A DNA stretch of 64,000 bases from Oikopleura dioica (taxonomy: Eukaryota; Animalia; Chordata): NCBI GenBank assembly GCA_907165135.1, contig OU015568.1, positions 9,920,001 to 9,984,000 of the forward strand, read 5' to 3'. A program made the translations under genes and the position numbers. Positions 1 through 64,000 of the stretch are shown piece after piece (the first letter of the stretch is position 1; each line of letters opens with the position of its first letter). The notes under the pieces were generated by a model. That model saw only the letters and a program-made list of their open reading frames with translations, did not search any database and was not told the origin of the DNA.

Positions 1-736
1 AGTTGTAAAGATAAAGAGGATCTGTTCCGCTGGATGAACGCGGTCTCCCTCGCGTCAATAGGCTACGATGCTGACGAATGCAAAACTATTGGAATAAAAA
101 AAAATAGATACAATTCATGCTCGATTCGGATGAACCGTGGAAGAAAAGTATTCAAAGTTTATTGAAACAATGCTAATGAAATGAATAAACGTAATTTTTT
201 AAAGCAAAATGCGTCAATTGGAAGTGACGGACAATCGATTTCTTCTAAAGAAGACGATCTCCTGAGCGACATGTCACTTGTTCAAATGAAGATTTCAAGA
301 GAAGAAACCCTCTTCCGGAAGAACGCGCAAATGCAAAAGTCAAAAAGCACGACATCGGACATCATGAGGCTCGTTGATGTCGTCGATATTACTTCTGGCC
401 TTACTCGCAAACAGGTAGAAAGTGCTGCGACTATCCTTCCTGAAACTTTCCTAGACAATGAAAAGACGCGCAGAAAACCTTTCCTCCGATCCGAAGCTAA
501 ACGAGCTCCTCCACAAAAAGCTCCAGCTTGAAAGAGAGCTTCGTTCAATGACGACAGACTTGGAGATAATCGAAAAACTACTCGATGTTCCCCCGACAAA
601 CGAAATTATTGACGATTTTCTCCAAAAACATGGAGACATAATTCCCAATTTGAAGGGAGAAACGAGCTCCCTAGAAGATTCTCTTTCCAGCCCGCAATCG
701 GATATTTCCTCAGCTACTGTAGATTCGCTTTGGTAA
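1..736 (+). CDS. 3' part of CNKSR/IPCEF1-like scaffold (end of PH domain + C-terminal coiled coil); 5' end outside window
   Basis: Frame 1 from base 1 reads SCKDKEDLFRWMNAVSLASIGY, like the PH C-terminal helix. After a GT-AG intron (~415-454) the last exon gives DPKLNELLHKKLQLERELRSMTTDLEIIEKLLDVP, matching the remembered CNKSR2/IPCEF1 tail [35 protein letters not shown]. Stop at 734-736. Confidence 0.7.
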
Positions 737-964
737 GCAAGTGCTTGTAGTTACATTCAGGCCATCCCAAAAACATAAACTTTCTGTAAAATTGCCATTC
801 TGCACAAAAAACAAGAAACTCACAAATAAAGAACGGTCGAACTCTTCACAATCGTGCGTCGATTTGTATGTAATTTGATATATTTTGAAATGGAACAGTA
901 CAGTAAGTGGCAGTCGAAAATTGGTAGAATCTACCAGGTAGATATTTACATCTCTCGCTCTTGT

Positions 965-1421
965 CTATTTTTCGAAATATTTCTTTGACTTTGTTGTAGC
1001 GGTTTTCTTTGTGAGCATTCTGTTGTAAGCTCTGGTGACAGCTCTTATGGTCTGGAAATCTATCGGGAAGTGACTGTCAAGTTTCACTTCTTTTTTTGAG
1101 GGACTGCAAGGAGTTTGTCTTGTAGGACTAGCATAAGCTGGTGTTGGTGGTGGAGACGGTGATTCTTGTTTGATTTCAGGTTCCTTGAATTTTGATTGTG
1201 TAGACAAGAGCTGATCGAGATGGTCAATCGCATTTATGCCGCTCCCCTAAAGATATTAAAAAAGGAGATTCTTGAGCACCAACCGTTGGGATAGATTCGA
1301 CCTCCGGGATTTCTTCATTCGAAGATGCCTGTTTCTTCTTGGAGTCCTTCTTTTTCCATCCTCTAAATTTACTTTTTGCTCTTGCTTTTCTTCTCTGTTG
1401 ATATCTGCTCTTAGAACCCAT
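965..1421 (-). CDS. small Lys-rich 2-exon protein whose 3' end derives from the RFC1 3' end
   Basis: ATG 1421 preceded by a TTTCAG acceptor (1442-1447). A phase-0 GT-AG intron ending ...ATCTTTAG joins MGSKSRYQQRR...EIPE to GSGINAIDHLDQLLSTQSKFKEPE...RAVTRAYNRMLTKKTATTKSKKYFEK*. It has DNA similarity to the RFC1 last exons and 3' UTR. Confidence 0.65.
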
Positions 1422-1584
1422 TTTTATGCAAAAGAACAAATCTGAAAATATAAATGTAACAGGTGTGCTCCAACAAAAATGACGAGCGATTTGGAATTAA
1501 ATGTGTATTTTTGTAATTGAACTTTTTTCAGTAAGTGGCAGTGCAGAATCACTCGATATCTACATGTAGCTCTAGCATAATCAT

Positions 1585-4500
1585 CTATTTCTTTGTTTTC
1601 TTTGCAGCGGTCTTCTTCGCAGGCGCCTTCTTCGCTGCCGCTTTTTTCGCCGGTTTGGCCTTTTTCATCGCTGCGATGATCGCTTCCTCGCTACAATTAA
1701 TGACCGTCATTATTAATTCGAAAAAATTTCCTACTCTTCTTCTCCGCTTTCCTCTTCGTCTTCTTCGCCTTCTACGTTTGCCGTCTTTTTCTTCTTTTTG
1801 ACCTTCATTTCGACGGCAAAAGGAACTGGAGCGCTGGATTTATTGTACGCCCTGGTGAGAGCTGCTTTGACTTTGGACTCAACACCTGCAAGTGGCTCCT
1901 TTTTGCCTACCCACTGCGTCAAGTCGAAAATGTTGTCCATGTCATCTTTCGTCAAGCTTGAAACTCATTATTTTACCTAGTCGCGGACTGTAACGTTACG
2001 GATACGCCGTTACCTGTAGTCGTTCATGAATTGAAGCACTTGTTCGACTCCTTCTCCAGCTCCAAGTTCTCCCTTCGTCTGGCGAATAAGTGGCTGGCTA
2101 AGACGCTCCCTAAAAGTGGGCCCGTGGGTAGACACCATTTGCCATCGATCACATTTTGATTGTAGACGAGTGTGCATCTTCAGCTGATCTTAAAAAATCG
2201 TGACGATGGAGGTCGAAGAAAAATGGCTTACCTGCAATTCTGGCGTTTTTGTTAGTGGTTGATATTTTGCCCAACTCTCTTGGAAAGTCGATTCGCTCGG
2301 TTAACCCTCCTCCCATGAGAGAGCCTGGGATGACGGTAGAAAAGGTAGCCACGGTTGGAAGTAGACTCCAGGCTTGTTTCGACATGATTTTTCGTTCGGC
2401 AAGCTCGGAGTAAGAAAGAGCGGAGGCAGATTTGGCGATAAGTTGGAGATGTTTCTAAAAAATTTTCGATAAAACACGTACAAAAAAGATATTAACAAAC
2501 CGTATTTTCTCCGTGGCTGATAGAAGCTGGTTTTGATTTGATGTAATTTTCAAAGACCATTTTTGGCATGAGACTGTAGTCTTGGAAAAAGAGTTCCTGC
2601 TTCTCGATAATTTGAGGTTGTGGTTTCGACCGATCAATACGGAAAATGCGAGGTAGAGCATCAAAGGGACCTATTTTCAAGTCTTTCTTGGCGCCATCAG
2701 CGGTTGATTTTGCGTCGTCGTATTCAACTTTTGTATCTGAATACAAAGTTCAAAAACAGAGCGATGTAGTAACGAACAACCATCTTTTTTGTTGACCGCC
2801 ATCATATTCAAAGTATTGATGGTTTGGCGAATATCCTGGTTGCAACTTCTGATGATTTCTTGAACAGCAGCAGGGGCAATCTTGAACTTTTCTTTGAAGC
2901 ATATCGACATCATCGCCCCTTAAAATTTCCATCGAATCATTATAAAGGATCTTACCGGTGATTTGCTCGACTCTGGGCTTCATAAATCGCAAGTCAAAGA
3001 CATAATTCGCCAAGGATCGCATTTTCGGGTGCATTCTGTCGTTGCAAATACAGATGATAGGAATGCTACTAATCTTGATCAGCCCAATGAGCTCAGCGAT
3101 TCCTCCTCGATCTTCATTTCCTGCCATTCCGTCGACCTCGTCCATGATGCAAATATATTTGCCGCTAACGACCTTCTTTGCTTCGGTTCGGAAGGCTTGA
3201 TCTACCGCGCTATTTGTGATGACTCCCTTGACAACGGAGCTGAGAGACTTCTTGTTTCGTGTATCAGAAGCGTTGAATTCGATCAACTCGAAACCCAAAG
3301 ACTTCGCGACTAAGTGAGCCGTCGTCGTCTTCCCAATCCCTGGCGGTCCAGATAGAAGAGCAGCGCGAAACGTCATGCCAGTCGGATCAATAGCTCCCTT
3401 AGCACCGGAAAACTTGGGCTTTGGTCGCTGGCCTTTCGGACAAGCTTGATGCTTCTCCCAATCCTTCAGCCAGACTAGCAACTTATTCGCACACGAAGCA
3501 TTTCCATTTTGCCCGACGATCTTTTTCATATCAGCAGGCTTGTATTTTTCCACCCACATAACAGCTGGATTAGCATTTTCATCCTTTGGTTGCGAAGTAG
3601 GTGCAGAAGGCGCGCTAGAAAACGGGTAAATTTTGATAATGAACGAAAGTTTCACCTTTTTGCTTCTTGTTTGACTTCCTTTTTGGCCTCTTTCTTCGGC
3701 GAAACATGCTTCTTTGGCGTGGCTTTCTTTGCTTTCTTCGCCTCTTGTTTTGCTTCTTCCTCGGCTTGAATTTCATATTTTGACTTCTTAGCCGGTTTCG
3801 ATCGGATGAGCTCAAGAACGAAGTCTTCATCGACGAGCTTCACCCCCTTCTCCTTCGCCTTGTTCAACTTGGACTGTCCGGGTTCTTCACCCACGACAAC
3901 GTAGCTTGTTTTCCCAGAAACGCTGGTTGTAAATTTGCCTCCATATCGTTGAATCAACGATTTCAACTCCTCTCGACCCAAAGAGTCTCCATCTCCAGTA
4001 GCGACGAAGGTGAGCCCTTCCAAACAGTTTTCTGCGCCGACGGGGATTTCTTTCGAACCAGGATTTCTCGGACCGCCGGCTCCCTGCTTCGCTTTGAACT
4101 TCAAGTAATTTGCCTTTCGAATTTCGGCCGGCGTTTTCGGCGCCTCCGTTTCCATCGATTCTTCAGAAGCATTCTTCTTGATTTCTAAAGCTTTAACATT
4201 CGGCAAAGACCTTTCTTTCTCGACCGGCTTCGGAAGATCTGGCTTTGGCAGATTCTTTTTGGGAGATTCTTTTTTCTGCACTTCCTGACTTTCGTTATCC
4301 GTTGATTTTCGTTTTGTCACTTCTGGCGAGCTTACTTTAGTCTTTTTCGTCGGAGCCTGTGTTAGATCGACGAGTTCTGCTTCACCAGATGCTTTTCGTT
4401 TCTTCGAATTTTCAGCCGCTTTATTTTTCTTTTTGAAAAAGTCTTTGGGGCTCACTGCGACTTTCTCCACAGCTGGCTTTGCTGCCTTCGCCTGTGCCTT

Positions 4501-4629
4501 TGGATTAGGATTTTCCTTCTCTGGTTCTTCATCGGACGAGTCAAGCGCTTTTCGAGCTTTTTTATTCTTTTTAGCCTCGGCTTTGAACTCAGGGGTCATC
4601 CCCTTATTCAACCATTTTCGTATATCCAT
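1585..4629 (-). CDS. RFC1: Replication factor C subunit 1 (BRCT + AAA+ + C-terminal domain), multi-exon
   Basis: BRCT (CLEGLTFVATG...IQRYGGKFTTSVSGKTSYVVVGEEPGQSK), WVEKYKP, Walker A SGPPGIGKTT, EFNASDTR, MDEVDGM, ICICND, and C-terminal KVKAALTRAYNK. All introns joined as canonical GT-AG; stop 1585-1587. Confidence 0.97.
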
Positions 4630-4969
4630 TCTGAAAAAGAATCAAGCTTTATTGATTGATTTATTGAGCTAAAAATTAATTTAGCTTCAACCTTGCTGAT
4701 GTACGTGAATGCACGTGCTTTTATCAACACTAGTTACGTACTTAATTCAATAGTTATCCGATAATTATCTCTCTGAATTATTTTTGTTCCAGGATCGACT
4801 ACTCTCAGATAAGTACCATTTATCTAAGTCAATCAAAAACCAAAAAAAGGAACGAACTTTTAAACATAAACTTGTTATTGCATGTAAAAGGGGCAGTTTG
4901 ATAGATCATAATTATCCGTAGCAGTGATCACATAAATTTTGACTAAAGGTTGACGCTTCAAAGAACTTT

Positions 4970-7880
<2,911 letters not shown>

Positions 7881-8021
7881 TTTTTCACGAAAAATCTCCT
7901 CTAAAATTGGCAATAAAGAGGGAGAAACGAAAATCGTTCAAAAGCCTGGCGGCGCGGCCAATGAGATTTCGCCCGAATTTTCTGAAGGGGAAAATTTACT
8001 CTTTTCTAAATTTCGCACAAG
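7881..8021. promoter_or_regulatory. short bidirectional promoter between DHX15 and NOL9
   Basis: Only 141 nt separate the divergent ATGs; contains a GC-rich GGCGGCGCGG stretch followed by CCAAT. Confidence 0.6.
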
Positions 8022-9852
8022 ATGAAAGAAGAAAAGATGGACACTGAGATTTCTGCGAGAAGAGAAGAAGTTTATGCGTACGAAACAAAATTGAGAAAAG
8101 AGGCTATGAAGATAGATGAGATTTCAAAAGTTTCTGGAGAAGGAGTTGTTAGAGAGCTGAGAAGATCAATTACAGTAAGAGGATTCGGAAAATGCAGAGT
8201 AGTCAAGTACAGTACAGTTAATAAAACACGAATGATGTTATTTTAGAGGTAAAGTGCTTTGCGAAGGGTACGAGTTCGACTCCGATTCCGAAGCGTTTCA
8301 AATTTACGCCCCAACTGGTCACCACGCCGTTGAAATTTTTCCTCTTGGTTCTGACGCCACTGTCGAGTTTTTCCGAGGAACTCGTGTCAAGACCTTTTCT
8401 GAGTTGGAAAGTGGCATGTTTCCGGTAAAAGACAAAGTTGACGGAGAAGAAATTATTTCTGGGCTGTATCAAACGAGAGAAGACGGCTTTGTAGTTCCAA
8501 AGGAGCTCAATGGTGTCATTTCGTCCATCAAAGACTGCCACTTCAGAAATATCATGATCATCGGAGGAAAAGGGTCTGGGAAGTCGTCTGCGAACCGATA
8601 TGCCTGCAACATGATGTTGAAGAAGTATGGGAAAGTGATTTGGGTGGAATGCGATCCTGGACAGCCAGAATTCGATGTTCCCGGATTCATGAGCCTGACT
8701 GAAGTTCATCTACCTCGAATCGGCCCTAGTTACTGTACATTAGGTCAAGCATATTACAAAACAAGAGGTAACATTTCTTATCCAAGACATAATTCCATTA
8801 GGTATTGCTTGTAGCTCGAACATTTCTTGGCGACGTTTCTCCAGGTCAAAATCCGCGACGATACATGCAATGTGTCAATTTTCTCCAATCACAGTTGAAA
8901 CTTCATTATCGAAACTCGGGCCTTCCCGTTATTTACAACGGCATGGGCTGGATCCGAGCACTTGGCCTCGCCCTTACACAGGATATCATCAGAGATTGCA
9001 ATGTAGAACTGGTTTATTATCTGAAAGCGAATTCTTCGAATGATCTGCCTGATGGAATGGATCCACAAGCCTTATTAGCTACGAGGGGTTATCTATCTTA
9101 TCCAACGTAAGTTATGCATTCACAAACCTAATCCTTATCCTCTTTAGTCCTGATGACGGCCGAGTAAAAATCGTAGAAGACCTGAGCGTCACTGTCAAAG
9201 CTGCTATTGACCGAAAACGAATCACTAAAGGCTCTCAGCGAGAATGGCACGCGCGGGACAAACGAGACGCGTTGTATTCGATCTATTTCCACCGAATTTT
9301 CAACGACCCGGATTACATGAGTCCCTGTAGAATCAGCTTGAATGATTGCGTCTTCAATATTTTGAATAGAAATGTGAGGGATATATTTGCATTGCTGAAG
9401 CATTCGCTTGTTGGATTGGGAAGAATTGAAAGAAATTACTTTCCAAGATTAGATCGAGATGGTAATTTAACTTTTTTAAAACAGACTTGAATGTATTTTT
9501 AGGTTTTAGAAGGATATCGTACGATAATGGCTTTGAGTCTTGCTACGGGTTCGCTTGGATCATGGACGTTGATTTGGCTAAAGGAGAAATTCTGATTCAC
9601 TCGGACTTGACGCTAGAAGAACTGAAAGAGTTAGACATAAATTGCTTTATTTGCGCTAACTTATCACTGCCACTGTAAGTATCCCTGAAATTAACAGGCC
9701 ATTGACGATGTTTAAGTGATAATTTCTTTGAAAAAGAAGCACAGAAAGCCTACCCGAAGACAAAGCCGTATCTTCATATGCGAAATTATGACTTAGCCAC
9801 TGCTAACAAGTTCAAAAATACTCAAGTTCTGAAGAAAAAGACTGAAAAATGA
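8022..9852 (+). CDS. NOL9: Polynucleotide 5'-hydroxyl kinase NOL9/Grc3, 6 exons
   Basis: P-loop GGKGSGKSS, ECDPGQPEF, FLGDVSP, YNGMGWIRALG, and C-terminal CYGFAWIMDVD. All introns join in frame as GT-AG; stop 9850-9852. Confidence 0.88.
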
Positions 9853-10069
9853 AAGTTTAATAAATTAATCCTTTCAAAAAGCAGTTTCAACAGCAGTTTT
9901 TTGTCGCACGCAAAAGCAGGAGATTATAAAAAGACGTAGTAATTACGAGATGAATGAGTAATCGTTAATTCAAAAGGTAAAATCGAAGAAAGCCGTAACA
10001 AGCTGCCTGACCATCGATTGAGCTTTTGTTAGAGTTGAAAGCGCTGTCTCTAGAACAATTTGTTTGTTT

Positions 10070-10700
10070 TGACTGAAAGTTGGCTGGAAGAGATCCAGGA
10101 AGTTGTGAAGAAGGCGCCTTGGTTGAGTTATGTCTTCAGTGAGAAGGTAATTGAGGCTGGAATTGATTACTTAGGGACTCAGAAGATTGAGTGAAAGATT
10201 CTCTATCTAAATGACTAAATCAAAAATCTTAAAAACTTTTCTTTCGACGCTAAAATGGCTTCGTAGGGACACGATGCTGGAAGACACTCTTCTTGAGAAC
10301 TCCGAGCTAAAGAAGAAGATCGAAAAGCTCGAGGACAAGATCAGGAATCAAGAAGAAAAGATAAAATCTTTGGAAGAAAAGAAAGACAAGTACAAGAAGG
10401 AAGCTGCTGCCGCAAAAGGGTTGAAAATCCGCGAAGGTTTCCTTGATTAAATTCGAAAATTTCTCGAAAGTTTCTACTTTTCAGATAATTTCGATGAAAA
10501 TCGTCAGAAAAGATACGAGTCGATTAGAACGAAGTATGGAATGAAAGACCCCAACGCAGCGAATCCTTTTGACAAGGGTTTAAAAGATTTAAAGCCTTTA
10601 CTTTTCAGTTGAACAAATCTTTAAACTTTTTGAAGACGACTGTGTCCAAGAGAGCCCGAAGAAGAAGGGATTCTTTGGAGGTTTCTTTGGAAGTTCTTGA
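10070..10700 (+). CDS. small coiled-coil protein of unknown function (5' end uncertain)
   Basis: Spliced reading DTMLEDTLLENSELKKKIEKLEDKI...DNFDENRQKRYESIRTKYGMKDPNAANPFDK...KKKGFFGGFFGSS* with GT-AG junctions. Confidence 0.6.
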
Positions 10701-11534
10701 TCTAACTGTTTAACCAAGCACGCAATAAACCATTACATTTTTAAATTTATGATTAGATTTCATCCTTTTTTAAGCAAAAAGCCAAAAAATCGATTTTTTG
10801 CTGTTTTCAAATTTGTTGTTTTGAAAATTCTAGGTCCGTGTTCTCGAGATCAAATGTAAAAAGAACCACTCGACCACCAAAATTTTGCCTAAAAACGGAC
10901 GGAAATCGTAATTACGAAGTCTGTACCGGATAAAATCTGTTGTAATTTCTTGCGAATCACGAGAACCTGATGCTTTTACAGAAGAGCTGCAATTTAAAAT
11001 GAAAAAGGCAAAATTACACCCATTTTTCATGGAAATATGGTTTCAAATGCGTCTAGCTCGTCGAATATTTCGCCGATCAATTTTTTATTCAGATGGCTAG
11101 AAAGAGCAGACTCAAGTGCATCCATTACGCATTCAAGTCTACCGCCAGCATGCATTCCCTCATTTTCCCGTTGAAAAATTGATCACCGCCGGTTTAAAAG
11201 TCGACCGGCGCGGGGTGTTTTCAAGTTTCGAAATTTTCTAGAACTGATCCCTTAGAACGTCCTCCGCGCCGATTTTCCTCATTCTTGTCGAAAACACCGA
11301 CCAGGTAAGAGCTATTTTTGAAAATGCGGAGCCCTCGCCAAATTTTTTTTTTGAAATTTTTTTTCGAAATTTTTTGTTAGAGAGACTAATGCCTAACATG
11401 AGAGAGTTACTGTAGGGGACCGGAGGTCTCTTCAATTTTACTTATGAAATTTTTACTTAGCATTTTTTTTCTAAACCTGACCTGGGTCTGGGTTACGTAT
11501 GCAATCATGGAAGAGAACCTTATCTAACGTATGA

Positions 11535-13199
<1,665 letters not shown>

Positions 13200-15479
13200 A
13201 TCCAGAGCGACGACACCTAAAGTCCTTCAGTGGGGGGGTAACCTTCCCACTGAAGGCAAACCACTTCTTCAAGGCGCCTGGGTACCAGCCAAGTGCCCTG
13301 TACAAAAACCACCACCAACCTCAAATCTGCAACAGTTCAGCTGCAGTTTTATTGCCCCCTCCTAGCTTCGGCTTGGAGGTGTTAATAAATTAAATTAAAA
13401 CTATCCTTTGTGTCACTTGTCATTTTATTCCGGTCGTGTCGGTAGTTGATTGTAGTCTTGGTTGATAGGTAGTACGAGAGTTATCAGAAAACCGCTAGAA
13501 CACCTTTCGCGTTGTGATAGCTTTTATCTTTCCGCCCGCGGAATTGTTAATTTACATCGTTCTTATCACAGACCTCTAGTCGCGGTACTTGTCGTCAGTA
13601 AGAGTTGAACCCGGGACAGATTTGAACAGGAGCGTGTATCTGATCAGAGTAATTAATCTGTTTGGAGCGGCGCGTCAGGCTGATAACAAACTTAGAAGAT
13701 TAGTCAGTTGACAGGCGTCGGACAGGTTAGTAAGTGCGTGCGACTTTTTGAGGTCATCGCTTGAGGAAATGACGACAGAATCAGAAGTCACGGTAATTTT
13801 ACTGTACGCCTCTGATGTGAAAATTAGATGTTCATTACATAGATTACGGTAAAATTGGATTTTTTGACAGCAAATCATTGATTTCAACTACTATTTATTC
13901 AAATGGAATCGTAAAAAATGAAATGACATGAATGTTGAAATTTTCAATTGAATAATTTTTCGGTGAAATTTATTGTTTTTGATTAATTTGATTAGTCGCA
14001 CGTTCTAAAAGGTCGTGAGACCGCGCGAAACGCGGCGCATTTTAGGTATTTAAATTGATCCGGGCGTAAATAAATTTCTGCTTGGGCATAAGCCGTCGTC
14101 TTAGAACTTAATGCTGCCGGGTACTGTACAGTGTTTAAGGTTGTTTGAAAGGAGCTTTGTGTGATATAGCTGGACTCTCTGTTGGTTTAGCTTTATCCCC
14201 GCTTGTGGGCATGTCCTCCCTACTCCGCTATATTTCAGTTGAAAAATTCTCAGTCGGAGAAAACCCTTTCGAGGCCGACTCAGAAATTTGGAAAACTTTT
14301 TTTTCTTCAGAGAGAGTTGGGAAGATGAAAAATGTTGGAAAAGGCAAAGAGAATGTTTTTCAGTAGAGACAAGATGCGCAAACGGGTGGAACGGCGCACG
14401 ATAAGAATTGAATTAGAAGCGACGATTGATGGGAGCAGGACGGCGACTTTGACGGTTGATGTGAGTTTTTCAGGCTTTCGGAGTGAAATACCAAGGGGTT
14501 CTTGTCTTGCTAGCTGGGGAAAATGAGTTATAACACAGTTTGAAACTCGATTTTTCGAGTGGTTTGAAGATCAAGTTTCTTAATCGTTTGTCAAGATCGG
14601 ATGTAGTCAATGCATCAATCCATAATAATTTAGACGTCAGACTCAGTCCTCAATAGAGCTTATACTGCAATTATATTCGGGACTTGATTTAATTAGCATA
14701 AAATTGATTGAGATGCGAACAAGCGACTCTTCGAAACAAGGCGGTGTCGGATAATTGCGGCCAAAAATTCACACGTACTTATTTCTCTGCCCCACCACGC
14801 ACCTTGTCGAATAAATAACTTGTTCGTAAATATTCTGAATTCAGCCCAGATGGACGGTCAAAACCGTGCTGCTTGAGATCTGCCGAGTTCCTGATCTGGA
14901 GATTCGCCAAAATTACATTTTCGGATTGGCAAAAGAGAAAGGTAAATCTCCGTGACCAATGCATTTCCCATTTCTTCCTTTGATCTTTTGCTATTGCCGC
15001 AACATAGGAGATGAGCCGCAATAGACGATCTTTCGTAAACTTTATAAAAAAAAGAATAGACAGCTGCATAATTTATGCGCCACAAGTGAAAAACGTAATT
15101 ATCCAGTGTCGGGTTAAACATGATTTGAATTTTGAGCGGATCGTGTAAAACAAGATTGAGCAAAGTTTAAAAGCTCTGTTTGGGCTTAAATAAATGTTCA
15201 TGAAGATTTTCGCAGCTACGGTAATGCAAGCGATGGTAGAAGAATTTCCTGTCTGTGAGACAGAATGCTTTGAAGATCAAACGATTTTCTTTGCATTCGA
15301 CTTTTTGAATATCTGATAACTGTGTCGCCATTGCTTGCGGTAAATAAATCTCAGAAGCAGAAACACTCTCCACGCTGTTGAATTTTAAAAAGCTCAACCC
15401 GGCTTTTGGGGGATTAAACGCACATGCTCCTGTGATATCGAAAACTCTAGTGCCTATCGGCTTATCTTGCTATCTTAGA

Positions 15480-17427
15480 GAGTAAGAGTGATAAGATATT
15501 GGAATTGGCGAGCTATGATAATTTGAGAATTTTAGACGGAGAGTTGTATTTTCTGCAGAAAGACAAGGCGATCGGAGACGAGGCACCTAAGGGCTGGAAA
15601 GATGGGAAAGACCCAAAGCCTTTTGACGTTCATCTCAAGGTAAAATTATCTTATAAAGATAGCTCGACAAAATTGTTGGTTTCGTTATTTGAAAATTCGT
15701 TAGAGAGATTGGTTTAGGTGCAATTTTTTGTCGTGCATCCAGAAATGCAGCTGCTTGACGCTGGAAGCCGCAGATACTATTATCTCTCCATAAAGAATAA
15801 ACTCGCCAAGAAACGGTTCATTTCTTTTCTTAAAGTTCTACTCTCTACCTTTCATTCTTTTTTTCTGAACTGAGTCTGAGTCAAATGTAATATGGCCATT
15901 AGAGCAAATTATGGAGACGGTTGCCTTCGCGCTGCAGGTTTGTTGATTGGGTCTCATTAGCTCTGGAATGTTGAAATTATAGTCGGAGTATGGCGACCAG
16001 GATCCCAGCAAGTTCCAGGCAGCGGCTCAGAGATTTTCGCCGGAAATGCGCGGCGCATATTTAGCGCTAAACAAAATGGAACAACTTCCGGGGAGATTCT
16101 TGAGATCCTCGCGACGTACAATCCGGAATCGATGATGTTCAATCATTTTTCAGAACTCTTAAATTCCTAGTAACAAGGAAAAAGTTCCCATTTTAGTAAG
16201 TAAATGTCTGCTTATCTAATAAAAACAGCGCTGAGCCGTATCTAAAGCGTCCCGGGAGTGCTTATTTTCGTTTGGCTCACTTCCTCCCTCCCTGGGTCTT
16301 CTCCGATCAAAAAGTGCTAGAACTCGGGCGCGAGCGATTCCTGCGCAAGTGTCTCGGCCATTTGCACAGGTAAGTGTTATCAAAACACTTCTAAGCTGAA
16401 AATGAACTGTTCAGAAATTTACGCGGAAAGAGCAAATTTCAAGCTCAACTTGATTTCATCGAAGCTGCCTCCAAGATTGAAGATACTACAGGCAACAGCT
16501 ACCTCTTATACAAAAACAAACTCGGCAAAGTCCCCGCAGCAAGAATCGACATTGCCTTAGGCGGGATCCGATTTTTCAAACCAACTCCTCGAAACTCAAT
16601 TCCTACAAAGGTAAAGGAACTCTTTTTATTTTCTTCAGATTTCAATTTTAGCTTTTTGACTTCAAATGGTCGCAAATATGCTCTTTCCGAATTTCAAATA
16701 AGAAATTCGTGCTCCGCCAAGAAGATCAACCTGCCTGCCGAAAACTCGTATTTTCTTGCCTCTCGCACAAACGTGCTCGTTATTTGGTAAGAACTACAGT
16801 AGTTAATTTCTTGCAAATTTATTTTTACAATACGGATTTTGTTAAATCACCGCCCAACCCTTATTTTCTAGCTAATGTTTATCACGCAAACACACATCTT
16901 CGACTATCACCAACAGAAGATGTACAAGCCGCCTCAAAACGCTCTGCTCAAGAATATAGCTACCTCAAAGCCTGCCGTCGAGAATTCAGTCGACGAGTGG
17001 TCTCCCAAACGCATGATTATTTTAGAAGACTACGCCAGAAACAACTCCAACGCGGAGAAGGAAGATGATGATGTTTTCTTCATTGACGTGAGCAGCTCTA
17101 CGCTTAAAACGAACAACCCTGCTAGCCGAGCGCTCTCAGTTTCTACCCCTAAGCGACCGGAAGTCGTTGATCGTCTCCAAGGTCAGCTTTGATGCATTTT
17201 ACAAGCGCTTAAAATCGTTTTAGTCAAAATTCCAAGACACACGTCTATGTCAGCCGCGGACCAACCTGATCGACCAAATGGTGGTCTCAGGTACCAATCA
17301 ATGTTAAAAAAATTCTCTCTCTTCAAACTGTTTTAGGACATCTCCATTAGCTGTGCCAGCAATACCTCAGCGCCCGCCAGTGGCGCAAATTCCATCGAAA
17401 ATCCCACTCGCCGTTCTTTGTGAATAA
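15480..17427 (+). CDS. FERM-domain protein (PTPN13/FRMD6-type FERM) with low-complexity tail; 5' exon(s) not located
   Basis: Spliced APKGWKD...FDVHLK|VQFFVVHPEMQLLD...YYYLSIKNKL, VAFALQ|SEYGD, AQLDFIEAASKIE, HKRARYL|LMFITQTH follows the FERM F1-F2-F3 pattern; stop 17425-17427. Confidence 0.75.
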
Positions 17428-17739
17428 ACATGCACTAAATATTTGAGATATTCGATTTATTATGTTCTTGTATACAGCAGATAAGATGATTTGGGCGCAG
17501 CTTTGATCGTGCTGCAGATTTTCATTTATTTGTGAGGCAGCTCATATTGTTGACGTTTTGGAGGCATTTGAAGGTGTCCGTTTCGCGGAAATCTTCCTTT
17601 TCTTGAATAAATTATTAAAACTTCTGTCAAGTGAATATTCAGTCATAAATTTGGGTCATCACTCAGTAGCTTATGCGCACTTTATCAGGTCAAATTGAAC
17701 CATACGTCTGTATAACAGATAACATACTGTATTATACAT

Positions 17740-18022
17740 GACCTTCTCGCCCTGCAGCCATGATGATGACAAGAAGTAAAAGGAACAAAACGACCAGAGT
17801 AAATTACTCTGAGTAATGTCGTCGAGAATAAATTAAAGATTGAATCTTACTTGTAAGTTTCGCCTCTTCAATGATCAAAAGCACGATCCCTGGCGCAGCC
17901 GTCATAATGATCAGACTAATGAGCAAAATAGCCAATTTCAAGCAATGGTTCTCTCGACCCGCGGAACTGCCCATCCAGTGACGTGCATCTTCTATGTCTT
18001 CACTGTTACTGAACATATTCAT
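17740..18022 (-). CDS. possible small membrane protein
   Basis: ORF with hydrophobic helix LAILLISLIIMTAAPGIVLLII followed by a GTAAG donor; downstream exon frame could not be resolved. Confidence 0.3.
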
Positions 18023-18897
18023 TGTAAAAAATCCTCCTCTGAATTCAAAATCGGATATCTTTTGTTAAAGTTGCCAGTTTGCTTCTTATCTACTTTTCTC
18101 TGAACAGAATTCTTTATGCGGACTAATTGAGCTCTGACGAAAATAAAGTAAGTTTAGATGGGGGCACTCAAAGACTCAAAAAGTATGCTTCTTTGTTTGA
18201 ATGAAAATATAATTAGCGGACTTACTCTTCTTCTGAGTTTCCGAAGATATTATACATGGAACTTGTCCTGCTTAAATGGCTGTTTGTCGGGAAGACAGAC
18301 ATTTTAAATAACTGTGTATTGAGAAAAATTATCACTATCGACATTGCATATCTATCTTCCATGTTCGACGTTATGTCAGCTTTAAACTCTATTGACCGTT
18401 TTGCATATATTTTTGATTGCTGTTCAAATCTTTTCATGATTTTTAAACAGTAACTTAGAGTTTAAAAACTCTTTCTTAGTTTTAAAACTTACCCAAGACT
18501 TAGTTTCATCCTCTAAATAAAAAAAGATATGAAATCTTCAGTAAGTAACTGGTGAAACTAACGCAAATTAATGCTCATTTATCATTCACGCACAGGCTGC
18601 CCACTCATGCCCCCTGTCATTTTTAATACTGTTTCGCGAATTAATACTGATGCTTTTAGCAACTCTTCTAGGTGCTTAAAATACGCTGAAAGAAATCTCG
18701 GACTTAAAATGCGCAGAATGCATGTCAGACACGTGCGAAATTGAACTCGTTTTAGAAAATAGGCTGATAATGTTTGACTATCATTTAGAAGAAAGCTGAC
18801 TGCTCTCACCTGCTGCACATGCCTTTTCCCGATAAGAATTCTACACCCAGCATCAAATGTCCCCAAAATAGTTTTCCATCAAAAACGTTTCCACAAG

Positions 18898-21219
18898 ATG
18901 AAGCTGGTATAAATAAATATTTTTAATAACAGAGATTGATTCTGAACTTTAGAGCTTTGTGATTGCTGGCTTCGTGGCAGCAGGGAAGAACAAGAAGGAG
19001 AAAAAAGAGTTTACTAGGGCTTACGGAATGGCCAAAAATTATGATTCAAGATGAATTCTTTCGATTTTCATCATGTCTAAGAAAAATATTATTGACCAAA
19101 AATAAGATAAGGCTCTCAAAAATCCACTGAAAGCCACATGGGATATCGGAAGTGAAAGCCTAACTTTGAGCGGAGACAGCAGTGTCCGAGACAAGGGTTG
19201 GCTCGATGGAGGCTACTGGTGCGACGACCAAACCCTCGATTCACCCTCATTTCGTCGAGGTGTTCAAGTAAATGAGCCGCAAAGCCGAATTATTGGCGGA
19301 GAGAATGCGCAAGTGAATGCTTGGCGCTGGATCGGATACTTTTATGGTTGCGGTTCGACATTGATTGCTTCTGATTGGGCTTTGACTGCAGCGCATTGCT
19401 GTACTATTCCGGTTGAGTACTTTGACGGCAAAGAGCTGTGCTTTGGCCGAGACGTGAAAAACATGAAGGACGATTTTGAGCAATGCTCTGAGATTGCTGA
19501 AATCATTCCGCACCCAGGTTACGATCGTTCGGAAACAGTCCTCAACGACATCTGCCTCCTCCGACTGAAGAAAAGGCTGAGCTACGGAGAAACTGTCCAA
19601 CCTGCATGTCTCCCAAAACAAGGAGAATCTCTCGAGTCTCTTTACCCAGATTTCGTCGGAAATGAACAAGGAGACAACAATGACTGTTTTGTCGCCGGAT
19701 GGGGATATCGCCAAGAAGGCTGGTACATGAGCTTGCCGACGATTCTTCAAGACGCAAAAGTCAACGCTCTGAAAAACGAAACATGCGAGGCTGCATATAC
19801 TAGAGAAGTTCACGGACGAATCAATGAGTATTACCGGCGCGATGTGATGAGCTGCTTCGGTCATCTTGAGGGTGGAATCGATGCATGCCAAGGGGACTCA
19901 GGCGGACCTATGATTTGCTTGGAGAAATCGACAACCGTCAATGGCCATACTAATCCAGGAAAGAGTTGCGATCGAAAATGAAATATATTGATAATTGAGT
20001 CAGTGGTTAACTCGATAAAGTACTTCGAGGAGTCGTCTCCTGGGGAGAAGGATGTGGACGTGAAGGCCGTCCAGGTGTCTATGCTAGGAACCGTGACTGA
20101 CTTTAATATGTAATTATAAATTAAATTATAACAAAAATTATAAATTTAATATGTGCGCGAACCTTATGCATCACGGAAAAGAACAAGCGCTTTTGTCGAC
20201 TGGATCCAGAGCACAATCCAAGACAAATCAACATTCGTGAATCCACAATGCCCCGACCCAGAGAACTATTTCATAATTCAAGGTATTATATGAAATATAA
20301 ATGAATGATTTTTATCAAAAGGTGGGGCCGTTCTGGACTGCAGTTGGGAAATGTGTACCGTTCACTGTACTCAACCAGGACTCACTCCTTCCGTGAGCGA
20401 AGTTAACTGCGATGTTCGCCGACGGAACTGGAATCCTTTCTTGAGCGGCACCGTCATCACCTGTGCCGAAGACACAGGAGTTTTCACGAACTGCGGGGCG
20501 TTGACCGATTTTTATAATGAAGTCGATACAGACAATATTGATTTCAACTGCTCTGGAAACACTTGCAATTTAGAAGCAAAAGACCCGTCGAGGCACGAAG
20601 TTTTTCCGAAAAGGATCTGGTGCCAAGGAAATCGCCCGAACTATCAAGGAAACAAACTCATTGCTTACCCAAAAGGATCAACAGCCAATTGTGGTAATTT
20701 TTACGAAGCGTGGCCGACCGCCTTGGAAGCTGGAATCAGAGCTGAATGCTCTAATTACAAGTGTGAGCTTCATCCAGCAGATGGTGATGATATTGTCTGG
20801 CCTTTCAAGTTTCCCAAGTGCAGCAGAGGTAAATGGTCGTTCGGAAGACAGGCCATCCCAGAAGATACTGTTTTCAAGTCTATCTCTTGGAGCGAATACA
20901 GGTACAAATACAGGTTGTGATATAAAAGTCATTTCATTATTTCAGAGAGGAAGACAACCCATATTTGGACTGTGGAAGGTCAGAAAGAACGATGTCAGAT
21001 TTCGGAAGCTTTGTGGGGGACAAGAATCAATTCAGAAGTTTTTCTAACGAAATTGCTTTCTGTTACCCTGATAATTGGTTCAACATCAATTACTGCAACT
21101 TCTACTGTCCAACATCGAACCCAAACAAACCCAGAAAGATCAATACGACATTCAAATGTGCAAAAGGAAACTGGAAGCCGAAGCTCACCAAGAAACGACA
21201 AAACAGTCTCAGATGCTAA
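18898..21219 (+). CDS. secreted trypsin-like serine protease with four C-terminal Cys-rich (degenerate Sushi-like) modules
   Basis: Signal MKLSFVIAGFVAA; activation site R-IIGG; triad TAAHC / DICLL / GDSGGP; Asp189 (IDACQ). SWGEGCG...PGVYAR recovered via GA-AG introns; repeated C-x(n)-C-x(3-4)-C...C-x(3-6)-W...C modules follow. Confidence 0.9.
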
Positions 21220-21299
21220 AGAAATTAAATCAAAAAAAAAGAAGCAATTTGTTATTTATAAATTTGCAGTAGAGATAAAAAAATGCATATGTTTGTTGT

Positions 21300-23135
21300 T
21301 TACTCCAAGTAAATGAGGAAGCAGCTTCCGTGCAAAATAAGATTTCCATGTTTGACCTCGACTAAAGAAGTACTCTTGTTGTCCTCTTGTCAGTCTTATC
21401 AGTCCTACCTGAGACGTAATAGTCGTATTTTGGATTCCACAGAAAATTGGAGGCACTTCGGAACGTTTGTCCTTCATCACGAACTGATATTACCTAATAA
21501 CAGTTATTAAAAAAACTATTTTATAAGGTAGTTGTTTTCCAAACCAATCCAAAATAAGCCAAATAAGACAACTTATGACGGACCCCTCAAATTTAATAAC
21601 AGTAAGTATGTCTACACAAGCCACAATGTGTCCTCAAATATGCGAGAAATTTGTGATCTGTTCTCCCCATTATGCAAAGTACCACGCATCGCAATTTGTG
21701 CAAGGCAGCGAAAAATATTCAGGCATTTTGTTTTACCTGCACAATGAGTCGGTATCGTGTTGGCAGGATATTCTTAATTTGGTTGTGTAACTCTTCGTTG
21801 GCTCTTAGCGGCGTTGGGTTTGTACGGCTCATGCTGGTGCATTTTTCTGAATGGGTTATTACAATAACTGTGGCATATTGAACCTGAAAGCACTTACTTT
21901 TTAGGATCCGGCTCATCATAAATTTTATTGCCTTTATATCCGGCTTTTCATCAGGCTCTGAAAACTAGAATGAAATTTAAACAAAACCAAATTTTTTACC
22001 CATTTTAAAAGTCGGTTCAACTCGCTCCTGAGTCTTTTTGATTCCAACTCTTATGTCAAAAGGAATTTGCGATTGTCGCCGCTGCCTAAATATTCACTGT
22101 GAGGAACTTGTTTCCTGGGATAGCTCTAATCTCCAGGACTTGTCAACGGCTTGAGGAAATGGGACGATAAGCGATATTTGTACCAACCTGTACTCGGCAA
22201 ACTTAGTGTCCATGGCGAATTCTTTGTGGTACTCGGTGAGTCTTATTTTCGATTTTTCAAGTGACTTTTTTCATAAATATTCCTTGAGCCAGCTTGTAAA
22301 TCGTCTATAGAAAATCTTTCCTGACTGTAATTCTCTTTCGCTGGTTGATCTCATCTCTAAAAATATCCAAATTATCCAAAAATTCGTCCATTTTAGCTAT
22401 TTTTCACAAGTGTAAAACCAATTCCACTCTCGCGGAAATAAATACGATCTTGATTTTTATGAGAACACAGGTGTTCACTTCAAGTGGTACTTACTGCATG
22501 ATCAGTGAAAGTCGACGCAGGGAGAGTCTGCCCTGTCCATCTCTGTAAATACTTTTGCGTCTTTCAGTTTTGATTTCGGGCACACTATCTTCGCCTTCTT
22601 TCTTTGGATCTTGATTCTCGTTGTCGCCGGATTTTAACAAGCTGAAAATGGAAATCATCGAAATTTTGAAAACAAAATGAACAAAAATTTAAAAAAAACA
22701 ATAAAAAATGATGAAAAAACTCAGTCATACTTACGCTTCTCCAACAGTAGCCCTTCTTTTCGAAGCGGGTTTATACTCTGTCGATTTCTCCGAAGCCCCA
22801 TCTTTAATATCCGGTAATTTACGGGCCTCTTCTGCGTTTTGAGCGCGTAGCCTAAAACACTTGCTCGCCCCACAAAAATCAACACGTTCACAAAAAAGGC
22901 TCAAATTGTGGTTTTGACAACTTGTGATTTTGAGTGGCAGGGAAAATATATTTCACGGTTTTCCTCAAAAATCACAATCTATTTGATATTGAGGCGAAAA
23001 ACGTGCAAGGACGAGATGAACCTTAGGAGGTCTGTATTTTTGTACTCCTTGAAAATGCCCTCAATGAGATCTAAGCCCCTCATTACAGTAATTGCCCGTT
23101 GGAACGTACCTTTCGTCCAAAAATCGCAGCCGCAT
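21300..23135 (-). CDS. Tctex1-domain (dynein light chain-like) protein with long charged N-terminal extension
   Basis: Spliced C-terminus FKMEPDEKPDIKAIKFMMSRILK...NQIKNILPTRYRLIVQ|VISVRDEGQTFRSASNFLWNPKYDYYVS|VEVKHGNLILHGSCFLIYLE* fits the Tctex-1 fold. Start and middle exons are less certain. Confidence 0.75.
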
Positions 23136-25148
23136 TTTCCCGGTAAAGCGGCGTCAATGACCCAAATTTGTTTGTTTCAAGCAAAAAATCTCGCAAAATT
23201 CGAAAAAGAAAAGTTCTGAAAAGGAAATGTAGACAGAATCAGTAACGTCAAAGTGGACAGATTGTCGAATAAACATGCACAGCGTTATCTCGCCCGTCAC
23301 AGTTACAATTTGGCCAGCTAGAACAAAAATATGAGCAAATTTGGGCCGGGGACGATAAGACGAAGAATGCCAGAGCTACTGTCTTTCAATTGCCCCAGAT
23401 TTTGTTTAGACGCTATCAAAACGCAGCTAACTCTCGTACTGCAAGAGATAGAAACAGATCGAGCGCTGTGTTGATTTTTCTGGAGCCAAAAACGTAAATT
23501 TGTTACTTCACTAATCCTGAATTTTGACAAGGCTGCAAATCGAAAGTTGCTGAAGTTGGAATTGAATTTGATGCGTTTTCGTGGTCTCTGGTCGGTTTCT
23601 ATGAAGCTGGATCGTTCTTGGTTGCGATGAGTTTGATGAACATGAAAATTAAGTTTATGATCCTTGATTAAAACTAACTGATCTAAATGATTTTTGAGTT
23701 TGATGAACTTTTTCGGCGTTCATCTAAAATTTCATAACCAAAAATTTTACGATTACACGGCTGAGAATCCTTTATATAAAAGATTATTTGATCAGAATAG
23801 CTGTTAAATCTAAGCTAGAAAACTAAGCCAAAAACTAGTCTTTGAACGAATCTTCAGAACCATTTAAATTTAGATGAAATTTGAATAATTTAATTTAGAG
23901 AAGTGTTGATTTTTTAAACTTACGAAACGAATAATTTTTCTCAGCTTTCACATCATCTCTGAAGTAACATTTTCTTGGGAAATCTCTTTGTTGACTGTAA
24001 TAGTGAGAGTCGCAATTCTAACTCTGTGGAGTTTTTCTTTGATCAGTTCCGGTTCTGACTGTTTTCGCTCTTGTCATTTTTGGCACCATCTTTCTCTGAT
24101 TATGGACTTGAAGTCGCCAGCTTTCTAGTTTCTTCCGGTGACAAAATGGTGAATTTAAATTATTCGATTTTTTTCTCACTTTTATAAGAAAATTAAGGCG
24201 TCTACGTTCCTTAGCGATATCGCTTCCCCGCATCTCCAAAATTCATATTTGTCCTAACGCCTGAACTGACAGCAGGACTGTTAAAAGCAAATTTGTGTGT
24301 CACCGAGTTGATAAAGAATCTATCCCATAAATCAGTTCTTTTCTCAGGCTTTAAAAAAATGATGGGGGAAGAAAAATTCATCAAAAGTACGATTTTCTTG
24401 GTTCATAACAAGTTTGGGGAAAGATTATTGTAGTCGAATCGGATCAATCTAAGCCACTTCAAAATTTCAAATCAAATACAAAAAGCTGATGGACTCAAAT
24501 TTAATCTTCATAGTTTCCCATAAAAGTTTCCCAAATTAATTCAATTTAGATTTTTCAGTTTGCAACTGAAAAGTTTGAACTATTGAGTTCATTAAATGAA
24601 CTCTTGAAACGGATATTTGCGTTTCGTCAAAATTTTTATTTGAAAGGAAAAGTGGTAGCTTATCCTACGTAAGCAGTTATCAACCAAACGTGCTCTAAGT
24701 ACTCTCCGAACATGCCGAAAAGAATCTCCGCTGACAGCGTTTCAACAACAAGGACAGTTTGCGCAGCTCGCTAATTTGTGTTTGAATTTATCGACCGTAA
24801 ATCATCATCCAGGCCGGCGGCTTCAGACTTCAATCAGAGTTCACTTTCGACGGTTCTGATCCTTGGGCAAATTTGTGAGGTGTCGAAAAATGCGACGGAA
24901 GGGCGAATTGAATCATTATCAATTCTCATTTTCATACTTCTGGATCGTTACGCTCTACTTAGGCCGGGGCGAGACCAAAAACATCCTGATTTGGGTTCAA
25001 GACCGCCGCGAATTTTGACTTTCTAAAACCCAAACATTCTCGAATTCCGCTCACAGCTCACTCCAAAGACCCTACTACATCCCTTTTACATCCCCCAAAA
25101 CGTAAGAAGCGACATCTGCAAGTAACTTCAGAAGAAAGTTTGTTTCAG

Positions 25149-25600
25149 TCAAGCGGTAGTTAATCGATTCTTATAGAATTTAGGGCAAATAATGTAAATT
25201 CGTTCAATTGCAATTTTTATCCAATCTTTCAAATCTTTACGACAGGCATTTTCCGTACAACTCCAATCGCTCCAAACATACCCGGCTCCCGGAAGACGAA
25301 TATTTAACTGTCGAGCAAGAGCGGTCGAGTCATGGTAAAGGCATTCATGCGTCGGTTTTTCAACCACTTCTTCCTCTATACCCACGTTTTCGTACCATTC
25401 TGGTGTGGACCAGGTAGTTGCGGTACTGAAGGATGTTGTGGTTGTGGTTTCATTTATACTAAATCACGTTTTAGACGAATCATCTGAAAGATTACCTCAA
25501 TCCAACATGGTAAGGAGAAGGGAAATGAGATTTACCAGAAAAAGTACTGCTTCAACATTAAGAAAATTCTCTCCTGTAGTAAATAGAAATAACCCGTTTC
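25149..25600 (-). CDS. unknown small protein, Thr-rich then Cys/Trp-containing
   Basis: After a TTTAG acceptor: INETTTTSFSTATTWSTPEWYENVG...ECLYHD...YVWSDWSCTENACRK...ICPKFYKNRLTTA*. No recognisable family; 5' exon uncertain. Confidence 0.4.
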
Positions 25601-26501
25601 CCCCAAACATCGAATTGAAATCTGCGTTAAGCCCAAAATGCGATGATTTTTACCAAAATTTATAGACAAGTTATCACGCATCTTGTGAGAACGTTTATAA
25701 TATATGTCGATTTACGTGTGTAGGGTGAACGGTTCTATCAAAGTTGAACATGGTGTTTGTAAACAGACCAATTTTGCGCGAACAAGTACCCGGCACAATA
25801 ATTTTTAGACAGAGAAACAATGATTTTTTGTCCAGCTTGATCATAATCGGATTGAACGTTCATCAAAGACGGGCGAAAATGTTATTTCTTCAACGATATT
25901 CTTTTATATCCGATCAAAGAAAATTCTCGTGAAAATATTTTCTTCTCACGCCCAGGTATCGGATGCTTGTTTTCACGTCAGAAACATGTGAATTTCAGCT
26001 ACTACGAGATGCATCATTGTTATGCTTGCTTCATCTTTAAATTTTAGAGAAACTTCTTATATTAAGAAAAACTATGAATTGATCAATGTGCAAAAAGACC
26101 ACCGTACTTCTTCACAAGTTTTAGTAAGACGTCTTTCATCGGTCAATTGATCAATTGAAAACATGCTCGTAGTACATTCCAAGAGTTGGAGTGCAAGTGT
26201 GAGGTAATATTTTTAGAAAATATCACGAATCTAATGAAATCTATGTTGAGAGTAGATAATTGCACCAAGATGCATCTTAGTCATTTTGATTGTATATATT
26301 CTCGTCAAAAATCCTCCTGACACTATAAAATCGTATAGTTCAACGCTTATACAACTTGTGCTAGAAATATTTTCGCGCTCGACTAAGAGCGCCCCCTGCG
26401 CGCTCTCGAAAAAAGCGCGCATATAAACCCGCTAAAATCATCTCCCTTCACCAAATCAAAACTACCAATTATTTAACATTTTAAAAAGATAAAGAAAGAA
26501 G

Positions 26502-28786
26502 ATGTTACTAAAGTCGTCTCTAGTGCTAACAGCTAGTGCAAGTCACTTCCGATCCGGGAGTTTTCAGTTCTCACAAAAGGATGATTCCGAGTTGGTCCTA
26601 TCGAGAACTTTGAATTACCGACGAGGATTTTCCGGCTACGATCCGGCTTGCAACTTCTGGCACGTGAGAAAGGGAAAACAATCGTCGACGATGGAATACG
26701 AGCACTCCATTATCACCTCTACAAATACAACTGTATCTATCCAGAATGCTACTTACGTCGTAACAGATATAGAAAATCAGGGGCATCTCAACTCGCAGTG
26801 GTGTTATGGTACGATCGATGAGCCTATTCCGAAGCCAGCTGAATCGTTCGAGTACTACTTCCAAAACTGTTGCTGGGTCGACTTGAAGGATGACAAAGGA
26901 GAAGTTATCGAAGACGGCCCATTCAAGCTCTACGCAAGATATTACGATACAGAAAACAATTCTCCACAGGTCAAGGTTCCCCCAATCTGGCGAGTCATGA
27001 CCGGCTGCCCAAATCAATCACTGGCGCTGAATCCGGAGGACAAAGACAATGACACGATTCGATGCAGATGGAGTACTGAGGCCGAGGCAAAAAGTGCAAA
27101 TTACTTCAAAGGAGACTACACTTCCTTGAGTCTTGATGAGGAAACATGCGTCCTCAACTATGATGGAACAATTGACACAACCACATCCGGAGTAAAACCA
27201 ATCGCGATCCAGGTACCTTGGAATATCTTCTTTATCATTTTTTAACTTTAAGTTTTATAAATTTGTATTTTAGGTCGAGGATTTCGACGAAAACGAAAAT
27301 ATCAAGTCTTCGATCCCAGTTCAATTTCTTGCTTCAGTCTGGGAGCCTCAATATTCAGGAAGCTACGTCGAAGTGACTGGTCGATCGATGGGAATTTTTG
27401 ACGAAGAAATTGAACAATCAGAAGCATTTTTCTGGGGCGATGTTTTCCACGGCCATGATGATCACCACGAGTTGGTGAGAGAGCGACGAGAGGTCCCAGG
27501 AATAAATCCTGATACCGGCAATTTCTACTACTGCGACGAGCCTCCACAGCTCATTCCACCATCGCCAGAAGCAGGAGCGCAGATCAACGTCACCGGAACG
27601 GTCAAAATCGACGTGCGAGCATTTTACTACCAAGATCTTGAACCAAAGTACGATCTGAGCCGTTTCCAGTTCAACTCGCCGCAAGGAATGGTCTGCACTG
27701 ATATTGACAAAACAACTGGACGTGCTTCATGTACCTGGACTCCAACACTGAAACAGCGAGAGCAAAAACTTCATGGCTTCTGTTTCTTGGCGATTGACAA
27801 AGCTGGTAGACAAACTGAACGAAGATGCATTTCTCTAAAGATGTCCGATTACGTCGATGATGTTTTCAGGTGACCGATACTTGGTAGATCACATTTTATG
27901 AATCTTTTAGTATGTTGAATCTCATCGCCCCGGAATTCGGTCATCGAGAACTGACTGATTACGGCTGTGCTGGGCGAAATCTTCTCGATCCTTTCCATAG
28001 CAATATTGGAAAACCAGTTGATCTCACTGACAAGGCTCTCTCTAGATGGAAAACATGCATAAGATGCGCAAAGGAAAGGTTCAAACAAAACACGCCAAAG
28101 TGCCCCAAATTATTCCTTATTTCGAAGTATAAATTGAACTTTGAAAGGATGTCGATCTGACTAGCCTGTCCGAAGTAGGGGACCTTGAACTGCCCAAATA
28201 TTTCTACGACGTAGATACACAGACCTGCGGTAATCTAACAATAACATACTTATCAAAATTCTAACGCGAACAATTTAGCAAACGACGTCGGCACACTGGA
28301 GCGCTCCATTTGCGAGTGCGATAAGAAGCTCGCTAACACTTTGAAAAATTTTACAATTAGGCCCAAGTACCAAAATTATAGAGACACAAGGTGCGAGAGG
28401 CGTAATGCCACAGAGTTTCCCGAGGATCCTCATTGTTGCGGCGATCACGATGGATTCTACAAGATGTACTACGCTTCGAAGAATTGCTGCGAAGAAGATG
28501 GGACAATCCGATCGAATGGAGAGTGCATGACTGATGGAGGAATTACATATCAAGCTAAGGTAGTCTTTAAAGATCTTCACGAATTCATCATTCTAAGATT
28601 CAAATCTTCCGGCCTGAGTTCGTCCAGACCGACAAAAACAACGGAAAAGAAACATCAAGCTCAACTTCAACAGATTCCGGATCGACAAATGGAGAGGCTA
28701 CAGGAACTGGAACAGGAAGCAGTTCCGGTGGATCGAAACCAAACAAATGGGCCGAAGAAGCAAATGAACTAGAGGGCAATTTGTAA
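26502..28786 (+). CDS. secreted multidomain protein: SHFR-type N-terminal domain, furin site, beta-sandwich domain, inactive sPLA2-like domain, Ser/Gly/Thr tail
   Basis: Signal peptide; SHFRSGS, NCCW, NNSP, DNDTIRCRW, AIQVEDF; RERR; YGCAG...PVDLTDKALSRWKTCIRC...CECDKKLA. Five GT-AG introns join in frame; stop 28784-28786. TATA-like CATATAAA ~80 nt upstream. Confidence 0.85.
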
Positions 28787-28890
28787 AAAATAAGAATTAA
28801 AAACCTTGTACATTATGTATAGAATTTTGTTTGAATAAAAATGATCAAATTTTGAACACCAGAATTTATTCATTTCGAAGAACGCAGTCA

Positions 28891-29598
28891 TTATCCTCTC
28901 TTATTTCCTCTTCCAGCACATGAGAAGTTGCGGAGATCTCCATTCATTCGGCGAACAAAATTGTTCTTGCACTTGACTCGACCTTCAGCAGATGTGGTTC
29001 CATCAGCGCAGGTAATTCTGTAAGTCGAGTGCTTTCGTCCATCATCAATGCACTCAAATGATGCACCAGCCCAAGCGGCCTCGCTCATCAAAGTTGTCAT
29101 ACCGTTTTGGCACTTGCAACTGCCGGAAATGTCTCCGCATGGGCTAGGCCATTCCGGGAAGGTGGTGGAAAGAGGTCTTTTCTTCAGTCGTTTGCATCGA
29201 TCTGAAATTGAAGAAAGTTTGCAGAGTTTTATTATTGCCAAACTTACCAGTGTAGAGGACACTGACATCGCCACCTTGCTCAGCAGTTCGTGGGCAGGTC
29301 CACCAGATTCGGACATGGGCCCTTTGGACCTTCTGCTTGTTTGAAGGGAGGTTGGCGAGTTCAGTCGCAGTCATGTTGCAAACGCCGAAGGCATCGGGAG
29401 AGTTTCGGGGAGTATTGGTGCATCCACAGGGATCTGTCTCTCCATTCTTCCAGTGGAAGGGGTTGGATGCGCCGTTCTTCTTCTTTTTGTATCCAAAGTC
29501 GTCATACTCGTACTTAACAAGGTTCAAACGGCGATCCACGAGGAATGGTATCTTACCTGAGCAGCAACTGCTCCCAAAACAAAAAGTGCAAGCTTCAT
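28891..29598 (-). CDS. small secreted Cys-rich protein, 3 exons
   Basis: MKLALFVLGAVAAQ|YEYDDFGYKKKK...LYT|DRCKRLKKR...NFSCAGRGNKRG*, with two canonical introns and Cys modules resembling those on the protease at 20.2-21.2 kb. Confidence 0.8.
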
Positions 29599-29873
29599 TT
29601 CGATAAAAACGACACCGTTGGTATTGAGCAGCAAGAAACCGTCATTTTTATAGTCTACTACCAACGCACAACCTTGGCAAGTACATATTTTGGCAGACTA
29701 AGTCTATAAATAGTTTGAAAACTGCGGCTTGAGTCGCGCAGAATGCATGTTTTGGAGAGGCCAAGGTTGAGTTGTTTGTTTAGACGGCGTATTAAAATTT
29801 CTCAACAATGAATTTCGAACGATTTCGCAACAAGAGCGTTTTATTAATAGTTAAAATGTTTTGATTGAAGCCG

Positions 29874-31116
29874 TCAAGGTGGAAAATAATCTTCATATAG
29901 GTCACAGTAAATTAAACTATCTTCTTCTCTTGTCTGGAGAGTAAAATCTCCAAGCAAAATTTTCAGCTTGTTGGGTCCAAAGAACTTTCCATCAACCAGC
30001 GGTCCATCATCTTGCTCCAGAACGCAGCCGAACTGAGCATTCAAGAGCCAAGCCCAAGGAGCTCTGAATACGTATGAAGATTACTGTCTTGAATAATTCT
30101 AGCTACCTATTGTGGGAACATGCGTTTTCGAAGTAGCCGCATCCTGGTTGTCTTACTCCGCCATTAACGATCAGATTTGATTTACCTACTTGCAAGGACT
30201 GTACCAATCCATTATGAAACAAGTAGCCAGAATTGGTGATGACGGTGAGTACATGATCAGCATCCTGAGTTGACAATCGATGATGGTCGTCACACGTTTG
30301 GAAAAGCGGTCCAGCTGGGTCCAAGCCCGATATTTTTGAGATCTTGATTCCAGTAGCGGCGAAGAATTCTTTCCCGGTAAAACCGGCTATATGCGCGCCC
30401 AATGAATGACCGATAATTTGGATAGAGGATGGATCAAATATTTGGTTATGCTTTTGGATGGTTTCAGAAAGCCAGAAGCCAAGAGATCGTACTTTCTTCG
30501 CGGAGGCTATGTAGTTGTACTGCGCGATTTCATCCCAGTCCATGGAGAAAAAACACCATCCCTCGTTTTCCGTCTCATTAAAAAACGTCACGGCTGTGTA
30601 GGCAAGCCAATCTGTATTGTAAGCATCTCCGTATCCGTGAATGCCGATAAGTGTTCCAATACTGCAATTTTGTTCATCGTTGTATTGCTCTGGAAAGTTG
30701 AGTAATGTAAGGTTCGATCCGCCGTCGTAAAATTTTAACGAAGCAGTCAAATCCACATCGTGGGTTTCTAGGTTTAGGCAGTGGTAGTTCAGGAATGATA
30801 CGACTAAGATATTTTTTATAAAAAATAAAATGTAAATTTCTTACAGAATATTGCAAGAAATGCGCCGACGAAGGTAAATACGCATGATATTATTATTATG
30901 ATCTTCCTGTGTTTTGAAAATTGCTTTCCCAGAGTCAATATGTATCTTTTGCACATATTTTCTTCACTTTTTCTTTCTCCTCTTTCCTCATCACTTTGGG
31001 AACTGTTCAATGTTCAATGAATTTTATATGGATATAAAGCTTTATCGCGATGTATTTAAATTAAATTGGACTTTCCTAGGACTCAGCAGCGGCATATTAA
31101 CGTCGTTCTCATCCAT
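29874..31116 (-). CDS. pancreatic-lipase/phospholipase A1-family hydrolase with N-terminal transmembrane anchor
   Basis: GHSLGAH, GLDPAGP, CSHNR triad; TM IIIIISCVFTFVGAFLAIFFV. First exon MDENDVNMPLLSP joined through GA-AG intron 31003-31075. Short lid, no PLAT domain; stop 29874-29876. Confidence 0.85.
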
Positions 31117-31682
31117 CAGTCTGTATAGTTTCTCTCGCGGGCGGGATCTAAACAAATTTGCAGATTTCAAGGGCGCCCATTTTCCTTTCTTTCTTCCTGA
31201 AAGTCTTTCTCTTCAAAATTGAAAAAGGTTTTTTTTCAGCGCAGAGGCGTTACACAACGAGGTAATACCCCCGAGGCTCGAGGTCAAAGTAATTTAAAAC
31301 GCGAAATGACCAGGCGAGGATCCACTCGGTTTTATTTATTCAGGGATGTTGAATCTGGATTCAAATGCATATAAAAATTTTCAAAAACAAGCCTTACCTC
31401 CTCAAATTCTCGAATCTATCTTTCAAGTAACAGAACAGAGGAGCTAATTCCCTTGAGCACAGAATAAAAGAAGGGTCTTATTATTTTAATGGCGACAATT
31501 TTTGGTCGTGATTGAGTTTTTGTGGTAATTTATTACCAATTGCAGTTGAAATAAAGAAAAAGAAAATAAAGAAAGGAAGGGTTGAACTCAGAATCTATCG
31601 AGATTCAGTTGTCAGTTGATGAAGTTTTACAGGTTTTCCGTTGCCATAAGTCCGTTTTATCCAGTGTCATGAGAAGTAAGTT

Positions 31683-34600
31683 TTAGCCTTGTCGACCTTG
31701 TCGACCTTTTCTCCCTTTTCTTCGATTTGGATTATTAATGAACTAAAAAATGTCACATCATTCATTATTTACTGAATTTCTTCTTACGCATTCCGAGTTG
31801 TGCTGATGTCGCCATCCGTTTTTCGTGCACTCGAGCGTTGGAGGTTGCGCTGGAGCACCTTTGGGCGATAAAGCAAAGTAACCCTTTTTGCACAAGAAAT
31901 GAATCTTTTCCCCAATCTTGTGTACTCGATTGCTTCTGCTTCTGTTCTTGCTCTTTCCAAACATTCTACTGTTAGGAACATCTGGCACATCATGCGCGTG
32001 ACAGCCTCGCATGCAAGATTTGACATTTCGGTTGCTCCAGAAGCCGGATTTTTCACATGTCGCAGTATACAGACGGTCTGGGTTTTTCATCTTGAAGCCT
32101 TCTTTGCAACGGAAGATGATTTTGTCTCCAGCTTTGAATCGATCAGCAGAGGTGTCCAGAGCAACCTCATCTTTTCCGATAAGCTTCATTCATATTGAGA
32201 TTAGCTGCAGGAAACATCAATTACCTGATACTGCAGAGAGTTTGGGAGTTCATTTGGCCTGTGGCAAACAGAAGAACAGCTAAAATCAGCCTTTGTCCAA
32301 GTACCATCCTCTTGGCATCGAATAGTTGGATTACCAACAGGTTTAATGTTGAAATTCAAGCATGCGAAGGCGACTACTGTGCCGACTCCAAGATCCTCGC
32401 CAAACGACTTTTCGGAGTTTTTAATAGAATTCTATTCTCAAGAATCTGAAACTAGTTATTTTTGATTATCAAAAACTCGTAACAAAGGTTTCGCATCAAG
32501 AACCGAAGGGAGTGGATCACATGCTTTAACACATGAAAAGCTAATGGGTGTGAATTCTCCATCAGTTTCGCATGTGATGGACCTTTCCCCGACGAGAACT
32601 GTGCCTTCTGGGCATTCAAAAGTGACGCTTTCCTTGAGTGCAAAAGCATGTTTATTCGAAGTTTGAGCCACTGCTCCGGCTGGCCACGTATCTTGTTGCG
32701 GCAGAGCGCATTCTAATGCTGGCGCCTGGCAGATGTAAGAGAAGGTCAAATCGCACTCCATGTTCATGATAGCATTGCGCATCACTAGAACTCCGCAATC
32801 TCGCTCTGCAGCATCGTCAGTCATGCTACGGGAATCAGTTCGCGGCCACCCCTTCGCCCAACGAACATCTTTGTTCCCGGCGCCATCGCTCCAAGTCCAG
32901 TTTCCTGAATTAAAATGTCAAAATAAAACGACTCAGATCAATATTAGTAATATTATATTACCATTATCAAGACGTTCAAGACCAATCCAAATCTCATTTT
33001 TGAGCCTGAGTCGATCAACGACCGTTCCATAGATTGGACATTCTTGAATCAATTTTGCACCGTAGCGGTGGCAAACTGACTTAGCCTTGTGGTAAGTTGA
33101 CTGTTCGTTGAAATATTTGAAGCATTCGTCTCCGATTGGTGACCAACCATGAGGACAGCTCACACTGAAAAACTTGAAATACTGATTTTAAAGTATTCTC
33201 AAACCTAGAAGATGACGATGAGCTTGAAATATCTTCACATAAAACTGGTGCTTCCGGTATTTCTGCTCTTTCCATACTCGCAGATTTCTCGCAAGAGAAA
33301 CCATCCCCATGAAATCCTTCGAAGCACGTGCATGTAAATTTTCCATCGTAGTTCTTGCACGCAGCGTTATCATCACACGGGGAAAGTGCGCATTCGTCGA
33401 TATCTTCACAGCTTCCCGCGTTGAGTCTGAATCCATCAAGGCAGTAACATTCATAACTTCCAATCGAATTCTTGCATTCGCTCTCGCCGCAATATCCACT
33501 ATCGGCGCACTCGTCAATATCGACGCAAGTCTTTCCATCTTCGGCCAAAGTGAATCCTTCAGCGCAAGCGCAAATGTAGGAGCCAACAGTGTCCACACAT
33601 TTTTGCGAGCATTTGTGCAAATCGGTCTTACATTCATCGATGTTTATACAATTACCTTCTTCATTCTTTTCGTAGCCTTGATTGCAAGCACACTCGTAAC
33701 TGCCAATACCATTGACACAGCTGCTGTCTTTGACGCAAAGAGAAGAGTCTACATCTTGGAGACATTCGTCAATATCAGCGCACTCGTTATTGTTGACAAC
33801 ACCGAAGCCAACATTGCATTCGCACCGATAGCCCCCAACAAAATTCACGCAGAGGTCTGGGCAGACATCGTTTTCGCACTCATCAATGTCAACACATTTT
33901 CCCGATTCCATCGAGAAACCCTCAGCACAAGCGCACTCAAATGAGCCTTCCGTCTCAACGCATGTTTGATGAGTTCCAAAACAGATGGCTTTGCCACTTT
34001 GAGTCATTCTCTCATCACATTCTGGGAAGTCTACACAAACACCTTCAGATTCAAAATCCAAGGGCGCATTCGCAATTGAATCCGCCTGTTTCTTCTATGC
34101 AAATCTTCAGAGTTCAAAATTATCAATTCAATAAGTGATTAAATTTGAAATTATATTTTAAACTCTGCCTGATTTTCCCCGCAAGGATTCGTTTCGCATT
34201 CTTTGATGTCATTGCAGACAACGCCATCACCTTTAAATCCCTCTTTGCACTCGCAGTCGTAGTCCCCATCTGTGTTCAGGCAAACTGCATGTTCGTGACA
34301 CTTGTTCTCGCTCAGGCACTCGTCAATATCAATACAGGAGTTGTCATCTTCTGGGGCATAACCATTTTCACACTCACAGAAAAACCTTCCTTCTGCATTT
34401 TCACAGATTTGGTTATTTCCGCAGGTAGATTCTCCAGTTGCACATTCGTCGACATCGACACAGTTTTGCTCATCATCAGAAAGCGCAAAGCCCTCAAGAC
34501 AGAAACATTCATACGATCCAGAAGAGTTACTACACTCGACATCTTCTGCACATACTCCGACCGTACACTCATCGATATCAGAACATGTGAAGCCGTCGCC

Positions 34601-37600
34601 TTCGAAGCCTTCACTACACTCGCATTCGAACGTTCCTACTGAGTTTTTACACTCGGCATTTGCGTCACAAGGGTTGGTTGAGCATTCATCATTATCTTCG
34701 CACTGTCCAAGAACCTCTGTGAAGCCAAGATTGCAGTCACAGACGAAACTGCCTTCATTGTTGACGCAGAAACTATTTGATTTTTTGCTGCAAACATCTT
34801 CATCGGCACATTCATCTACATCGAGGCAATCTTCACTATTCTCCGACTTAGCGTACCCATCAAGACAGGAACAACTGAAGCTACCGTCAAAGTTTCGGCA
34901 AACAGAATTCTCTCCACATGGATCATTCTCACATTCATCAATGTCTCGGCATTCTTCATCATCATCTTCTCTTATGAAACCGTCCGCGCAGTTGCAAGAA
35001 TAGCTTCCATCGCTATCGACACAAACCTCATTAGCATCACATGGAGATCTAAATAAGAGTTCAAAGACTGTCAGAGAACTATCCAGGAAATGATTTTTTA
35101 GAACTCTTGGCTAAAGAAATTCGAGTTTTCACAATTCTCCCGATCCGAGAATTTTACATACCGTGCGCATTCATCGATATTTTCGCAGCCATTTTCGCCG
35201 ATTTCGAATCCGCCTAAGCATGAGCATTCGTAAGATCCGATAACGTTTATGCATTCCGTGTTTTCCCCACAGTCAACCGTCGCGCAGTCGTCAATGTCAG
35301 CGCAGGTCTTTCCATCGCCTTCAAATCCTTGGTCACACATGCAAATAAAGCTGCCCATTTTGTTAAAGCAGCTTGCGTGGGGATCACAGGGCGAAGTTGC
35401 GCACTCATCGACATCTTCGCACATTCCGTCAGAAGCGCGGCGGAATCCGGAGCTGCAGTCGCAAGAAAAGCTGCCGACGGTATTTTTACAATCGGCAAAA
35501 AGATTGCATGGGTCATCAAGGCACTCATCTACATCAACACAGTCATTTGCATCGCCTTCAGTAAAGCCATCGTTGCACTCGCAGATGAAAGATCCTTCAG
35601 TATCGATGCAATGTGCATTTGGAGGACAAGCATCAGTCAAACACTCGTTAATATTTACACAATTTTTGCCATTCTCGTCAGCAAAACCAACCAAACAAGG
35701 ACATTCGAAGCCTCCAATAGTATTGACGCATCTTGAGTTGTCTCTGCAATTATCGTCTCCGACACTGCATTCATCCACGTCAACACATTCATCAAGGTCA
35801 GTGTAATCAAAACCATCAGGGCATTCACACCTGTAAGAGCCCACAATATTGAGGCAGACTTCGTTAGTTCCACAGATGTGTTCACCAGAGGCACATTCGT
35901 CAATATCCTCGCACATGAATCCGTCGCCCTCATATCCCCACTCACAGGTGCAGCTGAAAGATCCGTTTTCATTTTGGCAGCTCGCATTTGCATGGCATTT
36001 GTTTTCGACGGCGCACTCATCAATATCTGAACACGAAATTCCGTCGCCTTCATAACCGCCTTGGCAGGAACAAGAAAAACTTCCCTTCGAATTTGAGCAA
36101 TTTGCATTCTCGCTGCAATTATTTTTGTCCTCGTCAGCACATTCGTTCACATCCGTGCATTTACCATCAATTAACTCAAATCCAGCTTTGCATTCACAGT
36201 CAAAACCGCCATCACTGTTGATGCAATTTGAGTTTGGTCCGAGTCTTCTGGAACAGATTTTTGGTCCTTCTCGTGAGCACTCATCAATATCCTCACAGGG
36301 GCAAGATCCAGAACCCTCTTCATCAGAGTTGTCGTCGCATACTTTTTCATACCCATGCTCACATTTGCATTTGAATGAACCAGGGCTGTTCAAGCAGATT
36401 TCGTGTTCCGCACAAGGCTCCTCTGCACATTCATCGATATCATCACATCCGTGCTCTTCAACTGTGTAACCGACCGGGCAGACACATTCAGCGAATCCAA
36501 CATGATCAACGCAAATTTGGCTTCCAGCGCATTTGTATTGTTCAAGAAGGCACTCGTCGATTTCGATACAGTTTCCAAGGTCATCATACTCGTAGCCAGC
36601 ATCACAGACGCATTCAAATGATCCAATCGTGTTTTGGCAGTTTTCATGTCGGCACATGCATGTACCAACAAGCGCGCATTCATCAATATCCTAAAAAAAT
36701 TGACGACTCAATCTACGATAACAAATACCTGACAGTTCTTTCCATCTTCACTCGAGTAGCCAGAATGACATGTGCAGGTTGGTTCAAAGCCGATATTGTT
36801 AAGGCAGTCAGAGTTCACACCACAGTAAGGCTCGTCAAACGCGCACTCGTCGACGTCAAGACAGTGAAAGAAGTCTTTCTCCAAATCTTGCTCGTAAAAC
36901 TCATCGCACTCACAGACGTAGCTTCCAGGAATATTTTCGCAGCTCGCGTTGTCTCCACAAATGCCAGCAGCGCATTCGTCTATGTCTTCACAAGTGCGGC
37001 CGTCGGATTGAAGAGCGTAGCCAGAGTTGCAGGAGCAGGAGTAGCTGCCGATTGTGTTCTCGCAAATGTGATCGCAGTCATTTTCACCAGCGCACTCATC
37101 GACATCAGCACATTTTCCATTGTTTTTAGCATAACCAACATGACACTGACACCAATAGTTTCCAATAAGATTGATACAATTAGATTTGACATCACATCGA
37201 TCATACCCTAGTTCGCATTCATCGATATCAGAGCAGGTTGGTGAGGAATGATCAAAACCGGATTTTTTCACGCAGCGCGCACCAGATTCGAAATTGTAGC
37301 AAGACTCACATGACTGGCAAGAGAGGTTGTCGCAAGGATTTCGATCACATGTGTCATTTTCTGCCTTTGCACCGTCTTCACAGATGCAGGAAAAGTCTGA
37401 TCCTTTACCAACACAGGTTGAGCCTTCGATTGATGAGCAAGGATTTCCGGAACATGGGTCGAATGGAAGACAAGTGGGGGGACCATTTTTGTTATTTTGA
37501 CAAGTGGAGTTTTCGTCGCAAATACCAAGCACACTGCAAAGGTCAACAACGTGACATTCTCCATTATAGAAGATCTCGTTCATGTTGCATGCTGTGGCAC

Positions 37601-38263
37601 AGCTTTCTTCGCCAATGATTATTGGAGTTTCACCTCTATTTTCAACGTCAGGCTCGAGTTCATCTTCAAGAATGACGGTAGCGTCACCAGAGCTTTCGTC
37701 CAAGGCATCTTCGCTTATTTCAACAACTGGAACGTCGTCTGAACCAGATGACTCCATCATCATTCCAGAGCCTTCAATTATCATGTCCAACGGATCAAAC
37801 TGTCCAGAAGACTCTTGTACTGAAACCTATGGCAAATGTTTCGAATAAATTTTAGTAAAGCTCTTTACCTCAAGATTAATATTGTTGATGATTTCTACTT
37901 GTCCAGTTATCGCAGAATATATTTCGCACTTGTATATTCCCTCATCAATAGCTAGAAAATATTTGAAGGCGAATATTTCTTTTTCTGCTTACCTGATGCA
38001 TCAGAGAGGGTTAGATCAGCTGATCCAGGAACGAGGCTGACTTTGACTCTCTCAACAAGTGGGGATGATCGTACAAGTTTGACTCGCTCTTCAAGCCTCT
38101 TTGCGATCCGAGCATCAGACTGGTACCACTCTACTACAGGCGACACTGCATCAGCAGGAATTTGGCAAGGAAGCGTGACCGTCCCTCCCTCATCGACTCT
38201 TATTCTCGTGACTTCTTCATTCGAGAGAACGCCCTGCGCCAAAAACGCGGCGAGCAACTTCAT
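31683..38263 (-). CDS. giant extracellular protein: signal, Ig V-set, acidic Ser-Gly region, ~34 EGF/cbEGF, C-type lectin, 4 Sushi, basic tail (lectican-like layout without Link domains)
   Basis: VTLPC...VEWY...DLTLSDAS|ASDEGIYKC; ESSG/EGSG motifs; repeated D(I/V)DEC; CPHGWSPIGDECFKYF...WIGL...WTWSDG...DCG...MECD...YICQ; four C...C...W...C Sushi repeats; last exon FINNPNRRKGRKGRQGRQG*. Confidence 0.9.
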
Positions 38264-39174
38264 CTCTCGGTGAAAAAATCTGTAAGAAGATGAAAGAGAT
38301 TTTGACAACCCAGAATCAACCGCACGAGTTCATCCGCTCTTGAAATAACAGGAAAGTTTTCTTTGCAATCTACATCGGAAAACGCCGGCTTTTTGAAAAC
38401 AGATTACGAATGTGATTTTCTGTTGATTGGAATTTGACCGGTTTGCCAGAAATCAAAGTCATAATTCTACATGGCGGAAATGACTAACCATCTAAAGTTG
38501 ATAATTAAATGATCATTAAAAATTATTAGTAATGGACACAAGTCTGTGACCTTCGGAGAACAATAAACCAATTGATTTCTGGATCAATCATTATCCGGAG
38601 TAAAGCTGACCTCGTAAAAATTGTAATCTAATGAAACCCTGCCAAAATGATGAGCGTCATCGGAATTGACGTCCAAATTTAAAACGCCTTTACGTTCTGT
38701 AATTGCGTAAATCTCCGCGCTGATATCATCGCTTTTTTATGGCTTTATAAATACTCGAGACGCCACCAGCTGATTGGTAAAACTCAAGGACGAAATCAAA
38801 CATTGTTAACTTCTTTCATAATTCAAGAGAGAATAAAAGAAACAAAAACGGAGAAAATGGCTCAAAGAAGTTCTCAGGAAGGTTTTTTCGACGTTGAACT
38901 CAATGAATGAGAAACCGATATTAATTCTTGCTGTAAAAACCCGGTCATTGAATTTATTCAGAGGGTTTGTATTTTTATTCCGGAGTTAACTAGGGTTTTT
39001 GAGTATTCGCCCGCTGGGCATCGTATGTCGTCCACGTTTTAAACAGTGAATTGATCGAGAAAGCTGAGGAATTTCTTCCTCGGAAATCCCACCAGATCCT
39101 TAATCTATCTCCGTTCTACACCTTTTCTTTTTTTGCCTTTTTTATTCCTTCAAAATTCCAAGAGAACAAGCAAA

Positions 39175-41520
39175 ATGGGAGAGAAGTCGAAAAAATCGAA
39201 AAAGTTGAAAATGGCGAATATGCGCATACAACTACAAGCAAATGAGCTCTTTGACAAAGGAGAGTATCAGAAAGCACTAGAAAAGGTCAGTTTGAGATTT
39301 GAGGGTGATTTGACATTTACAAGGAAATTGACTTCACAAGTCGTAGATTTGCATTTTTCAACGTTTTCCAAGATGTTTTGGACAAGCTATTATTAGCCTC
39401 AATTTACGGGGGTTCTTGTTGACACCGGCGTAATTATCTAGATATCAAGCTCATAAACTCTTATCCGATTTTTATCATTAAATAAAATCTTCAGCTCGAT
39501 GAGATCGCTCCCGCCAACTGGATGGGAATTCATTTCTTCAATCAATCTCGATTTCATTTGAAAAATTCAAACAAAGATGGCGCCATCGAGTCGCTCAGAA
39601 CTTTCGTGAACAAAGACAAAACATCCGCCATTGGATTCTTTCATCTTGCCACGCTGCTTTATCAACAAGGACAGTACAACGAGGCGGAGAAGAACTATGA
39701 AAAGGCATTCGATAGTTTGAGAGGGAACGAACTGGTGGATTACCGACCTCTGCAACTGGCTGTTACGCTAAGGGTGTCAGATGTGGCTTACAACCTTGCA
39801 GTCGCCGCGGTCAGGTAACTTTCTAACCAGTAATCCTTTTTCGAAAAGTGTTCTTGCTTGAAAACGCGGAAGGTTTTAAGAAAATGCTAACATAGAACAA
39901 TTTTTCGACAACTAGACAACTTTGAGGATAACAAAGCGGTAATTTTATGAGTCTAGACATAAAATTTATTCACCAAATTGAATCTCCCTTGAGAGAATAA
40001 AGCTACGGTTTATGAAATAAAAAAGAGTCGTTTCTTTGGATAATCTGGCTCGATCTCTGCGCATTTGTGGTTGACCAAAATAACAGCGCGTTTAGCCGTG
40101 ACAAGTGCTCATTAATCAGTTTCCTCAACGACTTCTCTTTAAGAAACGGCAGTTCCGAAAACTTTGTGAAATTCATCGAAATCGCCCTTGAAAACGCCGA
40201 AGAAATCGAGCGACATCGCGACATTCGCCACCTTGAAGCTCTGCGGGAATCGCCGTTAAATCAAATACCATTGACGAAATTCCCATTAATTGAAATTTCG
40301 CCATTTGCGGTTTTCCGTGTTTCGCAAAAGGTGAAGGCAAGTTTGAATTCGAATCCGATAAAGAAGGCGACTGCCAAGGCTGTTGGTGGAGATGGTGAAG
40401 CGGGATTTACTCCGGTCGCAGCGCCAGTGATTCCCAAACATTTTCGCGCCTCGGATATGACGGAGGCCCCCTTATCAGGTACGATAAAAATATTCACCAG
40501 GGAGCTTTACCAGGGATTCTCAGCAATATCACTTTTCAGCTTTATAAACTGATTTTAAGCTAAGCTACAAAGCGTGGCACGAAAAGAAACGGAGCGATCA
40601 ATTAGCAAAGGTCGATCAACCTCTCCGTCAATTTCGGCGCTGCTCGCTCAATCTGGAATCACTTTACCGGGCGTAGACGCTGCTGGTCGCCGAGCTGGTA
40701 TTACAGGAGCGGCGGGAATGAATTCGAGCCCCGCCCCGCCATCCCGGCCGCCTCCCCTAGCTCGGGAAAATTCTAGAGGCTCCAGTGGAGGAAAGCCTTC
40801 ACCAAAACTCTCTCCAAAGAGTTCAAAGCTCGAATCGAGTTCACCCGTGACGAAATCAGCGAAATCCCTGGATTCAAGAGGCTCAAGTACTCAAAAACTC
40901 GACAAAGAAGCAAAGAAAACAACGCTTATGAATAATACTGTAGCTGACGGCAGTCCACTGGCGCGGAAAGAAGAGCTCAAAGCGCCGAGTGTTAAAAGTG
41001 TCAAGTCAGATAAAAGCAAGAAATCAAAGAAATCTTCTTCAAAGACGAAATTGTCCGATGAAAAATCAGCTCCGTTTCCGGAAGGCTCGGGCGATCAAAA
41101 AATTCAATGTAACGACAAAAAAGATGAGAAGCGATTGGAAGTCAAGATTCCACCAGAAAGGTAAAACGATTTCACTTGGATTTTCTACTGATCATCTTCT
41201 TATAGCAACGGTCTGAACGAAAGGGTGAGGCTTTGTGTCAATGTCCAGCTTGATCTCGACCTTGAGGTCGACCGAAATATCGACTTAGACTCGATTATGC
41301 TAAGAATAAGAGACAGAATTCACAGCATGGCTTCTGTTGTTAGTTCCAATTCAACATCTCCTTGCTTATTACACAATGGTAAATACAATTGCATAATGCA
41401 ATTGCATAATTATTATGAAACTGAAGGTAATTTTGATTCTTAGATGAACCCGTAACGGATGAAGAACAGTTCAAGAAGACGCTCCAAGACACAAATGCTG
41501 TAAATTTAAAGCTCAAATGA
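39175..41520 (+). CDS. p67phox/NOXA1/NoxR-like NADPH oxidase activator homolog (TPR + activation-domain region + Pro-rich + PB1-like; no SH3)
   Basis: NKDKTSAIGFFHLATLLYQQGQYNEAEKNYEKAFDSLRGNELVDYRPLQL...DVAYNLA matches remembered NCF2 NRDKHLAVAYFQRGMLYYQ...LRGNQLIDYKILGL...EVLYNIA. VFR...KKATAKAVGGDGEAGFTP follows; stop 41518-41520. Confidence 0.8.
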
Positions 41521-41993
41521 TCAAATCTTCAATGTTAGAATTTTGCCAAAATAAAATTTTGTTGATAATTGCATCTGTTTTCCAACGATATTCAAGACAA
41601 CTGAGCCATTTTTTCGTAAGTTGTATTTTATTAAAAAAAAGCAAAAAAATAATGATGATGACAATAAAGATTTTCAAGGTACATGAACCAGACCATAATT
41701 TTCTTATCAAGAATGCATTTGGCTGAGTTACAATAATCACACTGTATGTTTTCATTGAATCTTCGTTAAAGTCAGTTCTTGGCGACCACCCATAAGTAAA
41801 GTTATAATGAACATAATTAGGTAAATATTAAAGAAAAATCAAAAAAAAAAATAAGAACTCTATAGATTAAAAAGAAAACAACTATAAATTATATAATATA
41901 ATTTATATACATGCCAATTTCCAGTCGAGTTACGAATGAAAAAATCTCAGCATCCATCCAAGCCACGATCCTTCGCGTAGTATTCAAAATTTA

Positions 41994-42497
41994 TCAAGAA
42001 GCATTGAGTCGATTATTTGTAAGGCAAACTCTAACAGACGTAAGATTCTTCATCAACGGGCCGGCGTATCTAGCGGTGTCGAGATTGTTTTGAATTATTT
42101 GTTTGGTCTCCTCATATTTCTGGGTATTTTGAACGAGTCTTTCGTCTTTGTCTAAAACATCCGCAAGTCTATTCAACTGCGTAGAATAAGAAACCATAAG
42201 CTCTCCAATTCGTTCCGTTATATCACCAAAACAAGGGAAAGAATCATTCAATTCAGTACCAAAAACGGGCTCGCTGAATCTGTCGCGCTCCAATGCGTTT
42301 TGATTTCTTTTAGCAAAATTGTTGCATTCATTAGCATTTCGGAGCAAGATTTCCATGTTATTCAAGTTTTCCAAATACGGGGTCATGAAAGTTCTACCGC
42401 CTTGTCCGCCAGTGTTGGTGATATGAATCACTGAGTTAGGGCCAAATCGAGGGATTTGAGAAAGCTTCTGGAAATCGTCGGTAAGTTCCGCCGCCAT
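41994..42497 (-). CDS. orphan intronless ORF, mostly helical, 167 aa
   Basis: MAAELTDDFQK...GELMVSYSTQLNRLADVLDKDERL...ARYAGPLMKNLTSVRVCL; protein-like composition, no confident family. A TTTATAG acceptor upstream allows an extra 5' exon. Confidence 0.55.
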   Translation of the reverse strand: MAAELTDDFQKLSQIPRFGPNSVIHITNTGGQGGRTFMTPYLENLNNMEILLRNANECNNFAKRNQNALERDRFSEPVFGTELNDSFPCFGDITERIGELMVSYSTQLNRLADVLDKDERLVQNTQKYEETKQIIQNNLDTARYAGPLMKNLTSVRVCLTNNRLNAS

Positions 42498-42726
42498 AAA
42501 GAAAAGGTGAAACGCATTGTTAAACTCCCAGTCCCGGTGAAGGGCGAAGCAAAGAACCAGCAGCTTCAAGTCTATAAATAATCAGTAATAAATCAAAATC
42601 TTTTCATAAGTTTGAAGATTTTCAATAAAAATTCTTGAGTAAAATCCGGGCAGCCCTATTTTTATTAGAAAATACGTTTGAAAACGCGCGAAAATACGCG
42701 AGTGAAGCCATGACGCGCTTTTTTAA

Positions 42727-43411
42727 GGCTACCTGGGTCGAGTTGGCCGTCTTTGAGGGTAAATTACTAACCTTTATTCCTAACAAAAGAAGCTTTGTAA
42801 GAGCTCATTCGATAGATCTATCCTAGATCTCGGATCGTGACAGAGCACTTTTTTCAATTTCAAAAAGATTTTTCAGAAAAAATGTCGTCAAAGTTGGCGT
42901 CTCGGCCTAAAATTGCAAACTTCAACGCTAAATTCAGGCGAAAATTTTCATTCGAAGTATTTTTTTCTTTTTGAAATTATAAAGTTTAAAGCCTCCTCTA
43001 CAATCGTGACAGAGCAGAATTTTCGATTTCGAAGATGTTTTTATCAAAATTTTAAAAAGTATGGACTCTCCTTCGCGAATCTCGGATTTTTGCTCGGTAA
43101 GCGTCCATTTACCTCGATTTCGAAATGAATTTTATTTTCTCGGGCAATTTTAAGCGTCACCACGATGTTTACCAGGCCATAAGCTTTCATTCAAGCCCTT
43201 CATCAGAAAAATTGGAGATAAAAAATTTCTCACCCAAATTTGAGCTGTTAGCATTTCCTGTAGATTTTAAACTTTAAAGTGGTTTTGATGGTGAAAACGT
43301 TTAGATAGCTATAGGGTCATTATAGAGTTTTTTGTTCCTCAGAATCTGAAGAATCCGATTCTATGGTCAGAAAATGGTTTTAGGGGGTACCAAAACTCGA
43401 CCTAGGTACCC
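42727..43411. mobile_element. non-autonomous TTAA-flanked DNA transposon (element 1, 685 bp)
   Basis: TTAA 42723-42726 | GGCTACCTGGGTCGAG ... CTCGACCTAGGTACCC | TTAA 43412-43415 (TIR 14/16); internal direct repeat ATCGTGACAGAGCA x2. Confidence 0.7.
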
Positions 43412-43415
43412 TTAA

Positions 43416-44352
43416 GGTTGGCCAAGTTATTTCACCCTCTTCTTGATTTTAAACCCTGGAACACCATACATATTTGGAATCAGCGGAAAAAATCTAGAAT
43501 CAAGACCTCTTTTGTTTCTTAAAAATCATTTCCGGTTGCGATTCTAGAACCGGAAATTTGTATAATTTTTAAGAAATGCATGCGTGTGACATATCAAATT
43601 AAAGCTTAGAAAATTTCTAGTCATTTAGAAACGGAATTCAACCGATTTGCGTACAAACTAACCCGAAAAAAATGAAGAAAATTTCAGTAATTTATGCCTC
43701 TTTTCATGATTTTACCGGTCGATCTGACCAGGGTTGAGACTGATTTTTCTAATGAATTGATTATGAAATGGGGTAAGAGGGATTCGCCTGCCCCCCAATC
43801 CGGCGGGCGACAAAAATGACCGGACCAAGCGGGTGACAAGCCAACACGGCCGAACTTCCCAACTCTGCGGGAAACAGCGAGGCTCAGTGGTTAATCGCTT
43901 ATCTATCGAGGAAAATCATGATTAGAGGGTTGTTGCAACGGTCTAGCTTATCTGCACAAGGTTCACTTTTCGGAGGATCATGAGCATTTTTGCTCAAAAA
44001 TTTTCAGGAAAGATGTGATTTATACTAATTCGACATTTGTAATCAAATTTTACCTTTGATCATGCGTCCAAAAAGCTGGACAGTTATTCCTAACTCAGTT
44101 ATTGCTCATTGCGATTCATGCAGAACAGTTCACAGTCTGGCTGCTAACAGAGATCTGAAATGACTCAGAATTTTCTGGGCTTCAATATAGGTCACACTTT
44201 ATTTGCAAAATTTCGCCAACTTCCGGCCCTAGAATAGTAACCGGAAGTAGTTTTTTAGAAAGGTCTTGATTCTAGATTTTTTCCGCTGATTCCAAATACG
44301 TATGGTGTTCCAGGATTAAAATCAAGAAGTGGGTGAAATAAATTGGCCAACC
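43416..44352. mobile_element. non-autonomous TTAA-flanked DNA transposon (element 2, 937 bp, ~150 bp TIRs)
   Basis: TTAA | GGTTGGCCAA...GGAATCAGCGGAAAAAATCTAGAATCAAGACC... and its reverse complement at ~44210-44352 | TTAA 44353-44356; arms roughly 90% identical over the outer 100 bp; no coding capacity. Confidence 0.85.
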
Positions 44353-44635
44353 TTAAAAAAAGCGCGTCCATGAAGTCGTAGCGGTCTAGATTGACCTCGT
44401 GATATGGAATCCTAAGACGCGTTTTTTTAGGTTGCAATTCAATAACTTTAGACTTGAAGTGGTTGACGGCCCAAAATGGAGCTTACAAAAAAATCGCATC
44501 GCATTAGATTTGTTAATTTTACTAAATAATGAACGCGCACCTGTTTTCTTCAAAAGTTTTATAAAGAAGCTGTGTTAATTATAAAAAGAAAGACAGGTTA
44601 CCCAGCAATTCGAACAAGATTTTACTCAAAAATAC

Positions 44636-45205
44636 TTATTGAAAATAGTTTAAACCTTTTATCGTGAGTTCTGGGTCGTATGGAATTTTGATTCTGTTGT
44701 CGCTAACTGTTTTCATTTCAAAAAATAGCCTTCCACTTTTCTCCTTCAACAAACTATTATTTGGTTTGTTTGATTTAATTTTCTTGGCAGTGTCAGTATC
44801 AATAGCATCAACGAACTCAGCTTTACCAGTCTCTTCGAAATTATGATCAACGCCAAAGTCGATATCCACAGTCAGTAGGCTTTCGCTTACAAGAGTAAGA
44901 ATAACCACATAGAGGTAGTCCAACACATGAAAAGCAAAGGTCACGTCAGCGTCAGATCTATTGACTTTGGCGTTGCCCGAGAACCGAGATTTCCCGGGCA
45001 ATGCCACGCGAAAGCAAGAATGCTTGAGTTTTGAACCAGCAATCTTGACTAAAATATGTATAAATTTTGTATTTTCTTCATTGTCTTGACGTTTAATACA
45101 GTTTTTTTCCTCTTTTGTGGACCCCAATTTTGTGGGCATTTTCTTCATTTTAAGGGGTTTATGTGGGACACTTTTGCAAAGATGATGTTCCACTTTTGTG
45201 GACAT
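44636..45205 (-). CDS. orphan ORF of uncertain status
   Basis: Open ~190 codons, but the N-terminus overlaps a repeat array and no motif is recognised. Confidence 0.3.
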   Translation of the reverse strand: MSTKVEHHLCKSVPHKPLKMKKMPTKLGSTKEEKNCIKRQDNEENTKFIHILVKIAGSKLKHSCFRVALPGKSRFSGNAKVNRSDADVTFAFHVLDYLYVVILTLVSESLLTVDIDFGVDHNFEETGKAEFVDAIDTDTAKKIKSNKPNNSLLKEKSGRLFFEMKTVSDNRIKIPYDPELTIKGLNYFQ

Positions 45206-45484
45206 TTTCCCTGGTGAAAAAAATTTAGAGGTAAAAACAGCGTATTTTTTCAAAAATCCTTTGTTTTTTCTAAGACAATGATGGCTTTTGAGGATCATTT
45301 AACCGACTTTAGTAAAATAAATAAGAAAGAAAATGCGTTTCAAGGATGAAATTTGCTATTTTTACGTAGAAACTAATGGGACCGAAAAATTTTAAGCCTC
45401 TACGGTGGGACATTTTTTTTGAGACTCTTGCCCACTTTTGTGGACATTTTTGAGAAAATTTGGGACAAAAAATGTCCACAAAAG
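45110..45484. repeat. array of TTTTGTGGACATTTT motifs with a 17-bp perfect inverted repeat
   Basis: CCACTTTTGTGGACATTTT identical at 45190 and 45432; CTTTTGTGGACATTTTT (45435-45451) pairs with AAAAATGTCCACAAAAG (45468-45484); degenerate copies near 45111-45170 and 45402. Confidence 0.7.
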
Positions 45485-46328
45485 AGGAAAATAACTGTAT
45501 TTAAAAAAATTGCTTTCTGAAGGTTTGATCATTTGATTATTATAAACTTACATCGTAGAACATCATCTGCTACTGGCTCAACATCACAACCACCCTCATT
45601 TTTGCTAGACATTGCCCGGGCTAAAATTAGAAATTTTCTCTTTTAGATCTATTTGGGTCTGAGCTCGCGAGCGCGGAGCTCCGTTTATATGGAAGAAAAG
45701 GAAAATCGCGTGGCATTTCAAACACTCACAACCAATTACTAGCCTCGAGCAGAATAAGCGCAAATGCGCTAGTATTGATGCTTGTCAAAAAGGGATAAGA
45801 GGACTACTTGAAATTCAATAAAATTTTGATCAAGACCACTCCCGAATAAATAGTCATTTTTCCTAGAAAATCCCTTTTTACTAAAGAAAAAAGGGAAAGT
45901 TAGCAAATATTTGATAGCTTTGGGCGTAACATTGACTGGGCGTAGTACCCGGCGTACCATGTGAGTGACTATCAAAGAAGAACTCGACAAAGTTACTTCA
46001 AGAAAACAACTTGACCTCTAAAAAGGAAAGTTAAATGTGTTTGCACGTTTCACCTTTCATTATTTACATTAACACCTCATAATGTTTGATGATAATAGCA
46101 ACTTGCAAAAAATAATTACAAGCATAAAATTGGCCTAAGATTCTTTACAAAACCACTTTGCGTATTAAATACGCGGTAATTTTGACATGTTAGCTAGCTG
46201 TATTTATAAAGATGGTGGAGCAATTGAGAAAAGGCGCTATCGCGCTTACTCCTTAAAACAAGCAGACATATTGACTGTATTCAAAAATGAAGAACTAGTT
46301 GTTTTATAAGTTTCTTCAAAAATTCAAA

Positions 46329-46816
46329 ATGAAGTTTTTCATTTTTCTTTATTTCACAATTTTTTCTTTCGTCAAGGCCCAAATGTCTGAATCTTGGCTT
46401 CAGAAACTACTCAGAGATGCTGTCGAAACTTACTCAGGAATGATAGGAGACTATGCAGACTAAAAATCATTGTACAAATATTTTTTATGATTTAATCAAT
46501 CTTATCTATTTGCTCAATTTAAGAGATGACGTCTAAGCAATTCATAAAATCTCAGTAAAGGGAAAATTTTATGAAGATAATCACTTGCTTATTTTTACGA
46601 TTGGCGGAAACACTAAAAACAGATCACATACCTATGAGTGTTGCCTTGATCGTTATGAATATCAATTCAAATCCGTAAATATATGAACATTAATTCTTAA
46701 ATGAATATGTTCCTAAATCATAGAAAGGCGTAGTTTATGAACGAAGACTGGGTGAAAAAATGGACCATCATTTTGGAGGTGAAAGAAGGAAACCCAAGTT
46801 AGCCCGTCTTATTTAA
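46329..46816 (+). CDS. small secreted protein, 3 exons (absent from ORF track)
   Basis: Signal MKFFIFLYFTIFSFVKA. GA-AG intron 46438-46537 and a GT-AG intron join ...AVETYS|AIHKISVKGKF...TYECCLDRYEYQFKS|KGVVYERR...KLARLI* in frame. Confidence 0.65.
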
Positions 46817-47370
46817 CAGTCGTTTTTGAAAATAACTTCTAGCTCATCAGCGAAAAAGCCATGCACGCGTGTATCATGCTCTCATTATCTTCAACGCAGA
46901 TATCACTATCAAAATTGACGTGAATACAGTAACCATGACACCAAATGTCTTCAAGACTGTATTGCAATCGCATTCAGATATTGTCTTTTCATTTATTTAT
47001 CAGGTTCAGAAGGCTGCTGTATAAAAAATCCGCTTTCCCAAGTATAAAGTCCACTGGTTGTCTCCGTCGCGAATTTTGTCGAGTATGCAGCCGTGTTTTC
47101 AAATGTTTGACCGTTTATCGTCACTTTCGATGTAGGATCTTAATTGGTTCTGACAGCTCTATCAATATGTTATATGAAAAAATCAGTTTAGAAAAACTTT
47201 CAATAATCATTGTCGAAGTTTGAAACGCTGAAATAACTTTTACCTCTGCCGTGAGCTTTGAAAGCTTCTTCCTGTAGGTGAATATAGGATCGCTGGAAAA
47301 TACTCGATCGTTGAACAAAGGTTCCAGCTATTCCGCGCTGCGAACTATATAAATCTAAACAATTATTATC

Positions 47371-48201
47371 CTACAATTCCGTTGTTCTACTTTTACCTTT
47401 CCCTTTCCTAGTTAGGACTCCTCCTGAGATAAGTAGATCGCCATTTGGTTTTCTGTAGTTCAAGTCTATAGCACTACTGTGAGAGCCAGCTCGAAGCATC
47501 GGATAATCAGAGGGCAAGACGACACTATGAAAGAGCCTTGGGGAGTTCGGTTTCTTATATTTCGGGACAGCTGTTTCGCCGAAAAGCTGCACTGTTGGAA
47601 TCCAGCGCTTCTTCGCCTTGATCAAGTCTCGTCTGTCTCGAAGCAGAGGAATAGAATCGTTATAGTATGCTCCGTATCCAAAATATGCGAGTTTTTCTGG
47701 GTCTGGAGCGCAGAAACCAGCTTCAGTCTCTACGTTCCACGCAACAGTACTTTCTTCGAAATCAGTCAGATTCGCGGCGCCTTGATCAATTATTAGCTCT
47801 CTCATTTTCGCCTTTGGGCTGAAGCTTCTGTGGACCACAGTATAGTTGCTGAAGATTATCATATTTGAGAGACTGGCGATTCCATTTTGAAAGAAATACT
47901 CAGGCCTATGAATCGTCATGCCAGCAATAAGAACAGTATGAAAGGGCGGCAAATCTCCATGCGTTGATTCCAGTACTGGTAGAACTTCTGTAAGAGCTTC
48001 TGACATGCTCTCAACTGTGAGGGAACTTTTTGATTCTCGGATTGTATCGTAAATCTTTTGAATGTATTCTCTATCTGCCAGGGGTCCCATCACTTCGTCG
48101 ATGTCTTCTGCGCTCGTCAAAGTTGCATCAACCAGCATTCTAACGTTTTTGCCATAGAGAGCAACTGCCACGCGGAATTCGAAATCAAGAAGGAGTGACA
48201 T
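47371..48201 (-). CDS. orphan intronless ORF, 276 aa
   Basis: ATG-initiated long ORF with globular-protein composition; no recognised motif. Confidence 0.65.
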   Translation of the reverse strand: MSLLLDFEFRVAVALYGKNVRMLVDATLTSAEDIDEVMGPLADREYIQKIYDTIRESKSSLTVESMSEALTEVLPVLESTHGDLPPFHTVLIAGMTIHRPEYFFQNGIASLSNMIIFSNYTVVHRSFSPKAKMRELIIDQGAANLTDFEESTVAWNVETEAGFCAPDPEKLAYFGYGAYYNDSIPLLRDRRDLIKAKKRWIPTVQLFGETAVPKYKKPNSPRLFHSVVLPSDYPMLRAGSHSSAIDLNYRKPNGDLLISGGVLTRKGKGKSRTTEL

Positions 48202-48582
48202 TCGCTTTTTATCGGATGAGTATACTGTCTTTTGATTTCAAAAATAAATGAGAAAATATATAACTTCCTAAAGCAAATTAAAAGCCTCCCTCGGGTGTTA
48301 TAGAATCCGCTCTATCCAAGCCTGAAATATAAGCTGATATACAAATAATGGCAGAGTGTCGGCAAATGACTTCCCATATTTATCCATGTAAACGATAGAC
48401 GCTACATCTACCAAAACGAAGAGAGATCTCTTCTCGCAAACTGTTAATAGGTTTAGCTTGTCGATCGCCTTTATGTTGAGTCTTGATAATGCGCCTTTAT
48501 TCGTCTATGATTTCATAGCATCAGCCGTATTAGTATTTTGAACTCATGCCTGGGTTACATCGAAGTTATGGAGAATATGCCC

Positions 48583-48918
48583 CTAAAATGCGTCAGTTAT
48601 AATTTCAAGGATTATATAAACCTGAGTTGTTCCCTTATTAAATGTCAGGTAGGCACGAAGCATGGTAATTGCGGACTCCTGTTTGACAGCATGGACCAGT
48701 TTATTTTGAGTTAAATCCCTCCAATCTTTAGAGCGGATTAGCAATCTTGTAAACTCACCTGAAACAAGTTTGCCTCGGAGACTAGGTAAGAATGACATAA
48801 CAAAGGGTCTAACCGTCAAGGGAAAGGTTGACAAGGGTCGGTAAGAAAAGCACGAAGGTTGACGCAAAATGACGCAAATCTTAGACTCGCGGGCTAATTT
48901 GTTTTCCCAAACATGCAT
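48583..48918 (-). CDS. orphan ORF, 111 aa
   Basis: ATG-initiated ORF only; no motif. Confidence 0.3.
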   Translation of the reverse strand: MHVWENKLARESKICVILRQPSCFSYRPLSTFPLTVRPFVMSFLPSLRGKLVSGEFTRLLIRSKDWRDLTQNKLVHAVKQESAITMLRAYLTFNKGTTQVYIILEIITDAF

Positions 48919-49563
48919 TCCCCTGAAGGAAGACGAATAACGTCAATTGCAGGTGATTATTTACGATAAAAAGGATGATTCTAGCCAGATAGACAATCAC
49001 AAAATTATTTTTAACGATAACTAATTGATTTACGTAGACTAAGAGAGTCACGATATGACTGAGTTCTTTGTAAAGACTGAGTAGTAGTTTAAATTGTAGA
49101 ATTTAGAAGTTTAATCATAAGATGAACGTCAAATGAAAGTGTCAGTTTCTCTTCAAAAGATATATTATCGGCTTGAATGACACAAAAGTCAAGTGCTTTT
49201 CAAGGCATTTTACGAATCCGTAACGACAAAGTCTCTGTCTTTCGTATGAATCCCCCTTGTAATTGGTGGTGCTGAGCATGCATTACAAGGTCCTTCTGCT
49301 TGAACATTTGAAAAAAGTATCAAGATTAAAAATTCTCGCATTTTTGAGGAAGTTTTGATTGCAAAGACTGCGCTTTCGTAATATTTGCTAAATGTGTCAG
49401 CCATTTTTCCGAGCAACTATTTATTTTACAGGGGTGTTAGTACAGGCAAAGAATGGCGATAATTGAATAGATAAGCAGAAAACTTCATAACATAAGAAAA
49501 GGCGAAACAGAATTTTAGAGAATTAGCTTTTTCCGTTTTCGCTTTTGAGCTGTAGGCTTTGTG

Positions 49564-49845
49564 TTACTGCGATCCTTTTTTGATCTTCTCTTCCTTGATT
49601 TTCATGAAGGCTTTGAGCATTCGGAGGTTTTTCGCGACAAATTCAGGCGAGTACTTTTCCAGCACTTCCTTGTCGAACTTCATTTCGTCGTCGTAATTGG
49701 TCTTGATGCGGAACTTTCCGTCAGGAAGCTCTTCCACAGTGAATTCAAGAGTCTTTTCTTTGGCGAGGTTGAAAAACATCATTTTCAAAAAGTCAATTTT
49801 GATATTTTTATTGAGGGTTTGGATGATTTTTCTTGTTTCTCGCAT
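49564..49845 (-). CDS. orphan Lys/Glu-rich ORF, 93 aa
   Basis: TTTCTAACCATG context; coding-like codon usage (GAG/AAG/TTC rich); no motif. Confidence 0.5.
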   Translation of the reverse strand: MRETRKIIQTLNKNIKIDFLKMMFFNLAKEKTLEFTVEELPDGKFRIKTNYDDEMKFDKEVLEKYSPEFVAKNLRMLKAFMKIKEEKIKKGSQ

Positions 49846-50158
49846 GGTTAGAAAAGCTGATTTTATAGAGCGAGTGGCGCTACAAAGCTGGTGATAAGGA
49901 AGTCGACAGACCTCCCTCTGACTCCTACCTTTTCATCTCGCGCGGAATTTCGGACCGTTCTCATCGACCATGTGAGAATTCAATGTTTTTGGAATCAGTA
50001 TTTCTATCAAAGAAGCCAGGCGCCACTACGGATCTCGACTATCAGTAGGTCATTCTCACGATTTTGACGTCATGAACTCCTACTTTGGTTCATTTACATT
50101 AAAATGCTTGATTTGAATAACTTGAATTCAATTTTATTCGACAAGTAAATGCAGTAAA

Positions 50159-53010
50159 CTAGTCGACCAGCACCCAAAATGAAACTTCGTCAAGTTCAAT
50201 GTTCTGGGTCACATAAATTCCTCCTTGCAAAATCTCATTTGTGAAGTAATTCATCCAAATATTCGCTCTTCCGGGGAGATAAATTTGTCTCTGTCGTTGA
50301 TTTCGCTCTGTTATTGGTGCGACGAGGTACTTTTCGCCAATTATAAACTGCTGGTTCTCCCTATAAATTGCGGGGGATAGAATTTCACTTTCTGAAGCTA
50401 GATAAGATGTCTTTTACTAGGGTCATTATACTGGCAAATATTTTGCTTTTTTTGTAGAATCAAATGAGCCTTTCCGGAGCAATTGGTAAAATATCAGAGC
50501 CGTTGATCAATTTTCTCCAAATATCTTCGTAAATTGGAGCAATGACATCATGATGAAAATCCGTCCAGTACTTACAGATCCTTCTTGTTTCCTCGGATTC
50601 ATATTGCCAGGGTGCCAGAGAAAACTAATCACTTGACTATGATCATCAAACAAAAAAGGGTTGTCACTTCCAACCTTTCGGGATCCCGAATGTTTCGGGA
50701 TTTCCCGAATGTTTCGGGATTACTCCCGAATCTTTCGGGATTTCCCGAACCTTTCGGGATCGCCCGAATCTTTCGGGAGTTTTGTTGAGGATAACGTTAA
50801 AAAAAAGTGGCATAAGTGCCTAATTAAAGCATTTCACTAATCAAAAAGATAACTCTATCTGCCTTCGTCGAATTCGATGGTCTAAGAAGGCCAGACCTTT
50901 TATAAATGTTGAATTTGTAGTCAAAGAGAATGTGTGCGCTCCGCGCCTGTTTTATAGAGAACTTTATGAGATATAGATCTATTTTTTCGAGTTAATTTTC
51001 CGCCTCCATTTGCTTCAATAAAGATGTACTTTGACGTTAATGTTTGGCTTTAAATATTTTCTTGGACAAAAATTATTGAAAATCATCCCCGAAAGGTTCG
51101 AAGACAAAAAGGCCCTTTTTTACTGCGAACGTTTCGGGAAATCCCGAAACATTCGGGATCCCGAAAGGTTGGAAGATTCAACCCAAAAAAAGCACCTGTA
51201 TTGCTGGCATGAATGCAGTAAGCTCAATCCATCGAATGTAAAGTTCTTCTTCAGGGACATAAGTGCATCCAAAACACTCTTCATTCGCGTTTCCCCCAAC
51301 CATATCCGGCAGAATATAGTGATAACCCAGCAGGGAAGCGGTTATAAGATGTGGAATGAGACTTTGGAGTCCATTTTCGGTTCCCCAAACTGAGTCTTTG
51401 TCCATCATTCGCAACTAGAAAAACAAAACTTTCAAATATATGCTTACAGCTCTTACCCAAAGAGGATGGTGTTGGCCTGCCCAAGAAGATCTGATCTCAA
51501 CACTCTCATAAGAGCTTTTGCTGATGCTGTTTATGTAAGCTGATGTCCAGTCTACCGATCTTGAAACATTTCCGTTGGTAATAAAATCACTTGGCATGTA
51601 AGTCGTTTCTCCAGCGTCGAATTTGAACCCATCAAAATCATTACTCTCCATAAAGACTCGCAGATCAGAATGGAACGCATCAGAACATTCATCAGATGTA
51701 AAATCGACCATGCCACCAAGGCCATCCCACCATGGGATGATTTCGAAGACCTCACCATTTCTATCGATTCCTTTCACAAAGCAGTTATTATCGGAGAACT
51801 CGTCGAAATTAGTCGAAAAAATATTGATAAACGGTGTGATCCAAATGGTCACTCTGCTACCATATTCATGGATTCTACTGATCAGGTCGGTCATATTCGG
51901 AAATTTTTCTTTGTCGAAAGAATGATCGCTAAAACAAGTTTCAATAATTATCGAAAATGCATTGAAAATCTACCCGTAGTGCTCTTCGTAGCCATCATCA
52001 ATCTCAAAATTACTGGGCAAGTATCCGTTTGAAACAATATCCTCAAAATACTCCAGGAGTTTATCCTGAGTAATATTTCTTTTAAAAATTGCCCACGTAG
52101 AGAAAATCGGCTTGTAGAGAATTTCCATATCCGGAAGACCAACTGGGCGAGAAGTCTCCGCGAGAAAGTTTTTTTGCAATTCAATGGCGGTATCTTTGAT
52201 GGAGATTTTATAAAGAAGAGTTTCCATCGTTGGTCTTGGAGTTTTTCGAAGCTCAGAATTTTCGAAGTAGAAACTGAGGCAGAATTCATTTGCTTCTCGC
52301 ACTTTAACTTCATTGACGAGAGGAATGATTCGATCTGGGTCGACTGAGATCGAATACGAACCAACAGCTGATTGAGTTATCCAGTAAGGATGAAGAATAT
52401 TTCCATTTACTTCGCGCCACCGAGTGGTATCTTTGGGAGCAAAGGCGGCCTTGTGCATGATATCATATTCGGAAACTCCACCAGGCATGCTTTTATATGG
52501 TTAAAACGAATCTTAGAAAAAAACGAATAAGAATTCCTTTAGGATTACATTTTCGGTGCACGATCAAACTTGGTTAACCTTTTTGAATGATGTCGACCCT
52601 CCCCAAGTGTACGCATCGTGAGAAGGAATAAAACAATTCGTCACAATTGAATCTTCCCAAACTGCTTCTTTTTCTGATTTGAACTCGAAAGAAAAGTCGC
52701 TTTCTGACAGGCGGGTCACATGAGCAGATGATGTTCTAGTGCCATAAAGGTCAATGAAGGTGTAAGACGTCGTATTCCCATTCTGGACAATCTCAGGGTC
52801 AACGAACTGTTGAAAGTTTGTCAGGATCCTGAAGACACTGTTGTCCTTGTATCTTGCTTCAAATGTTATAAAATGGGTGACTGATTCAATCAGGTTGATT
52901 TCTGCTATCTCTTGTGATGATATCAGAGAGAAGAAATAAAAAAGAAAGATCATTTTTTAGAACTCAATACTTACCGGCTGCACTAAGAAATGCGATTGCA
53001 AATAGATTTG
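50159..53010 (-). CDS. GH31 glycosidase, MYORG/KIAA1161-like (5' end uncertain)
   Basis: [25 protein letters not shown] (nucleophile), [12 protein letters not shown] (acid/base), [12 protein letters not shown]...FMPAIQ|[18 protein letters not shown]...IYLPG. One GC-AG intron at 50361-50469. Confidence 0.85.
50659..51184. mobile_element. 526-bp foldback/MITE element with palindromic tandem repeats, inside a GH31 intron
   Basis: TIR GGGTTG(TCA/AAT)CTTCCAACCTTTCGGGATCCCGAATGTTTCGGGATTTCCCGAA (~50 bp), flanked on both sides by AAAAAAA (50652-50658; 51185-51191). Removing the element and one A7 leaves a 38-nt intron. Confidence 0.85.
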
Positions 53011-53301
53011 CATGGCAGTAAAAACGAGCAAAGATTAACTCCCTTGATTTTTCTGTCCCTACAAGCGGAATCAGCAATAACCAGTTTTCTCCCCAAAATA
53101 AGCTCATCAAATATGTTTTTATAAGAAATGGTAGGAATGTTTACGCGCCTTCATTTACCTCAGATGTTTGTCATTATCATTATCGTTTCCATCGATACCG
53201 AAATCTCAAGAAGAAAACAAAATGCATTTATTGGGCTAACCGGAACAAATTTAACTCACATTCAGAATTCTAAAGTCTGACTTTCAGACTCTATTTTAAC
53301 C

Positions 53302-54834
53302 ATGGAAAGAGTTTCAAAAACGAAATAAAAAGATTAAATTGAATATAAAAAGAGAACTCTCTAAAGCTGCTCCAATAGTTCCAGTTCAGGTTCCTCCTGA
53401 TCCTAATCAAATTCAGCCTCCAGCTCAACCTATTCAAGTCCAACCAGTCGTTCCTCCTGTTCAAGTTCAATCAGGAACTGTTCCTATTCAACCAGTTCCT
53501 GCACCGGCCCCTGTCCCTGTTCAGCAACCCCCGTATTACCAGCAGGTTATAAAAATGCTTATTTCTGGTCATTGATTTTATTGAAGCCTCAACTGGTTCA
53601 ACCGACTCCAACTCAGGCTCAACCAGGGCAAATACCGGTCACTGCTCAACCACCGCCGTATACTCCACAGGTGTGTTCAGTAAACCTAGAAGCTAGATTC
53701 TATCCTACAGTGAAACCCCAACTTAAGGCCACTTTTTGGATGACAGCTAATTTGAAAAGTGGCCTTAAGTTGGGTGATTCTCCAACTAAGTTGGATGACG
53801 CTAAAATTTTTCTATTTCTGGAGCAAGGGACTGAATCTGGCCTCGGAATCCTGTACACAGGAACAGGGATTTTATTTTTGGCCCATCTGCGAAACAGGAA
53901 ACAGGATAGGATAAAAAACACAGGAACAGGTCCTGTTTTATGTTTCACAGGCTTTGCAGGCCCGTAAACTCAAATTTCACGGTTTTAATTTTTCCTTGAT
54001 GAATCAAAATTTAGAATTTTTTTCTCGTTATTATCATGTCTACAGACAGTTACAACTATAAAAGCTTCTTTATAACACATTTGAAAGAAATTCCAAGAAA
54101 ATTTTTACGAAAAATATCTTATCCTTCCGATTTCTCGCCTGTTTTCCTGCGATTTACTTACGGTGAATAAAAATTGAAAAAATGTGGCCTAAAGTTGGAT
54201 TTTTTTTGGATGACAGATTTCGGGGGTTTTTCAAAAAAGTGGCCTTAAGTTGCTGGGCCTTAAGTTGGGGTTTCACTGTATTTATGTTTATAGCCTGCTC
54301 AAAATCAGAGTCAAGTTGCTCAATATCCCCCGCCAGCTCAACCAGCCCCTGGTGCTCCGCCACCAACAAATTACAACAACCAACAAACAACGCAGCAAAT
54401 AAATGTTCACCTTCCACCAGCGGCAGCTCCTGCTCCACCTCCAGTTGTGCCAGTATTAACTCAACCCGTCGGCTTTATGCAAGGACGATGGACAAGAAGC
54501 ATGGGAAGCGTTTGTTGCGATGGCAAAACATGCTATGCTATTTTGTAAGCCTAACTTTCATCAAAAATTCTAACGCGTAATTATAAGTTGCACGCCCTGT
54601 GCACGAGGAGAGTCCTCAGAAAAGATGGGAGGGGGCTACTGCTTTGGCTTCATTATGCAATTGTTCTGCCCCTGCATTTCATGCTGCATGCTCTGTGACG
54701 AGCGGAATCGAATTCGCGCAAGATATCACATCCCTGACACTGACTGCTGCTGCACTTGCTGCGCAGTTTGCTGGTGCGAGCCCTGTGTCCTGTCGCAACA
54801 TCTATATCAGCTGGAAGGTATCCGATTCTTCTGA
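53302..54834 (+). CDS. PLAC8/cornifelin-family Cys-rich protein with long Pro/Gln-rich N-terminus
   Basis: C-terminal W..SMGSVCCDGKTCYAIF|CTPCARGE...RNRIRARYHIPDTDCCCTCCAVCWCEPCVLSQ; P/Q-rich exons with PPPY. First intron boundary uncertain. Confidence 0.85.
53708..54278. mobile_element. Tc1/mariner-pogo-type MITE (571 bp) in a PLAC8 intron
   Basis: Perfect 23-bp TIR CAGTGAAACCCCAACTTAAGGCC, TA on both flanks, and subterminal repeats of GGCCTTAAGTTG. Removing it leaves a ~50-nt intron. Confidence 0.92.
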
Positions 54835-55015
54835 CAATAATATAAATATTGTCAATAAACAAAGCGCTTTGAATTAGTATTTTTTTATTTTTTTTTTGTA
54901 CTTTTTAAATCTCTGAGGCAGTAAGAAATTATACAATCATAAGTAAGAAGGCAGTGCGATTGTTTTAAAATATAAACAGAAAGATATGGTATTTGCAGCC
55001 TTAATTTTACACAAT

Positions 55016-56027
55016 TTAGTCCTCTTCCTCAGTTTCGTAGTCGCTTTCTTCATCGATGATCACTTCGTTGGTCGATTGCACGACTTGCGAGCCCTGATGA
55101 AATTTGACGTTGTTTTTGTTCTCGCAAGGATGTTTCCATTCGGTGTATCCGGCAAGCATCACTTTGTGGAGACGTTCCTTCCAGTTTGGTAGGCCATCAT
55201 CAGAAGAGGGCATTGGCCAGATTTTCTTTCTTCTGAGGACTTTTCTGATTTGGTCGCTGTCAATTCCAACCAGGTTCTCTAAAAGCATAAATAAGCATGA
55301 GTATTTTATAAAGAAAAGTTTACCTTGTCCTTCGGCAGACCAGCAAGTATCATCAACTTTCCACTTTATCCAAATGCGATGATGATCGTCGGACTTGATG
55401 TAGAATTCAGTTTTCTTTTGTCCAGTCGATGTCGTGATCTGCTTCTGACCCCATTCAAGGAAAATCGGCCCGAGATACTAAATAAACAAGTTAAAAAAAT
55501 AACTAAAAACAAAATCTTACCTCAACTTCCCACTCGATTTCGGGATCATGATCCCAGATTGGAGCGTCGTCTTGAAATGATGGCTTCTCACTTTCACGAG
55601 ATTGTTTTATTGCCGGCTTCATGGGTGTTTTCTTAGGTCGTTTCTCTTCTTTGCGGCGTTGCTGCTTGCTCTGTCTTCGTTCTTTTAAGTAGTTCTTGGA
55701 TTTCTCTTGATTCTGACGGAAGCGGTGTTCCTGCTCCAGTAATTGTTGTTTTCTCTCCTCCAGTGCCTTCCGTTTCATCTCCTTTTGCTTTTGGACTCGT
55801 CGTTCTTGCTCTCTTTGTTCTTCCTCCCTTCGTCGTCGCTCCTTTCGCTCTTGCTTCAACCTCATCTTTTCTTCCAGCGCAGCTGAAGAAAGAACTTGAT
55901 GATGTTTCGTCTTGCTCTTCTTTCGTTCTTTGGGATCACTTTCTTCCAATTTGCGTTTCTTTGTCTTCAGTGGCATTGGGTTAAAAAGGTCAATCATCTT
56001 GAACTTGTTTTGGCTTGTGGGTTTCAT
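55016..56027 (-). CDS. coiled-coil + divergent chromodomain-like protein, 3 exons
   Basis: Charged coiled-coil N-half; spliced EWEVE|YLGPIF...RIWIKWKVDDTCWSAEGQ|ENL resembles chromodomain (Y/W)EVE...KWKG...TWEPEENL. Confidence 0.6.
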
Positions 56028-57381
56028 TTCGAAATGCTGTATTTTTATGCGTTTGTGATTTTATGGGTAGTGATTTGATTTCCCCTCCAGCCAATTTTAT
56101 GCCTTTCCTGGGGCGCCTCTAGGGGCGGTCTAATGCGCGCGAAATTTGGTTTGTCCCCCAGCGTGGAAACCAGCGCAGCGGGATATTTTCTCTCACCACC
56201 TGGCAGGATACGAACGCTTAGTTTACCTTCCTCTCGTTATGATTCTTTTACAGGCCATATCTGTCAAAAGTTGACGAGCGCAGAATTGAAACTGCTGCAC
56301 ATGTCTCAGGCACTTGTAAGACAACTTCAAATTTGAAAAAAGAATCAGAAGAGCTCTCGAAGAGTTTTTTACGCTAATCACTTCTCTTGATTGTCATTTT
56401 TTCAAACCAAAAGCAGTGTACGAAATAACAAAAGTATTATGCCCACAGCAACTTTTTATATCTTGACTTGTCCCAAAAAAAGGAGGACATTTGTCTGGAT
56501 GCATTGTGAACCAGTGAGGCGCAAAAGCCTTATTGCCTATACGATAAGCAAACTGCTTTTTACTAATAATAACAATGAAATCTGGGATCATATTAGCACT
56601 AAGCTCAAGGCTGAACTTTGCATGAACTTGATCAATCCCTAATTTGGCATTTTACGGCACTCGGCAGTTACGTTCAAGATTTTCCCTTTTTGGCAAAATT
56701 TCTCCCCCATCTATTTTCGAAATTTCCAGCAGCCGGGCGGGTGGCTTCAGATCTTTGCATGGGACCGAAATCGAAGTTCTGCCAAATGGTTGGTAACTAG
56801 ACAGGTGTTCAAGCCAAACGTATCCACAAAATACGCAGATGCTTTCCAACTGCCAGATAGAAATACTCCGCAGCCATAAATATTCAAAATTTATTGGAAA
56901 TAAATAAGTGGGCATCAGGTAGTTGACAGTTTATGTACAGTAGAATTCTATAATTGATGTGATGGACATTTTGTCAAGAATGGAGATGTTTTTTTCAAAC
57001 GATTCGTTTGATTGAGGACGATTTTGCCTCAGCTGTGAGAGAAGTCGAGTTCGTGTTCATACTATTGCAGTGATTGATGCTACGAGAGAGTTCATTCTAC
57101 TATCTCATGCGAATCAAGTCTGATGGAATCAACAACGATTGTTCTCGTTGATGCTCGTCTAAGGGTATCTCAAGGATTCTCGAGAATTCCTTCTCAAATA
57201 TAAGCACAAATCGGTTGATATAAATTAAAATGATTTTAGGTGTTTGATTCTCGGACTGAATTTCGTTCGAGTCCGAGCGATGTAAGCTCAGTGTCGTTCT
57301 GTGAACTCATCCTACTGTTGACTATTAACTGTGGTGCTTGAGCTGGCGGTGTAAGAAGTTTCTGTTTCTCCGACTTTTGCC

Positions 57382-58941
57382 TCAGCCAGAAGGACTTGCC
57401 CCCCGAAAAACCATCTCGGAAGGGGCGAAGCGTGAAGGCGTAAAGAATGGGATTTAGCGCCGAGTTCGAATATGCTAAAAAGGTCGCGTGAGTGAACTCG
57501 TCTTCCTTTGATCTTTACCGAGAAAGATTGCATACGGCATGGCTTTGCGAAAAAACCCATGCGCGCTATCGCTCATGTAAATTACGTCGAGAAATCCACC
57601 TAACGCCGACTGAAGCGACAAAGCCTGGAACGGCAACCAGCTAAATATGGATAGTGTTAAGCTCGAACTTGAAAGACTGAGAATCTCACCAAATTATAAA
57701 AGTAAGCACGATGAGAAATGCCAGTTTAGTTGCGCGGGATTTCCCATCTTTGCTGCCGATTAGCTTCCATTGAACAGTGTAAAGTATGGCGGCATACGAA
57801 TAGAGGATGATGCAGATCGGCCCAAAGAAGCCGAAGACACATTTTGTCAACTCGTACATCCCCATCTGAAAGAATCGTTGATTGACAGCATCGACAAATT
57901 GACTTTGTCAATGTTCGTCATTACAGTTTGAATTAATGATAACTGAACCAATCTTACCAAATTGTACCAGCGCGTGATCGATTCCTCCGAGCTAGAATTC
58001 TTTGGGAAGCTCATGCCGCAAATCGTATGATTGAACATTGGCCACGTGTCTGTTGAATAAATCGCTTCCGGAAGAGCCATGGCAAGTGAGGAGCACCAGA
58101 TTGCAATGCTTGTTACAAAAATTCCTCTTGCTTTTCGAATCCACAGAGAGGACGTCGGTCTTGTTACTGCTATCATTCGATCGACAGACAATGCGGTTAG
58201 GAAGAAAATCGAGCTAGGGAGAAGATATTAATTGCTTATTGTCAGATATTGCATCTTTTAGGTCTTTAAATCTGCAATAACGACAACAAAAAGTCATACT
58301 CTACTACCTATAGACGTTATTTACTGTGATATAGTACCTGTACATATTGACCTTGGAGACAAAACGACATATTTTGCACCAGTATGTCCCAAAAATCCAG
58401 ACGTGTTTGTGGAAATAATCGACAGCTAAATGCATTTTAAGGTCTCTTGCTGTCTTATTAAACGCCAAAAAATCACGCAAAATAGCAGCTTGGAAAATAT
58501 CCTGTCTTTCTGTGGATTCTTTTCACAAATTCAGAATGAGAACATAGCTTACCAAAGAATGGAAGGGTGCAGACAAATATCAAATCTGTTATTGCCAAGT
58601 GCCAAATATATTTGTTACTTTCGCTTTGCTTTTGTGGGGGATGCCGAGCGATGTTAGAGGAGAAAACTTGCTAGCGAACATTTAAAAAGCATCCGAGAAT
58701 CTCAAGTGCTTCCTTGTTCTCTATTTGCCAAGTTGTTTAACAACATCTACTTGAAATCCCTTTCCTGGCGTAATTTCTTATTACTTTTGAAACCATAAAT
58801 AACAATAATGTTTCCAACAGCTCCAACAGTAAAGATAATCATATACAGCGCTCCGACAAGATTGAAGAACCTAAAGAACTGTTAGCTTTCTTCTTTTTAA
58901 ATTTCTCTATACAGTGTGTTGTTGTAAAGCGGTTCAATCAT
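57382..58941 (-). CDS. class A peptide GPCR (somatostatin/opioid/galanin/chemokine-like), multi-exon
   Basis: TM1 VGAVGNIIVI, TM2 HLAITDLIFVCTLPF, WIFGTYWCK, SIFFLTALSVDRM, TM4 IWCSSLAMALP, TM5 FGFFGPICIILYSY, TM6 CWLPF, TM7 AYSNSALNPILY. GA-AG intron 58629-58764; last junctions uncertain. Confidence 0.88.
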
Positions 58942-61900
58942 GTTTGAGCATGGAAAAACGGGGAGTCAGAGCTGATCAGCTATGTTTCTTCTGACAGGTT
59001 GAAAGAAATCAGATTATCTCTTGATTAGCCCTATTCTACTTGTTCGCTTGTCCGTTTGACAAAGCGCAGAATGTCGGCGGAATTATAAATCAAAATGCTC
59101 TGCCACTCAAAATTATCATCACAAAAGTAGTTGTGCCGCCATTAAAATTCTAATTCAGCCCCCTCTCTTATGTCGAAGATCGACGGCATCACTGATTAGC
59201 CTGTCATCTCGAACCTTTCTAATAATAATACTTAAACTCGACGCTACGTAAACTGGCTATTTTTGAGGGCAAAAATTCTATTTATACTCTTTGCAACTGA
59301 ATAAAATATAGAATAAACGAAAGATGCCTCTTTTGAGCTGATTAATGCATCATATTAGCATGAACTAGATATGAATTCGGAGTATTTCTGACGTAGCTTT
59401 ATACTGCTAACCAGGTTAATTACTGTATGTTGCAGGCTAACAGTCTCTCAAAGGCGGGGAAATAAAAGATAATCCGGGTCAGTTTTCGCAAGTAAAATCA
59501 TACGATAAGAAATCAAGGCTAAAGAAGAGGTAAACTTGATTTCTCTCCGAAAATGAAAGTGAGGTTTGAGGGTGGAAAACTTGACGGCAACGAAAAAACT
59601 GGGACAATAAGTAATTATTATTAACGAAGACGCCTGTCAGCCGCGATGTTCTCAATGTGTCAAGTTTATCAAAACAATAATTATTCAGTTAATTAATAAA
59701 CTTGCTCGTTAATGATGATCTTAGAAATCGACTTGTTCAAATTCGACTTACCATTCAGGGTGGAGCTTTTGAAACGTCTTTGTTGTTGAATTCTGAAGTT
59801 CTCCGTCAATTTCAGTCATCGAGCAGTCGTCATTCTGAACATGCACTTAGTTTTATTAAATCACTTTTCTCGCACGGTCAAGCCTGGAAGTGGCACGAGC
59901 ATAATTTGATATCAAGGAGGACAATCCCCAGACAAAAGCGCGCGTCTGGATTTCAAAAACATCTCCTGTCAAGCGGAGAGGGAAATCTACCCTTGTCACT
60001 CATAAAAGCCCTTTTCAAAAGAACAGCTTCAAGCCCAGTTTAATCTTTTGTGTCCAAAAGCATCACTGTATTTTGGTATAAAATATTTAATCACTGTTGG
60101 ACAAAAAAGACCTTCAAAAATATGTTTTCACGTGGCAAAAAAATTGATTGGAGTTCGTAAAATTTCACCATGAAAATTCCTCATTTATGAATTAGCGATT
60201 ATCCAATATAACGGATTTTACCCGTAAAAATGGGGATTTCATAAGAGTAAAATACGAACATGGCAATATTCATCCATCTTAGTCCCCGTTCCGTCGACTT
60301 CAAAATCGAGCAGCTGAACGTATGTCTCTAGTCTGTTGAGAGTTATCACTCGCATTTGAAATCGGTTTCTCACTGTATCGAATAAAAAATTAATTTTTAA
60401 TGAAGCCAGCGCGAACAAGAATTCGCAAACAAGCACGCGTTCACATAACCAGCTATGATATTTGATGCATTTGGGGACTCTGCGCAGTCGACCCTTTTTT
60501 AATTTGAATTTCACGCGGATCGCTGCTTGGGCAGCCATCAGAGCTCTCTGAGCTATTAACTTTATGCATTTTAAATAAGACAATAATTCCTTGTGTATCC
60601 ACAGGCTCTCTTTCTCGCGCATCAGATCAAAGAGCGAATTAATTATTTTCGACTTCCAGCTTCTTTTTTGGGGCGCAAGTTGTCTCGCAAAGGGTTGAGC
60701 TGTTTTTCTTGGCGAACTTATTGCGTTAATTTTTAGTGAAATTCAAATTGCAAATAAAACAGTTCAAATTTGAGTCATTTTAATAAAAATCACGGACCAA
60801 GACTTCTGCAGCCTTCTCTAATAATAAAATCTGGATTTATTCCAATCAAACGTAGGCCAATCAGAATTGGCACTTTTTATGTAACTTCTAAAACTGTGGG
60901 AAAGAAATTGAAAAGACACGGCCAATGAAGCTCTCAGGCTTTCCTCGTGCATCACAAAAGTTGACTTGTCCAATTAGTTAATCCAAAAATAAGGAACTCA
61001 AGGGAATGATAACTCTTTCGCATAAAAAAAAACTCAGCATCTCATTAGGTTAAAAACTTCCTCTTCAAAGTGTCTGTAGGTTTTGAGCAGACAATGGCTT
61101 ATCCTCGGTCATTTTCGTGGATAAAAGAGCTGTTTATTTGAACGCAAAATTGAAGGACTTTTTGAAGGTCAATAAGAGTCTCTTTAATTGACGGCTCTAA
61201 CCGTTCATCGCTGAAGCAATTCCCGGAGTCTCATGATCGCAAATAAAGTTATAATTTATAACTTATAAACAAGCTAAAGGGGTAAGCTGAAGGATTTAAC
61301 TAAGGGTTAACTTTACCATCATTGCACACGGATTCGGATGCGCCATTCTGTCTCTTATTTTCTTATTTTGGAAATCTGTTTTCGTGTCTCGTTGAAATGG
61401 TAGTTTATATTTTCAGAAAAAAGGGGATGATCAATTTTAATAGGATTAGGGAGAAAGAGGAACGAAATCTATTTCCTGAGTAGAAATAAATTCGATCGAA
61501 CTGTCTAATTTGGAGCAGTCCGTAAATGTTAATGTTCCACCTTTTCGCCCTGTTCGGTCCCGGACTCACATGGCAAATGACTGGGTGATACTGTAAGCCC
61601 ATCAAATATTTAAAAGGGGAAAGTACTGAACTTGCTTGAACAGAATTTAAAAGATATTTTGGCCTGATTTCGATGAAGAAACCATGATCGAAAATTGTAA
61701 TGGAAGTTCATTAAAATTATTGGCTGTCTTAGAGACAGAACGCTGTAAGCATAACGTGGAATCACGTGCTATTGAAGATCCTTCCAGAATCTGAAAATTT
61801 AATTATTCACATGACTCTGTTTTTTGAACAACCCGTTTGGCAATAAACCAAAGTTAACTCGATAAAAACCATGGGACCAATTGCTGCATCATTCTCTTTG

Positions 61901-63671
61901 GAAAAATTTTCAAGGAACTCGTGTTTTCCCTAACTTACCGTTCTACAGCTCTTTTAATTTCTTCTTTTTACCCTGAACTTAGCGATCTCCCCTTTCTTTT
62001 TGCGACTTCCTGGTTGACTTCACTCTCTTTTCATTGAAAAATCAGTAAAGCTCCTCTTTGTACTATTTTTCTCGCTGGCGAATCTCGATCACGGCTTTAG
62101 AATTTGTGTTTGCGGCTGGCAATAAACTTCCAGTAACCACCGATCGGCAAATATTGACGCCCCTGGTTTGAAATTCTCTAGCTCTAGTTTTCAGTAACCA
62201 TCTGTTTTAGAGAGCTTTCGAAACAATCAATTTAGAACATTTTAACGTAAAAAATGTTTCAGAGGTTTCAGAGGAAGTTTTTTCTCATAGCTTGCCTTTA
62301 GGTCATGCTGCTTGATCTGCAAAAAAGGGATGAAAAAGTTAACCTTGGTCACGATGCTTTGATGGTGGATCTATCTGAAATCAATTTTTACACGATTGTG
62401 AAAAGACCTTTATCTGATTCCTGCCAAGTGTAGTGCATGTTAATTTCCTGTCAGAATATAAAACCAGGCTTATTTTTCCCACTTTCCAACCTTTATAAAA
62501 GACAGTTATGCCAGCCCTTTATTTTTAAAGAGCTAGTAATGATGAAAGTATTTTGTTTGGGCGTACCTAGTTCAAGTTTATTTGATTTCTTAGACGTCTA
62601 CAAGTTCGACTGGGCAACCGAAAAAGTTCATGAACTGAATCTAGGCTAATTGGGGAGACGATCTTGTCCTTAAATATCATTAACCCAATTTAAAAAAAGG
62701 TTGCTATGCAAAGAGCTCAAAATTTGAAATGCCTGGCATCTGCTATCCAAAACTGGGAACGTATATAATTTTCAACCATAAAAATCGATATCCAAAGTCA
62801 TCCAAAAATCTGTAGGGTCTTGAATAAAGACTTATACAGATAATGCTCTAGTAGAATATTCTTCAAAAAGTTTATTTTTTCAACGATGTAAACACTCAAG
62901 AACATTATCGAGGTTTGCGCAAGTCGGTTCATCACTACTTTTGCTACATTTCCGTGATTTCTTTGGTTTTGTGGGCACAAGTTCTTTTCTTGTAAATTTG
63001 GACTTTTTTTATGAATACATGGGGAAATGGAATTGTTGAAAAGTTTGGTTAATAGTTTCGTTTTTCGGAAGTTTTCTGATGGTCTGAGTGCGCTGCAGGT
63101 CGGTACAAATGGAAAAAGAATCAAACGAATTGGGTTAAATACAGATTTATTCGCGAAGGAAATATTGTATAAGCTAGACGAAGCAAAATGAGATATTTCG
63201 AGTTTAAAAAAAGAAGGTGAATGGCAAGGTATATTTTCAATTCGATGGCAAAACTCTGAAACTAGAGGGAACAACGACTTGTGTTTAAAATTTTGGAACC
63301 ATCGTTTTCCGTTTTTTATATAAGGCGGGTGCAAATTAGAGAGGAAAAAAGTAATAATAAAACGCAACTAACATTTTTACACATTTTTGAATTTTGTTAA
63401 TCTCACCCTCGGCCATTCGATAAGAGAGTGAACGCAATGGAATGAAGCTTGGGTAGGACGATAATTAAACTTTCAGGAAACTGATTTTAGGGGTGCGCCT
63501 GGTTAGAGGGAGTGTCGCTAAAAATCCAAATTTTTTGTAAGTGATCACTTTTCAGTGCTTGTTTTTTCAATAAATCAGGAGGAGATACATGGCTGACTCA
63601 GTCGTCTTTTCTTTCTTGAGATATTAAATTGTGATACTGAGTGATTTTGGTTTTGGACTTTTAGGACAAAA

Positions 63672-64000
63672 TTACACGTACTCGGATGGCTCGGCAGCGG
63701 GATCAGCGACATCGTCGACGACCTCGTCATCAGATACTCCGTAATCTTCTTCATCTGACGCGAGCTCCTCGACTTCTTCGTCTTGCTGTTCCACCTAAAC
63801 CCAAACAATCACGAATCAAAAATTTTCAAAATAAAACTCACGGGAACATAGACTGCGTCAGGATTGAGCCAAGGGTGCATTAAACATTCGGCGGCAGTTG
63901 CTCGTCTTGAGCAGTCTGCCTTCAGCATCGGCAGGAGAAAGCTAGCCAGCTCTTCGGCCTCAGTCTCGTCCCATTCATATTTTTCGACCAAGACATCCTT
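63672..64000 (-). CDS. SRPK: 3' end of SR-protein kinase
   Basis: VEKYEW...ASFLLPML...RRATAAECLMHPWLN is the SRPK C-lobe signature; acidic last exon ends PSEYV* (stop 63672-63674). Confidence 0.88.

Follow-up and report, generated by a model that had tools for sequence, protein, structure and literature searches.

A candidate rod-like mosaic matrix protein with lectican-like ends in Oikopleura dioica

The locus described here raises the question of whether a gene of the appendicularian Oikopleura dioica, whose predicted product resembles the vertebrate lecticans at both ends, shares an ancestor with them or was assembled independently from common modules. As in lecticans, the protein would be secreted, its N-terminal Ig domain is of V type, Ser-Gly sites lie in an acidic segment following the N-terminal globule, and the C-terminal part keeps the order EGF, long-form CTLD (C-type lectin-like domain), Sushi, and ends in a short tail. 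A sequence-only reading of the window (the whole stretch of 64,000 nucleotides analysed) had described this domain order together with the absence of Link modules, and had proposed kinship of a tunicate gene with the ancestor of lecticans or, alternatively, convergent assembly, with relevance to the origin of cartilage and perineuronal matrix. The domain order turned out to be correct, with exact coordinates, when Pfam was run exon by exon and combined with direct reading of the sequence, and the tunicate (larvacean) origin was correct as well. Regarding ancestry, we consider it probable (about 0.7) that the gene encodes an appendicularian-specific, secreted mosaic matrix protein, which arose by domain shuffling and does not descend from a lectican ancestor.

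Gene structure and conservation

The gene lies on the minus strand, from an ATG at 38263 to a TAA stop that ends at 31683, and is formed by eleven predicted exons: E1 (38263-37993), E2 (37951-37869), E3 (37826-36729), E4 (36690-35162), E5 (35048-34169), E6 (34104-33205), E7 (33164-32962), E8 (32904-32477), E9 (32431-32225), E10 (32183-31788) and E11 (31742-31683). The introns are short, 38-113 nt (41, 42, 38, 113, 64, 40, 57, 45, 41 and 45 nt, going from E1 to E11), with GT-AG splice sites in nine of the ten and GC-AG in the remaining one, and their phases are compatible throughout. The predicted protein has about 2,019 residues (about 218 kDa), and the exon boundaries are out of register with the module boundaries. 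The neighbouring genes are a lipase gene (downstream) and a TPR gene, and no close paralogue of exon 8 was found in the organism's own genome.

Five environmental contigs, which represent two or more other Oikopleura lineages, carry collinear orthologous fragments with 62-97% amino-acid identity; the downstream lipase synteny is kept as well. The dN/dS ratio against these other lineages is 0.05-0.10, with synonymous sites near saturation; judged from these comparisons of sequence, the gene is under strong purifying selection. Given that the other lineages keep the exon order, the Ser-Gly sites and the basic tail, with dN/dS values in this range, the region 38263-31683 is a single functional gene. 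Two separate genes, one for the Ig part and another for the EGF-CTLD part, were also considered and rejected: E2 ends on a splice donor and contains no stop, E3 has neither a start codon nor a signal peptide of its own, and the order and spacing of E1-E2-E3-E4 are kept in contig L005 (L003 and L004 keep the parts that they cover). Outside this group of organisms the gene was not recovered: word-index searches with single exons, limited by their length window to fragments of relatives, returned orthologous fragments only from Oikopleura-type environmental contigs, and a search across 1.84 billion proteins found no orthologue beyond Oikopleura.

Two unlike ends and a long EGF array

The N-terminal end starts with the start codon and a putative 14-residue signal peptide, MKLLAAFLAQGVLS (38222..38263, minus strand, as are all features below), identified by reading the sequence and presumably cleaved; the exon that encodes it shares 96.7% identity with its counterpart on the orthologous contig L005. 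It is followed by the V-like Ig domain (37869..38221), which is encoded by E1 and E2 and interrupted by the 41-nt phase-1 intron at 37992-37952. On E1 alone the Pfam scores are weak (22.6 bits for I-set and 18.7 bits for V-set, with additional Ig_2 and Ig_3 matches), and the assignment to the V-like type is based on a 65-residue spacing between the two cysteines, a WYQ motif, matches to antibody VL domains over their full length and the DxGxYxC signature, E2 carrying DEGxYxCEIYSA, kept in four lineages. The PDB sequence matches of the Ig exon (residues 8-75) are Robo2, VCBP3 and antibody VL, and this likeness to Robo, VCBP and antibody V domains is, as far as sequence goes, generic.

The beginning of E3 encodes an acidic segment of 75 residues (37602..37826), with 22 D/E versus one K/R, in which there are four candidate glycosaminoglycan (GAG) sites: ESSGQ, EGSG, ESSGSDD and DESSGD. 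In L005, L003 and L004 none of the four has changed, nor have the motifs DPLD and VILEDELE, in a segment otherwise 50-54% identical across four sequences from at least three lineages, and it is this invariance that gives some support to the idea of a proteoglycan.

The central region (33285..37601, E3-E6) is an array of EGF modules, which Pfam detects as 4+12+7+6 EGF_CA stretches (additionally to cEGF and EGF_3 matches). The region contains 203 cysteines, and therefore about 33-34 modules, of which about 30 are of the calcium-binding type (cbEGF), the motif CxCxxG[FYW] being found in 30 and D/N-x-D/N-E-C in 31. Among outside proteins, the single-exon word-index searches matched the EGF exons best to fragments of fibulin, EFEMP1, hemicentin and fibrillin, with 33-45% identity. 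The last EGF is connected to the CTLD by a linker, SASMERAEIPEAPVLCEDISSSSSSS (33205..33284), containing one lone cysteine and a run of seven serines; contig L001 shares 70% identity at the end of E6. Beyond the modules described here, neither Pfam on each exon nor sequence reading showed any domain in the gene, be it TB, Link or transmembrane.

One irregularity of the reading frame falls inside this array, next to the 64-nt GC-AG intron between E5 and E6 (34105..34168). The half-EGF ICIEETGGFNCECALGF at the E5/E6 junction is perfect but is read one frame away from the remainder of E6, an offset which is due to a run of four T (34056-34053), with an apparent extra T, inside an otherwise perfect cbEGF. 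The frame of ICIEETGGFNCECALGF runs straight into a TGA at 34054-34052, whereas that of ESEGVCVDFPEC stays open. With an alternative acceptor at 34095 the intron becomes 74 nt long and the frame is open, leaving that EGF with only three cysteines. Barring an assembly error, or use of the alternative acceptor, the extra T at 34053 disrupts one EGF. No second copy of this region was found in the organism's own genome (a DNA search returned only the region itself), and no orthologous contig covers the site; a metagenome scan with exon 5 returned only EGF arrays at the level of paralogues (at most 45% identity over long stretches). Were the extra T real and the acceptor at 34105 the one used, this would be a broken copy, with a protein ending after about 27 EGF modules and deprived of CTLD, Sushi domains and tail. 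We consider this improbable, given that homopolymer runs are presumably typical spots for assembly indels, that all downstream exons are open, that dN/dS against other lineages is 0.06-0.10 from the end of E6 through E10 (where orthologues cover the gene), and that the acceptor at 34095 leaves the frame open.

The CTLD (32726..33164) is split between E7 and E8 by the 57-nt phase-1 intron at 32961-32905, and Pfam recognizes UL45 and Lectin_C halves on the two exons (30.8 bits across the intron in the scan of the organism's own genome). It belongs to the long form of the superfamily, whose hallmarks (C0-C0' hairpin disulfide, WIGL motif, C1-C4 and C2-C3 cysteines) are read here as CPHGW...C, WIGL, W-W-DG and C...C...FxC. 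The residues of Ca2+ site 2 are replaced (WPR for EPN/QPD, RDC for E-x-C and MNM for WND), and the replacement is seen in all three lineages that cover the domain, WND becoming M/I-N-M. Four Sushi domains, detected by Pfam on E8, E9 and E10 (two of them on E10) and by their four-cysteine patterns, occupy 31788..32710 (32710-32531, 32521-32276, 32266-32013 and 32003-31788), with introns falling inside the second and third. Direct reading of the last exon (31683..31742) gives the polybasic tail FINNPNRRKGRKGRQGRQG and the stop, without a hydrophobic end of transmembrane or GPI type in the tail; in the orthologue on L001 an intron sits at the same position, and the tail behind it ends with FRNSRNKQKGRRNGRNG and a stop.

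Descent from lecticans or independent assembly

The same order of modules at both ends, the short basic tail and the Ser-Gly sites after the Ig domain are what would be expected if a pre-vertebrate gene of the type Ig-(Link)-spacer-EGF-CTLD-Sushi had survived in larvaceans, losing its Link modules together with all other Link genes of the genome and gaining EGF and Sushi repeats. The absence of Link modules noted in the sequence-only reading holds on a wider scale, as no Xlink match was obtained by Pfam in any exon or, at E<=1, in the whole 64.3 Mb genome, in a scan run without a positive control, and the same method returned at least 147 Lectin_C matches in the genome. Since Ciona has Link proteins (PMC12383584), a secondary loss is conceivable. 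Under this hypothesis the gene would be the only surviving invertebrate descendant of the gene that founded the lecticans, and the origin of the proteoglycans of cartilage and perineuronal nets could be traced beyond vertebrates. We regard such descent as very unlikely, and on present evidence the locus does not inform the question of how cartilage or perineuronal matrix arose.

For the structure of the CTLD we used as a proxy the natural open reading frame of a related lineage (L002:68-481), which contains an in-frame, stop-free intron adding about 15 residues within a low-confidence stretch of the model (67-82). The AF2 model of this orthologous CTLD, based on a multiple sequence alignment, has a pLDDT of 79 and a pTM of 0.76; it replaced an unusable single-sequence model of the read-through frame P0001 (pLDDT 34). 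Foldseek matched the model to many CTLDs, at TM 0.68-0.78 and 17-23% identity, and the CTLD of aggrecan (1tdq_B) comes third (TM 0.74/0.80, 19% identity), but practically tied with SRCL, CD23, CEL-I, MGL and the CRD4 of the mannose receptor. At the sequence level there is no affinity to lecticans: the nearest relatives, among 91 matches in 1.84 billion proteins, are invertebrate multi-CTLD "mannose-receptor-like" proteins with 24-35% identity, no long single-CTLD protein of the lectican or selectin type being among them. Likewise, PDB sequence searches place MRC2, DEC-205, CEL-I and snaclecs on top, with no lectican or selectin in the best 60 matches. Additionally, ligand binding by lecticans needs the residues of the CTLD Ca2+ site. 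The group I CTLD of lecticans keeps this site for tenascins and fibulins, whereas here it is replaced.

The remaining modules also depart from the lectican plan. The G1 region of lecticans combines a V-type Ig with two hyaluronan-binding Link modules, whereas here the Ig stands without Link; their GAG region is hundreds of residues long, with many chondroitin or keratan sulfate chains, against 75 residues and four sites here; and their G3 region has one or two EGF modules, one CTLD and one Sushi, against about 33 EGF modules and four Sushi domains in the same order. Lectican genes are linked to a HAPLN gene, unlike this one, whose neighbours are of other families, in a genome without detected Xlink. 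The introns of Oikopleura, as of larvaceans in general, have turned over. For this reason, and because the exon boundaries do not coincide with the modules, that mismatch is uninformative and a comparison of intron phases with the lectican G3 exons would not discriminate between the two origins. Moreover, the protein searches found no orthologue beyond Oikopleura, and lecticans themselves are held to be a vertebrate novelty (Root et al., bioRxiv 10.1101/2020.09.24.311837).

Between the two origins that had been proposed, it is convergent assembly that is supported, because the CTLD has no affinity to lecticans and its Ca2+ site is replaced, the Ig domain is generic, the numbers of EGF and Sushi modules differ, no Link module was found and the genome offers at least 147 CTLD matches for shuffling; homology with lecticans, as such, found no support. 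Most likely, the lectican-like ends result from an independent reshuffling of common matrix modules, with a distant common ancestry of the C-terminal block and that of lecticans being possible. An architecture with lectican-like ends can, on this reading, arise outside vertebrates from common modules, which recommends caution when matches in module order are read as ancestry.

The comparison with other families leads to a similar picture of partial likeness. The matrix proteins with cbEGF arrays (fibulins/EFEMP1, hemicentin, fibrillin/LTBP) have long tandem arrays as well, and a Ca2+-stabilised, rod-like spacer is the physical behaviour to be expected here too. They differ, however, in the accompanying domains: fibrillin and LTBP have TB (8-Cys) and hybrid domains, whereas no TB domain (PF00683) was found in any exon; fibulins end in a fibulin-type C-terminal module, whereas no PF22914 was found in any exon and the C-terminus is CTLD-Sushi x4; and anaphylatoxin, VWA and G2F domains are missing, the ends being instead Ig and CTLD-Sushi. 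Selectins, too, bring together a single CTLD, EGF and several Sushi domains, but theirs is an N-terminal, Ca2+-dependent CTLD followed by a single EGF and then the Sushi repeats (CTLD-EGF-Sushi), in a protein anchored by a transmembrane segment and carrying a canonical Ca2+/sugar site; in the present protein EGF precedes CTLD and Sushi (EGF-CTLD-Sushi), the anchor is absent and the site is lost, and no selectin appears among the sequence matches. The multi-CTLD relatives (similar to the mannose receptor and DEC-205, from octocoral, amphioxus, crinoid, hemichordate, oyster, brachiopod, limpet and krill), whose scores are partly inflated by the summing of repeats, contain 4-12 CTLDs together with pentraxin, F5/8C, LCCL or kringle domains, and have no cbEGF rod, Ig or Sushi block.

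A possible spacer and cross-linker of the extracellular matrix

In the best reading of these data, the protein is a lineage-specific, rod-like matrix cross-linker and possibly a part-time proteoglycan. The approximately 30 tandem cbEGF modules would be stiffened by Ca2+ into a rod with a length of roughly 90-100 nm (by analogy with the cbEGF arrays of fibrillin and fibulin), which would keep two unlike binding ends apart. At the N-terminal end, beyond the V-like Ig, the Ser-Gly sites of the acidic segment probably bear GAG chains, and the protein would then be a part-time proteoglycan. At the opposite end, the CTLD, having lost its Ca2+/sugar site, probably binds protein, and behind it come the four Sushi domains and the polybasic tail, for which sulfated glycans or a neighbouring molecule's acidic end are possible ligands. 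Such a protein may act as an extracellular spacer and cross-linker, whether in the matrix of the body or in the secreted house.

Two other functional assignments have to be weighed against this cross-linker reading. A humoral protein involved in pattern recognition, or one resembling complement regulators, would use the CTLD and the Sushi domains to recognise microbes or to regulate complement, and it is true that innate immune proteins typically contain CTLD and CCP modules, that this genome has a greatly expanded CTLD family and that in PDB sequence searches the Sushi domains match CR1, CR2 and factor H best, even if these matches are inflated by the number of repeats. Nevertheless, an immune role seems to us improbable, since the CTLD lacks the residues for binding Ca2+ and sugar, the rod (about 30 cbEGF modules) and the acidic Ser-Gly segment are features of matrix proteins, and a single-copy gene under strong purifying selection does not behave as a member of a fast-diversifying family.

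That the protein is a component of the house, an oikosin-type protein produced by the oikoplastic epithelium, has more in its favour, and we hold it as a tentative possibility, still less probable than its negation. Mosaics of cbEGF and CLECT (with or without CCP) are already known from Oikopleura house proteins and from amphioxus (PMC3390340, text and Table S4): the house proteins Oik19, Oik42 and Oik43, from the same group of organisms, are secreted and carry EGF_CA, CLECT and CCP, and house inflation requires proteoglycan sulfation (Hosp et al. 2012, PMC3390340). The present protein is likewise of secreted type, has conserved Ser-Gly sites and is restricted to Oikopleura. However, oikosins 19, 42 and 43 have 153, 93 and 158 kDa and different descriptions, compared with the 218 kDa and the Ig-EGF33-CTLD-CCP4 arrangement found here, and Table S4 of the same work lists no oikosin of about 218 kDa with cbEGF similarity. 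Whether in the house or in the body, a well-conserved, single-copy gene restricted to larvaceans is a tractable candidate for studies of matrix and house assembly in Oikopleura. The probe primers for Oik43 have no match in the window, and the gene contains none of the peptides that the Oik42 and Oik43 primers encode, both being weak tests given the high divergence of DNA between lineages. Separately, one peptide match of 6/7 was seen at 29479, outside the gene, and was taken as chance.

Gene structure and domain content

When the minus strand from 38800 to 31000 is translated in three frames, a run of long, cysteine-rich open segments appears; from these we derived the exons by searching for frame-compatible introns joining adjacent segments and by reading the junctions. 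The resulting matrix gene has eleven minus-strand exons, E1 (38263-37993), E2 (37951-37869), E3 (37826-36729), E4 (36690-35162), E5 (35048-34169), E6 (34104-33205), E7 (33164-32962), E8 (32904-32477), E9 (32431-32225), E10 (32183-31788) and E11 (31742-31683), which together encode ~2,019 residues (~218 kDa). The interval proposed in the sequence-only reading, 31683-38263, proves exact, its limits coinciding with the start codon and the final base of the stop. The introns measure, in order, 41, 42, 38, 113, 64, 40, 57, 45, 41 and 45 nt (GT-AG in nine of ten, GC-AG in one), the genes of the window generally having GT-AG introns of ~40-60 nt, a hallmark of the larvacean tunicate Oikopleura dioica. 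A TPR-repeat gene (39051-39818, plus strand) lies ~800 nt upstream, on the opposite strand and in divergent orientation.

Pfam was run on each exon separately, and searches, folds and alignments used unjoined exons or natural open frames. On E1 the Ig matches are weak (22.6 bits for I-set, 18.7 for V-set), as E2 encodes the F and G strands; given the Cys-Cys spacing of 65 residues, the WYQ motif, the DEGIYKC sequence and an alignment with antibody light-chain V domains that spans the entire E1 part, "V-set-like" seems a reasonable label. The first 75 residues of E3 form an acidic segment (22 acidic residues, one basic) with four Ser-Gly sites, all of those quoted in the sequence-only reading. 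In the EGF region, Pfam finds four EGF_CA stretches on E3, 12 on E4, seven on E5 and six on E6, and the 203 cysteines imply ~33-34 modules; the CxCxxG-aromatic core is present in 30 modules and the calcium-binding start D/N-x-D/N-E-C in 31. The CTLD (for C-type lectin-like domain), split over E7 and E8, is followed by Sushi domains on E8 (one), E9 (one) and E10 (two), and E11 encodes FINNPNRRKGRKGRQGRQG and then the stop. No TB, transmembrane or further modules were found in the gene, and the domain order that had been described is borne out both by Pfam per exon and by direct reading of the sequence.

The sole non-GT intron of the gene (34105-34168, minus, 64 nt, GCAGAG...CTGAAG) separates E5 from E6. 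After it, E6 opens by encoding ICIEETGGFNCECALGF, a perfect calcium-binding EGF core, which lies one frame off the remainder of the exon (ESEGVCVDFPEC...), the shift falling at a run of four T (34056-34053, minus) past which the frame of ICIEETGGFNCECALGF runs immediately into a TGA. The most likely explanation is an assembly indel, with an extra T in this homopolymer, which is favoured because the downstream exons are all open and those covered by orthologues are constrained. The break may instead be bypassed by an acceptor at 34095, ten bases downstream, which keeps the reading frame open but leaves the affected EGF with three cysteines, or it may be real, in which case the gene copy in the assembly is broken. 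A search of the animal's own genome returned no second copy of the four-T region, and the spot lies outside all the orthologous contigs.

Orthologous fragments and conserved features

Exon-level searches of a large protein collection led to orthologous fragments in five environmental contigs from other Oikopleura lineages, all collinear with the window. L005 (ENA) covers E1, E2, E3 and the start of E4 at 89-97% amino-acid identity, L003 (Logan) the end of E1 to E4 at 65-88%, L004 (ENA) E2-E3 at ~62%, L002 (ENA) E7 to the start of E10 at 68-78%, and L001 (JGI, a 19 kb contig) the final part of E6 through to the stop, together with a downstream lipase, at 70-81%. Between the matrix gene and these contigs, dN/dS per exon is 0.05-0.10 (Nei-Gojobori); in comparisons with the more distant lineages, synonymous sites approach or exceed saturation. 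Separate genes for the Ig and the EGF-CTLD parts are rejected, since E2 terminates on a donor with no stop, E3 has neither a start codon nor a signal peptide of its own, and the E1-E2-E3-E4 arrangement is retained in L005 (as are the covered parts in L003 and L004); the two parts therefore belong to one gene. No close paralogue of E8 was found in the genome. A pancreatic-type lipase (Pfam Lipase, 105 bits) lies directly downstream both in the window (30103-30756, minus) and in L001 (2749-3351), so that local synteny is conserved. The 45-nt intron in Sushi 2 (window 32476-32432) is missing from L001 (L001:543-1133 against window 32225-32904), where Sushi 2 is an uninterrupted frame ~8 residues shorter; this intron thus shows presence/absence variation among Oikopleura lineages.

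Four sequences share, without change, all the Ser-Gly sites of the acidic segment, its DPLD motif and VILEDELE, whereas identity over the segment as a whole drops to 50-54% in comparison with the two most distant of them. Invariant Ser-Gly sites would be expected of modified serines, for example candidate xylosylation sites for glycosaminoglycans (GAGs), without amounting to proof. The L001 orthologue also has a basic tail, FRNSRNKQKGRRNGRNG, after an intron at the matching position. Aligned with canonical CTLDs, the domain has WPR in place of EPN/QPD, R in place of the glutamate before the third cysteine, and M/I-N-M in place of WND, in all three Oikopleura sequences spanning it. Since four of the five Ca2+ site 2 ligands are lost, Ca2+-dependent sugar binding by the CTLD is unlikely, judging from this alignment.

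As a stand-in for the E7/E8 domain of the window, we used the uninterrupted read-through ORF of L002 as CTLD query and model. The intron splitting the CTLD (L002:269-316) is in frame and stop-free in that lineage, so that gene callers yield an ORF (P0001) with ~15 spurious mid-domain residues. The AF2 model (25-row alignment) has a confident fold (pLDDT 79, pTM 0.76), and its single poor stretch (residues 67-82, pLDDT <50) coincides with the intron-encoded residues.

Relationship to lecticans

The sequence-only reading had offered two interpretations, a relative of the lectican ancestor or a convergent assembly. Five lines of evidence (CTLD searches, fold, Ig and Sushi matches, Link modules and repeat numbers) stand against a specific relationship to lecticans, and the convergent interpretation is the only one supported. 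We searched the L002 CTLD against 1.84 billion representative proteins (E<=0.001) and obtained 91 matches, one an orthologous fragment at 75% identity and all others at <=35%. Every long match shows several matched stretches and is therefore a multi-CTLD protein; a long single-CTLD protein, the expected look of a lectican or selectin, is absent from the 91. The ten best outside matches (from octocoral, amphioxus, crinoid, hemichordate, oyster, brachiopod, limpet and krill) are, where named, "mannose receptor", "DEC-205-like" or uncharacterised proteins, and of six scanned with Pfam, five contain multiple CTLDs and one matches no family. In PDB sequence searches with either CTLD half or the whole, MRC2, DEC-205, PLA2R, CEL-I, NKG2D and snake-venom lectins lead, with no lectican or selectin among the best 60 matches. 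These rankings and the library-wide search serve in place of a formal domain tree. By fold, the aggrecan CTLD (1tdq_B) comes third, near-tied with SRCL, CD23, CEL-I, MGL, mannose-receptor CRD4 and antifreeze proteins (TM 0.68-0.78, 17-23% identity); the modelled domain has the generic fold of long-form CTLDs.

For the Ig exon, the matches are to Robo2, VCBP3 and antibody V domains, and for the Sushi domains to CR1, CR2 and factor H, where the number of repeats inflates the scores; at the level of sequence, neither carries a specific signal on lectican kinship. The reported absence of Link modules is upheld by Pfam on each exon of the gene, and six-frame scans of the whole genome (64.28 Mb, 19 contigs; run without a positive control) gave no Xlink match even at E<=1, which is good rather than final evidence for absence from the genome. 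Because Ciona has Link proteins (PMC12383584), such an absence would be a lineage loss. The identical six-frame method found at least 147 Lectin_C matches. Several of the genomic CTLD matches lie in very long many-CTLD frames, such as a 1,934-aa ORF at C1:6981684-6987080. Additionally, lecticans have 1-2 EGF modules and one Sushi domain, whereas the Oikopleura protein has ~33 and four.

Lecticans are regarded as a vertebrate novelty (bioRxiv 10.1101/2020.09.24.311837), and mosaics of cbEGF and CLECT, with or without CCP, are documented among proteins of the Oikopleura house and also for amphioxus (PMC3390340). We consider true lectican ancestry of the gene very improbable; the genome contains many EGF arrays besides its 147 or more CTLD matches, and against that background the economical explanation is that a lectican-like domain order was assembled independently. 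The gene encodes a larvacean-specific, well-conserved mosaic cbEGF/CTLD/Sushi matrix protein, adding a variant to a known kind.

Proposed architecture and role

The protein combines a signal peptide-like start, a V-like Ig domain and the conserved Ser-Gly sites on its N-terminal side, ~30 tandem cbEGF modules in the middle, and, on its C-terminal side, a CTLD that lacks the Ca2+ site, followed by four Sushi domains and the conserved basic tail, with no membrane anchor. By analogy with the cbEGF arrays of fibrillin and fibulin, the array would form a Ca2+-stiffened rod on the order of 90-100 nm, so that the protein would serve as a spacer whose two binding ends differ. The acidic segment may bear a few GAG chains, a proteoglycan character being plausible but unproven, and the CTLD-Sushi head would bind a protein partner. 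Possible ligands of the polybasic tail are sulfated glycans and the acidic, GAG-carrying end of a neighbouring molecule; in the latter case head-to-tail networks could form.

A place in the larvacean house is conceivable, since sulfated proteoglycans are required for house inflation (PMC3390340), but rather doubtful, as none of the listed oikosins (the Oikopleura house proteins) is of suitable mass and type (PMC3390340) and primer and peptide tests of oikosins against the window and the gene, weak in themselves, were negative. The linker between the last EGF module and the CTLD (33205-33284, minus) contains one isolated cysteine and seven consecutive serines (SSSSSSS), and could be an O-glycosylated hinge.
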